From positions 32,178,001-32,242,000 of the forward strand of contig OZ024747.1 of NCBI GenBank assembly GCA_964016885.1: a stretch of 64,000 bases of DNA. The letters run 5' to 3'. The position numbers were made by a program, and so were the translations under genes. A model generated the notes under the pieces. The model saw only the letters and a program-made list of their open reading frames with translations. It searched no databases and had not been told where the DNA came from. Positions 1 through 64,000 of this stretch are shown one piece after another (the first letter of the stretch is position 1; every line of letters begins with the position of its first letter). Origin of the DNA: Eledone cirrhosa. Taxonomy: Eukaryota.

Positions 1-48
1 ATTCTACGAACACACGATATCATAAAGAGCAAAAGACAATCCAAGTCA

Positions 49-513
49 ATGAAAAACATCTTAACACATGCCAAAGTACTGCCAACCACAACAACGAAAC
101 CCACAGTAAAAAAATGCGATAGACCCAACTGTGGCATTTGCATCAACCTAATAGAGGGTTCGGAATTCTATTTCAAAGATGGACAACGTTTTATAGTAAA
201 ACACAATTTCACATGTGCATCGGAAAATTTAATATATGTATTAACTTGTTCAGGTTGTCGAGAACAATACATAGGCCAGACCAAAAACAGCCTCCGCCAA
301 CGCATGTCTGTCCATAGATCCCAAATTAAAATACGGGAATACAGGAAAATACCACTGAGTGAACACATTGATACCTGCGCCGCCCCAAATCATCCCAACT
401 TCAGAATCTTTCCCCTCTACAAATTTAAAGATAATGCCACCCACACCCAGCGCATCAGCAAGGAATCTTACTTCATTAACAAATACGGACCCCGTCTAAA
501 CACTTCTCCCTAA
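49..513 (+). mobile_element. PLE C-terminus (Cys-rich linker + GIY-YIG endonuclease), Neptune-like; ORF probably begins before the window
   Basis: CDRPNCGIC linker, NLIYVLTCSGCREQYIGQT (GIY-YIG), R..H and E..FI...LN motifs. Confidence 0.85.
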
Positions 514-863
514 GACGAACCCACAACATACACACGTCAACATACATACCTACATCAGCACACATCTCTACCCACATATAAACACAATGACACACGTAAA
601 CACACATGCTCTATGGTGCAATACAAAAAAATATGTGTGCATATATATGTATGTATATATGTATATATATATATGTGTATATGTAGTGAAAATATATATA
701 TATATGTGTGTGTGTATGTGTGTATATATATATATAGTGAATATCATTTCACACCTTTTATTGTTAAGATTGTTGATGTTCTATTAAGAGAACCGATTTT
801 ACTGAAAAAATCGAATAATGTACACCATTTTACCAGGGGGGAAAAAAATACTGGTCCACCCAC

Positions 864-900
<37 letters not shown>

Positions 901-1035
901 CACAAACACATACACACGCGTACATCAACATACAAAGAGACTTATACACACACACACACACACACGCACTTCTCCGTATAAGACAAAAGCTGAAAAATAT
1001 CTTTTGACCTTCGAATGACTCTGCTGTGTGTATGT

Positions 1036-1109
<74 letters not shown>

Positions 1110-1178
1110 ATCTTAATAGCCATTTGACACACATCGCTGGTGGCTATTGTCGCAGCATCGAACACCTTACTACTACTA

Positions 1179-1254
<76 letters not shown>

Positions 1255-1769
1255 TTGTTGTGAAAGAGTCATTTCTCAATCTTGGCGCAAAACCAATTTT
1301 TTATCCACATGACCTCTACCGACCAATCAAAATTGTTTTGACCATAATTTTTGCTGGAGCCACTTTTCTAACATTTTAACATAAAAACAGTCTTGGCGCA
1401 AAATCAACTTTTTACATTCACATGACCTCTACCGACCAATCAAAATTGTTTTGACCACAAGCATTTTTGCAACACAAAAATAACGCTGGAGCCATTTTTT
1501 TAACATAAAAACAGGTAGAATTCCCAAAACTAATCAGATCAGAGCAAACAGCACGGACACTCTATCTCAAAATTATTTTTGAAAAGCATTTAGAAATGCG
1601 CAACCGGTAAAAACTTAAAAACTTAAAACCACAACTGAATACTAACCCATACAATCACTAATACTCTTTTATTCCTAATTAAACCATTTTTCAACTGTGA
1701 ACAATTTGTCAGCATTTTCTATTCCGTTTACCAATATATAATAACTTGTGTGTTACACCTCTATTCTTT

Positions 1770-1783
<14 letters not shown>
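514..1783 (+). repeat. Probable PLE 3' region with (CA)n tracts and a ~110-bp tandem duplication (1280-1514); 1537-1783 recurs at 40364-40602
   Basis: Direct sequence match of GATCAGAGCAAACAGCACGG...CTATTCTTTTAAC at both loci. Confidence 0.55.
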
Positions 1784-1824
<41 letters not shown>

Positions 1825-1826
<2 letters not shown>

Positions 1827-3105
1827 CGAAGGAAATGTGGTAAGGAACCAGATGGACCATAACGCACCAAAGTACTCAATACTTAGGGTAGTAGAGTGGG
1901 TAATAGGAACAAGCATGACTCCGACGGCAGAGCTCAAGCCGTTTCGACGGCTAATTCTGGACTAAATAAGAATTTTTAGCCTGGTAAATAAATAGCCGAA
2001 CTTCTCAGGGGGTAATTCCATATATGGGAAGATAGTAATTGTCAAAAGGATTGGTCAAAAATTTGTTGTAAAGACAGATGATTCTATCATGGCATTTGGT
2101 AGGAGGTAGGCATAGCTAAACTTACCGGTAGAACAAAGAGAGAGTGGGGGAAACCCAGTCAAGCGTTGAAAGTGAAATCTATACAGCAGATTCTAAGGAT
2201 AGTGTATAGAAGGTCGAAAAAAGTGTACTGGAGAAGGGGTGGGGTATGTGGGGGTGTGTGTGTGTGTGAAAGAATAGGTAAATCGAAAGGGAGTAAACAA
2301 AAAATCCATTATAAAAATAAGGAAATAAATATATAAAAAACAGTTTCTGGTTACTACTCCATCCCCACAATCACCAAATGTCTCATTGGTATTGCTAAGC
2401 TATAGAAAAATTTAATAGGTGGAGAAAAATACTAAATACGAGATTGTAGTGAAAGAATTTTATAAAGCCGGCTTTACAGGGGGTCTAACATCACGGCTAT
2501 AGTTAGTTAGTAATCAGCCAATGCTATCTTACAATGACAGGTTAATATACTAAAATACTACTACAAAAAAACTAATACGAAATATTAATTCATAATACTA
2601 ATACAGAAATACTAATACAAGAATACTAATACAAAAATACCACTAAGAAATTTAGAAATCACAGAAATGGAGCAGCAACCAGAAAGAAAACAATTTACTG
2701 GGGTCTAACACATCTGCTATAAAAAGCGTAATCGGCCAATTCTATTTTAAAATTAGGGGGGTGGGGGTACTGAGGCTACATAGGGCTGCATCGGGGTAGA
2801 CGAAAAGGTGAAAAAAAGACAAGGAAGGAGATCTGGGGTGGAAGGACTAGGAAGAGAAGAGATGGGAGAAGGAAATATAGAGGAAAAGAAAAAAAAAGTT
2901 ACGTAGACCTTTGTAAGCAGGGGTTACCCCTTACAAAATCGGCAAGTGGGGTGTTTCAGCCCTTGTCTACCCCCCCCCCCCGGGTCATTATGGGGTTTGA
3001 GGGCGAGGTAAGTCCTACGCAATCTGTGTTTGCTGTTTGCATGCAGTTACCAGTTCAGCTTTCTTGTTTAGGAGTTGGTCTTTCGAAAACAGCATTTTGA
3101 AGCAC
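1825..3105 (-). mobile_element. PLE 3' end (last GIY-YIG codons plus 3'UTR/pLTR)
   Basis: Minus strand near 3020-3105 reads ..FSKDQLLNKKAELVTACKQ.., resembling the LLNK.E...CRH PLE terminus; HHR near the distal end; end sequence repeated at 34141-34354. Confidence 0.65.
1917..2014 (-). ncRNA. Type-I hammerhead-like motif with long stems II and III (core 1 nt short)
   Basis: ACCCC-CTGAGAAG-TTCGGCTATT..AATTAGCCGTC-GAAACGGC-TTGAGCTCT-GCCGTC/GGAGT; the copy at 34217-34262 has GGGGT, which restores stem I. Confidence 0.6.
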
Positions 3106-3436
3106 GGGTGTATTAGAATTTGTAGAATAATGAGGAGAACTCAATGCAGGAAAGCTGTTAAAACAGAAAACTGCCATCAATGACAGCGTTGTGCAAAATT
3201 TACCTCAAAGGAAAGAAATCAGTGGCCAGAAGTGTGTTGGCCCCCAGAGAAAAGAGAAAAGAAAGAAAATGGACGAGAGAAGATCACACAAACATTTAGA
3301 TACAATCATCAGCTTTTAGACCTGTTGTGGGACAACTAGTCTAACCCAGCCAGGTAAGTGTGGAAAAATGGATGTTAAACATGGATGTTAAACAGTGATA
3401 ATGATGACGATGTGTATGATGATGATGATATAAATA

Positions 3437-3540
<104 letters not shown>

Positions 3541-3713
3541 AAATGTTTATTATAAACATACAGAATATTTTCGAATATTCTATGTCTATATTCACATATA
3601 TATCGCTATTTCAGAGCATTTATTCCAATTTCTAATTTCTGCCGGACCGGCAACCGCTCTTTCAAACCAGTTCCTGTACACAGCTAAGTATTCTATAAGT
3701 CTCTAGCTGTGTC

Positions 3714-3802
3714 ATTCTCGATAAAAGCACTGGATATGTAGTCCTGATGATTTCTAACGAGAATGAAACGCGTAGATTACTTCCCTTGCTTTTATCGAGA
3801 AT
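3714..3802 (+). ncRNA. Type-I hammerhead ribozyme, copy 1
   Basis: Stem I GTAGTC/GATTAC plus distal 16-bp ATTCTCGATAAAAGCA/TGCTTTTATCGAGAAT; CTGATGA 3744-3750; stem II TTCT-AACG-AGAA; GAAA 3765-3768; palindromic stem III ACGCGT; GUA site ending 3774. Confidence 0.9.
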
Positions 3803-4023
3803 CTAATTGTAATACGTGACGTATTCTATTCTATAGCGATTAGGTCTTCAAAATGTTTATTATAAACATACAGAATATTTTCGAATATTCTATGTCTATA
3901 TTCACATATATATCGCTATTTCAGAGCATTTATTCCAATTTCTAATTTCTGCCGGACCGGCAACCGCTCTTTCAAACCAGTTCCTGTACACAGCTAAGTA
4001 TTCTATAAGTCTCTAGCTGTGTC

Positions 4024-4112
4024 ATTCTCGATAAAAGCACTGGATATGTAGTCCTGATGATTTCTAACGAGAATGAAACGCGTAGATTACTTCCCTTGCT
4101 TTTATCGAGAAT
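4024..4112 (+). ncRNA. Hammerhead ribozyme, copy 2
   Basis: Same as copy 1, offset +310. Confidence 0.9.
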
Positions 4113-4333
4113 CTAATTGTAATACGTGACGTATTCTATTCTATAGCGATTAGGTCTTCAAAATGTTTATTATAAACATACAGAATATTTTCGAATATTC
4201 TATGTCTATATTCACATATATATCGCTATTTCAGAGCATTTATTCCAATTTCTAATTTCTGCCGGACCGGCAACCGCTCTTTCAAACCAGTTCCTGTACA
4301 CAGCTAAGTATTCTATAAGTCTCTAGCTGTGTC

Positions 4334-4422
4334 ATTCTCGATAAAAGCACTGGATATGTAGTCCTGATGATTTCTAACGAGAATGAAACGCGTAGATTAC
4401 TTCCCTTGCTTTTATCGAGAAT
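4334..4422 (+). ncRNA. Hammerhead ribozyme, copy 3
   Basis: Same as copy 1, offset +620. Confidence 0.9.
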
Positions 4423-4643
4423 CTAATTGTAATACGTGACGTATTCTATTCTATAGCGATTAGGTCTTCAAAATGTTTATTATAAACATACAGAATATTT
4501 TCGAATATTCTATGTCTATATTCACATATATATCGCTATTTCAGAGCATTTATTCCAATTTCTAATTTCTGCCGGACCGGCAACCGCTCTTTCAAACCAG
4601 TTCCTGTACACAGCTAAGTATTCTATAAGTCTCTAGCTGTGTC

Positions 4644-4732
4644 ATTCTCGATAAAAGCACTGGATATGTAGTCCTGATGATTTCTAACGAGAATGAAACG
4701 CGTAGATTACTTCCCTTGCTTTTATCGAGAAT
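4644..4732 (+). ncRNA. Hammerhead ribozyme, copy 4
   Basis: Same as copy 1, offset +930. Confidence 0.9.
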
Positions 4733-4886
4733 CTAATTGTAATACGTGACGTATTCTATTCTATAGCGATTAGGTCTTCAAAATGTTTATTATAAACATA
4801 CAGAATATTTTCGAATATTCTATGTCTATATTCACATATATATCGCTATTTCAGAGCATTTATTCCAATATAAAAGATATTTTACT

Positions 4887-5248
4887 TTACGGGATGCCTT
4901 TGTCTTTCAAGTCCAGCCTAGTAGAGTGCCTCTTGCTCCGGTCCTTGAAAGAGTTTGTGTGGTTATACATTCGCGATTTAAAGGTCATGGATGTTGCGCC
5001 GATGTAGGTGCGCTTTATATTGGGCGTGCTAACCACACATTTATATACCAGGCCCTTCGTTAGGCATCTTCCCTGAAGGAGGCACTGTGTGCCTGCTCTG
5101 CAGTTGCACGTTCTGTCGTTATATTGTTCATTTCGGACGCCTGGCCTTTGTTCTGTCATGGCCCTCTCCCGGTTCTCTGGGCGTTGTTCTGCCGACACGG
5201 TGGTCTCCCCTCCGCCACCCGATACAATCCAACGACGGGCGGAAATGA
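4887..5248 (-). mobile_element. Inverted partial copy of the adjacent PLE GIY-YIG region
   Basis: CNCRAGTQCLLQGRC...VYKC...TYIG on the minus strand; mirrors 5249-5590 with scattered mismatches. Confidence 0.85.
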
Positions 5249-5794
5249 GTGGCGGAGGGGAGACACCGTGCCGGCAGAACAACACCCAGAGAACCGGGAG
5301 AGGCCATGACAGAACAAAGGCCAGGCGTCCGAAATGAACAATATAACGACAGAACGTGCAACTGCAGAGCAGGCACACAGTGCCCCCTGCAGGGAAGATG
5401 CCTAACGAAGGGCCTGGTATATAAATGTGTGGTTAGCACGCCCAATATAAAGCGCACCTACATCGGCGCAACATCCATGACCTTTAAATCGCGAATGTAT
5501 AACCACACAAACTCTTTCAAGGACCAGAGCAAGAGGCACTCTACTAGGCTGGCGGACCTGGTGTGGGATTTGAAAGGCAAATGCACCCCGTATGCCCTTC
5601 ACTGGAGTATCGTTCGGCACGCGAATGCATATTCGGCTGGAAATAGAAAATGTAGGCTATGCCTATCCGAGGCCATGGAGATAGTCAGACTGAAGGATGA
5701 TGCGGTCAAGCTGAAATCGGAAATAATCATGACGTGCAGACACCAGAGAAGGTGCACACTCTTTGCATGGAATCCACCGGGCAGCCCAAGCTAA
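5249..5794 (+). mobile_element. 5'-truncated PLE, GIY-YIG domain (Hydra-clade-like); probable 3'UTR to ~6470
   Basis: CxCx5Cx5C linker, LVYKC..TYIG, CRLCLSE, C-terminal TCRHQRR. Confidence 0.88.
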
Positions 5795-6479
5795 AGGCAT
5801 GCGGTGGAGCGCATGCCGACCAGAGCGGCGAAACGGGTTCAAGAGATCAGACACAATACCCGTTGACTATATATGCCCCGTGGGGTAAGCCGAAATAACC
5901 CAGGATGCCTACCCGACTCTGCACGTCACCCTAGGCAAGAACATCGCCTGAGCCGGGACAGGTTGACCCGGATTCCATTGATATTTAGTCAAATACTTTA
6001 CACCAATAATACACTATACCTCAACCACAGTGACATAATCCAATATGGGCGGTCCACGCCCCACTGCATGTGTATCTTTTCAGTAGAGAGTGCATACTCT
6101 CCACGTATTCCATTTTGTACCACCTAATGTATTTTCCGTATACAGACCCACGTGTGTATCTCATACTTCTCTTGTGTACTATCTCATATGCATACACGTT
6201 CCTTCTTCTTTTTTTAATATATATTCTCCACGCATTTTCTATGTACGGTCTGCGCATACTATTTACTGTAATACAATGAATGCCCATTATGTGGCTTTGC
6301 GTGAAGATTCCATATGTGGATTGATCTATGTTCCCAACGTAACAACATCTCTGTAGACACATATAACAAGGTGCACCCTTTCATGTATAGCACACTGTGT
6401 ATCTCTGTCTGCCGTTATATGTATATTTTTAATATATTTTATACTTTGTTATATATATGTATATACGTATATATATAAA

Positions 6480-7119
6480 AACAAATAACGAAACGAAATT
6501 AAATTTCGTTTCGTTTGTAACTCACTTTTGTATGACTGACGCTTAAACAATTAAGTTAAAAATGTACATCCACATATGTATACTGAAATACTAGTATGCA
6601 TATGAATACACACACGTATACATATGTAGATGTACCGAGTTTTTCACTGGTCACTTTACTGTGAGTGTCCAGCTATTCTGTATGTAAACACACAGACAAA
6701 CCGGTTTTTAGAGTCATACTGGTTTTTGAGGAAACACCTTTCCTCTATTCTCCAGAAAGCCAGACAATGAATATTGCCCACTACTAATTTTCATAGAAAA
6801 AGCATATAACGATATGTGCTTTTACGATTCTCTAGAAAGGCCGGAAGATAGGTAAATATTGCTGATGAGATGTAACAACATCGAAACTAGTTCAATATTC
6901 CTTGTCTGGCTTTCTGGAGAATAGAGGAAAGGTGTTTCCTTAAAAACCAGTATGACTCTAAAAACCGGTTTGTCTGTGTGTTTACATACAGAATAGCTGG
7001 ACACTCACAGTAAAGTGACCAGTGAAAAACTCGGTACATCTACATATGTATACGTGTGTGTATTCATATGCATACTAGTATTTCAGTATACATATGTGGA
7101 TGTACATTTTTAACTTAAT
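6480..7119. mobile_element. Non-coding HHR element in head-to-head arrangement (inverted arms ~6550-6776 / 6893-7119)
   Basis: ~227-bp inverted repeat with few mismatches; terminus resembles the 15398 element (GAAACGAAAT..CTCACT..CTTAAA). Confidence 0.8.
6855..6899 (+). ncRNA. Canonical minimal type-I hammerhead ribozyme
   Basis: AATATTG-CTGATGA-GATGT-AACA-ACATC-GAAAC-TA-GTT/CAATATT: perfect stems I and II, palindromic ACTAGT stem III, cleavage predicted after 6892. Confidence 0.92.
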
Positions 7120-7126
7120 CGTATAT

Positions 7127-7200
<74 letters not shown>

Positions 7201-7606
7201 CACGTATATATATATGTGTGTGTGTGTGTGTGTGAGTGTGTATGTAGGTATTTTCTGTATGTACATGTTTATAACAAGATGCATCCTTTCATGTATGACC
7301 CATTGTGTAACTTTATATGACGTTGTGTGTATGTGAATATGCGCATATTTGTAGGAGTGTTTATGAGCCAGTGTGTCTGGGTGTGGTGTACTAGCACCCC
7401 TGTAGGGAAAGGGCTTGTTTGTGTGTATGTATATGTGTCTTTGCGAGCGAGTGTGTATCTGTGCGTGTATATATCTATATGGGTACGTGTGTGTATGTGC
7501 GTGGGTGGAAGGGCGTCTATGTATATGTCTGTACGCGTTTGTGCGTACGGGTATATATACGCGTATGCATGTGTATGTGTATGTTGATGTATATAGGCAT
7601 GTGGGC

Positions 7607-7748
7607 ACAATTTATTAACATATTACAATTGTTTATCCGCCGAGCAGCTCGAGGTATGATCTATTTGTGGATCGAACCTGCCTCTGGATTCGCAAGTTCC
7701 TCAGATACGTCTCGCGACTTCGAAGCAAATCTTGTGTGGATATCTCTC
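7607..7748 (-). repeat. Short repeat with degenerate long-stem-II hammerhead (homologue of 13694-13845)
   Basis: AGACGTAT-CTGAGGA...TAAACAATTGTA/ATATG on the minus strand; G of GAAA altered. Confidence 0.55.
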
Positions 7749-10700
7749 GGCTGGAAGGTACTGAGTTTCCAGGAACACATTCTGCGAGCCATGTCAACTT
7801 CGCCGTTAATATGAGTGGCCCAGCTTAAGTTGTTGTCCACAATTACTCCCAGGTCTCTGATGTTGTTGAATGCCACTAGATTTTCACCCGAAGGAAGAGA
7901 GTATGGTAGTTTCGGGGCATCCTTTTTTCCAAAGTGGATTAATTGAAACTTATCCTCATTCAACAGTATATTATTCTTTTCTGCCCATTGGATAACAGCC
8001 AGTAGGTTTGACTGAAGTCCAGTCCAGTCACCCACCTCATTGATGACCCTTTGGAGCTTGGAATCATCTGCGAAGATTCTTATGTTGCTGTGCTTGATGA
8101 TGTCAGTAATGTCATTAATGTAGATGATGAAAAGAAGTGGGTCCAACACAGTGCCTTATGGGAGGTCACTTCTTACTTTGGCAGGGCTTGATTTTACTCC
8201 TTCGACTACAACATGTTGGGTTCTGTCTGTCAGGAAACATTTGATCCACTGTAGTAACTTTCCAGAGACACCAACGTTGGATAGTTTTTTTCAGTAGAAT
8301 CTTATGGTCAACCCTGTCAAAAGCCTTGCTGAAATCAAGGTAGATGACATCAGTGTTGGAGCCCTCTCCCAAGGCTCTCAAAACATCGTCAAAGTGATGC
8401 AGGAGCTGCGTTAGGCAGTCCCTTCCATTACGGAACCCATATTGGTTGGAGTTCAGCAGTCTGTTGCTTTTCAGAAAGTAGGTTATTCATGATCTCACCA
8501 CCCTCTCAAATACCTTGATAATATGAGAGGTGAGTGAGATCGGACGGTAGTTCACTGCAAGTGACTTATTTCCCTTTTTGAAGACTGGGATAACGGACTG
8601 GGACAGAAAGTTTTCAGGCATATAGCCAGTGTCCAGTGAGTTCCTCCACAGATTAGCAAGAGGAGATGCAAGTTGGTGTCGACACACCTTCAGGACACAA
8701 GCAGGAAACATGTCGGGCCTACTGCTGAATTGTGTTTAATTTAGTTTATTGCCGCTAAGACATCAGGGGCTTCAAACATTATGTCTGATATAGTGTGTTG
8801 GGGATTAACATCACTGATACAGCCCACATCGGCCATATCAGGATTGCTGAAAACAAAGCAGTATTGTTTCTGCAGTATCTCGCTCATGGTTTTGGCATTA
8901 TCTTGGAGTGTGTCATTTTCATCAATTAGAGGGTCAACAGTGGAGACGGTGACCTTGTGTTTTTTAGCAAATGAAAAGAACACTTTGGGGTTAAGTTTGA
9001 GTTTTTCAATGGCCCACCTCTCATCAGCTGTTCTCTGGATTTTGATGATGGTCATTATGCATTGTTGGAGGTTATATTTTTTTTATTCAAGCAGGGCGAT
9101 AGCCATTGAATGTGTGTTGCTGTTGGCAGTATTTTAGTGTGTTAAATTTTTTGTTTGTTCTTTTTATTTTTCTGATAATTGTTTTTCTGTTTTGGGGCAT
9201 ACTGCACTTGGTTTTGTTCACAGGTTTTGGTGCGGTGTGTTTTGTACATATATTTGTGACAGTGTCTACAAAGATCTGCCAAGATGTTTTTATGTTGGTG
9301 AAAATGTCTGCGTGTGTAAAAGACCAGTAAACATGTGATAGTTCGTTCATAATTGCATCCCAGTTGGCATTGGAGAGATCCATGTTATCAAATGGGTGGG
9401 CTGGAAAGTTGTCCCTGGGATTAGCTTTCGGCTGGTGGAATCTCCGGTTACAAAGAACCATGACACGGTCTGAGAGAAGGGTTTTTTCCACTGTAATATT
9501 ATGGTTAGTGTTAGTGTGGTTACTAAACACTAGATCCAGAATGTTCTTCTGATGCCTTGTGGGAGCAAGGACAAGAAATGACTCGACAGCTTCTTTGTCA
9601 GTGGTTGAGGTTGTGGTGCCTGGTTTCAAACTACATGTAGATCAATCGATACAGTGTAGATTAAAGTGTCCCATCAAAATTATGTTACTAGAATGACACT
9701 GTTTAATAAAACATTTAATACTGTTGAGGTATTCTTTGAAGCAGATTATGGGTGTTTGTGGTGGCCTATAGAGCCCAACTAATGTCAGGTCATTGGCTTT
9801 ATTGTAAACAGTGACTGATTCACAGTAGCCATTGGAGAATGTCGTTTTGCCATCTGCCGTAAAGGAAACATGCAGGAAAATGGCAGTTCCACCCTTCCTT
9901 CTGCCAACACGATCTGCACGGATGGTTATGAAATTCCTCACTCTTACTTCGGCCTCCAAGTGGGAGTTGTTAAGGTGGGTCTCAGTAAGAATGAAGAAGG
10001 GAATGTGAAATTGATGGTTACCAACCGAATCCTCAATGATTTGGATCGCCATTCTGTGCATTGATGGATGGGCTGATACCTTGTGTATTGAGTAAAAATG
10101 TGGAGGCTAGTGTGGTGGCTGGCTTTGACTGTTGCAGGGGGTTTGTTTTGACATTGTGTGTTAGTGACATCAAGGATGGTGTTGGGTGATGGCTAAAATG
10201 TTTTTTTTGTATCACTTTTGCCAGGTTCATGGCTAAAAAAGGAAACTTTTCTTGTTCAGGGAGCAGTTTTTGATTGGATTTGTGGTTACATCATTGGATA
10301 GGGTTGCAGGGCCCTCTTTTGTTGTTGTTGTTGTAATCGTGTCTTTGAGGAAAGACTGGAGCAGCATTACTTTTGTTGTTCTTGTTATTTGTTGTTGTTG
10401 TAATCGGTGTCTTTGTGAAAAGACTGGAGCCGCATTACTTTTGTTGTTTTTGTTGTTGTAATCGTGTCTTTGTGAGAAGACTGGATCAGCATTACTGCAG
10501 CTGGGGGTGGCTTTATTGTGGCTTGTGTGTTGGCATGGAGCTCCTTTTCTGTTCGTGCGTTGTGTCCCAGGAAGATGAGTGAAGGGACAGTCAGTCAGCA
10601 GACATAGCCTCTCACGTTAGGAATGTTGGCAGATTTTGGGGCTCCGACTTATGCGTGCGGGCAGCGTGCTTTGGTGTTGGCTGGCAGTGTTAGTGCGCCT

Positions 10701-11949
10701 AGTAACCGGTAAATGGATAAATATGCAGTCGCTACCCGTGCATAGCCTCGGATGTAGTGAGTAGCAGCATATTTGGGGGTTTCTAGTTTGTGTAGTGGGG
10801 GTGCATACAGCTCCATAGATTTTTTAAAAAGTTCTTTTGACTACAGCATAACTGTGGTGGTGATGTGCGGGAAGAAAGCAGTGGTCCATTACTAGCAGTT
10901 GATGTGACAGAAGGTGGTGACGGTGGTGATGGCGATGGCGATAATGATGGCTGAGTGAGTGGTTGAGGGATACTGTCATTCAGTAACTCAGCTATTATGC
11001 TTGAATTCAGTAGTGGTGGAGGTGGTGGTGGCTCCTGATTTTCTGGCTGGTGTTGTTGTGGCTGTTGTTGTTGTTGTTGTTGTTGTGTTTGTCCATTCAA
11101 GTAAATATGTCGAAGTTTTTCAAAATGGTTTTGAATTAGCTTGAAAGAGACGTCTACATGTTTTAGTTTGTTGCGTATCTGCTTAGCAGACCCCATGGTA
11201 AATGTTTGAGCTGTTTTTTCCGCAATCTCATTCAGACACGACGCTTTAATGTTTATTGTTTGGGGCAGAGAAAACCATGTGTTTATTAAGAGGTCAATTT
11301 CATTATCAGACCAATTTCGTCTGTTGTGGGCTTGCTGGGCAGTAGTCATATTTTTTTTTTCTATTTGCGTTTTTAGATATTTGATATTTGATACGTGAGT
11401 GAGACTTTGGTTATTTGAAGAAATTAAAGAATCGTGTATATATATATATATTCTCTCTTATGGATGTGAGTTTGGTGGCTGAGGATGTTAAACAGTTTTG
11501 GGTTATTTGGTTGTTTGAAGATATCCAAGGAAAAACGATTGTATATAATAATTTGTAGTTAAGAAAACTTACTTGCGAGTTTGTAGGGAAAGCACGTGTA
11601 TTTGTATATACTTTTTTCCTTATGTGAGCGAGCCTTTGGTTATTTGAAGATATTAAAGTAGCGAATATATAGATATGTATTCTCTTTTATGGATGTGAGA
11701 TTTGGTTATTTGGTTGCTTGAGGTTATTAAAAGATTTTGGTTATTTGGTTGTTTGAAGATATTAAGAGAAAAACGAGTGTATATACTAATCTGTAGTTTA
11801 GAAAACGTACTTACGAGTTGTTAGGAAAAGCACGTGGTAACAACTATATATAAATATATATGTTCGGTCAGATAGGGTTTAAAGCTGTGTAGCTGGATAC
11901 TGACTTGGTAGAGAGCAATAGAAACACGTCTGTTCACTTCAACAGTCCA

Positions 11950-11950
<1 letters not shown>
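7749..11950 (-). mobile_element. Degraded CR1/L2-superclade LINE: ORF1 (Cys/His-rich, Q/P-rich, N-terminal Myb/SANT-like segment), APE endonuclease and RT; 3'-truncated
   Basis: NYRPISLTSH, YLDFSKAFDRVDH, DPLLFIIYIND, IFADD; APE TETHL, GLYRPP, LDLVFSN; many frameshifts. Confidence 0.85.
11408..11838. repeat. Two diverged ~220-bp tandem monomers in the putative LINE 5'UTR
   Basis: TTGGTTATTTGAAGA...AAAGCACGTG occurs twice. Confidence 0.6.
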
Positions 11951-12015
<65 letters not shown>

Positions 12016-12020
<5 letters not shown>

Positions 12021-12345
12021 AACAAGATGGGGAAGGACAGAACAAAGGAGAGGCACAAAACAAAGAAAAGAATCCCCAGTCACTGAAGAGGTCACAGAAT
12101 GTGTGACGAAAGAAGTTTGGCAATATATGAACAACCGTCCGGTTGTGGAACCAACCAACCAACCGGAAATTTATAAATTTTTTGGAAAAATGAAAAAAAA
12201 AATTATTTTAAAATTTATTATAAATAGGAGTGAAAGTTATTGGTGCGTGTGTTTCTTATTGGCAACATGACCCTCCCAAAGTATAACAATATCGGGTTCA
12301 ACACACGTTTTCAGATAAAGAATCTTGCTAAACAAATTCAGAAAC
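12016..12345 (+). mobile_element. Non-coding HHR-bearing repeat (pLTR/retrozyme-like); HHR at 12079-12121
   Basis: GTCA-CTGAAGA-G-GTCACA-GAATG-TGTGAC-GAAAGAAGTT-TGGC; shares ATGACCCTCCC.AAGTATAACAATAT with 12376-12815 and 27575-27897. Confidence 0.7.
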
Positions 12346-12375
12346 GAAATATCTATATCTATATATATATATATA

Positions 12376-12815
12376 TATTGTTATACTTGGGGAGGGTCAT
12401 ATTGTTGTAATAATATTGCCAGAAATAATAATTGTTTCTACTTTTGGAACAAGGCCAGCAATTACCAATTGCATTACTGGTACTTTATTTTATCGACCCC
12501 GTAAGGATGAAAGGCAAAGTTAACCTCGGCGGGATTTGAACTCAGAATGGCAAGGGCCGTAATTCTATGCGTCAAGCATGGCGTCCGACCCTCTATCGAT
12601 ACTGCCAATCCACCGCCAGAAATAATAACAGAACAAACTCACTGTTTGGTTGGTTTTCTCCTCTTCTGTATCTTTCATATCAGTTAATTCATTCGGTCCT
12701 CAATGTTTACCATTGACCGACCAACGGTCAAAAATACAGATAAAATATAGACACAAACACATATATATAGTCTAACAAAGTTCTTTCGTTGCACATCTGC
12801 AACATCATCAGTGGT
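12376..12815 (-). mobile_element. Second copy of the same family, interrupted by a SINE; HHR at 12776-12813
   Basis: CA-CTGATGA-T-GTTGCA-GATG-TGCAAC-GAAAGAACTT-TG on the minus strand. Confidence 0.75.
12432..12614 (-). mobile_element. tRNA-derived SINE with 14-bp target-site duplication
   Basis: TSD GCCAGAAATAATAA at 12418 and 12615; B-box GAGTTCAAATCC; core TTGCCTTTCATCCTTACGGGGTCGATAAAATAAAGTACC. Confidence 0.85.
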
Positions 12816-13190
12816 ATTATTATATCTACGCCATCTTTATTTTATCTGCTTATTTATTTATTTATTTTTGTCTTCTCTGCGCATGCGTTTGCGTGTGTGT
12901 ATAGTGTTTGGTGTGTGTTCGCGTTTGGGTGACTGTGTTTTGGTTATTGTATTCTATCTTAGTTTACTAGTGTGTGTTTATATGTGCTTGTTGTTATTGT
13001 GCTTGTGTATATATTTATTTACTTATTTATTTATTTATATTTCTCTTAAGTCAGTGTTGTTTGTTTGTGTGTTGTTGTTATTCCATTCATTTTTTCTGTT
13101 TAGCTTTGGCATTCTAAGCTCCATTTCACTTGCCTCTCTAATTTACCTATCTCCTACTTCCTCTCAATTGTTATACGCCCCATAATCAAG

Positions 13191-13590
13191 ATGTCTCCAG
13201 ATATATGTGACAGTATAGAGGACCTCCTCAGCAGAATCAATGAATGCAACAAAAACAAAAACCTATCTAACTGCGTAATAGGCAGTATGGACGTGGTATC
13301 ACTATACCCATCCATTAACATTGATTTTGTTGTGGAAAAATGTGTGGAGATGATCAGTGAGAGTGAGGTGGAGTTCTGCGACGTCGACACAGACGAACTG
13401 GGCCTCCTACTTAGACTTACCAATGTCACCGGCTACATAGACAGCCATGACCGTAGCCGTTTCTGCCCCAGTAGACCCATAAGAGGTAGACTCCCCACCA
13501 TAACCTCAATGGCAAAAAAGACTCCCATGGGAAGGTGGATTGGGTGGAACAAAGCCATACGGACCCTCCAAAACAATGATCAGGTACGAA
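13191..13590 (+). mobile_element. PLE RT fragment (Naiad-like)
   Basis: DSIEDLL...IGSMDVVSLYPSI...ELGLLLRL; truncated by (TA)n. Confidence 0.7.
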
Positions 13591-13620
13591 AAAAAAAATA
13601 TATATATATATATATATATT

Positions 13621-13663
<43 letters not shown>

Positions 13664-13738
13664 CTGTGTGTGTGTGTATATATATATATGTATCGAGACA
13701 TATCTGAGGACCATTTGGAAGTCTGCTTGGAAGAATCG

Positions 13739-13834
13739 AGACGTATCTGAAGACCTTGCAATTTCAGAGGCAGGTTCGATCACTGAATCGATAGTGCCTC
13801 GAACTGGTTGCCAGAAAAGTATTGTAATATGTCT
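13739..13834 (+). ncRNA. Hammerhead-like motif with ~60-nt stem II
   Basis: 8-bp stem I AGACGTAT/ATATGTCT, CTGAAGA 13747-13753, GAAA 13814-13817, GTA 13824-13826; stem III imperfect. Confidence 0.55.
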
Positions 13835-13955
13835 AATAAATTAATTCGTCGCACCACTGATTCTCCGTCTCTCATGTGATATTATACTCTGCTCTGTAAG
13901 AACATCGAGTGCTCAAAGGGCCTACCGCTTACGGACGCTTTAAGCATCCCACACC

Positions 13956-14030
<75 letters not shown>

Positions 14031-14171
14031 TATATATATATACAGATACATACATATACATATATTTACATATAGACATATATGTATGTATATGCATACA
14101 TATATAAATATACATATATATATATACACATATATATACATATATATGTATAGGTATACATATATATATAC

Positions 14172-14252
<81 letters not shown>

Positions 14253-14356
14253 TATATAAATATATAAATAAATACACACACACACACATATATATATATA
14301 CACATATATGTGTATATATATATATATATATATTCATATATAAATACATATATATA

Positions 14357-15230
14357 TCATCATCAGCATCATTTTACGTCCGCTTTTCCCTGCTTGCATG
14401 GGTGGGACGGGTCCTATTCAGCACAGCATCTCTCCACTTGTCATGGTCTTTCATCATCACCACCATGAGTTCAGCGATCTGAGATCTGCTCTCACCACCT
14501 GCGCCTATGTTTTTCGTTGTCTTCCTCTACCACGTCTTCTTTCAACTGGCATTTCCTGGCACTTCTTCACCCATCGGTCATCCTCCATGCACATCACATC
14601 ACCGCACACTACATTCTATCCCTCTCAGATACAGTTTCTCTCTCAACACATCCATGCTGGGTCGTTCACGCACATTGACACTGCACATCCAATGGAGCAT
14701 GCTTGCCTCATTTCTCTCCAGCCATCGCATATCCTGCTCATGTCTCACAACCATGCAGCATCACGCACCTCACACAGGCGTCATATAACCGGCCTTTCTT
14801 ACGCAGGGAGAGACCCTTCTTCGTCAGCAGAGGAAACAGCTCCCTACAATTCTTACAACCCGTCCTTATTATAGATACTATGGCCTCGCCCCCCCCCCCC
14901 CCATCCCATCTAATCTAGGTACCGGAAACTATCAACCACTATAGAACCCACCTGCATTTGAAAAATGTGTTTATCAATGAGATTTCTACTGGCAACTTTC
15001 CCTGTACATCTACTGCATACGTAGTTTTCCCTACCTGTTAGTTTGCCTGCTATCCGACTACATCTTTTGTGGACCCAAGATCTGCATTTTGTACATTTTA
15101 TGGAATTTATGCCAGTTCCTTTTCTGCATATCGAATATGGCCATTTCCCTGATGGAATCAGAGTTTCGTCCTCTTTTCTACTCATCAACACTTTTGTCTT
15201 AGCTAGGTTCTGTCTCAGTCCTCTTAATTC
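14357..15230 (-). mobile_element. RTE LINE 3' fragment with (GAT)n tail
   Basis: LAKTKVL, GKWP..ICRKG, WVHKRC, FRYL; tail GGAAAAGCGGACGTAAAATGATG. Confidence 0.85.
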
Positions 15231-15346
15231 CAAATGCATATATACACTTCCATACATATACACACACATCATACACACATATATATATATCCATACATAT
15301 ACGCATACATACACGTATACACATATATATACATATATATATATAC

Positions 15347-15377
<31 letters not shown>

Positions 15378-15397
15378 CATACATATATATATACATG

Positions 15398-15985
15398 GAA
15401 AAAATGATACGACATTTCATTTCTCACTCTTAGTACGGCTGTTACTTAAATATAAGTATGTATACGTACATACATATATGTATACAGACGTACAGTAGTA
15501 TGTATATATATACATACATGCACACATATATATATATATATATATATACGTATGGGTTTACCGAACATTTATTATAATGCTCAGTTTGTTTGTGCACAAA
15601 CAGCCCGATTAAGCCGTACAGTGTTTAGCAATCATCGTTGCCCTTTTGTTCAACACTGACAAAGGAATGATGTACTAGTTTCAAGCTTATTAGCTGTCGT
15701 CAGCATCGTATACCTTCCTGCCAGATGATTGAACGTCTGAAAGTATATACTTTCCTTATGCATATTAACGGCTGAGCAGCCTCATTTGCATATCGAGTGA
15801 GTTAGTCGGCCGGGCGCAGCGAAAACGATAATTAGAAAAAATGAAACGAAATTTCATTTCTCACTCTTAGTACGGCTGTTACTTAAATATAAGTAGGTAT
15901 ACGTACATACATATATTTATACAGACGTACAGTAGTATGTATATATATACATATAAATATATGCGCCCGGCCGACTAACTCACTC
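15398..15985 (-). mobile_element. Non-coding HHR element: ~437-bp monomer, ~120-bp partial second unit and a 24-bp inverted snippet
   Basis: Direct repeat 15398-15520 / 15835-15955; 15795-15818 inverted at 15962-15985. Confidence 0.75.
15663..15719 (-). ncRNA. Type-I hammerhead ribozyme
   Basis: GATG-CTGACGA-CAGCT-AATA-AGCTT-GAAAC-TA-GTA/CATC; distal stem I AGGAA/TTCCT. Confidence 0.88.
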
Positions 15986-18345
15986 TGTGATACACTGATA
16001 GTACATATGAAGCAACTACAGACAGTAATATGTGTCACATATCGGCCGCCCAATGCCCCCAGTCATGAGAGTAAATTTGAGGATAGCCTCAGTAGGATAG
16101 AAGAGGTCCTTGATAAACTGGACCAGGGTCTCAACATTCTACTGCTAGGAGACTTCAACCTGCCAAAGGTGAAATGGCCTGAGGGCCACCTCCTCCCTGG
16201 AATGACGTCAATAGAACAGAGACAGACGGAATCCCTGCTGGCCCTCACACACATGCTGTTCATGAAACAAGCAGTACTCCTCCCAACAAGAGGCGAAAAT
16301 GTCCTGGACCTCTGTTTTACAAACAACGAAGTGCTCCTCCACAATGTAAAGGTGACACCAACAATTTTCTTGGATCATAACTTAGTAGAACTAATGATAT
16401 GTGGTCCGAGAGAACCAACGGAGACACAACCATCAAGAAGCACCGGGACGTTATCCAGCCTTAACTTCTACAAGGCTAACTGGAAAAAGATCAAGAGAGA
16501 AATCCGGCAGCAAATATGGAGTGAAAACACCGCCACACAAGACACCAACACACGATTTCAACACTTCATGACAACGATACACACTATATGCAAGAAGTTT
16601 GTCCCGGAGAAAAAGACAAACAGACAAAAATCTCATTCCCAGAGATAGAAAATCCTCATGAGACGTAGAACCAAGCTCTCAAACCTGTTGAATGCATAAC
16701 AAGAAAACAAAAACAAGAAGGAACCCTATTTGAAACGTGCACTACTTGATACCGAGATTGCACTCAAACTTTCCCATCAAAATGAGAGGGCAAAGAAAGA
16801 AAGCAGGGCCATAGAAAATATGAAAACAAACCCGAAGGCCTTCTTTAAATTTGCGAAAGAAATTGCCTCGGTACACTGCAAGATACAGACGGTTCATTAA
16901 CCGAGAATCCCAAAGAGATAAGTGAAATACTGGACGAACAGTACAAAAGTGTATTCACATGTCCACTGAAGCACATGCAAATAACAAAGCCAGAGGAGTT
17001 CTTTGATGCCACAACACTACATGAAGAAATGGTGACCATCAACCACATAGACATAATGGAGGAGGATGTGGTATACACCATAGATAAAATTAGAAGAGAC
17101 TCAGCTGCTGGACCTGATGGATTCCCAACAGTCCTCTTAAAGACATGTAATCGGGCCTTAGCAACTCCACTGAAGATGCTAGTCAGAAGCTCCTTGGCTA
17201 GCGGTATACTACCCAGGGAGCTGAAAGAAGGCACAACTCCATAAAGGAGGTAGCAGAGCGGAGGCCAACAACTATAGACCAGTCTCCCTGACTTCGCATA
17301 TCAGTAAGGTCATGGAGCGAGTCGTCAGAAAGAAACTGATCACTTTCCTCGAGGAAAATGACCGCCTGACTAGCACGCAGCATGACTTCCGCCCAGGAAG
17401 AAGCTGCCTTACACAACTGCTACATCACTACGACTGGGTACTGAAACAACTGCTAGACTGCTCACATGTGGACGTGATATATCTTGACTTTGCGAAGGCC
17501 TTTGACAAGGTCGACCACGGAATGATATGTCACAAACTACACGGACTCGGCATAACTGGAAAAGTAGGTGAGTGGCTGCATGACGTCTTAAAGGATAGAA
17601 GTCGCAGCAAACGGGGCCCTCTCAAATGAAACACCAATAACAAGTGATGTGCCCCAAGGCACGGTCTTGGGGCCACTACTTTTTTTGGTGGCTCTCTCAG
17701 ACATGCCCTCTGTAGTACATACAACATCCCTCACTAGCTATGCTGATGACACTAAGGTAGCACAGGCAATCAAAAACCCGGCTGACGCTGCCCTTTTACA
17801 ACAAGATCTGGATGCCATATACAAATGGGTGGAAGAAAACAACATGCAGTTTAATGCTGGCAAATTCCAAGCCTAAAATACAAACCTGCAAACACAAATA
17901 CAGTACAACACAGCTACTCAGGACCAGGAGGGACCAATATCCTCATGTCAAAAACGATACGAGACCTGGGTATAGACATGAGCGATTATGCATCTTTTTC
18001 ATCACTGTGTGGTGCCTAAGGTCCCGTATTCCACATCTAGAATAAGGAGCAGATATTGCAATAGCCTGGGGTTCAAGGGCCCTCAACTCTTCAACAAGCC
18101 GCCGAGGGATCTGAGAGATCTGCATGGTGTGGATGTGGATGGTTTCAAGAAACATCACGACACCTTGCTATCCAGGATCCCGGATGAGCCGACAGCAAGG
18201 CACGAGGGAAACCTAAGGGCAGCAGCAACAAACTCCTTCTTGCACCAGTGGCCAACCAATACAGGCTGGAGATAAAATGTGTAGCAACAAGGGCGGTGCC
18301 CCAGCATGGCCTCAGCCGGATGGCTGGGTCTATTATAATAACCCA
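15986..18345 (+). mobile_element. CR1/L2-superclade LINE, 5'-truncated and internally deleted
   Basis: TYRPP, GDFNLP, LDLCFTN, GPDG, YLDFAKAFDKVDH, PQGTVLGPLLF, YADD; 3' end GGCGGTGCCCCAGCATGG also at 57983-58020 (minus). Confidence 0.88.
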
Positions 18346-19249
18346 TTATCATCATTGTAGTTATTATTATTATTAAATGTCAATGAATCAACATCATAAC
18401 CTATTATATTTTCTCTCTGTCATTTTCTATCTTTTAATTTCTTTTAATTTCTTTTAATTTCTTTCCCTAAATATATTCTATCTCCTACATTATAACCTAT
18501 TGTATTATCTTCACTTCTAATATAACTTCTAATTTAATATATTAATTTAACCAATACATATATGAATATATTTAATAGTTTCATGTTTATACCATCATAT
18601 CTTCATATTTTAACCACCAACACTACAACTATTTTCAACAATCATATTATGTTCATTTTCTTCACACACACAACATTTTTTTATTTATTTTTTATTATCT
18701 TCGCTATAACTCATTTATTATTATTCATTTATTATCAATACTTTTATTTTTTTCGCAGTATTTTTTTAAATTCTCTTTTCTTCTTTCTTTTTTTCTTCTT
18801 TCTTTCTCTTTTTTTCTCTCTTTTTTTTCTCTCCATCTTTTTCTTTTTTCTTTTTCTTTCTTTCTTTATTAATGATGTTGTAATTTGAATTTAGAAACGC
18901 TGTGTATAATTTGAAACAGTTTTTCCGATGATTTGTATGATTAAGCATACATCGTATTTAAAATTGAATGACACAACTTCAAGTGATTAGCAAATTTAAG
19001 ACAACTTAACCAATGAAACAATTGTGAATACTGTAAATAAAATCCTTTTTGTACTGTTGACCATATTATTCTTCACTCTTTCACTATTATTACTCCAAGA
19101 TTAACTTACATAGCAACTCCCGAGAACTTATATAATCGATACCTAAGGAAACCTCTTGTTGAGTACGATAAACTATCCACAATACGGAGTATTCACAACC
19201 TCTAACTGGATTACCTATAACGATAACTTGTTCTCCCTTATACATATAT

Positions 19250-19335
<86 letters not shown>

Positions 19336-19454
19336 CTAGGGCGGGTAAAATTCTCGAGATCCATGGACGAGTTCTCTCCAGCGGTCTCTGTCCCTCATTA
19401 TCGCTGCCATGTCCTGCGTTTCCAACAGACCAGTGTATATATATATGCATATAT

Positions 19455-22400
19455 ATCATCATCATTTTACGTCCGCTTTTCCCTGCTTGCAAGGGTTGGA
19501 TGGGTCCTATTCAGCACAGCATCTCTCCACTTGTCACGGTCCTTCGTCATCTCCTCGGTGAGTTTCAGCGATCTGAGGTCTGCTCTCACCACCTCCGCCC
19601 ATGTTTTTCGTGGTCTTCCTCTACTGCGTCTTCCCTCCACTGGGACTTCCTGGCACTTCTTCACCCATCGGTCATCCTCCATGCACATTACCTGTCCATA
19701 CCATCTCAGTCATTACCTGTCCATACCATCTCCTACACAACACAACTTATCCCTCTTATACCCAGTTTCTTTCTCAACTCGTACATGCTTGGTCATTCAC
19801 GCACATTGACATTGCACATCCAACGGAGCATAATTGCTTCATTTCTCTCTAGCCGTCACATATGATCTGCAGTTGCTGCCCATGTCTCACCACCATGCAG
19901 CATCGCGCATCTCACGCAGGCATTATATAACCGTCCTTTCGTACGCAGGGAGAAACCCTTCTTGTCAACAGAGGAAGCAGCACCCTAAACTTCTTCCAAC
20001 CCGTCCTTATTCTAGATACTATGGCCTCGGAACACCCCCTCCCATGCTAATCTGATCACCTAGGCACCGGAAGCTATCAACCACTTCTATAGAATCCACC
20101 AGCATTGGAAAAATGTGTCTATCACAGCGATTACTACTGCCAACTTTCCCTGTACATCTACTGCATATGTAAATTTCCTTACCTGTTAGTTTGCCTGCTA
20201 TCCGACTACATCTCTTGCGTACCCAAGATCTGTATTGCGTACATTTTATGGAATTTAGGCCAGTTCCCCTCCTACATATCGAACATGGCCATTTCCCTGA
20301 TGGAATCAGAGTATTTCCTCTCTTCTACTTATCAACACTTTTGTCTTAGCTATGTTCACTCTCAGGCCTCTTGATTCCAACTGCTGTTTCCATTGCCAGA
20401 ATTTATTCTCTAGCTCCTCTACTGATTCTGCTATAAGAACCAGATCATCAGCATAGAGAAGTTCCCATGGGAATCCAGTCTTAAACTCCTCTGTTGTGGC
20501 TTGGAGGACTATAATGAACAAGAGTGGGCTGAGCACCGAACCTTGATGTACACCTACTTGTATCTGGAATTCCTCACTAAACTCCATTCCTATTCTCACT
20601 TTACTGACAACACCCCTGTACATAGCTTGCACTGTCCTCACAAGCCATTCCTCTACACCTAGTTTCCATAGGGACCACCAGATGACAGATCGGGGTACCC
20701 TATCAAAGGCCTTCTCTAGGTCAACAATAGCTAAGTATAGAGGCATATTCTTCTCTAAGAACCTCTCTTGTAGTTGCCTCACTAAGAAGAGGGCATCTGT
20801 TGTACATTTACCAGGCACAAAACCAAACTGCATCAGATCTAAATTGACCCTTTCTCTAATCATTTGCGCTAATATTCTCTCTGCCACTTTCATAACCTGA
20901 TCCATCATATTTATGTCCCTATAATTGCTCCTCTCTAGAGCATGCCCTTTACCTTTGTAGCAATTTATGAGAATACTGCTGCACCAGTCTTTTGGTATGA
21001 CACCACCATATATAGCCTGATTGATGATGCGTGCAACTAGTTTAGTGCTTACTTCTGATGCCTTCAGCATCTCAGCAACTATCCCCGACGGTCCAGCAGC
21101 CTTACCATTCTTCATTTCCTTAATTGCCTCTTGGACCCTATGTTCATCAATTTCAATAGCTTGTCCCTCTGTTGGGTCTACTATGAGTAGTTTCTCTCTC
21201 TCCCATTCATTCTCACCATTCAACAGTCTCTCATAATGACATTTCCAGGCCTCCTTTTTCTAAGCATCAGTGACATTAAGTACACCCACATCATTTCGGA
21301 CACACTTATCTCCAACCTCATCCTGATTCACACTGACACACTGCCTTGCCTTGCGGAACACCGCACGTCTCTGATCTTCCCATTCGCAGAACATTGGCAA
21401 ACCAACTCTCAGCCTCCCTGCATGCTAAGTACACCTGACGTCTAGCTTCTCTCTTAACGGCTGTGTATCCGTCTCTACTCCCACCATTTTTTCAAGATTT
21501 CCATGCCAGTCTTTTGTCTCTAATGGCCCTATCTACCGTGCTGTTCCTCCACCAGGTCACTCTCTGTCTGGTCGAAGCTCTGCCCCAACCACAAGTTTCT
21601 TCAGTAGCCTGCAGTCAGTTGTCATACAACTATCTATGTCATACAACTATCAATCGTCTTATTTTTCGTCGTACACATCTTGAAGGGCTTTGCTAAATTT
21701 ATATTTTAATGAAAGGTCTTTTAGCTTCCAGACCTTTCTTTTCCACACCTTCCTGTATGTCTCATTCTTATCCTTGCTTACTGAGATATCACTAACGACT
21801 AACCTATGCTGTGGGGTACATTCCTCCCCAGGATAAGCCTTAGTATTTGACACCATCCGTCTGTCTCGCTGCCTAACTAGCAAGAAGTCAATATGGCTTA
21901 TGCGCTCGCCTGATTTGTAGGCTATTTGGTGGTTGGTAGGCTTCTGGAAGTTAGTGTTTCAAATGGTTAGTGCATTTGCATCACAAAATTCAAGAAGCCT
22001 CACTCCTTCATTTCTTGAGCCGTAGCGGTGCCCACCATGTACCCCAGTGTATCCATCCTGGAGTGGTCCAACATGTCCATTGAAGTCCCCTGCTAGCATA
22101 ACGATGTCTCTGTCTTGTCATTGAGGCTGTCTGTAAAAGTTGCTCGTAAAAGCCGTCTTTCTCTTCTTTACCTAGGCCTGCCTGGGGAGCATAGGCAGAG
22201 ATGATTGTCAGCAGTCTCTTGCCTACAACTAACCTAAGCTTAACTATTCTATTACTAACTCTAACTACCGCTATTGCCATTTCATCAGACAGTAATATGC
22301 CTACCCCATCTCTCAGACAGTAATATGCCTACCCCACCTAACCATCATCATTACCCACCCAGAGAAGCTTATAACTAAGATGTTTTCCTCCGATTACACT

Positions 22401-22630
22401 TGCAGAGGCACCTCTCCATCTCACCTCTTGCACACAGCACACATCCACATGTCTTCTCTCCAGCATCTCTGCAATCTCACCAGATCTACCTGTTAGAGTG
22501 CCAACATTAAGTGTGGCAACTCTGAGATGCGACATCCCGTTCTTTTTCCTATTGTGCGATTGCTTGATGACGGTCGGGGGCTTCTCACACATGGTCACAC
22601 TAGCCACCCCACTACCGTGCGTAGCCTTCA
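19455..22630 (-). mobile_element. Near full-length degraded RTE LINE
   Basis: TLNVGTL, CVQEVRW, SAYAPQ, DLEKAFDRVPR, GVHQGSVLSPLLF, LYADD; (GAT)n tail. Confidence 0.92.
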
Positions 22631-22725
22631 CATATATATACACATATCTATATACATATATATACATATATATACAAATATATATATATACATATATATA
22701 CATATATATATATAAATATATATAT

Positions 22726-23020
22726 GGAGGCACATGGCTTAGTGGTTAGAGCATTGGGCTTGCAATCGAAAGGTTGTGAGTTCAATTCTCAGACCAGGTG
22801 ATGTGTTGTTTCCTTGAGCTTTATTTCACATTGCTCCAGTTTACTCAGCTGTAGAAATGGACGTGGAGGTGCCATGGCAAAAAAGCACCCAGCACTCACT
22901 GTAAATGAGGTTGGTGTTAGGAAGGGCATCCAGCTGTAGAAATCAAGCCAGAATCAGTTCCCGTCCCACCCTTGTAAGCAGGGAAAAGCGGACGTAAAAT
23001 GATGATGATATGATGATGAT
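22726..23020 (+). mobile_element. tRNA-derived SINE with RTE-type 3' tail
   Basis: A-box TGGCTTAGTGG, B-box GAGTTCAATTC; tail AAAAGCGGACGTAAAATGATGATG shared with RTE LINEs. Confidence 0.85.
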
Positions 23021-23479
23021 ATATACATATTTATATATATATACATATACATATATATACTTATATATATATTATTTCGCCCTGAGATGCTATAGGCCAT
23101 GATGGCTACCTATCTCACAATTTCAATCCTGCCCACCCCACCATAGCCTATTCGACCAATCAAACCTCAGCATGTCACCCCCCCCCCCCACCCATTACCA
23201 ACCCCAACAAACTCTGCCATTACTACTACTACCTACCTCTCTCCTCACCCGTCCCAGCCCCAACACACCTTGTCATTATTACCACCACCACTGTTCTTCT
23301 AGTCCCGAATTCTCCTACCGTTATGTATGGATGAGCTGAGAATAAATGGAGCAACCCCGAATTAATAAATGAAAATGAATATGAATCCGCGAGCTACCAA
23401 GCACCCATGCGAAGCTTCAATTCAGAGACAGGAAGCATAAACACACCCCTGCAAAAATTTAACCTTTCCCACGAATGTT

Positions 23480-26400
23480 GACAAATGCCCAAAACTCCGA
23501 GTTGGAACCATCAATGTAAGCACAATGAAAGGAAGAGCAGGAGAAATCGTAGAGATGCTAGAGCGAAAGGAATTTGATGTCTGCTGTGTGCAAGAGACTA
23601 GATGGAGAGGAGAGTCTGCTAGAGTCCTTTTAGGAAAAAGTCAGTGCTACAAATTTTTCTGGGTGGGAAATGACGATGGGATGGGTGGTGTAGGTATCCT
23701 ACTAGCTGACAAATGGGTAGATAAGGTAATCTCAGTGAACAGGGTGAATATAAGAATCATTAAACTCAAACTAGTCCTGAATAAAACAATTAACACAATC
23801 ATATCAGCTTACGCATCCCAATCGGGGATGTTGACGAACTTAAGGAGAGGTTTTACGAGTTTCTGCATACTACTGCTCTAACAAACGACAATGACTTCCT
23901 AATCATTGCAGGAGATTTTCATGGACACCTAGGTAAACACTGTGACGGCGTCTATAAAGACCATGGAGGCCATGGGGTTGGCACAAGAAATGAAGAAGGA
24001 TTCAGGTTTCTAGAATTCTGCGACGCCAATGACATGTCGATGTGTAATACAAACTTCAAAAAACCCGACAACCACCTGATCACCTATAGATCAGGGGAGC
24101 ATTCTAGTCAGATAGATTTTATCCTCATAAGGGGACGTGACAGATGGACGGTCATGAACACAAAAGCCTTCCCTAGAGAGGAATGTACCTCCCAACATAG
24201 CTTAGTTGTCAGCGACCTCAGTCAGAACTAGACGAAACAGAAGCCAACCAGGTGAAGAAAGATCTGGAAGCTGAAAGACCCCTCAGCCAGTAACAGATTT
24301 AAAGATATTTTACTCAACCCCTACGACAGTAGAGAAGAACAGATAGAGACATTCAATGTAGAAGAGCACTGGGAGTTCCTAAAAAATAACTTACTAAATG
24401 TGACGGATGAGATCTGTAGCTGGCGTAAGACCACTGGCAGGAGGAGAGTGACTTGGTGGTGGAACAATAAGGTAGATGAGGCAGTTAAGGCCAAGAGAAT
24501 GGCATGGAAAGAATGGAAGAACGGGGGAAGCAGGGTACATTACATAGAAACCAGGAGGGAAGCTAGACGACAAGTATACTTAGCTAAGTGGGAAGCAGAG
24601 GATAGAAAATTCAAGCATGTTTTGCAACGTGAGGACCAGAAACAGGAGTTGTTCAAGATTGCGAGACAGTGTGTCAGAGAGAATTGTGATGTCATTGGAG
24701 AGAAATGTATCCGGAATGATAAAGGTGAGCTTGCCCTCACAAGTGCTGAGAAGAAAGATCCGTGGAAGAGCCATTATGATAGATTACTAAATGAGGAGAA
24801 TGCATGGGAAGAAGAGACCCTATAGAGGGGCCAGCAGTACAAGTCAGCAGCAGCGTAGTAAGTAAGGCACTCAAAAATATGAAGACGGGGAAGGCAACCG
24901 GTCCATCGGGTATAGCTGCTGAGATGCTGAAGGCATCTGGGTCAGTAGGTCACACCATAACCACACGTATTGTTAACCAGGTAATACTAGAAGGTGTCTT
25001 ACCAAAGGATTGGTGCAGTAGCATCATTGTCAACTGCTACAAAGGTAAAGGTGATGCACTAGATAGAGGAAATTATAGAGGTATAAAGCTGATGGACCAG
25101 GTCATGAAAGTGACAGAGTTATAGCACAGTTGATTAGTGACCAGGTGAAACTAAATGAGATGCAATTTGGGTTTGTGCCAGGAAGAGGCACCACTGATGC
25201 CCTCTTCTTTGTCAGGTTGACTTTGAGACCCTTTCTTTCTAGTCCCTGCTTCCAAATTTGGAATTTCTTCTCTAGTTCTACCATAGATTCAGCTATAAGT
25301 GCGAGGTCATCTCTATGCAGGAGTTCTCATGGGCATCCGATCGTAAACTCCTCCGTTATTGCCTGCAGAACTATGATGAACAGGAGAGGGCTAAGAACAG
25401 AGCCCTGGTGGACACCGACCTGTACGCTAAATTCCTCGCTATAGTCATTGCAAATCCTAACTTTGCTGACTGCTCCTCTATACATGGCGTGTACAGCTTC
25501 CACAAGCCATTTATCTACTCCTAGTTTTCTAAGAGCCCACCAGATTATAGCACGGGGAACTCTGCCAAAGGCTTTCTCGAGATCGACGAATGCCAGGTAG
25601 AGTGGCTTACCTTTAGCTAGGTACTATTCCTGTAGCTGCCTCACAAGGAAGAGGGCATCAGAGGAGGAGTTTACGATCGGATGCCCATGAGAACTCCTGT
25701 ATAGAGATGACCTCGCACTTATAGCTGAATCTATGGTAGAACTAGAGAAGAAATTCCAAATTTGGAAGCAGGGACTAGAAAGAAAGGGTCTCAAAGTCAA
25801 CCTGACAAAGACTAAGGTCCTTGTAAGTAAACGAGAAAACAGAACTCAGATCCCCCCAGGGAAATGGCCTTGCTCAGTATGTAGGAAACGGGTAGGTAGG
25901 AACTCCATTCTCAGCCCCAAATGCAAACAATGGGTATACAAGAGATGTAGCGGGATCTCAGGAAGCTTAACTAAGAATGTAGGCTTCACATGTAGCAGCT
26001 GTGCTGGGACAGAAAGCAGCAAACAGCCACAGGAAACAAGAACCACCAAACTCTGGGAGGGCTCTGTAGAAACAGTAGACACCTGCTACCTAGGTGACCG
26101 AATTAGCAGTGGAGGTGGGTGTTCGAAAAGTACAATAACTAGGGTAAGAACGGGATGGAAGAAGTTCAGTGAGCTACTGCCACTGCTAGCGGCAAAAGGC
26201 TTTTCCCTCAAAATGAAAGACAGACTGTATGATGTTTTTATACGAACAGCAATGTTACATGGTAGTGAGACCTGGGCGCTGTCTGTGGAGGACTTGTGTA
26301 GATTAGAAAGAAACGAAGCCTACATGCACCGATGGGTGTGTAATAGTAATATACGCGAACGGCAAAGCATAAATTAATCGAGAGAGAGACTGAGCATAAG

Positions 26401-26973
26401 AGGAATGAAATGCTGTGTGCAGGAGAGGCGGTTTCGTTGGAATGGACATGTGATGCGTATGAAGGATGACAGCTGCATAAAAAGGTGCAGAACACTAGAA
26501 GTCGATGGAAACCGCAGAGTGGGGAAACCTAAGAAGATCTAGGATGAGGTGATAAAAGCCGACCTTACCCAATTACACCTCTCAAAGGCGATGATACATG
26601 ACTGTGACCTACCGTGTCACACAGTATTACAGAAGACCCCCCCCCCCCAAGGGTACAAGCCGAAGTTGAAGCATATAAACAATATAGCCCCACTCCCTCC
26701 CACTGTAAAGTGGTCGTGGAGGGGCCACGGCAAAAAAGCACCCGGCCCAAATTGTAAAGTCGACGTGTAGGCGCCACGGAAAAAGCACCCAGCATTCACT
26801 GTAAATGAGGTTGGTGTTAGGAAGGGCACCCAGCTGTAGAAATCAAGCCAGAATCAGTTCCCGTATGAGCAAGGCATGATCAGCCGACCGGACACTGCCC
26901 ACAACAGGACAACCCGTCTAACCCATGCTAGTGTGGAATAACGGACGTAAAACAGTGATGATGATGATGATGA

Positions 26974-26975
<2 letters not shown>
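23480..26975 (+). mobile_element. Near full-length degraded RTE LINE with internal inversion (25206-25660)
   Basis: CVQETRW, SQIDFIL, GKATGPSG, NYRGIKL, HGSETW; central RT segment on the minus strand; (GAT)n tail. Confidence 0.9.
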
Positions 26976-27009
<34 letters not shown>

Positions 27010-27027
27010 TTATATACATATATATTT

Positions 27028-27088
<61 letters not shown>

Positions 27089-27137
27089 CTTATACACATA
27101 TATACATATATACATATACACATATATATATATATAT

Positions 27138-27172
<35 letters not shown>

Positions 27173-27241
27173 CATATGTACATATATATACACATATATA
27201 CATATATATATATATACACATATATACATATATAGAAACAC

Positions 27242-27284
<43 letters not shown>

Positions 27285-27299
27285 CATATATACAATATG

Positions 27300-27575
27300 T
27301 GAAGGCGCATGGCTTAGTGGTTGAGCATTGGGCTTGCAATAGAAAGGTTGTGAGTTCTGTTCTCATACCGGGTGATGCGTTGTTTCCTTGAGCAAGACAC
27401 TTTATTTCACGTTGTTCCAGTTTACTCAGCTGTAGAAATGAGTACCGGCCTGCCCGCCCAGCCAGTGGGATGGCGTTATCTTATGGCTAAAACAGCACGA
27501 CGTGCTGTGAACAGCGGCGCCGATTGGCGCCCGAAAGACTGGTTGGTCATGGTGATTGTATATCACCGGTCATGG
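27300..27575 (+). mobile_element. tRNA-derived SINE
   Basis: GGCGCATGGCTTAGTGGTT head; core TTGAGCAAGACACTTTATTTCAC. Confidence 0.8.
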
Positions 27576-27897
27576 TAGTGATATACAATATTACAATACA
27601 AGGGGAGGAATCATAATAGTAGCACTGATGATATCACAGATGTGTGACGAAAGAACTTTGACAGACTATATTTATATCTGTATTTTTAGCCGTTGGTCAG
27701 TCAATGATAAACATTTATTGCCAGATAAATTAACTATGGAGATATAAAAGATACAGAAACGAAAACCAACCCAAATCAAAGTGAGTGTGTTCTTTTATTA
27801 TGATTTCTGGCAATATTATAACAATATGACCCTCCCCAAGTATAACAATATTTGTTTCGACACACGATTTCTTATCAAAAACCTTGCAAAACAAATA
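27576..27897 (+). mobile_element. Third copy of the 12016 family; HHR at 27623-27662
   Basis: CA-CTGATGA-T-ATCACA-GATG-TGTGAC-GAAAGAACTT-TG. Confidence 0.75.
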
Positions 27898-27904
27898 TAT
27901 ATAT

Positions 27905-30060
27905 ATCATCTTTTAATGTCTATCCTCCACACTAGCATGGGTTAGACGGGTGTTGTCCCACTTGAGGCAAGATTGGTCAGGTGACCGTGTCTCGCTCATA
28001 TAGGACTATCTGGCAGGTTTTCTATGGCTGCATGCCCTTCCTTACGCCAAGCACATTTACAGTGTGGTCTGGGAGCTTTTTGCCGTGTTACCTACATGGC
28101 CACATTACAACGTTGACTGTGTGTGACACCTACACGACCTCATTAGTTTGTACTTGACGTTGTGGTACCAACATAACTTTTCAAAGAAAGGGTGGTGTTC
28201 GTGGGAGTGGGAGGATGGAGTAGGTTTAGTGGGTTGGGGTGTATATTTGGTTAAAAGGTGCCTACATACTGTAGGTAACGCTTTGTACATAGGCAAGGCG
28301 GGTCTTCTGAATTACTGTATAGCGCCAAAGATCTCCAGTAACATTGTCTTAGAGAGGTGCAAGTGTGTAAGTTCGGAATTTATCAAATCGTCCCAGGTTT
28401 TTCTGGATCTACCTACTCGTTAACTTCCATCAATTTTGATCGTTCTGCACTTTTTTATACAGCTGTCTTTCATGCACATCACGTGACCATACCAACATAG
28501 TCTTCTATCAAGTAAACAGCATCTGATCCCTCTTATTCCTAATTTCTCACTTAGTTCGTTCATGTTTTGCCATTCACGTATATTACTATTACACATCCAA
28601 CGAAGCATGCATGCTTTGTTCCTTTCCAGTCAGCGCAGGTCTTCTCCACACAATGCCCATGTCTCACTGCCATGTAACATTGCTGTTCGTATACAGGCAT
28701 CATACAATATGTCTTTCTATTTTAGAGAGAAACCTTTTATGGCCAACAGCGGTATAAGCTCTCTGAACCTTTTCCATCCCATTCTGGTTCTGGCTACTGT
28801 ACTTTCAGAGCACCCTCCACCACTGCTGATTTTGTCACCCAGGTAACGGAAAGTGTCTATTATTTCTATAGAACCATCTGGGCAGTTGAAAGAGATATCA
28901 TCCACTGGGTCCATAGCATCCACTCTGAGCATGGCCATTTCCCAGAGTGCACCTGTGTCCTATTTTCCTTTCTATATACTAGAACTTTAGTCTTAGACAA
29001 GTTAACTTTAAGGCCTTTTGATTCTAGGCCATGCTTCCGTGTTTTTAATTTCTTCTCTAGTTCTGCCATAGATTCAGCTATGAGAGTTAGATCACGGGCA
29101 GTCGGTCTTAAACTCCTCTGTTATAGCTTGAATGGCAATAATCAATACGAGGGAGTTGGGAGCAGAGCCTTGATGAACACCAACTTTTACGCTAAATTCT
29201 TTACTATTTTTTCTAGCGATCGACTTTCGTCAAATCGGACCGAGGAAACAATGTTTCCGTTCGTCTTTCCAGTTGCTAATACTATCTATCGGTCGCAACT
29301 CCAGGTAGAAGGAGCAACGTGAAATAAAGTGCCTTGCTCAAGGACATAACGCATCGCCCGGTCCAGGAATCGAACTCACAACCTCAAGATTGTGAATCCA
29401 ATTCTCTAACCACTCAGCCACACGCCTCCACATTCTTTACTATATTCATTGTTAATTCTGATCTTGGTGACAGTTTATATATGGCTTGTATAGCTCTCAC
29501 AAGCTATTCATCTACTCCTAGTTTTCTAAGGGCCCACCAGATAATGGAGCAGAGGACTCTGTCAAAGGCTTTCTCCAAGTAAACAAAAGCTAAGTAGAGG
29601 TGTTTAGTTTTAGATAGGTACTTCTCCTGTAGTTGTACAAGGAAAGAGCATCTGTGGTACTTTTACCTGACACAAACCCAAACTGCATTTCATCTAGATC
29701 AATTCGATCTCTTATTAGATGTGCTATAACTCTTTCTGTGACCTTCATGACATGGTCAACTAACTTAATGCCTCTATAGTTTTCCCTATATAGAGCATCT
29801 CCTTTACCATTGTAGCAGTTAATGATGATGCTGCTACACCAGTCATTTGGTATGATCCCATTCTGTAATGCTTTCAACATCTCAGCAACTATCTCCGAAG
29901 GCCCAGCTACCTTGCCTGTCTCCATATCTTTTCTCCTCATTTAATAGGTTTTTGTAGTGACACTTCCAAGCTACCTTCTTATCACTATAAGCGAGGGCAA
30001 GTACACAATCATCATTACGGACACACTTCTCTCCGACAATATCACGGTTTTCCTTGACAC
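27905..30060 (-). mobile_element. Degraded RTE LINE (RT to 3' tail)
   Basis: GEKCVRND, NYRGIKL, MQFGF, FRYLGD, RRLCWYGHV. Confidence 0.88.
29208..29431 (-). mobile_element. tRNA-derived SINE nested in the RTE, 12-bp TSD
   Basis: TSD ATTCTTTACTAT at 29196 and 29432; head GGAGGCGTGTGGCTGAGTGG, B-box GAGTTCGATTCC. Confidence 0.85.
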
Positions 30061-30074
30061 ATATGCATACATAT

Positions 30075-30400
30075 ATCATCATCATCATCATCATCATCAT
30101 TTTACGTCCGCTTTTCCCTGCTTGCAAAGATTGGACGGGAACTGATTCTGGCTTGATTTCTACAGCTGGATGCCCTTCCTAACACCAACTTCATTTACAG
30201 TGGGTGGTGGGTACTTTTTTGCCCTGGCACCTCCACAATCACTTTGCAGTGGAATATGGACCCCAGTCCCTATCATCGCATTTCTACAGTTTAGTAAACT
30301 GGAGAAATGTTAAATAAAGTATCTTGCCCAAGGAAACAACACATCGCCCAGTCTGAGAATTGAACTCACAACCTTTCGATTGCAAGTCCAATGTTCTAAC

Positions 30401-30402
<2 letters not shown>
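30075..30402 (-). mobile_element. SINE (tRNA head fragment + RTE tail)
   Basis: Reverse complement of the 22726 family. Confidence 0.75.
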
Positions 30403-30447
<45 letters not shown>

Positions 30448-30769
30448 ACATAAACAGTTCAAGAGTAACCAATCTTAATGAGAGAGATGGAGATAGGAGA
30501 TGAGAGAGAGGAGATAGGAGAGGAGGAGAGAGATTGGTGAATTAGTTAGAAGTTAAAGCGTAAAGGCATGTGATCAATGTGCAATATGCAGTGGAAGGCA
30601 GCTAGGTGGCTGGGTTCATGCAGAGGTTAGGTGCACAGCTGGAAATATTCATTAGTTAAGCAAAACAAGATAACAAATTTCACAAGGAAGACGTTATTAA
30701 AAGATTATCAACATAGTTGTAAGGAATGTAAGGAATGTAGAGAATAATAATAATAATAATAATATTAAT

Positions 30770-30955
30770 AATAATTGTTTCTACTTTAGGCACAAGGCCA
30801 GCAATTACCCAGTACATTACTGGTACTTTATTTTATCGACCCCGTAAGGATGTAAGGCAAAGTTAACCTCGGCTGGATTTGAACTCAGACTGTAAAGGGA
30901 CGTAACTATGCTAGAAAGCATGGCGTCCAACCCTCTGCCGATACTGCCAATTCAC
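30770..30955 (-). mobile_element. tRNA-derived SINE (12432 family)
   Basis: Same core and AGTAGAAACAATTATT tail. Confidence 0.8.
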
Positions 30956-30959
30956 AATA

Positions 30960-33490
30960 ATAATGTCTGTTTACAATTGTTTCACTACTCCATATAATGT
31001 TTCTGGCTCAAATGATTATAGATCATAATTGATCTGGTTCAGTTGAAAATAATTAACTTAGGTACAATTAGAGCAGCTCCTCGGAACTTCAAAAGGAATA
31101 TAAATTAAAATAAAGAAAGAATGTTACATGAATGTAATGTTCCATATATTGGTAATTCACTATGGTGTCCTGGGTATATCTATTGTCTGCCATAGTCGAG
31201 CAGTATTCTTCTGTCGAGGCTGCATTGTGTGAGATCTGCCTATGGGTAACAAGATGGCCGCCAATGGACATATTTACTTTACTAATTAGAGGGTGGTTTC
31301 AGGGGAAGTATCTCATCGAGAAATTAGAAAATGTGGGTAGTTTATAGTTAAGAAGTGCTAATTTTTTAATTAAAAGACAATGTAAGGGAGGTAACTTATA
31401 ATTATCTAAGTTAGCTATAACTATTTAACTTATTAGCTATAAGTAAAAATGGGGCTAGATGACTATGTTGGGTCAAATATTCTGTTGCCGAAGGAATTAG
31501 CCCTTCGATGTTGACATCTAATAGTTACCTCCGTTCTATCGCTAATCGGTGGAGGTCGTGATAGAGTTATGTAATATGCTTCGGTAAGACAGAGGTCACA
31601 AGAATTTCTTCGTCCATTGAACGGTTGGGCCCTAGCCAAGATATCCCATGTTAGTGAGTGTTCAATGTTGGTTAATTTAAGGTTTTTAATGAGCCTAGCT
31701 AGAGATGTCGAACATCTGTTGTTAGGGTCTCGGAAGGAAAAAGAGTGCGCGTTATAGCGTATCTTAAAAGGGTTAGAGCTAGAACCGATATAGGAGCTGG
31801 TATGCGAAGCAGTTTTAACTGTGCACCTATAAACTATATTGGGTGTCAGGCAATGTCCATTTAGTGGGCATGCATTAGGGTAACGGCAGTTGCAGTTACT
31901 TCTGCGGTTAGTGAGAGTAGGGTTGTTTAAACTATGCGGTTGGTCTGTGCTAGAAGGATTAGATGGGGGAGGTGTTCTACTAGAGTAAGTATTGGTGTAA
32001 TGGCGTGGTGGTGTATTTGATGGGGGTGGTGTTACCGCGGTGTGGGAGTTATACTGTCTTAGTTTATGATGGTTACTGAATGCGATGTGGCTAGCTAGGT
32101 TAGGTGAGAATGAGATTTTAATCTTGTTTTTATTAAAGAGTTTGTAATATCTATGGTTGGGGCGGGTAATGTTTAGATCGGATAGAGAAGAAGCGTTTAG
32201 GGCTATTAGTGGCTAGATTAGATAAGAATGGGGGGGGGGGGTAAGCCAGGCGATATTTCAAGGCCTATTCCTTCTAGGGGTTCTAGTGGAGTTGGTAGGG
32301 GCCTTCATAGGGTTATTATTACCTGGGCATTTGTTATTTGTCATCCCATTGCTCATTCCTATTCTAGGGTTGATTTTTAGTTTGCTACTTGGAGTGGAAA
32401 GTAGGCCACTGCCACCATTAAGGTTCCCTGTATAAGTGCTGTTACTGTGTTAAGTTAGTGTTAAGTTTATTATGGTTGTGGTGAAGTGCTGTGTTATGGC
32501 ATTTAGGTATGTAGTAAATGGACTGTTCATAACCAGATTCAGAAAGAGCCTTATTATAATATGCCGCATGGTTTATAAATATCTTCTCATTTGCTGATAA
32601 CATGGAGATCATATACGAGATAGATTTGATTCCTGCTCTGATGACTGCCGGTGGGTGGTTAGAGTGTGGGATAATGTATGTAAGTATTTCACTTGGTTTA
32701 TGATAAGGGTAATATAGGTTAATGTTAAGATCTAGGGTAACGTCCAGGAAGTTTACTACTTTATGGTTCGGCTCGATGGTGATAGAGAGACCGTTATTTT
32801 TAAAGAATCTATGTAATTGTTTTTTGAGCAAGTCAATGCCTCGATTAGTGCAATTGTGGACTGCAAATAGGGCGTCGTCCCTATATATTCCGCCTTGCAA
32901 GGGTTGGATTTCAGCTCTGATGTTATGTAAATTCTCTGATGTTAGGTAAATTCCAACTAAATCGGTGATTTGCGCAGAGTCGCTTGAGCCCATAGTGATG
33001 TCAAAGTTGTCTGTTCTGTCTTTTCTAGTCCAGAGTGCTCCGTTGAATTCAATGATGGTCTGCCTAGCCATAAGTATGATGTCAATCTCATTATGTCAGA
33101 GTTGGTGCTGGTTATGTCAGAGTTGATGCTGGCTAGGGTTAATGCTTTGTTGAGCAGTGCCGGGGTTATTGAAGCGTAGTAGCTGTCAATGTCAAATTGG
33201 AGGAACCTCATAGATTTCTTAGACCTTAGATCGGAGAACCATCTAATGACTTGGCCGGTGTTGGACCACAACTTGTAGGTGATATCATCCCGTAGCCCAG
33301 GGATGATCTTATCAAGGATGTTCTTACTGATACGACCCAAGTCAGATGTGGTTGGGCTTATAAGTCTAATAGATGGGTTCTCTATAAAGTTTGGGTTGTG
33401 ATCCTTGAGAGAAACCTTGGGGTTGTAGGTACATAAGGGTGGGTCAATCTATCCAGATGCAAGTCCTTAACCTAAGCCTGGGCTTTTCGG
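30960..33490 (-). mobile_element. Degraded Hydra-clade-like PLE (RT + GIY-YIG + 3'UTR)
   Basis: QFDIDSYY, FDITMGS, GGIYRDD, NFLDVTL, SNHPP; CNCRYPNACPLNGHC near 31850-31900. Confidence 0.9.
30969..31087 (-). ncRNA. Variant hammerhead (CCGAGGA core, ~95-nt stem II)
   Basis: GTT-CCGAGGA-GCTGCTC...GAGTAGT-GAAAC-AATT-GTA/AAC. Confidence 0.65.
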
Positions 33491-33870
33491 TTAAGTTTAC
33501 CCGCCATATATATATAAATTTTGAGCAAGTGTTGGTTGTTTACCGACACCTCAGTTTGATGGTTGGTTTCTTTACTCAGGAGTAATGTAAAATAAGTAAG
33601 TCAAACTTGTTAAAGTTGGCACCGTTTGTTATAATTCTCTGCTATATACATTTCATTGACAGCTACTATTGGCCGTGACAAAATCAGGCAGTACGAGTTA
33701 ATGTAGAAAGAAACAGGTATACATGGTGTTGTAATGTGTTCCACTACTTGATATGGTCATATCCAACAATAGCCGTCACCGAAACACATATAGAGAATTA
33801 TTTTACATACATATATATATATATATACACATACAGATATACATAGACATATATATACACACACCCATAC

Positions 33871-33899
<29 letters not shown>

Positions 33900-33903
<4 letters not shown>

Positions 33904-34126
33904 GGGCGGGTAAAATTCCCGAGATCCATGAACGAGTTCTCTCCAGCAGTCTCTGTCCCTCATTATCGCTGCCATGTCCTGCGTCTCCAAAAGTCAGCTC
34001 AAAAGTGACACAGAGGAGACTGAGGTTAGCTGGACATGCTCACCGACATCCAGAGTTGTCATTGCACTCAGTGCTCCTGTGGGAGCCCCTATATGGACAC
34101 ACTGGAAGAGGAAAACCAAGGTTAAC
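33900..34126. mobile_element. Short LINE 3' fragment with inversion (RTE-X-like); its first ~90 bp recur at 19336-19425
   Basis: RRLRLAGHAHRHPEL...LLWEP..GRGKPR on the plus strand, joined to a probable minus-strand 3' end. Confidence 0.55.
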
Positions 34127-34140
34127 ACCCATATATATAT

Positions 34141-34352
34141 ATAGGAAAAAAGTATGACTCCGACGGCAGAGCTCAAGCCGTTTCGACGGCTATTTCTGGA
34201 CTCTTAGATCGGAGAACCAGAAATAGCCGTCGAAACGGCTTGAGCTCTGCCGTCGGGGTCATACTTTTTTCCTATTTCCCACTCTACTACCCTAAGTATT
34301 AAGTACTCTGGCGCGTTATGGTCTATTTGGTTCCTTACCACAATTCCTTTGT

Positions 34353-34354
<2 letters not shown>
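34141..34354. repeat. Fold-back fragment of the 1825-type PLE end (3' half of HHR in both orientations)
   Basis: Arms 34141-34199 / 34217-34275. Confidence 0.8.
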
Positions 34355-34424
<70 letters not shown>

Positions 34425-35279
34425 TAGTAGAATAATCGAGAATCGGAATATCAGCCCACGAAATCACGATAAACAATATCCGACATGTGTGGCAGAGGGC
34501 TCAATAATTTGGATAAATCAGAGCTATAACTATCGTTAAAATACCAACACATAGAGATTATGCCTAAAATCACCCGTGCAGCCGAAAAAGAACGACAAGG
34601 AAGATTCGGGTCACTCAAATAAAATATCAATAAAAAATAAATTAAATGAATGTATGTAAATACATATATATAAAATATACATATATATATATGTACATAC
34701 ATATATATATATATATATACATTCATATATATATATATACATACATATATATATATACATACATATATATATACATACATATGTACATATACGTACATAT
34801 ATATATATGATGACTGCCCCTCGTTATCGAGTATGGACATTGCACGAGGAGAAAAAAAATTAATAAATAAATAAAAAAAAATAAAATTAAATAAAATAAA
34901 TATATATATACAAGCAAATCATAAACGCAAACATGCAAGCATGTTTTTGAAATTTTGAAATTAGAAATTAGAAATTATAAGCTTTCACCGTATTTTAGAC
35001 TAATGACATTTCTAGCCTGATAGTGGGGTTTATAACCCCCGGAGAAATGGAAAAAATGAGTGTTGCCGTACATATATATACACATACATATACATATATA
35101 CACACATATATATATACACACACATATACATTAATAGCAATAATAATAATAATAATAACAACAATAATAATAACGACAACAACAACAATAATAATATACA
35201 TATACATATATATATACACACACGCGCACACACATAAACATATCTATACACACACACACGATAGCAACTAACAACGCTG

Positions 35280-37255
35280 CGATTTAGCCCAGCCAATGAT
35301 CTAAAATGTCTTGCACAGAGTCGGCAACCAAAACATTCACTGGGAATAGCCGTCTGTGGTTGGAGTTCATGTACTTTTGCATGTCGGTTGAGCCCTCCTG
35401 CTGATTTACATTCTCTACCACATGTTTGGCAAGCATGATGAGTAGCATCTCCAACAGCAGCCTGGTAGTCAACCACTGCTCTTACTTTATGACTGCGAAG
35501 ATGACTTTCGAGTCCAGCTTTGCTTTGGCAGAGTCTCGCACAGACGCTGCATGTCAGCACCATAGGAGGACCCTCGCCGTCTGGAAGTGCAACAGCAATG
35601 CCCTTCCTCAGATCCCGCTTTACTTTCTCGTATGCGATTCGAGATGCCTCAAAGGCAACTTTTCCCTCATATACAGTCTTTTTCCATTTATTACGATCCG
35701 CAGCAATATTTTCCCATGTATCAGCAGAGATGTTAGCGTCTTTCAAAGAGGCTTTCAAGGAATCCTTATACCTCTTTTTTGGTTTATGTGGCGGTCATTT
35801 TCCTTTAACCAACTCTCCATAAAAGAGTTGTTTTGGTATTCTAGAATCCTTCATCCTGGCAAGGTGACCACTCCAACGGAGTCGTTGCTTAAGCACAAGA
35901 GCTTCTATACTGTCACACATAGAGCTTTCCAAAATCTCGACATCACTGATGTGGTCCCTCCAGTGAACGCCATGGATCCGTCTGAGACACATCTGATGGA
36001 AACGCTCCAATTGCTTAAGATGGTGTCGATATGTGACCCAGGTCTCGCAGGCATAAAGAAGACAAGAGAGCCCACATGCCTTGTACCTTTGTCCTCCTGC
36101 ATATGTCTCGCCGACCCCAGAGTCGCCTTTCTAGCTTTTCGAAAGCATCACTTGCTTTCCTAATCCTAAGTGAGATTTCACTGTCAAGGTTGCTGTATCG
36201 ATTGACAGTGCTTCCCAGGTAGACAAGCTGATCAACCACTCCAAGTCGTTTACCATACACATAGATATTTGGTTCAGTGTACTGCTTACCAGGGGCAGGT
36301 TGGTACATGACGACGGTTTTCTTGAGACTGAAAGTCAATCCTAGGGCAGTGCAAGCGTCAGAAAATGCATTCAAAATGTGCTGCATATCACTCTCTGTGT
36401 GCGCTACAAGATCGCAATCATCTGCATACAAGAGGTCTCTTATGATTGATGTAAATACTTTTGTCTTTGCAGCAAAGCGCCTTATGTTAAATATGCTGCC
36501 TGAGGTTCGATATTGGATGTAAACACCATGCTCGCAATTCCTGAATGCAATACAGAAAACCATTGCAAAGTATATGGCAAACAGGATCGGTGCTGGAATA
36601 TCCCCCTCTTTCATTCCATTTTTTACTGAGATAAGCTCCGACATGTTACCTCCGACATTAACCCAAGCCCTCATGTCATAATGGAAAGACCTAACTAAAA
36701 CAAGAAATTTATCAGTGCAACCAAGTTTCTGGAGAACCTTCCATAATGCATCTCTGTTAACAGTATCGAAAACTTTTGTCAGATCGACAAAAACCTGATA
36801 CAGATCCAAACCTTGTTCCGTGCACTTCTCCTGGAGCTGTCTAGCTGAGAAGATCATATCAGTAGTGCCGCGTCCAGCACGAAAACCAGATTGACTTTCA
36901 GGAAGAACACAATTTGCAATGTGTGTCAGCAGACGGTCCAGAAGCACCCTACATAAAACTTTCCCTACGACAGAAAGCAATGATATACCTCTGTAGTTCC
37001 CACAATCATTCCGGTTACCCTTTCCCTTGTACAAGACCACCATTACTGCATCTCTCCAGTCCTCAGGTACGGATTCATTAGCCCATATCCTGCCAAACAA
37101 AGAGTGAAGAGATGTTGCAGGAGTCTCTCACCACCATATTGTAGGATTTTAGCATGTATGCCATCCATACCTGGAGAACTTCCTCTGTTCAGCTTCGAGA
37201 TAGCCACTGCAACCTCCACAAGCGTCGGAGGTTCTGCGAGAGCTACTTTCACTGG
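35280..37255 (-). mobile_element. RTE (BovB-like) LINE, 5'-truncated, with three C-terminal C2H2-like fingers
   Basis: NYRGISLL, PESQSGFR, LLYADD, RLRWSGH; CSVC..HLRSH, CQTC..HAKVH, CRLC. Confidence 0.92.
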
Positions 37256-37321
37256 ACTTTCTCATACATATATATATATACATACATATATACATACACA
37301 TATATATATATATATATATAT

Positions 37322-37967
37322 ATTTATTAAAATAACAGATTAAAGTTTAAGCAAAGAATCGCTGCTTTCACCCTTAACGGGATCTTCTGAAACTAACAAA
37401 GTCAATCTGTAAACGCAGAAGTGGATATTTCAAAAAACGTTGCAACCGGAGGAAGACAGGAAGACGATACTTTGGTTCGTGGAAACGTTCGCTGGCAGAG
37501 AACGGGAAAAAACGAATATAATACGTCATTAATAGGAGCGGTGAAAAACAATTACGCGCAAAGACAGAACCACGTTTATGGTATAAAAGAGGTCGTAGAC
37601 TAATGTTCTCTTAGGTGGTTCATAGAGACGTTCTCTGGCAATGAACGAAAAAAACGAAGATAATACGTCATATGTGGAGCGTGGAGAACAATAGCACGCA
37701 AAGACAAAACCACGTAAATGGTATAGCAGAAGTCGTAGACTAAAATTCTAACTAGGAGACCGAATGAATCTCCGCTACTGAGTTAAGAACAAAGTAAATA
37801 AATACAATACAGAAGTAATAGAAATAAATAAATACATACACGCAAACAAATACGTACATACACAAGCATACGCAAAACACTTACCATAGGTATACAAAAC
37901 CACGCCATATAAATATGTGTGTGTGTGTATGCGTGTATACAAATAAATAAATAATTATATAAACGTA
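37322..37967 (-). repeat. Inverted pLTR of the adjacent PLE
   Basis: Reverse complement of ~39332-39980. Confidence 0.88.
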
Positions 37968-37979
37968 TAATCTCTCTAT

Positions 37980-40070
37980 ACAGGTTGAGGCCAATCTCTC
38001 GGTCGTTAATTACCTCAACGTTACCCTCAATTTATTGAATGGGTTGTATTACCCGTATAGAAAGCCGAATGATACGCTTAATTACATAAGTAAGCATTCC
38101 AACCATGCTGCCAGCATAACCAAGAACCTGGTAAGAAACGTTTCGTTGAGGCTTTCCCGTCTTTCCACCAACGAGCGTATTTTCAACGACCATTCCACTT
38201 ATTACAATGAAGCTCTTGCTCGAAGTGGATTTGTCGATAAGGTAGCATATACAGAGTACGAAAATAGACCTAGAAGAAATAGATCCCGTCGCATTTGTTG
38301 GTATAACCCACCATATAATATGGAGGTGGCCACACCATTAGCTAAGATCTTTCTTTCCCTTATTACGAAGCATTTTCCCCCTACACATAGTAACATTTTT
38401 AATAGAAGTACTATTAAAATTTCTTACTCTACGACTCCTAACCTTGCACATAACATCACAGCTTCAAATTTAGCTAAAGTACCTAGCCGTAGGAACACGT
38501 GCTAACTGTAATTGTAGGAAGTACTAACTGTAATTGTAGGAATCGGGTTGATTGCCCCCTATCCGGGAAGTGCCTCTCTAGTAACATTGTCTATAAATGT
38601 AAGGTTGTAACACCCACTTCCCGTAGGGCCTACATAGGGTTAACCGCCAATAGATTCAAGCAGCGTCTTTACATGCATACCCATTCTTTTCGTTACCCTC
38701 TATGAAGGAATATGACGTCACTTTCAGCTTATATCTGGAGTTTAAAAGATAACCACACCCAATATAAGTTACACTGGGAGATCCTAGCTAGGGCTAGATC
38801 GTATAACGGAAATAAAAGACCATGTGACCTCTACGCCGCTGAGGCCCTGGAAATACTCTACGCCACAGACCACATCTTAAACAAAAAAACTGAGGCAATT
38901 TCGGCTTGTAAACATAAATTGCACAAAACTTTCCTGTATTACAGCCCCACGTTATACCCTAACGGATAGTACGATCTATACGTGGATATTTTACGTCTTG
39001 ATGTGGGAGCTAAGTATATGTTTGTTTATACCATTACTTATTTGCATAGGTAAGTATATATTACCCGTATGTTTTGTGAAGGTACGTATACCTTCTCGTA
39101 CGTATATTTGATTGTTTATGTTATGGCGTATAATTTTATATTTTCTGGTACATATGGTTTGGCCTTGTGTATACGGGAGTTTTGAGTCTGTGTGAGTATG
39201 CTGGTTCGTACGTATGTAGGGTGTGTGTATATGTGTACTTCATGTTTTGGTTGACTTACGTCGCCGAACATTCGTGTATTTACATGTAGGTATGTGTGTG
39301 CGCTTGTTATATACGTATTTATTTATTTATATACGTTTATATAATTATTTATTTATTTGTATACACGCATACACACACACACATACTTATCTGTGCGTGG
39401 TTTTGTATACTTATGGTAAGTGTTTTGTGTATGCTTGTGTATCTACGTATTTGTTTGCGTGTATGTATTTATTTATTTCTATTACTTCTGTATTGTATTT
39501 ATTTACTTTGTTCTTAACTCTGTAGCGGAGATTCATTCGGTCTCCTAGTTAGAATTTTAGTCTACGACTTCTGCTATACCATTTACGTGGTTTTGTCTTT
39601 GCGTGCTATTGTTCTCCACGCTCCACATATGACGTATTATCTTCGTTTTTTTCGTTCATTGCCAGAGAACGTCTCTATGAACCACCTAAGAGAACATTAG
39701 TCTACGACCTCTTTTATACCATAAATGTGGTTCTGTCTTTGCGCGTAATTGTTTTTCACCGCTCCTATTAATGACGTATTATATTCGTTTTTTCCCATTC
39801 TGTGCCAGCGAACGTTTCCACGAACCAAAGTATTGTCTTCCTGTCTTCCTCCGGTTGCAACGTTTTTTGAAATATCCACTTCTGCGTTTACAGGTTGACT
39901 TTGTTAGTTTCAGAAGATCCCGTTAAGGGTGAAAGCAGCGATTCTTTGCTTAAACTTTAATCTGTTATTTTAATAAATATTTGCTCTACGGTTCTTATAT
40001 ATTTGATATATATTTATCCTAATCGAGCCCTCTTTGGATTTTAGTCTTCAAATTTATTATTATTACTATA
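37980..40070 (+). mobile_element. 5'-truncated Hydra-clade-like PLE (RT thumb + GIY-YIG, frameshifted) with 3' pLTR
   Basis: YPYRKPN, WYNPPY, IKISYS, CNCRNRVDCPLSGKC, AYIG, SACKHK. Confidence 0.9.
39906..39956 (+). ncRNA. Variant hammerhead (CAGAAGA core); minus-strand copies at 37344-37394, 42496-42546 and 43068-43118 (degenerate)
   Basis: AGTTT-CAGAAGA-TCCC-GTTAA-GGGT-GAAAGCA-GCGATTCTT-TGCTT/AAACT. Confidence 0.6.
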
Positions 40071-40092
40071 TATATATATATATATATATACA

Positions 40093-40169
<77 letters not shown>

Positions 40170-40174
<5 letters not shown>

Positions 40175-40602
40175 TAAACGGAATAGAAAATGCTGACAAA
40201 TTGTTCACAGTTGAAAAATGGTTTAATTAGGAATAAAAGAGTATTAGTGATTGTATGGGTTAGTATTCAGTTGTGGTTTTAAGTTTTTAAGTTTTTACCG
40301 GTTGCGCATTTCTAAATGCTTTTCAAAAATAATTTTGAGATAGAGTGTCCGTGCTGTTTGCTCTGATCAGAGCAAACAGCACGGACACTCTATCTCAAAA
40401 TTATTTTTGAAAAGCATTTAGAAATGCGCAACCGGTAAAAACTTTAAAACTTAAAACCACAACTGAATACTAACCCATACAATCACTAATACTCTTTTAT
40501 TCCTAATTAAACCATTTTTCAACTGTGAACAATTTGTCAGCATTTTCTATTCCGTTTACCAATATATAATAACTTGTGTGTTACACCTCTATTCTTTTAA
40601 CT
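40170..40602. repeat. Spacer-less ~395-bp palindrome centred on TGATCA (40364-40369)
   Basis: Arms 40170-40366 / 40367-40563, one mismatch seen; sequence matches 1537-1783. Confidence 0.92.
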
Positions 40603-41123
40603 ATATATATATATACATACATATACATATATACATACATATATACATATACATACATATGTATATATACGTTCATATATATATATACATACACATATAC
40701 ATACATATATATATACATATATATACATACATATATATATATACATATATATATACATATATACATATATATACATATATATACATACATATATATATAT
40801 ATATACATACATATATATACATGGTGGCTGCCAACTCGTTTTCGAGTACGGCCACTACTTTATATCCATGTAGGAGAACCCCTACCGATGCGCTGAACGA
40901 GTGTGACTTTTTAGTCCAGCCAGCAAGTTGAAAACTCTGGTACAAACACTACACTTGTGACAATTACTGACACATAGTGCTGGGCCCATGGTACCATGTG
41001 ACGACAAGTGCAGAGAGATCTCCAGATATAAAGCAATGCCTGTGCCGTGAAGCTTTTATAGTGAGCAAATCACTACACAAAGCCAGTCCCACTCTCTTAT
41101 ATATATATATATACATATATATG

Positions 41124-41162
<39 letters not shown>

Positions 41163-41295
41163 TCATTTGCATTGCTTTATTGTGCTACAGTAAACTCACC
41201 TCCTACATATATATATATATACATACATATATATATGCATACTTATATTTATATACATACATATATAAATGTATACATATATATACATACATATA

Positions 41296-41365
<70 letters not shown>

Positions 41366-41370
41366 CATAC

Positions 41371-41403
<33 letters not shown>

Positions 41404-41544
41404 CATTCATATATATATATATGTATATATATATATACATACTGAGATATATATATATACACATATACATATATATACACATATATATACACATACATAT
41501 ACATTTACATATACATATATATATATATACATATATATATATAC

Positions 41545-42150
41545 ATCATCATCATCATCATCATCATCATATTACGTCCGCTTTTCCCTGCTTGCAAGAG
41601 TTGGATGGGTCCTATTCAGCATCTCTCCACTTGTCACGGTCCTTCATCATCTCCTCCGTAAGTTTCAGCGATCTGAGGTCTGCTCTCACCACCACCGCCC
41701 ATGTTTTTCGTTGTCTTCCTCTACTGCGTCTTCTTGCTACTGGGATTTGTTGGCACTTCTTTACGCAGCGGTTATCCTCCATGCGCATCACAAGTCCATA
41801 CCATCTCAATCTTCTCTCCTGCACACCACTTATCCCTCTTATACCCAGTCTCTTACATAAGTAGTCCATGTACATTGACATTGCACATCCAATGGAGCAT
41901 GCTTGATTCATTTCTCTCCAGCCGTCGCATATCCTCTGCAGTTGCTGCCCATGTCTCATTATATAAGCGTCATTTCGTACGCGGGGAGAAGCCCTTCTTT
42001 GTCAACAGAGGAAGCAGCTCCCTAAACTTCTTCCAAACCGTCTAGATACTATGGCTCGGAACACCCGCCTCCCATGCTAATCTTATCACCTAGGTACCGG
42101 AAGCTATCATCTACTTCTATAGAACCCTCCTGCATTGGAAAAATGTGTAT
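41545..42150 (-). mobile_element. RTE LINE 3' fragment
   Basis: [22 protein letters not shown]; (GAT)n tail. Confidence 0.85.
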
Positions 42151-42256
42151 CACTGCGATTATACATCCATATATATATACACATACATATATATATATAT
42201 ATACATACATATATACATACATATATATACATATACATACACATACATACACATAC

Positions 42257-42321
<65 letters not shown>

Positions 42322-42422
42322 GATATATATATTAATATTCATACATATTCAACCACTTCTACCTAACTCGTCCCATGGACTGACTGCTCTACCACTACGG
42401 ATATTACCTTCCAGTGTTCCAC

Positions 42423-42475
<53 letters not shown>

Positions 42476-42480
<5 letters not shown>

Positions 42481-42924
42481 AAAATAACAGATTAAAGTTT
42501 AAGCAAAGAATCGCTGCTTTCACCCTTAACGGGATCTTCTGAAACTAACAAAGTCAATCTGTAAACGCAGAAGTGTATATTTCAAAAAACGTTGCAACCG
42601 GAGGAAGACAGGAAGACGATACTTTGGTTCGTGGAAACGTTCGCTGGCAAAGAATGGGGAAAAACGAATAATACATCATTAATAGGAGCGCTGAAAAACA
42701 ATTACGCGCAAAGACAGAACCACGTCTATGGTATAAAGAGGTCGTAGACTAATGTTCTCTTAGGTGGTGCATAGAGACGTTCTCTCGAAGATAATAAGTC
42801 ATATTCTTTGCTTAAACTTTAATCTGTTATTTTAATAAATATTTGCTCTACGGTTCTTATATATTTTATATATATTTTCCTTATCGAGCCCTCTTTGGAT
42901 TTTAGTCTTCAATTTTATTATTAT

Positions 42925-42964
<40 letters not shown>

Positions 42965-43565
42965 ATAATAATAAATTTGAAGACTAAAATACAAAGAGGG
43001 CTCGATAAGGATAAATATATATCAAATATATAAGAACTCTAGATTATTTTTATAAATAACAGATTAAAGTTTAAGCAAAGAATCGCTGCTTTTACCCTTA
43101 ACGGGATCTTCTAAAACTAAAAAAATCAATCTGTGAACGCAGAAGTAAATATTTCGAAAAACGTTGGAACCGAAGGAAAGCAGGAAGACGATACTTTGGT
43201 TCGTCGAGACGTTCCCTGGCAATGAATGGAAAAAAAGCGAACATAATACGTCATTATGTGGAGCGTGGAGAACAATTACACGCAAAGACAAAACCACGTT
43301 CATGGTATAAATGAAGTCGTAGACTAATATTCTATTTAGGAAACCGAATGATTCTCAGCTTCAGAGATAAGAATAATGTAAATAAATTAGTAGAACGAAA
43401 ATGACAGAGGTTATTGAAATCAACAATAATTAAATATATACATACACGCATCCATATACGTACATACACATGCATACGCGAAAACACCCGCCATGGTATG
43501 CATATACAAGCACGTACACATAAACACGCGCACACATACAAAAACCCGCGCGACACCTGTACCTG
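42476..43565. repeat. Rearranged solo pLTR copies of the 37980 PLE family in both orientations around (TA)n
   Basis: 42476-42800 minus, 42804-42930 plus, 42960-43565 minus (diverged). Confidence 0.8.
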
Positions 43566-43579
43566 TATATATATATACA

Positions 43580-46074
43580 CTAGCAGAAGTACCCGGCGTT
43601 GCTCGAGTGTAAGTCGACCTTTGCTCTGTTGGTAAAATGTGTGAAAGTTACTTCCTGCGCATCACAGGTGCAACGTTGTTGTTGGGGGTTCACGCTGTTG
43701 TTGGTGTTGTTATTGTGTACACCAAAGGAGGCGATCATGAAACAGGGGTTGTATTTCCACATGTTACGGCGGAACGTTGTAGCCGTAGTGTCGTCACCTG
43801 TAAGTAGATTCAGAAGAACGTCTGGCGGGTCAGCCAATGCCTCTAGTTGCACCTTACCTCCTGCACAGTACATAGAAGGCGCCTCGCCTGGCCACTTCAT
43901 TGCCTTGCAGGGTGTACAGACATTATCCATTTTGCCAATGGAAACTGTAGGCAGAAGTCCGTAATCCCCAGAGTTGTTATATCTGAAGGCTGCTTTTACC
44001 CAGTCTGAGCTCTTGGCAGCAGTAGCTAATGTATGCCGGGAACGCTTAGCAGTAAGCCTGTTGTCTCTGTCTGCCGTGGACTCCTCTGCAAGCGCTTGTT
44101 GACGACGAAGGCAAACCCCAGCAAGCCTCGTCTGACGGGATGTTGGTGACTCCTCTGCAAGCGCTTGTTGGTGACGAAGGCGAACCCCAGCAAGCGGCGT
44201 CGTACGGGATGTTGGTGACTCCTCCGCCATCGCTTGTCGGCGACGAAGGCGAACACCAACAAGCGGCGTCGTACGCTGATGTTGGTGAATCCTCCGCCAG
44301 CGCTTGTTGGCGACGAAGGCGAACACCAGCAAGCCTCGTCGTACGTTGGTGACGCCTCCGCAAGCGCTTGTTGGCGACGACGGCGAACATCAGCAAGCCT
44401 TGTCGTACGGGATGTTGGTGACTCAACCAGCAGGGAAAGACGTCTATCAGCGAGTCGAGATTCGCGCTCAGCAGGTGTTTCCTAGAGAAAGTTAATTAAT
44501 GCTACTGGTTAGCTAAGCCAAAGGCACTGTGCCAATAATAAATGAGAAAAGTGTAATATGAACAAAAGGGAATCAAGGTAAGACAATAAATTTAATATAA
44601 CTACGATTAGAATGTCGTAGTTGCTTGAAAGTGGTGACAGTTACGATAAACGCAGTGCTTGATAACATTAAGGGAGAATATTGCATACAGGATTAACCAA
44701 TTGTGAATGAACGCATACCTGAGAACGCCTAATCGTCGTCTCAAAGCAGTAGCTGTATCTTTTTTGGAGGTAAGTCTTGAACGTTTCCGTGTGGGCATAA
44801 CGACGTGTAGCGAAGCTGTTAGGTTAGAGAGGGGTGATTAAGTACAGAGAGAGGTGACACCAGATTCGCTAGCATGGTTACTGGTGAATGGGAAGGTTTG
44901 GAAATATGATTATAATAACTTACCGAATTTTCCGGCCTATAAAGTGCACTTTATATAGCTAAATTTCATAAAAAAACAGCTCTGCGCTTTATACTCCGGT
45001 GAGCCTTATATATAAACAATACAATGGTAATCAATCACGGCTCTAACAGAAGTAATAGATCTAGACTAAAAGTAAAGAAGATAGCATTTTCCTGGTTGGC
45101 CTTACACGCCGTTGCGCGGACCTGATTTTAAATGATACGCCTTATAGAGCGGAAAATACGGTATCTATTGGAAAAGAATACGAATTCATGACCAAGGTGT
45201 GACAAAATTGGCGTCTATACAGTGCCTGAAACAAACTTGTCCAAAACCCTGGGATCTTTCTCGTTAAGTATCCACCCAAATATATTTCTGACATATGCCA
45301 AAAAGAACAATATATTCCAAAACATTTTCTAAAGTACATTCAATCTCTCTTTTTGACCGATGTCTTAATAAGCAAATTATCGATTTTTTATTAGCTGTCA
45401 GTGTTTATCTGCATGCAGGTGTGTACGTGTGCGCAATCAATTGCACTGCATGCAGATGGTCTATGACAACTAATTAACAAATTAAAGAACTTTGCAAATA
45501 CGCTCATAACATTTAGTCGTAAACAGAACAAAAAATGCCATTAGAGGTGGACTAATAATGGAAAAGACACAAACCCTGGTGAACTTACGTTTAAAAACCC
45601 GAAAACTTACTCACTTCCTGTGCAAAAGTCTGTGACAGTAGTGTTATGAATTAAGTAATTTTTTAGAACCTTTTGTTTAAAAAAAGGAAAAATTGGCATG
45701 ACGTAACATTTTTTACAACTTTGTATGTGTCCAATACAACTTGGTCAAAGTATTATTTAGTAAATTTTTTTAAAAAAGCATGATTATTTAAAACTGTTTG
45801 AAAATTTACTCACCGCTTTTAGCTTTTGGCATCACAAAAGACACCATTAAATTTGGTCTCCTTTCAGATAGGGATAATACTGTATTTGCACTTGAATGCC
45901 CGATTGTCGATTTTTCGAAAATTTCAAGTAGCCTATTCCAATCTACGTGTCGAGTTTTATATATGTGTCAAGTTTCATGAAAATTGGATGAATGGTGTAG
46001 CCTGCAAGTTCGGGACACTAAACAAACAAACAAACAAACAACGCCCAACTTCACTTTATATATATACTCGTAGA
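43580..46074 (-). mobile_element. Internally deleted Helitron with both termini
   Basis: Minus strand 5'-TC (46074), (GTTT)n, 3' hairpin CTCGAGCAACGCCGGG then CTAG (43580), inserted at an AT dinucleotide; Rep N-terminus IGKMDNVCTPCKAMKWPGE..CAGGKV, KYNPCFMIASFG. Confidence 0.88.
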
Positions 46075-46456
46075 TATATCAATGATATTAATAAATGTAA
46101 ATTATACTTTATAAAACCATATTTATTTTATTATATATATTTCAAGGGTACCAACATTTTGATACGCCCTCATCAGATAAAATACAAAAGTTGTTTTATA
46201 AATATTGACATATCCAAAAAAGAAGAACTTATCGTTTTAAGAAATTTCAAATCTTAGGATGACTATATAAAGTATAAATTAGTATCAGTGCTCTGAAATA
46301 GCGATGTATGTATGAATGTATGTATAGTATATTATCAAATATACTATACATACAAAGGGCGGAAGAACTGATAAGAGTCAACGGCCATCCAAAAGTGTGT
46401 AAATATGTATATACACATGTACATATGTATGTGTAAGTATATACGTGTGTATATGC

Positions 46457-49400
46457 CTGGGGTGTCAGGGAGGGGCATGTACCTCTGGAGGGGGGGGGGC
46501 TAGCCCTGCCCATTCAGGACAGCTCGTCCTGCATTGGGTCAAACCTGACACTCAGATCTCGCCTGTGGCCCCAAGAAGCTGTAGCATGTAACAGCGGCCA
46601 CACCCTGGTAAACCACCATGGCTGGCGGGCCGAATCAGGTTGAGGGTACCGGACGGGTCTGAAACCCCCCAGTGAGTTAGATAAAGGATGCCTGCTCCCT
46701 GCATGCGAAGACTGGACCTGGCAGAGTGAGTGGAAGAGGACAACATCGTCCCAGCGGTCACGAAGGCGGAGACAGCAAGCGGTGTGGAGCGTTAGAGCAC
46801 GGCAAGGCACTACAGACGTTGTGGCCATCACTGCAGCCAAAGAAGTCCCTGGTCGTGACGGGCCTCCATACCACCGGATTCTGTCTTCTGCGGCTGAGTA
46901 AGTGGGACCGTCACTGTGCACTGGCCCTCCCACTATAAACCTTTCCCGCACAGGTTACTTCTTTAGCGTGCACTCCCAAAGACCTGCGACGATGGGCGAG
47001 AGGCGGAGGTAACAGGTGGAGGTAAGCTCTGGGAGTTGCCAGTCTCAAACCCACACGTGGGCGGCCTGGATGCGCAAGTCGTTCTCCTCCTGACCTTGGG
47101 ATGACAGAGGAGATCAGGTGTTCCACCGGGCGACTGAGCAGCCCTTTTCATGGGAACACTGCTCACCCTCGCACGAGGGGAGGGGCGATAAAAGGAACCC
47201 TAACCAAATGCTCGTCCCACACAAAGCCGGCCAGTCTACCGCGGCTGGCAGTTTTACCCTTCCAAGCGGTCAAAACCAACATAATAATAGAAAGAAGAAC
47301 TTGATTCTTCGCGCATGGATAGGGAAACCTCCTTGAGGCCAGAGAGAAGAACTGCCCTCATAGCGAGGGAATTAGCTCGCTACCGGATCGACATAGCCTC
47401 CCTCAGCGAGACTAGACTCGCCGAAGAAAGATCAGTAGCAGAACCGAAAGGATGCTACACCTTCTTCTGGAAGGGCAATGCAAAGGACAAGGACAGAATC
47501 CACGGGGTAGGCCTGGCCATCAGGACTTCGCTCTGCAAGCAGCTACCAGACCTCCCAACACCTGTGAGTGAGCGGCTGATGAAGCTCCGCTTCCCCCTCG
47601 ACCCATCTCGGCATATCACAGTCATCAGCGCGTACGCCCCCACTCTCACCAGCAGCGATGAAGCAAAGGACGCTTTCTATGGGGAACTCACTGTCGAGTC
47701 TGACAGCAGCAACTGGAGAGTCATGCTGGGACCTCACGGCACGGGGAAGCTGAACTTTAACGGCCTCATACTGTTGAGTTTCTGCACCGAGAACGACCTC
47801 ACCATCACCAGCACACTGTTCCGCCAGGCAGACAAATTCAAGACGACATGGATGCGCCCAAGATCCAAACAGCGGCACCTGATTGACTTTGCCATATGCC
47901 GCAGGAGGCACATCCGTGACGTCAGAATCACCAGGGCCATGCATGGTGCAGAGTGTTGGACCGACTATCGTCTTGTTAGGACCATCCTGTCATTGCACAT
48001 CACCCCGACGCATCGCAAGACACCGAAAGTCTGTAGGCCAGCTTCCGACGTCGCACGACTCAAGCAGCCAGAGCATCGTGATGCGTTGCAGAAGACCTGA
48101 ACGGCCCATGACTGCCCATGGACCACTGACCGGACCCCCAACTCAACAATAGAACCAGTTCAGGTCGCTGGTGACAGAGTCAGCCAAGGTAATCATCGGG
48201 CCGAGGAAGAGAGTCCACCAGGACTGGTTTGATGAAAACGATGAGCGCATCAGACAACTCCTGGATGAGAAGAAGAGGGCTTTCATTGAGTAGCAGAATG
48301 ACAGCTCCTCCACCTCGAAGCACGACCACTTCAAGCACCTCCAGAGGCAGACCCAAGAAGCACTACGCAGAATGCAGGACAAGTGGTGGGAAAAGAAGGC
48401 CGAAGAAGTCGAGATACGCTGACACAAAGAACTCCAAGATGTTCTTCAGCGCCATCGGGGACGTCTATGGACCCCCAAAGCCTGTCACCACGCTGCTGCT
48501 GTCTGCTGACGGCTCGATCCTGCTGAAGGAGAAGAGCAGCATCAACTCGAGGTGGAGAGAGCACTTCAGCAAGCTGCTCAACAGGCCCTCCACTGTCGAG
48601 CTTGCCGCCCTCAACCAGGTGCCACAGAAGCCCGTAGTCGGCAGCATCGACCCCCCCTTTGTTGGATGAAGTTATGAAGGCAATCGACCAGACCAGCTCA
48701 GGAAAGGCCCCTGGGAAGGACGGGATTCCTGCCGAGATCTTCAAGTCGGCCGGCCCAGCTGCTCTGGGACCTTCTACACCCTCCTCGCTAGCATATGGGA
48801 GGAAGAAGAGGTTCCCAAAGACTTCAGGGATGCCACAGTTGTCACGCCTTTTAAGAACAAAGGCAGTAAAACTGACTGTGGCAACTATCAGAGCATTTCT
48901 CTCCTGTCCATCCAGTGTGGCTTCCGCTCAAACCGCATCATGATCGACATGATCTTCTCTGTACGCCAGGTGCAGGAGAAGTGTGTCGAGCAGAACATGG
49001 ACCTCTTTGCCGTCTTCATAGACTTGACGAAGGCCTTTGACACTGGTCGATCCTGTCGAAGTTTGAATGTCCGACAAAGTTTGTGAACCTGATACGGTAA
49101 TTCCATGACGACATGACCAGGAAGGTGCGCTCGGGCGGAGAGACATCGGAGCCGTTCGGAATCACCAACGGCGTCAAGCAAGGATGCGTGCTGGCTCCCG
49201 CCCTCTTCAACCTGTTCTTCACATGTGTGCTCGATCATGCCGTCAGGGACCTCGAGCATGGAGTGTATCTGTGATACAGACTGGACGGCTGCCTGTCTGA
49301 CCTGCGGCGCCTGACGGCCAAGACAAAGTCCGTGCAGAGGATCGTCCTGAAGCCACTTTTTGTTGACGAATGTGCACTCATGGCCCACAGGGAGTCTAAC

Positions 49401-50310
49401 CTCCAAGTCATCGTCAACAAGTTCGCGGAAGCCTCCTGCCTCTTCGGTCTCACAATTAGCCTTGGCAAGACTGAGGTCCTGTTCCAGCCTGCCCCTGCCT
49501 CCGTCACTCAGCCTCCTTCCATCTCCATCATAGGCACCCAGCTAAAGACGGTGGACGACTTCAAGTACCTCGGCAGTGTCACCAGCAGCGATGGAAGCTT
49601 CGACAAGGAGATAACCGCCAGGATCTGTAAGGCCAGTCAAGCCCTCGGCCGCCTGAGGTCACGAATCCTGAACCAGCACAACATAAGGAAGTCTACGAAG
49701 CTCAGGGTGTACAGGGCCGTTGTTCTCACCAGCCTCCCCTACAGATGTGAGACATGGACCCTGTACAGAAGGCACCTGAAGCAGCTGGAACGGTTCCACA
49801 TGCGCAGTCTGCGGTCAATCATGAACATCAAATGGCAGGACAAGGTCTCCAACCTCGAAGTTCTTGACATGGCTGAGACAACCAGTGTCGAACCTATGGT
49901 ACTGAAGAGCCGACTTCAATGGGTGGGATCTCAGGCTTCCGAAGCAACTGATGTATGAGTAACTCTCTTCGGGGAAACAAGCGGGGCAGGCCTCTCAAGA
50001 GGTGAAGTCCAGTATCAACAACACTGGAATCGCCCCAAAACAACTCGAATCCCATGCTCAGGACAGGATTGAGTGGCGAGCCCTTACCAGACGCGCCAAG
50101 GACTCTTTTGAAGAGAAGAGACGGGCAGAGGTCACTGAGGCCCGTGAAAGGAGGAGAAAGGCATCAACAGTTGTCCCAAGCGACTCCGGTCTTTTCTCCT
50201 GCCCCCACTGTCCCCGGACCTGGAAGTTAAGGATCGGCCTCCACAGCCACCTTCGTGCCCACGGCAGACAGGAACTAAAATAAAGATGTCATTATCGTTC
50301 ACGATGGACA
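46457..50310 (+). mobile_element. Near full-length RTE/BovB-like LINE, GC-rich, with multiple stops and frameshifts
   Basis: RPERRTALIARELARY, LSETR, SAYAPT, TTWMRPRSK, GVKQGCVLAP, FVDE (decayed ADD), CPHC..HLRAH; long 5'UTR. Confidence 0.93.
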
Positions 50311-50360
50311 ACCAAGATACATACATATAAAGTATAGTTTCCATTTATTAATATAATTGA

Positions 50361-50422
<62 letters not shown>

Positions 50423-50950
50423 TATAAATCAGGAAAGAAGGTTTACATGGTTTGCTATACAAAAAAGTTTTTAATCACATAGCTTACATTTGTTTCACTG
50501 AACTGGCATGTCTAGAGATCGCTATCCGCCTAATTTTGCGTCACTCGATCGCCAATACAGAATTATAACCAGTCAGATCTTCGGAGCATGCGAGAATGAA
50601 GAAAATACACAGGCAAGAAAATAAAAGAAAATATGGAGTAGTTATGGCATTCAATTAGAACAATAAACAACAACAATTATTACAACAATGCTATCAATAA
50701 ACTATTTAAGGAGACCCTGACATTACTTAGGTGGGGGGTATATAATGTATCTAATGTTACGGCGTGAAAACCAGCTGTCATAAGGCAAAAAGTATCGTAG
50801 TGTGTATCAATTTTAAATTATAAAGATAAGCTAGTTTTTACAGTCTTTCTCTTCATCTTCAACCGTATACATGAGTGGGACCACTGTCAAAGCTCAATAG
50901 TTGTAGAGTTAATACAGAGGTTAACGAATTAATATACGCATATATCTACG

Positions 50951-50992
<42 letters not shown>

Positions 50993-51316
50993 AATACATA
51001 TACACATATATGTGTACATAGACACATACATACACACTAATATACACTCGTACAAAAATATACATACATGCAAAGAGAAAAGCGTGCTAATTGTAATATG
51101 GCAAAAAGAAGGTAAAGTAACATTGTAGTAGTGAAATGAGAAGATCTAGGATCAAATGATTGCAGCAGCTGAGAAGGAGTAAGATTGTTGGTAGATGAGG
51201 TATTTACAGACTATTGTGTGGTATAGACTTGTGAAGGAAATAGTATACTTAATGAATATATATTTTTTTGTGGGTAGTAGGTATCCTAATTTAAAGCTAT
51301 GTTATGTTGGTTCGAT

Positions 51317-53518
51317 TCACGGAGGTTTGAATCTTATGAATTTAGTGGCTATTCTATGCCTGCAGAAGATAGATCTTTCTAACTTATTATTAAGTAGTCT
51401 TTTAACATTTCTAAGGATATACAATAGCTCAAGATCACACAGCCCGCAATAGGACATACCTGTACTATAGGTTTTAGCAGCCGACAACTTCGACCAGTTG
51501 ATAGTGTAGCTAGCGTTGCTGTCCTTCAATTCCCATATTTTTCTGGCGAGGGTGGTGGAACCCATAAGAGCTCGGTTTTTCATCGAGTGCCTGTGCACAT
51601 ACCATCTTTTCTTAAAAGAACCCGCGGTGGATCCTATGTAATTCCAAGTGGAGTTACCCGAGATGACAGTGCACATGTACACCAGGCTCGAATCGAGACA
51701 TCTATTCGCCAATGGGCACCTATCTGGGAGGTGACAGTTGCAGTTTGAGGCGCTATTATGTGCAGCTTTTACATTCCTATTTAGTACCCTGTTATAAGTG
51801 GGTTGTGATATATGCCCAATGGGGTTTTGCTGCTGCGCGTTTGTATGCGCTTGTGGTTGTGATGTTGTGATGAGTTTGTGCTTATGTATAGGTGCAATTG
51901 ATTTACTTGAGATATTTCTGCGGTTGATCTTGCGTATGTGTGATTCTATGTTAGCTGCTGTTGAAAAAGAGAGTTTTATAGTAGATCTATTGAGTAGTTT
52001 GTGATATCTATGCGAGATAGGGAAGTGTTTATCTATTAGTTTAAAGAATATAGAGGGCAGTCTAGTTTTTATAGAGGAGTTGAATATTGGGTTGAACCAT
52101 AGGTATTTCCTTTGTCTGTTTCTTCTATTGTTTCTAGGGTTTACGTTATTAGTGTTTTGGCCGTTTACTCTAGGTGTTACATGTCTAACCCTATGTCTAG
52201 TCAAGCTATTCTTATTATTATGTGAGCGGTTGGAGTAGAAATTACTAGGATTGTTTATGTTGTCCTTATTCACTATATACTGTAGTTTATCTTTATGACC
52301 GGCCCTACTTAATGCTGCATTATAATAGTCAGCATGCTCGTTAAAGATTTCTAGGTTTGAGGATAGGCGGGATATTCGGAGGGATATACTACGTGCTATG
52401 GATTTAATTATGGATTTGGGGTGATTTGAGTTGTAACTAATGTAGGCAAGATTTTCATTATTTTTGTGGAAAGGTTCTATTAATCCAGTATTTAGATTTA
52501 GAGTTACATCTAGAAAATTTACCTTCTTATGGTTTAGTTCGTAGGTAATACTTAGGCCTAGTTTTTTGAAGAATATTCTAATATTTTTCCTTAGTCTTTC
52601 CATGCTCTGGTTGTTTAGGTTCCTAGCTATAAGTAACGTGTCGTCCCTATAAATTCCTCCTTGGAGGTTACTGAATTCCTTATGTAGGTTGTGTGCTATG
52701 AATAGCCCCACGATATCTGTAATTTGCGCAGAATCATTTGAACCCATTGTAATATCGAAGCTATTTATTCTATCCTTTCTTACCCAGTAGTTATTTTCAA
52801 ATTTTACGATAGTCCTTCTAGCCGCTATTATTATTTCAATTTCATCATGGGTAAGATCAGAGTTATTTTGGGCAAATATAAGCGCCTTATCTAGGGTAGC
52901 TGGGGATATGGATGCATAATAGTCGTCTATATCAAATTGTATGAAGTTACACGTATCCCTATTTTGTATTTTATTGAACCATTTAATTGCCTCGTTAGTG
53001 TTGCCCCATAGATTGATTTCTAGTTTACCCTTTATTTGTGCGATTACCCTATCTAGAATGTTTTTGCTAATTTTACCTATGTCTGACTTGGATGGGCATA
53101 TTAATCTAATGGTAGGATTAGTTTCAAAGTTATTTTTGTGATCTTTCAGGTTAAATGTAGGGTTGCACGGGGTAAGCGGTTCGGTCCTATCTGAAATTCC
53201 GAGTTTGTTAACTATCTTGAGGCCCTCCATGTTTATGCTGGTGAGTGTAGATTCATTTGTTTTTTTATATTTTTTATGTAGTTCACGCTGAATAAAGTTA
53301 TTGTATGTGTTAATGTCCATAGAGTATACGTTTGATGTTTTGTCTGCTTTTACTATGATACCGTTAGTGTCTTTTAGTTTTTTAAGTAATGTGTTTAAGT
53401 CATTTTGCAATTTGTTGTGATTTGTTCTTTTTTTAAATTTAGTTTCACTTATCATGTTCATAAGGTCCAGCTCGAAGGCATCGAGTGCGGGGTTGTTTGG
53501 CGGGTTTTTGATGAACAT
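51317..53518 (-). CDS. PLE reverse transcriptase + GIY-YIG endonuclease (Hydra-clade-like), uninterrupted, 5'-truncated
   Basis: KADKT, LKDHK, QFDIDDYY, TMGS, IYRDD, NFLDVTL, CxCx5Cx5C, VYMC..NYIG, CGLC, FCRH. Confidence 0.92.
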   Translation of the reverse strand: MFIKNPPNNPALDAFELDLMNMISETKFKKRTNHNKLQNDLNTLLKKLKDTNGIIVKADKTSNVYSMDINTYNNFIQRELHKKYKKTNESTLTSINMEGLKIVNKLGISDRTEPLTPCNPTFNLKDHKNNFETNPTIRLICPSKSDIGKISKNILDRVIAQIKGKLEINLWGNTNEAIKWFNKIQNRDTCNFIQFDIDDYYASISPATLDKALIFAQNNSDLTHDEIEIIIAARRTIVKFENNYWVRKDRINSFDITMGSNDSAQITDIVGLFIAHNLHKEFSNLQGGIYRDDTLLIARNLNNQSMERLRKNIRIFFKKLGLSITYELNHKKVNFLDVTLNLNTGLIEPFHKNNENLAYISYNSNHPKSIIKSIARSISLRISRLSSNLEIFNEHADYYNAALSRAGHKDKLQYIVNKDNINNPSNFYSNRSHNNKNSLTRHRVRHVTPRVNGQNTNNVNPRNNRRNRQRKYLWFNPIFNSSIKTRLPSIFFKLIDKHFPISHRYHKLLNRSTIKLSFSTAANIESHIRKINRRNISSKSIAPIHKHKLITTSQPQAHTNAQQQNPIGHISQPTYNRVLNRNVKAAHNSASNCNCHLPDRCPLANRCLDSSLVYMCTVISGNSTWNYIGSTAGSFKKRWYVHRHSMKNRALMGSTTLARKIWELKDSNASYTINWSKLSAAKTYSTGMSYCGLCDLELLYILRNVKRLLNNKLERSIFCRHRIATKFIRFKPP

Positions 53519-55655
53519 GATAAGTGAAACTAAATTTAAAAAAAGAACAAATCACAACAAATTGCAAAATGACTTAAACACATTACTTAAAAAACTAAAA
53601 GACACTAACGGTATCATAGTAAAAGCAGACAAAACATCAAACGTATACTCTATGGACATTAACACATACAATAACTTTATTCAGCGTGAACTACATAAAA
53701 AATATAAAAAAACAAATGAATCTACACTCACCAGCATAAACATGGAGGGCCTCAAGATAGTTAACAAACTCGGAATTTCAGATAGGACCGAACCGCTTAC
53801 CCCGTGCAACCCTACATTTAACCTGAAAGATCACAAAAATAACTTTGAAACTAATCCTACCATTAGATTAATATGCCCATCCAAGTCAGACATAGGTAAA
53901 ATTAGCAAAAACATTCTAGATAGGGTAATCGCACAAATAAAGGGTAAACTAGAAATCAATCTATGGGGCAACACTAACGAGGCAATTAAATGGTTCAATA
54001 AAATACAAAATAGGGATACGTGTAACTTCATACAATTTGATATAGACGACTATTATGCATCCATATCCCCAGCTACCCTAGATAAGGCGCTTATATTTGC
54101 CCAAAATAACTCTGATCTTACCCATGATGAAATTGAAATAATAATAGCGGCTAGAAGGACTATCGTAAAATTTGAAAATAACTACTGGGTAAGAAAGGAT
54201 AGAATAAATAGCTTCGATATTACAATGGGTTCAAATGATTCTGCGCAAATTACAGATATCGTGGGGCTATTCATAGCACACAACCTACATAAGGAATTCA
54301 GTAACCTCCAAGGAGGAATTTATAGGGACGACACGTTACTTATAGCTAGGAACCTAAACAACCAGAGCATGGAAAGACTAAGGAAAAATATTAGAATATT
54401 CTTCAAAAAACTAGGCCTAAGTATTACCTACGAACTAAACCATAAGAAGGTAAATTTTCTAGATGTAACTCTAAATCTAAATACTGGATTAATAGAACCT
54501 TTCCACAAAAATAATGAAAATCTTGCCTACATTAGTTACAACTCAAATCACCCCAAATCCATAATTAAATCCATAGCACGTAGTATATCCCTCCGAATAT
54601 CCCGCCTATCCTCAAACCTAGAAATCTTTAACGAGCATGCTGACTATTATAATGCAGCATTAAGTAGGGCCGGTCATAAAGATAAACTACAGTATATAGT
54701 GAATAAGGACAACATAAACAATCCTAGTAATTTCTACTCCAACCGCTCACATAATAATAAGAATAGCTTGACTAGACATAGGGTTAGACATGTAACACCT
54801 AGAGTAAACGGCCAAAACACTAATAACGTAAACCCTAGAAACAATAGAAGAAACAGACAAAGGAAATACCTATGGTTCAACCCAATATTCAACTCCTCTA
54901 TAAAAACTAGACTGCCCTCTATATTCTTTAAACTAATAGATAAACACTTCCCTATCTCGCATAGATATCACAAACTACTCAATAGATCTACTATAAAACT
55001 CTCTTTTTCAACAGCAGCTAACATAGAATCACACATACGCAAGATCAACCGCAGAAATATCTCAAGTAAATCAATTGCACCTATACATAAGCACAAACTC
55101 ATCACAACATCACAACCACAAGCGCATACAAACGCGCAGCAGCAAAACCCCATTGGGCATATATCACAACCCACTTATAACAGGGTACTAAATAGGAATG
55201 TAAAAGCTGCACATAATAGCGCCTCAAACTGCAACTGTCACCTCCCAGATAGGTGCCCATTGGCGAATAGATGTCTCGATTCGAGCCTGGTGTACATGTG
55301 CACTGTCATCTCGGGTAACTCCACTTGGAATTACATAGGATCCACCGCGGGTTCTTTTAAGAAAAGATGGTATGTGCACAGGCACTCGATGAAAAACCGA
55401 GCTCTTATGGGTTCCACCACCCTCGCCAGAAAAATATGGGAATTGAAGGACAGCAACGCTAGCTACACTATCAACTGGTCGAAGTTGTCGGCTGCTAAAA
55501 CCTATAGTACAGGTATGTCCTATTGCGGGCTGTGTGATCTTGAGCTATTGTATATCCTTAGAAATGTTAAAAGACTACTTAATAATAAGTTAGAAAGATC
55601 TATCTTCTGCAGGCATAGAATAGCCACTAAATTCATAAGATTCAAACCTCCGTGA
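53454..55655 (+). CDS. Second, inverted copy of the same PLE ORF (true homology starts at 53511)
   Basis: Same 713 aa from MNMISET; first 19-20 aa are antisense spacer. Confidence 0.92.
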   Translation: MFIRSSSKASSAGLFGGFLMNMISETKFKKRTNHNKLQNDLNTLLKKLKDTNGIIVKADKTSNVYSMDINTYNNFIQRELHKKYKKTNESTLTSINMEGLKIVNKLGISDRTEPLTPCNPTFNLKDHKNNFETNPTIRLICPSKSDIGKISKNILDRVIAQIKGKLEINLWGNTNEAIKWFNKIQNRDTCNFIQFDIDDYYASISPATLDKALIFAQNNSDLTHDEIEIIIAARRTIVKFENNYWVRKDRINSFDITMGSNDSAQITDIVGLFIAHNLHKEFSNLQGGIYRDDTLLIARNLNNQSMERLRKNIRIFFKKLGLSITYELNHKKVNFLDVTLNLNTGLIEPFHKNNENLAYISYNSNHPKSIIKSIARSISLRISRLSSNLEIFNEHADYYNAALSRAGHKDKLQYIVNKDNINNPSNFYSNRSHNNKNSLTRHRVRHVTPRVNGQNTNNVNPRNNRRNRQRKYLWFNPIFNSSIKTRLPSIFFKLIDKHFPISHRYHKLLNRSTIKLSFSTAANIESHIRKINRRNISSKSIAPIHKHKLITTSQPQAHTNAQQQNPIGHISQPTYNRVLNRNVKAAHNSASNCNCHLPDRCPLANRCLDSSLVYMCTVISGNSTWNYIGSTAGSFKKRWYVHRHSMKNRALMGSTTLARKIWELKDSNASYTINWSKLSAAKTYSTGMSYCGLCDLELLYILRNVKRLLNNKLERSIFCRHRIATKFIRFKPP

Positions 55656-55985
55656 ATCGAACCAACATAACATAGCTTTAAATTAGGATACCTACTACCC
55701 ACAAAAAAATATATATTCATTAAGTATACTATTTCCTTCACAAGTCTATACCACACAATAGTCTGTAAATACCTCATCTACCAACAATCTTACTCCTTTT
55801 CAGCTGCTGCAATCATTTGATCCTAGATCTTCTCATTTCACTACTACAATGTTACTTTACCTTCTTTTTGCCATATTACAATTAGCACGCTTTTCTCTTT
55901 GCATGTATGTATATTTTTGTACGAGTGTATATTAGTGTGTATGTATGTGTCTATGTACACATATATGTGTATATGTATTTATATT

Positions 55986-56025
<40 letters not shown>

Positions 56026-56384
56026 CGTAGATATATGCGTATATTAATTCGTTAACCTCTGTATTAACTCTACAACTATTGAGCTTTGACAGTGGTCCCA
56101 CTCATGTATACGGTTGAAGATGAAGAGAAAGACTGTAAAAACTAGCTTATCTTTATAATTTAAAATTGATACACACTACGATACTTTTTGCCTTATGACA
56201 GCTGGTTTTCACGCCGTAACATTAGATACATTATATACCCCCCACCTAAGTAATGTCAGGGTCTCCTTAAATAGTTTATTGATAGCATTGTTGTAATAAT
56301 TGTTGTTGTTTATTGTTCTAATTGAATGCCATAACTACTCCATATTTTCTTTTATTTTCTTGCCTGTGTATTTTCTTCATTCTC

Positions 56385-56499
56385 GCATGCTCCGAAGATC
56401 TGACTGGTTATAATTCTGTATTGGCGATCGAGTGACGCAAAATTAGGCGGATAGCGATCTCTAGACATGCCAGTTCAGTGAAACAAATGTAAGCTATGT
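56385..56499 (+). ncRNA. Variant hammerhead (CCGAAGA core, ~80-nt stem II); mirror copy at 50477-50591 minus
   Basis: CATGCT-CCGAAGA-TCTGACTGG...CCAGTTCAGT-GAAAC-AAAT-GTA/AGCTATG. Confidence 0.7.
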
Positions 56500-56727
56500 G
56501 ATTAAAAACTTTTTTGTATAGCAAACCATGTAAACCTTCTTTCCTGGTTTATTATTACTCCAAGTGTTTACAACATAGGAATTACAGCATACCCGCAGCA
56601 TCACTATGAAAACGCCTTGTTGAGTCAAACCAAGCCAAGCGTTAATATCATCCACTACCTGGAATACCATAACTGGACTTCACCTAAGTGGACTGCATTT
56701 AACTATTATTTGTTAATCCGTATATAC

Positions 56728-56784
<57 letters not shown>

Positions 56785-56785
<1 letters not shown>

Positions 56786-56940
56786 AAAAAATGAAACGAA
56801 ATTTCATTTCTCACTCTTAGTGCGGCTGGTAAATCCATACTTACATATATATATGTATGCATGTATGTATATATATACATACTACTGTACGTCTGTATAG
56901 ATATATGTATGTACGTATACATACCTATATTTAAGTAACA
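56785..56940. repeat. Internally inverted fragment of the 15398 element
   Basis: GAAAAATGAAACGAAATTTCATTTCTCACTCTTAG followed by the reverse complement of the next ~110 bp. Confidence 0.75.
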
Positions 56941-57228
56941 TATATATGCGTATATATACATATAGATATAGATATTTGTGTATTTATATATATATACACA
57001 CACATATGTATATATATATAGATACATGTGCAGCGAAGCAAATACACAAGTGGCAATGTTGAGCACTCATTTAGAACTGATATTTGTTCATTAGAACCAA
57101 ACCAAATTGACTCATTAAGCTGAAAGAATTCAATTAAAGTAGAAAAAAAAAAACACGTAATTCTCCTCTCAAACATTTTTTTTTTTTTTTCCGTAACACA
57201 AAATCCAGAGGAAAATTTACAGAAAATA

Positions 57229-57283
<55 letters not shown>

Positions 57284-58769
57284 AAAACTGAAGTTATATA
57301 CATATATACGTAAATAACAACAACAACAACAACAATAATAACAATATAATAATAATAAGTAGAAAATGTCTTAAATGAACTTGTAAGGAACTGTGTGGAG
57401 CAAGAGAACCTTTGGAATAATTAAATAACTTTAGGAAGGACAACAAAAATATATTGATTGGGAACTTCATTAAATTTGATGGCTGTGAAAGGCTAAAAAA
57501 ATAATATAATGCTTGTTCAATGGTTTAAAATCAATAAAGTGCATTAGTACAATTTGTTACTGTTGTTATTACATGTGATTAAAAGTCCTGATTCTTATCT
57601 AGTTTGTTCAGTAAATCAGTTGTTTGACAGAGTGGGATTGGCTTCTTGTTTTTTGTTTGTTTGTTTTTGTTTTATATCGTCCTATTGTTTTCGAGTTGAT
57701 CGCAGCAAATGCTGGAGCAAAAAGAAATGTGTATGTGTTTAATACCTGTGTGTAGCATCTTGAGCCTGTGTCTTTTACTAGAGCATTGGGTTAACCAATA
57801 TCTTCTATGTGAGTGTGATGAACATGAGAGAAAACTGGACAAAGGTGGTGAGAGTAGATCTCAAATGGTTGAAACTCACAAAGGAGATTATGAAGGAACA
57901 CTATGGGTGGAGAGATGTTGAGCTGAAAAAAACCATGCAAGCAATGAAAAGCAGAATTATTACTCTATTAATCTACTATGTTTTCCGGCCGACAGGCTGA
58001 GACCATGCTGGGGCACCACCATTAAACATGCTGGAAATTGAACCCAAGCTGCCTGGGTAAAAGCCAAGAATACATATATAAATATACACACATGCACACA
58101 TATCATCATTTTCCTTGCTAGCATGGGCTGGATGTGTTTACATAGACTATGTCAGTACTAAAGCAGGGCTACTGATCTCCCAAACAGACCAAGGGATCTG
58201 CATCTCATTTATATATGGTCTCACATTCCACTGAGTGCACAGGAGAGGATGTCATGTCTTTGACACAACTAAAGGGTCATCCCAACCCTTTGTTTAGCAA
58301 GCTTTCTACGGCACATTCACTTTGATAGAGGAATTAATTCATATCTTCAGTCATTGAGTGCTTAGGGACTACCTCAGATAAGTCAACTAGTGTTGCCTTA
58401 TTGCAACTTCAACTGTGATATTCGAAATTATATATAAATATATAGAGATGGCAGTATCTTTGAATATCACCACATTCTATTATGTAATCTCTGTTATATA
58501 TATAAACCTTATGAGTTATTAAAGCACTAGGAGTGAATATGTGAGCATCTTAAATGAAGAAAATAACAGTAGTTGGTCACCATAGAAAGGTGTTAAGAAA
58601 ATAAGGTCCATTACCCTGAGTGATGGGAAAACAGGTGCTTCCGCTCCTTTCTTCTCACCCCTAGGTGTAATTTATACAATTTTCTTTCCATTGTTGTCTA
58701 TAAAGATGGACTTCTATTACAGTTAATTTCTGCATTTGTGATACATTTTCATTATGTGTGTATATGTAT

Positions 58770-58958
58770 GGTGGATTGGCAGTATCGGTAGAGGGTCGGA
58801 CGCCATGCTTTGACGCATTGAGTTACGGGCCTTGCCATTCTGAGTTCAAATCCCGCTGAGGTTAACTTTGCCTTTCATCCTTACGGGGTCGATAAAATAA
58901 AGTACCATTAATACACTGGGTATTTGCTGGCCTTGTGCCAAAAAAGTAGAAACAATTA
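58770..58958 (+). mobile_element. tRNA-derived SINE (12432 family)
   Basis: GGTGGATTGGCAGTATCGGTAGA head, GAGTTCAAATCC B-box. Confidence 0.85.
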
Positions 58959-59385
58959 TGTGTGTGTATATATATGTGTGTGTATATATATATATATGCA
59001 CACTCTACTTTTCTCTTCACAGCTCTGTAAACACACACACCCGTATATTAACATACTTTTGCTTACAGCTTCGTACTTACAAACACAGACACAATCTTTT
59101 ACTTACATATACACACACATATACTCTGAACTTCATACGGACATAAAACACACACGTGCATGCACCCGCACAAGTATAGCTCTATACACAAAACAGTTTT
59201 TTTTTCCCTTTCAGGTAGACACGCTCCATCATTCACTTTTCTAAAAAAATATATCATACACAAAACGTCAGCATCAACAGTTTTCCAAGAGATGTCAACC
59301 TCAATAGACCTGTTATTTTTCTCTAAAAACATTTTTTCAAATTCCACCCAACCATCCCTTCAATCTTTCTAATTTCTCATTCTTT

Positions 59386-59420
59386 CTTCTGATGAAGGAC
59401 TAGTGTCCGAAACGTTAAGA
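59386..59420 (+). ncRNA. Minimal type-I hammerhead of PLE type
   Basis: CTT-CTGATGA-A-GGAC-TAGT-GTCC-GAAACGTT/AAG; palindromic AACGTT stem III. Confidence 0.85.
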
Positions 59421-59759
59421 CTCTCTTCCTGCTATATCAAGCGTTAACCTAATATATTCCTTCCATATACTGTACCGATTGTGTTGTTATTTCTGTTTAA
59501 CTTTTACAACTCTCTATATCTATCTATATAGATATAAATGCAAGTTTACGATTCTGTGTGTCCGCCTAAAACTAGCAAACTACCAGACCAAACTCCTCAA
59601 AATTACATGTACATATTCACTATACACTCGGACAGGTAACTGTCGAAAAAGTTTTATTTTGCAAAGCAAGGAATTCATTTAAATTCAATTTATCTTATTT
59701 TTCTAATGAATATCAAAAGAGATCATCCATTTTGTTTTTTTTATGTTCTACAGTCTGTA

Positions 59760-60130
59760 GATAAGAGAGTGAGGGATGGGAGAGAGCAAGAGAGAGAGTA
59801 AGGGATGAGAGAGAAAGAGAGAGAGAGTGGGAGATGGGAGAGAGAGAGAGTAAGGGGATGAAAGAGAAAGAGAGAGAGTGAGTGGATGGGAGAGAGAGAG
59901 TAAGGGGATGTGAGAGAGAAAGAAAGAGAGTAAGGGATGAGAGAGAGAGAGAGTGGGAGATGGGAGAGAGAGAGTAAGGGGATGTGAGAGAGAAAGAAAG
60001 AAAGAGAGGAGATGAGAAAGAGAAAGGCGAGTGAGGCGGATGGGAGAGAAAGACAATAAGAAAAGAGAAAAGATGGGAGAGACAAAAAAGTAAAGGGGCA
60101 GGAGAGAGGGAGGGTGATTGGAGGGATTCT
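59760..60130 (+). repeat. GA-rich polypurine minisatellite
   Basis: Repeated GAGAGTAAGGGGATG / GGGAGATGGGAGAGAG units. Confidence 0.85.
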
Positions 60131-60597
60131 TTACCTAACGTGTGTCCGCTTTTATATATATATTTACACACACATATGTGTGTGTTATGGTGGGGGGGGG
60201 GGGGTGTTAGCAGACGATATATGTTACCATCAAAGCTTATTTTCTACATATGTCTAAAGAAATCACAGATGCTTTTATAGAAGTTGTATATATATATTTA
60301 ACAGACAAAAAAAAGTATTTTTAAAAGATATTAATAGAATATATTATTTTCCGCTATTATTTGAATTAACACAGAAAATTCTTTTTTGTAGTGTTTGTGG
60401 GGTTTTTTTTGGAGGGGGGGGGGGGGGGGATAAAATATGATAATTTCAGAATACAATCTGAAATCCCAATATTTTCTACATATGTCTAAAATTAATTACA
60501 CCTAATATACATTCATATAAAGAGATCATTTAAAACAACTTTACTGAGTGAACAATACATTCTATAGTTGTTTCTATTTCGGAAAGAGTATGGTGTG

Positions 60598-60855
60598 TAA
60601 TAATTGTTTCTACTTTTGGCACAATGCCAGCAATTATTCCAGTGCATTACTGGTACTTTATTTTATCATGTGGTGTGTAATAATTGTTTCTACTTTTGGC
60701 ACATTACCCAGTGTATTACTGGTACTTTATTTTATCGACCCCATAAGAATGAAAGGCAAAGTTAACCTCGGCGGGATTTGAACTCAGAATTGCAAGGGCC
60801 GTAACTCAATGCCTCAAAGCATGGCGTTCGACCCTCTACTGATACTGCCAATCCG
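60598..60855 (-). mobile_element. tRNA-derived SINE (12432 family) with duplicated 3' end, nested in the Helitron
   Basis: GGTGTGTAATAATTGTTTCTACTTTTGGCAC occurs twice; same core. Confidence 0.8.
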
Positions 60856-63800
60856 TGTAATAATATCACTTCAAATGCCTAGAAAACGTTCCAGATCATT
60901 ATATGTAAGGTCATCTTCAGAGGCTAAGAGAAAGAAAACACAATGATCTGAAGAAATTGAAGAGGTTTGGCATGCCCGTCTAGCTGCTAACAGAGCCCAA
61001 ACAGCTTTAGCACGAGCACACTGTTTGGATGAAAGGGAACAAAGGACTGCTGCTACACGAGAACCACAAATTAAGGAACAGCAGCAAATCAGACGAAATG
61101 CTAATCAAGCACATTGTTCTACTGCCCAAGCAGGAGAACAAGCCACAAGTAAAATGAACTGGCTGATGGGTGCTTTTTCTTATGACCCCCAAAAGGACTA
61201 CAGCAGTAATCCACAAATCAGCATTGGGAAAATGAACAAATGCTGCCAGTATTGTGGTGCCAAGAAGTGGGCAGCAGAAACACCAAGTCTATGCTGCTCA
61301 AAAGGCAAAGTGAGCCTTAAAACAATACAAGAACCTCCTGAATTTCTGAAGAATCTGCTCCTTCAGCATACTCCAGAAGCACAACACTTCAATAAATACA
61401 TCATAAAATATAATTCTGCCTTTCAAATGACATCTGTTGGGGCTGACAGGAATGTGACTGACTTTAGATTCTGTACAACTTAAAAAATTCAGGGACAGTG
61501 TTACTACTTAATGGGTGGCCTTCTGCTAGTTTCACATGAGCCTCACAAATTTGTGCAGGTTTACTTCATGGGTGAAAATGAAACACAGGCACAACAAAGA
61601 TGTACAAATGTCCATGGTGGATTGCAGTTCTACATAGTGGATTGCAGCTATACATAGGTGGATTGCAGTTGTACATAGTCATAATGTTATAAGAAATGCT
61701 TCACCAACATCACATGTATGTCAGTGTATTTTAATATGCACTGGAGCATATGAACAACACCAGAGATCGTAAAATCATCATTAGGGCAGACAAACGCCAA
61801 GTTTCAGAACATGAACGCAGATTCAATGCACCTGTCACTGATGAAGTTGCAATCATAATGGCTGATGAACAGCATGAACGATGTGACATTGTTTTTCAAA
61901 AACAAAGTTGACATTTGGAGCGAATTTGTGAAACTCATAGAGCCTATGATTCACTCCAAAATTCGCTCATCTTTTGGAATGGTCAAGATGGATATCATTT
62001 TCAGCTACGGCAGATCAGCCCAGGAACGGGACAAGAAACTGGCCGATCAATCAGCTGCAAAGAATTCTATGCTTATCATTTCATGGTAAGTGATCACTTC
62101 AACCAAGCTCTGTGATTCAAAGAAGTAACCAGCCAGTTCATGGTGGACATGTATGCCAAAATTGAAACAGAAAGATTGGGTTTTCTGCGAAGGAATCAAA
62201 CTAAGTTGAGGGCAGATAATTACATCCACCTTAGAGATGCCATCAATTCTGATGTTGACCCAAGAAATATTGGCCAGCCAGTCATACTACCATCAAGCTT
62301 CACAGGAGGACTACGTTACATGCATGAACGTACACAAGATGCAATGGCCTATGTCAGAAAATTTGGTCGGCCAGATCTCTTCATTACATTTACATGCAAT
62401 TCAAACTGGTCAGAAATATCAAATGAATTATTTCAAAATCAAAAACCAAAGGATCGACATGACCTCATTGCTTGGGTTTTCCATGAAAAGCAAAAAACAA
62501 CTCATCTGGCTCTTTAAAAGAAGGAAGAATCTTTGGTGAGTTTAGTGCTTGGATGACCACTATTGAGTGGCAGAAGAGAGGTCTTCTTCACTCTCACACA
62601 CTAATCAGGTGCAAAGAGAAGATAAGACCAGATGATGTTGATAAGATCATTTCAGCAGAGTTGCCTGATAAAGGTGGTGATCCAGAACTCTTTGAAACCA
62701 TCAAGTCCAAACTCATTCATGGTCCATGTGGAGTCATCAATCCAGCCTCTCCCTGCATGAAAGATAAAAAATGTAACAAACATTATCCAAGAGCTTTTAT
62801 TCGGGAAACTCGGACTGACAATAATGGGTCCCCCCTTTATCGTAGGCATAGACCAGAACATGGAGGCAATACTGCAAGCCTAACAGTTCGAGGAGAGGAG
62901 CTGACCATAAACAATCAGTGGGTGCGTCCCACACAACAAATTGTTGTGTACACTTTTAAAAGTTCATATCAATGTTGAGTATTGCAGCTCCGTCAAGGCA
63001 ATCCTATATGTCACAAAATATATCAACAAGCGCAGTGACATGGCTACCTTTATTACTGAGAAAGAACTCAATGATGGTGGGCTGGATGAGGTCAAACAGT
63101 ATCAAACAGGTCGATACATCTCCAACAATGAAGCTATCTGGCGAATCTTTGGATTTGATATCCACCAATGCCATCCAACAGTGGTCAACCCCACAGTCCA
63201 TCTGGAAAATGGACAGAGAGTGTACTTCACAGATCACTGCTTATCAGCTGGAACAAGCATCACATGACACTACACTAACTGCTTTCTTTAAACTCTGCCA
63301 GAATGATGAATTTTCTCGATCCCTCCTATATGCTGAAGTCCCAACATACTACACCTGGACCTATTGCAAGACCTGGAATCGAAGAAAGCAGGTCATTTAG
63401 TGGAAGGTCATGAAGTCAAGTCAAGTGATGCTATTGGGCGTGTTTACAATGTCCATCCCAACAACCAAGAATGTTTTTATTTACAGCTACTTCTGCATAC
63501 TGTTCGAGGAACAAGGTCATTTGAGGATCTTAGGTGCTTCAGAGGAAGGGAGTGCGCAACATACCAAGAAGCATGTAAACAGTATGGACTCCTACATGAC
63601 AATGGACACTGGAAGAAGTGCCTAGAAGAAGCAGCAATCACTCAAGTAGCCAGTCAAATAAGACAATTATTTGCTATTATGCTCACAGCATGTGGAATTG
63701 ATGAAGCTCATCTACCCTGGTAGGAGTACAAAAACAATATGTCGGACGACTATCTACACCTAGCCTGAAGACATCATGGCAATATGTATATGGAATATAC

Positions 63801-64000
63801 CCCCCCCCCCCCTCCAGGATTTACAATCAAGCTCTCTGTGACCTGTCCCATCAAGTTCAGGCAATGAATAGCACATTAGCTAACTGTGGGATGCCAGAGC
63901 CAGATGAAGAAATGGAGGTAGCACAAGACATTTTTCAGGAGACAAACTATGATATTGAAGCATTGCGTAAGTTTGTGGATGAAAATGAACCTCGATTGAT

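What the first reader, a model, noticed from the sequence alone, without database searches (positions are those of the whole stretch)
56385..56499. PLE hammerheads with U4C core and very long stem II
Seen: two distinct Hydra-like PLEs end in HHR folds with a CCGANGA core instead of CUGANGA (56392 CCGAAGA; 31084 minus CCGAGGA), 80-95 nt in stem II, and GAAACAA(A/T)TGTA. The stems are unrelated in sequence but pair in both. The 56385 copy sits in a very young element with an intact ORF, so the variant is unlikely to be decay. Inference: a non-canonical HHR subtype that standard motif searches would miss, and the stem II insert may be a separate functional module.
Basis: partly seen in the sequence, partly recalled or inferred. 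Interest (0 to 1): 0.7.

Follow-up and report, generated by a model that had tools for sequence, protein, structure and literature searches.

The report
Long-armed, altered-core hammerheads in Hydra retrotransposons
Thousands of copies of a known kind of animal jumping gene carry a self-cutting-RNA motif with one normally fixed letter changed (U to C) and an arm three to four times the usual length; both traits are inherited rather than decay, they vary independently of each other, and the motif likely cuts only slowly and in pairs, which is untested.

Summary
Confirmed. Both sites are type I hammerhead folds in the pseudo-LTRs of two Hydra-clade Penelope-like elements, with a CCGANGA core and an 81 or 94 nt stem II. 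Rfam misses them. The pattern occurs 5,022 times in the genome against 15 in the control. C4 is inherited: 37 of 37 family-A and 33 of 36 family-B copies carry it. The family-A arm keeps covarying helices across about 15 subfamilies.

Corrections. (1) C4 and the long arm are not one subtype. Long-armed relatives split 2,737 CCG, 1,734 CTG and 101 CCA, so U4 templates were also amplified, and a sister family has C4 with a 20 nt arm. (2) The window ORF is 5'-truncated by an inversion. (3) U4C is known from viroid RNAs and occurs in 2 of 47 outside Hydra-type hammerheads.

No copy end maps to the cut site (0 of 30 5' ends, 0 of 37 3' ends). Best reading: a damped, dimer-dependent ribozyme whose arm is likely a protein-docking structure. 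Cleavage is untested. The scan reported long-armed hammerheads before, in this genome and others. New variant of a known kind.

The parts
50424..56725 (.). Family-A Hydra-clade PLE insertion: inverted duplicate of a 5'-truncated copy. The left arm ends 61 nt and the right arm 234 nt past the cut site, in (TA)n.
   Evidence: 2 mismatches and a few microsatellite indels between arms
53511..55655 (+). RT plus GIY-YIG ORF, codons 95-808 of the full frame (3 of 714 residues differ from L062); DKT, CNCHLPDRC, CGLC and CRH present; N-terminus with RWK missing
56383..56391 (+). Stem I 5' strand; pairs with 56492-56501 around one bulged U
   Evidence: column pair 13-118 covaries
56392..56398 (+). Core C3-C4-G5-A6-A7-G8-A9 (U4C)
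   Evidence: 37 of 37 family copies that cover it
56399..56479 (+). 81 nt stem II: U-U at the base; base helix 56400-56407/56470-56478; 5' bulge of about 8 nt; near-fixed GUAUU 56418-56422 opposite UAGAC 56462-56466; middle helix 56422-56430/56455-56463; 5x5 loop AGUGA/GAUAG; apical CGC/GCG helix
56480..56491 (+). G12-A13-A14, stem III ACAAAUGU (imperfect form of the palindrome ACAAUUGU), A17; predicted cut after 56491
   Evidence: self-duplex -0.7 against -6.4 kcal/mol
56501..56552 (+). AUUAAA/AAUAAA and a conserved 55 nt stretch ending near the first 3' end (+61)
50475..50593 (-). Twin of hammerhead A in the left arm (C3 50584; predicted cut after 50485)
30961..31092 (-). Hammerhead of family B: CCGAGGA at 31084 (family CCGAUGA), 94 nt stem II 31077-30984, ACAAUUGU palindrome, predicted cut after 30972
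31463..33500 (-). Broken RT/GIY-YIG ORF of family B (several frames; CNCRYPNAC linker, CxxC and CxH motifs)

Best explanation
These are the pseudo-LTR type I hammerhead folds of Hydra-clade Penelope-like retrotransposons, and they likely work as slow ribozymes that cut only in pairs and probably with protein help. Shown: the fold, the inherited C4, the near-palindromic stem III, the covarying arm in the A group, and that inserted copies neither begin nor end at the cut site. Inferred steps: (1) two hammerheads of a tandem transcript pair through ACAAUUGU to build helix III; (2) C4, probably protonated, keeps the U-turn of the core but lowers the rate, and in family A an imperfect palindrome lowers it further; (3) slow cutting lets much RNA reach reverse transcription uncut, since copying starts 61 or 234 nt beyond the site, while a fraction is cut, perhaps late, and perhaps circularised; (4) the long arm lies outside the core, is selected for shape with fixed internal loops, and most likely docks a protein, such as the element's own, that gates folding or marks the RNA. 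C4 and the arm are separate traits.
For: Core: across 28 long-arm family representatives stem III is a perfect palindrome in 26 and residue 17 is A, C or U (partly fixed by my search patterns). G5-to-A copies number 101 against 4,471 with G5, so G5 loss was not amplified while position 4 switched between C and U. C4 is present in three deep branches (A group, B, a 20 nt-arm family) of one clade (96/87 support), although it is a CpG that decays to U. Arm: 88.9% of cells paired against 81.7% shuffled (0 of 500) and 29-42% when slid; 14 of 25 pairs with two-sided changes; RNAalifold finds two of the helices unaided; a tree-aware null gives p<0.05 for 8 of 15 pairs tested, one at 3e-5. Ends: 29 at +234 and 8 at +58 to +61, of 37 visible 3' ends; 0 of 30 full-length 5' ends at the cut and 22 of 30 run through it. 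Literature: PLE hammerheads cleave weakly and as dimers (PMC4209133); a lizard PLE hammerhead cleaves only with its protein and is not needed for insertion in vitro (PMC11167929); viroid U4C lowers in vitro activity but suffices in vivo (PMC3088659); protonated C can replace U in a U-turn (PMC4105743).
Against: No cleavage data and no RNA data. One paper reports the viroid U4C as not affecting cleavage (PMC9608096), so the damping may be small. U4 templates gave over a third of the A-group copies, so C4 is not required. A circular, re-ligated template would give the same copy ends. Only one pair survives correction in the tree-aware test and none passes an all-pairs scan (best E about 0.33). 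No pseudoknot or partner for the arm was found, and a sister family amplified with a 20 nt arm. In the dimer co-folding test the intermolecular helix III formed for two families with the perfect palindrome but not for family A. Protein docking has no direct evidence.
Confidence: 0.55

Rival explanations
1. The ribozyme is ordinary in use. U4C is nearly neutral, and the long arm is a tolerated hairpin, perhaps born of the inverted duplications these elements make, kept only so that it stays paired and out of the way.
For: C4 and U4 templates both amplified; short-armed sister family; arms of different families unalignable; arm identity between distant subfamilies only 0.49-0.65 against 0.40-0.55 upstream; viroid CCGA reported to cleave normally.
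Against: GUAWU/UAGAC and the 5x5 loop are near-invariant while neighbouring helix pairs exchange; arm length stays 78-83 nt across the A group; C4 persists or recurs over deep branches at a mutable CpG.
Confidence: 0.25
2. The motif no longer cuts. It is a ribozyme-shaped fold kept as a binding site for the retrotransposon protein.
For: No copy end at the cut site; several weakening features in the young family A (C4, imperfect stem III); another young family has A at position 4; cleavage is dispensable for insertion in vitro in a lizard PLE.
Against: G5 loss was not amplified; a second young family has the compensated U3-A8 pair; the stem III palindrome is kept, with a different palindrome in other families; U-U at the base of stem II is normal for Hydra hammerheads (23 of 47).
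Confidence: 0.1
3. The arm hides a splice signal. The fixed U.UAG|AC would be a 3' splice site of a retained intron, so that splicing removes the 5' half of the ribozyme, or shortens the arm to normal size, in the mRNA while the unspliced RNA is copied.
For: YAG lies 11-19 nt before GAAA in the A group, B, and four other long-arm groups (f4/5, f12, f20/21, f24); a PLE intron ends at helix I in Drosophila virilis (PMC4209133; PMC2377424); a donor-like GGUAAGAA lies 41 nt upstream in one non-coding family.
Confidence: 0.1

Closest known systems
Hammerheads of Hydra-clade PLEs (Craig et al. 2021, PMC8557442; passages, section 11, supplement Files S1 and S2 read)
   Same: Type I fold in the pLTR, near-palindromic short stem III, frequent U-U at the base of stem II, (TA)n targets, RWK/DKT/CxCX5C protein motifs.
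   Different: All 26 Hydra rows of File S2 have CUGANGA (required by their descriptor) and loop II of at most 10 nt; here C4 and 78-98 nt arms. The longest listed arm, about 54 nt, is in a spikemoss PLE-X element.
Minimal PLE hammerheads (Cervera and de la Pena 2014, PMC4209133; parts 1-2 of 4 read, supplements not seen)
   Same: Dimer design, weak activity, natural core variant U3-A8, which is also found here in another young family.
   Different: Helix II of 6-8 bp; no U4C or long arm in the parts read.
Viroid U4C hammerheads (Ambros and Flores 1998, not held; known through passages of PMC3088659 and PMC9608096)
   Same: CCGA core that still cleaves.
   Different: Rare sequence variants of a viroid population; here the state of whole retrotransposon lineages in thousands of copies.
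Poseidon PLE of Anolis (Frangieh et al. 2024, PMC11167929; passages read)
   Same: Two internal start sites of reverse transcription downstream of the hammerhead; uncut RNA used as template.
   Different: Canonical short hammerhead overlapping the ORF start; a tail of 30-40 nt in Penelope against about 173 nt here.

Membership tests
Type I hammerhead ribozyme | Three helices around the core, stem I open | tested here: met
Type I hammerhead ribozyme | Core C3 U4 G5 A6 N7 G8 A9 / G12 A13 A14 / A15.1-U16.1 / H17 | tested here: not met
   Position 4 is C; all others match. U4C has a functional precedent in viroids, so this lowers 'canonical', not 'works like'.
Type I hammerhead ribozyme | Match to an Rfam hammerhead model | tested here: not met
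   No hammerhead hit up to E 10
Type I hammerhead ribozyme | Loop I-loop II tertiary contact or pseudoknot | tested here: inconclusive
   No covarying helix between arm and flanks in 25 sequences; non-canonical contacts are not visible to this test
Type I hammerhead ribozyme | Site-specific self-cleavage | not testable with these tools
   No assay possible; no RNA holder listed
Dimeric PLE hammerhead | Short palindromic helix III | tested here: met
   Perfect in B and in 26 of 28 families; two central A-A mismatches in family A
Hydra clade of PLEs | RWK, DKT, CxCX5C linker, CxxC and CxH, C-terminal GIY-YIG-like domain | tested here: met
   RWK and DKT in the full frame; CNCHLPDRC in the window copy; CNCRYPNAC in B. 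Pfam gave no hit.
Hydra clade of PLEs | Insertion into (TA)n, partial tandem and inverted copies | tested here: met
   (3,538 bp unit)
Hydra clade of PLEs | Placement with the published Hydra sequences in an RT tree | not tested
   The published sequences could not be loaded; trees used unnamed homologs only
SECIS element | In-frame UGA in the ORF and a 9-11 bp helix above the GA quartet (helix length recalled) | tested here: not met
   808-codon frame open without internal UGA; only 3 bp above the AGUGA/GAUAG loop
Spliceosomal intron of PLEs | Conserved donor and acceptor, spliced RNA | tested here: inconclusive
   Acceptor-like motif present, no conserved donor; no RNA reads

The most novel reading that the evidence does not exclude
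This retrotransposon lineage has turned its hammerhead into a regulated switch. A protonated-C U-turn sets a low, pH-sensitive basal rate, and the long arm is a natural aptamer for the element's own RT/endonuclease protein, or a splice-controlled insert, that decides whether a transcript is cut or copied. The independent C4, A4 and U3-A8 cores in the genome's young families would be repeated selection for damped cleavage.
Probability: 0.2. Interest if true: 0.72.

Novelty: new variant of a known kind. Interest (0 to 1): 0.47.

Why it matters
What the hammerhead does for Penelope-like elements is an open question. This genome offers a natural two-by-two set (C4 or U4, long or short arm) in families that all amplified, so the role of cleavage rate can be tested with natural sequences. 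It also shows that searches fixed on CUGANGA and short stems miss thousands of motifs, which bears on reports of hammerhead-less PLE families. It remains a variant of a known ribozyme in a known element, and the scan has already noted the long arm several times.

Tried and rejected
RNA evidence: no RNA holder listed; three runs laid as contigs cannot show ends, and the run of a second organism did not cover position 4. Pfam: no hits for four ORF pieces. SECIS rejected (no in-frame UGA, helix too short). Pseudoknot between arm and flanks: not found. Assembly artefact for the palindrome: unlikely, because the arms end at different sites (+61, +234), differ at two bases, and other loci show the same design. 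'All U4 copies are CpG decay': rejected, CTG 1,734 against CCA 101; this assumes strand-symmetric decay. 'C4 needs the long arm': rejected. Long arms as one clade: not resolved (p-AU 0.32). Two key papers were not held (Ambros and Flores 1998; Lunse et al.); the latter describes many PLE hammerhead variants and could hold a U4C case. Rows dropped: five singleton regex hits judged chance (families 16, 25, 28, 29, 33), and a 79 nt deletion copy of B (family 15) was also left out of the table. In one search row L325 proved to be a neighbouring element and row L338 is a long, unsure branch. Literature searches found no paper with U4C or an arm of this length in a PLE; supplements of Cervera 2014 were not seen.

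Full report
What is there. At 56392 the window reads CCGAAGA, then 81 nt, then GAAACAAAUGUA. The flanks UCGCAUGCU and AGCUAUGUGA close stem I, and the predicted cut is after 56491. A twin lies at 50584 on the minus strand. At 31084 minus there is CCGAGGA, 94 nt, GAAACAAUUGUA. Rfam finds no hammerhead at either site up to E 10. The genome (G000, 3.0 Gb) holds 5,022 matches to CCGANGA-N70-110-GAAACAAWTGTH against 15 for the reversed control, and 3,981 against 3 for the CTGATGA form.

The elements. Element A spans 50424-56725 as an inverted duplicate. Its frame is open from stop to stop for 744 codons, but homology to the full 808-codon frame of L061/L062 starts only at codon 95, so the N-terminus with the RWK motif is lost. 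The family is young: the 40 best of 1,521 candidate places are 99-100% identical, and tandem units of 3,538 bp with whole ORFs exist. The motifs RWK, DKT, CxCX5C, CxxC and CxH and the (TA)n targets match the Hydra clade as defined in section 11 of PMC8557442. Element B is an older, broken copy of a second Hydra family, 31-33% identical to A in the C-terminal part.

Is C4 decay? No. It is in 37 of 37 family-A copies that cover the core (these were best matches to the query, so biased) and in 33 of 36 family-B copies, whose family core is CCGAUGA. C4-G5 is a CpG, so neutral decay should give about equal numbers of CTG and CCA. Among long-armed A-group motifs the counts are CCG 2,737, CTG 1,734 and CCA 101. 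So most CTG copies come from templates that had U4, while loss of G5 was not amplified. Position 4 is a pyrimidine that has switched among active templates.

C4 and the arm are separable. A short-arm search gave 9,957 matches against 44 controls; 61 of the first 100 listed have CCG, nearly all with a 20 nt arm (counted by eye). In the ORF tree this 20 nt family, family B, a U4 family with a 90 nt arm and the A group form one clade (96/87), so C4 is in three deep branches. Whether the long arm arose once or twice is not resolved (p-AU 0.32). An ORF-anchored search returned two more young Hydra families among its 30 loci. My hammerhead finder missed both, but by eye one has CAGAAGA with a short arm and the other UUGAGAA with a 54 nt arm. 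Outside this genome, 48 of 78 Hydra-type metagenome loci held a hammerhead. Of 47 distinct ones, 43 had CUGANGA, 2 CCGANGA and 2 UUGANAA, with arms of 10-25 nt (whose pattern allowed 10-26 nt; one search allowed up to about 160 nt and gave only two long second-best candidates, in loci that also had a short one). U-U at the base of stem II was in 23 of 47, so it is normal for the clade.

The arm. In 25 copies from about 15 A-group subfamilies, three helices keep pairing while changing sequence: 88.9% paired against 81.7% shuffled (0 of 500) and 29-42% when slid; 14 of 25 pairs have two-sided changes. RNAalifold finds the middle and apical helices unaided, and a blind helix scan ranks the middle and base helices first. 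A tree-aware null is more modest: 8 of 15 pairs at p<0.05, one at 3e-5, and a best all-pairs E of about 0.33. GUAWU opposite UAGAC and a 5x5 purine-rich loop are nearly fixed. The A-type arm profile matches no arm of B or of the other families, and I found no pseudoknot to the flanks.

Copy ends. Of 42 family-A hammerhead copies, 29 end 234 nt and 8 end 58-61 nt past the cut site, 4 run into the next ORF and 1 is cut by the locus edge (the query favoured the longer end). This matches the two-start-site tail described for a lizard PLE (PMC11167929, passages). Of 30 copies chosen by the ORF's 5' end, none begins at the cut, 22 run through it, and 8 begin at scattered places downstream. Templates therefore cross the site uncut, or re-ligated as a circle; these data cannot tell which.

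Mechanism. Stem III is a palindrome in 26 of 28 families; in family A it has two central mismatches (self-duplex -0.7 against -6.4 kcal/mol). PLE hammerheads of this design cleave weakly and as dimers (PMC4209133, parts 1-2; review PMC6765202, passages), and one needs its protein. U4 forms the U-turn of the core, and a protonated C can replace U in such turns (PMC4105743, listing and passages). Viroid U4C is reported as slower in vitro but adequate in vivo (PMC3088659, passages) or as unaffected (PMC9608096, passages). I therefore read the motif as a damped dimer ribozyme that lets uncut RNA reach reverse transcription, with the arm as a shape-selected docking site (confidence 0.55; steps after the fold are inferred). 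Rivals: a neutral variant with a tolerated hairpin (0.25), a dead fold kept for binding (0.1), and a splice acceptor inside the arm (0.1). For the last, YAG recurs 11-19 nt before GAAA in most long-arm groups, but no donor is conserved in the A group or B.

Novelty. Searches found no paper with U4C or an 80-95 nt arm in a PLE; File S2 of PMC8557442 lists only CUGANGA Hydra motifs. Lunse et al. and Ambros and Flores were not held, and the supplements of Cervera 2014 were not seen; they may bear on this. I also read part 1 of 5 of a 2026 retrozyme preprint and passages of PMC7229834, PMC2377424 and a viroid preprint; none changed the reading. The scan's own notes already report long-armed Hydra hammerheads in this and other genomes. 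What this follow-up adds is the lineage-level C4, its independence from the arm, and the end mapping. Verdict: real, a new variant of a known kind, interest 0.47.

Noticed in passing
L296, about 930-1000 nt after the stop codon (also L300, L292): A young Hydra family with an open 713-codon frame has a hammerhead-like end with core CAGAAGA (A at position 4), a short stem II and a longer stem III.
   Followed up: partly
L299, about 1,130-1,230 nt after the stop codon (also L309, L301): A young Hydra family with an open 784-codon frame has a U3-A8 core (UUGAGAA) and a 54 nt stem II.
   Followed up: partly
window 56501-56552 and A-group relatives: AAUAAA or AUUAAA follows stem I, and the 55 nt after the cut are better conserved between subfamilies (0.60-0.91) than the arm; the stretch looks like a polyadenylation signal with a U-rich tract, or a priming signal at the +61 end.
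   Followed up: partly
L066, L084, L142, L148, L149: A family with CUGAUGA, a 93-97 nt branched arm (z about -6), copies 0.7-1 kb apart, no Hydra ORF linked, and a donor-like GGUAAGAA 41 nt before the core: retrozyme-like, possibly with an intron.
   Followed up: partly
L107:2668 plus strand; L152 minus strand: Another family has a CCGACGA or CCGAGGA core with a 60 nt arm and a different stem III palindrome, ACGCGCGU.
   Followed up: no
L261-L290: 6 of the 22 full-length copies that cross the cut site stop within 126 nt upstream of it, inside or just before the hammerhead; reverse transcription may pause or invert at this structure (post hoc, small numbers).
   Followed up: partly
window 6844-6915 +: A canonical-core short hammerhead (Rfam HH9, 36.5 bits, below the cut-off of 52) between 233 nt inverted arms at 6544-6776 and 6893-7125.
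   Followed up: no
window 3540-4869: A tandem array with a 310 bp period whose compared 300 nt copies are 100% identical.
   Followed up: no
window 22735-22792 +: Partial tRNA-like match (31.2 bits), perhaps a SINE head.
   Followed up: no
window 37320-37905 / 39395-39980 and 40326-40407: A 586 nt inverted repeat at 98% and a palindrome of 82 nt.
   Followed up: no
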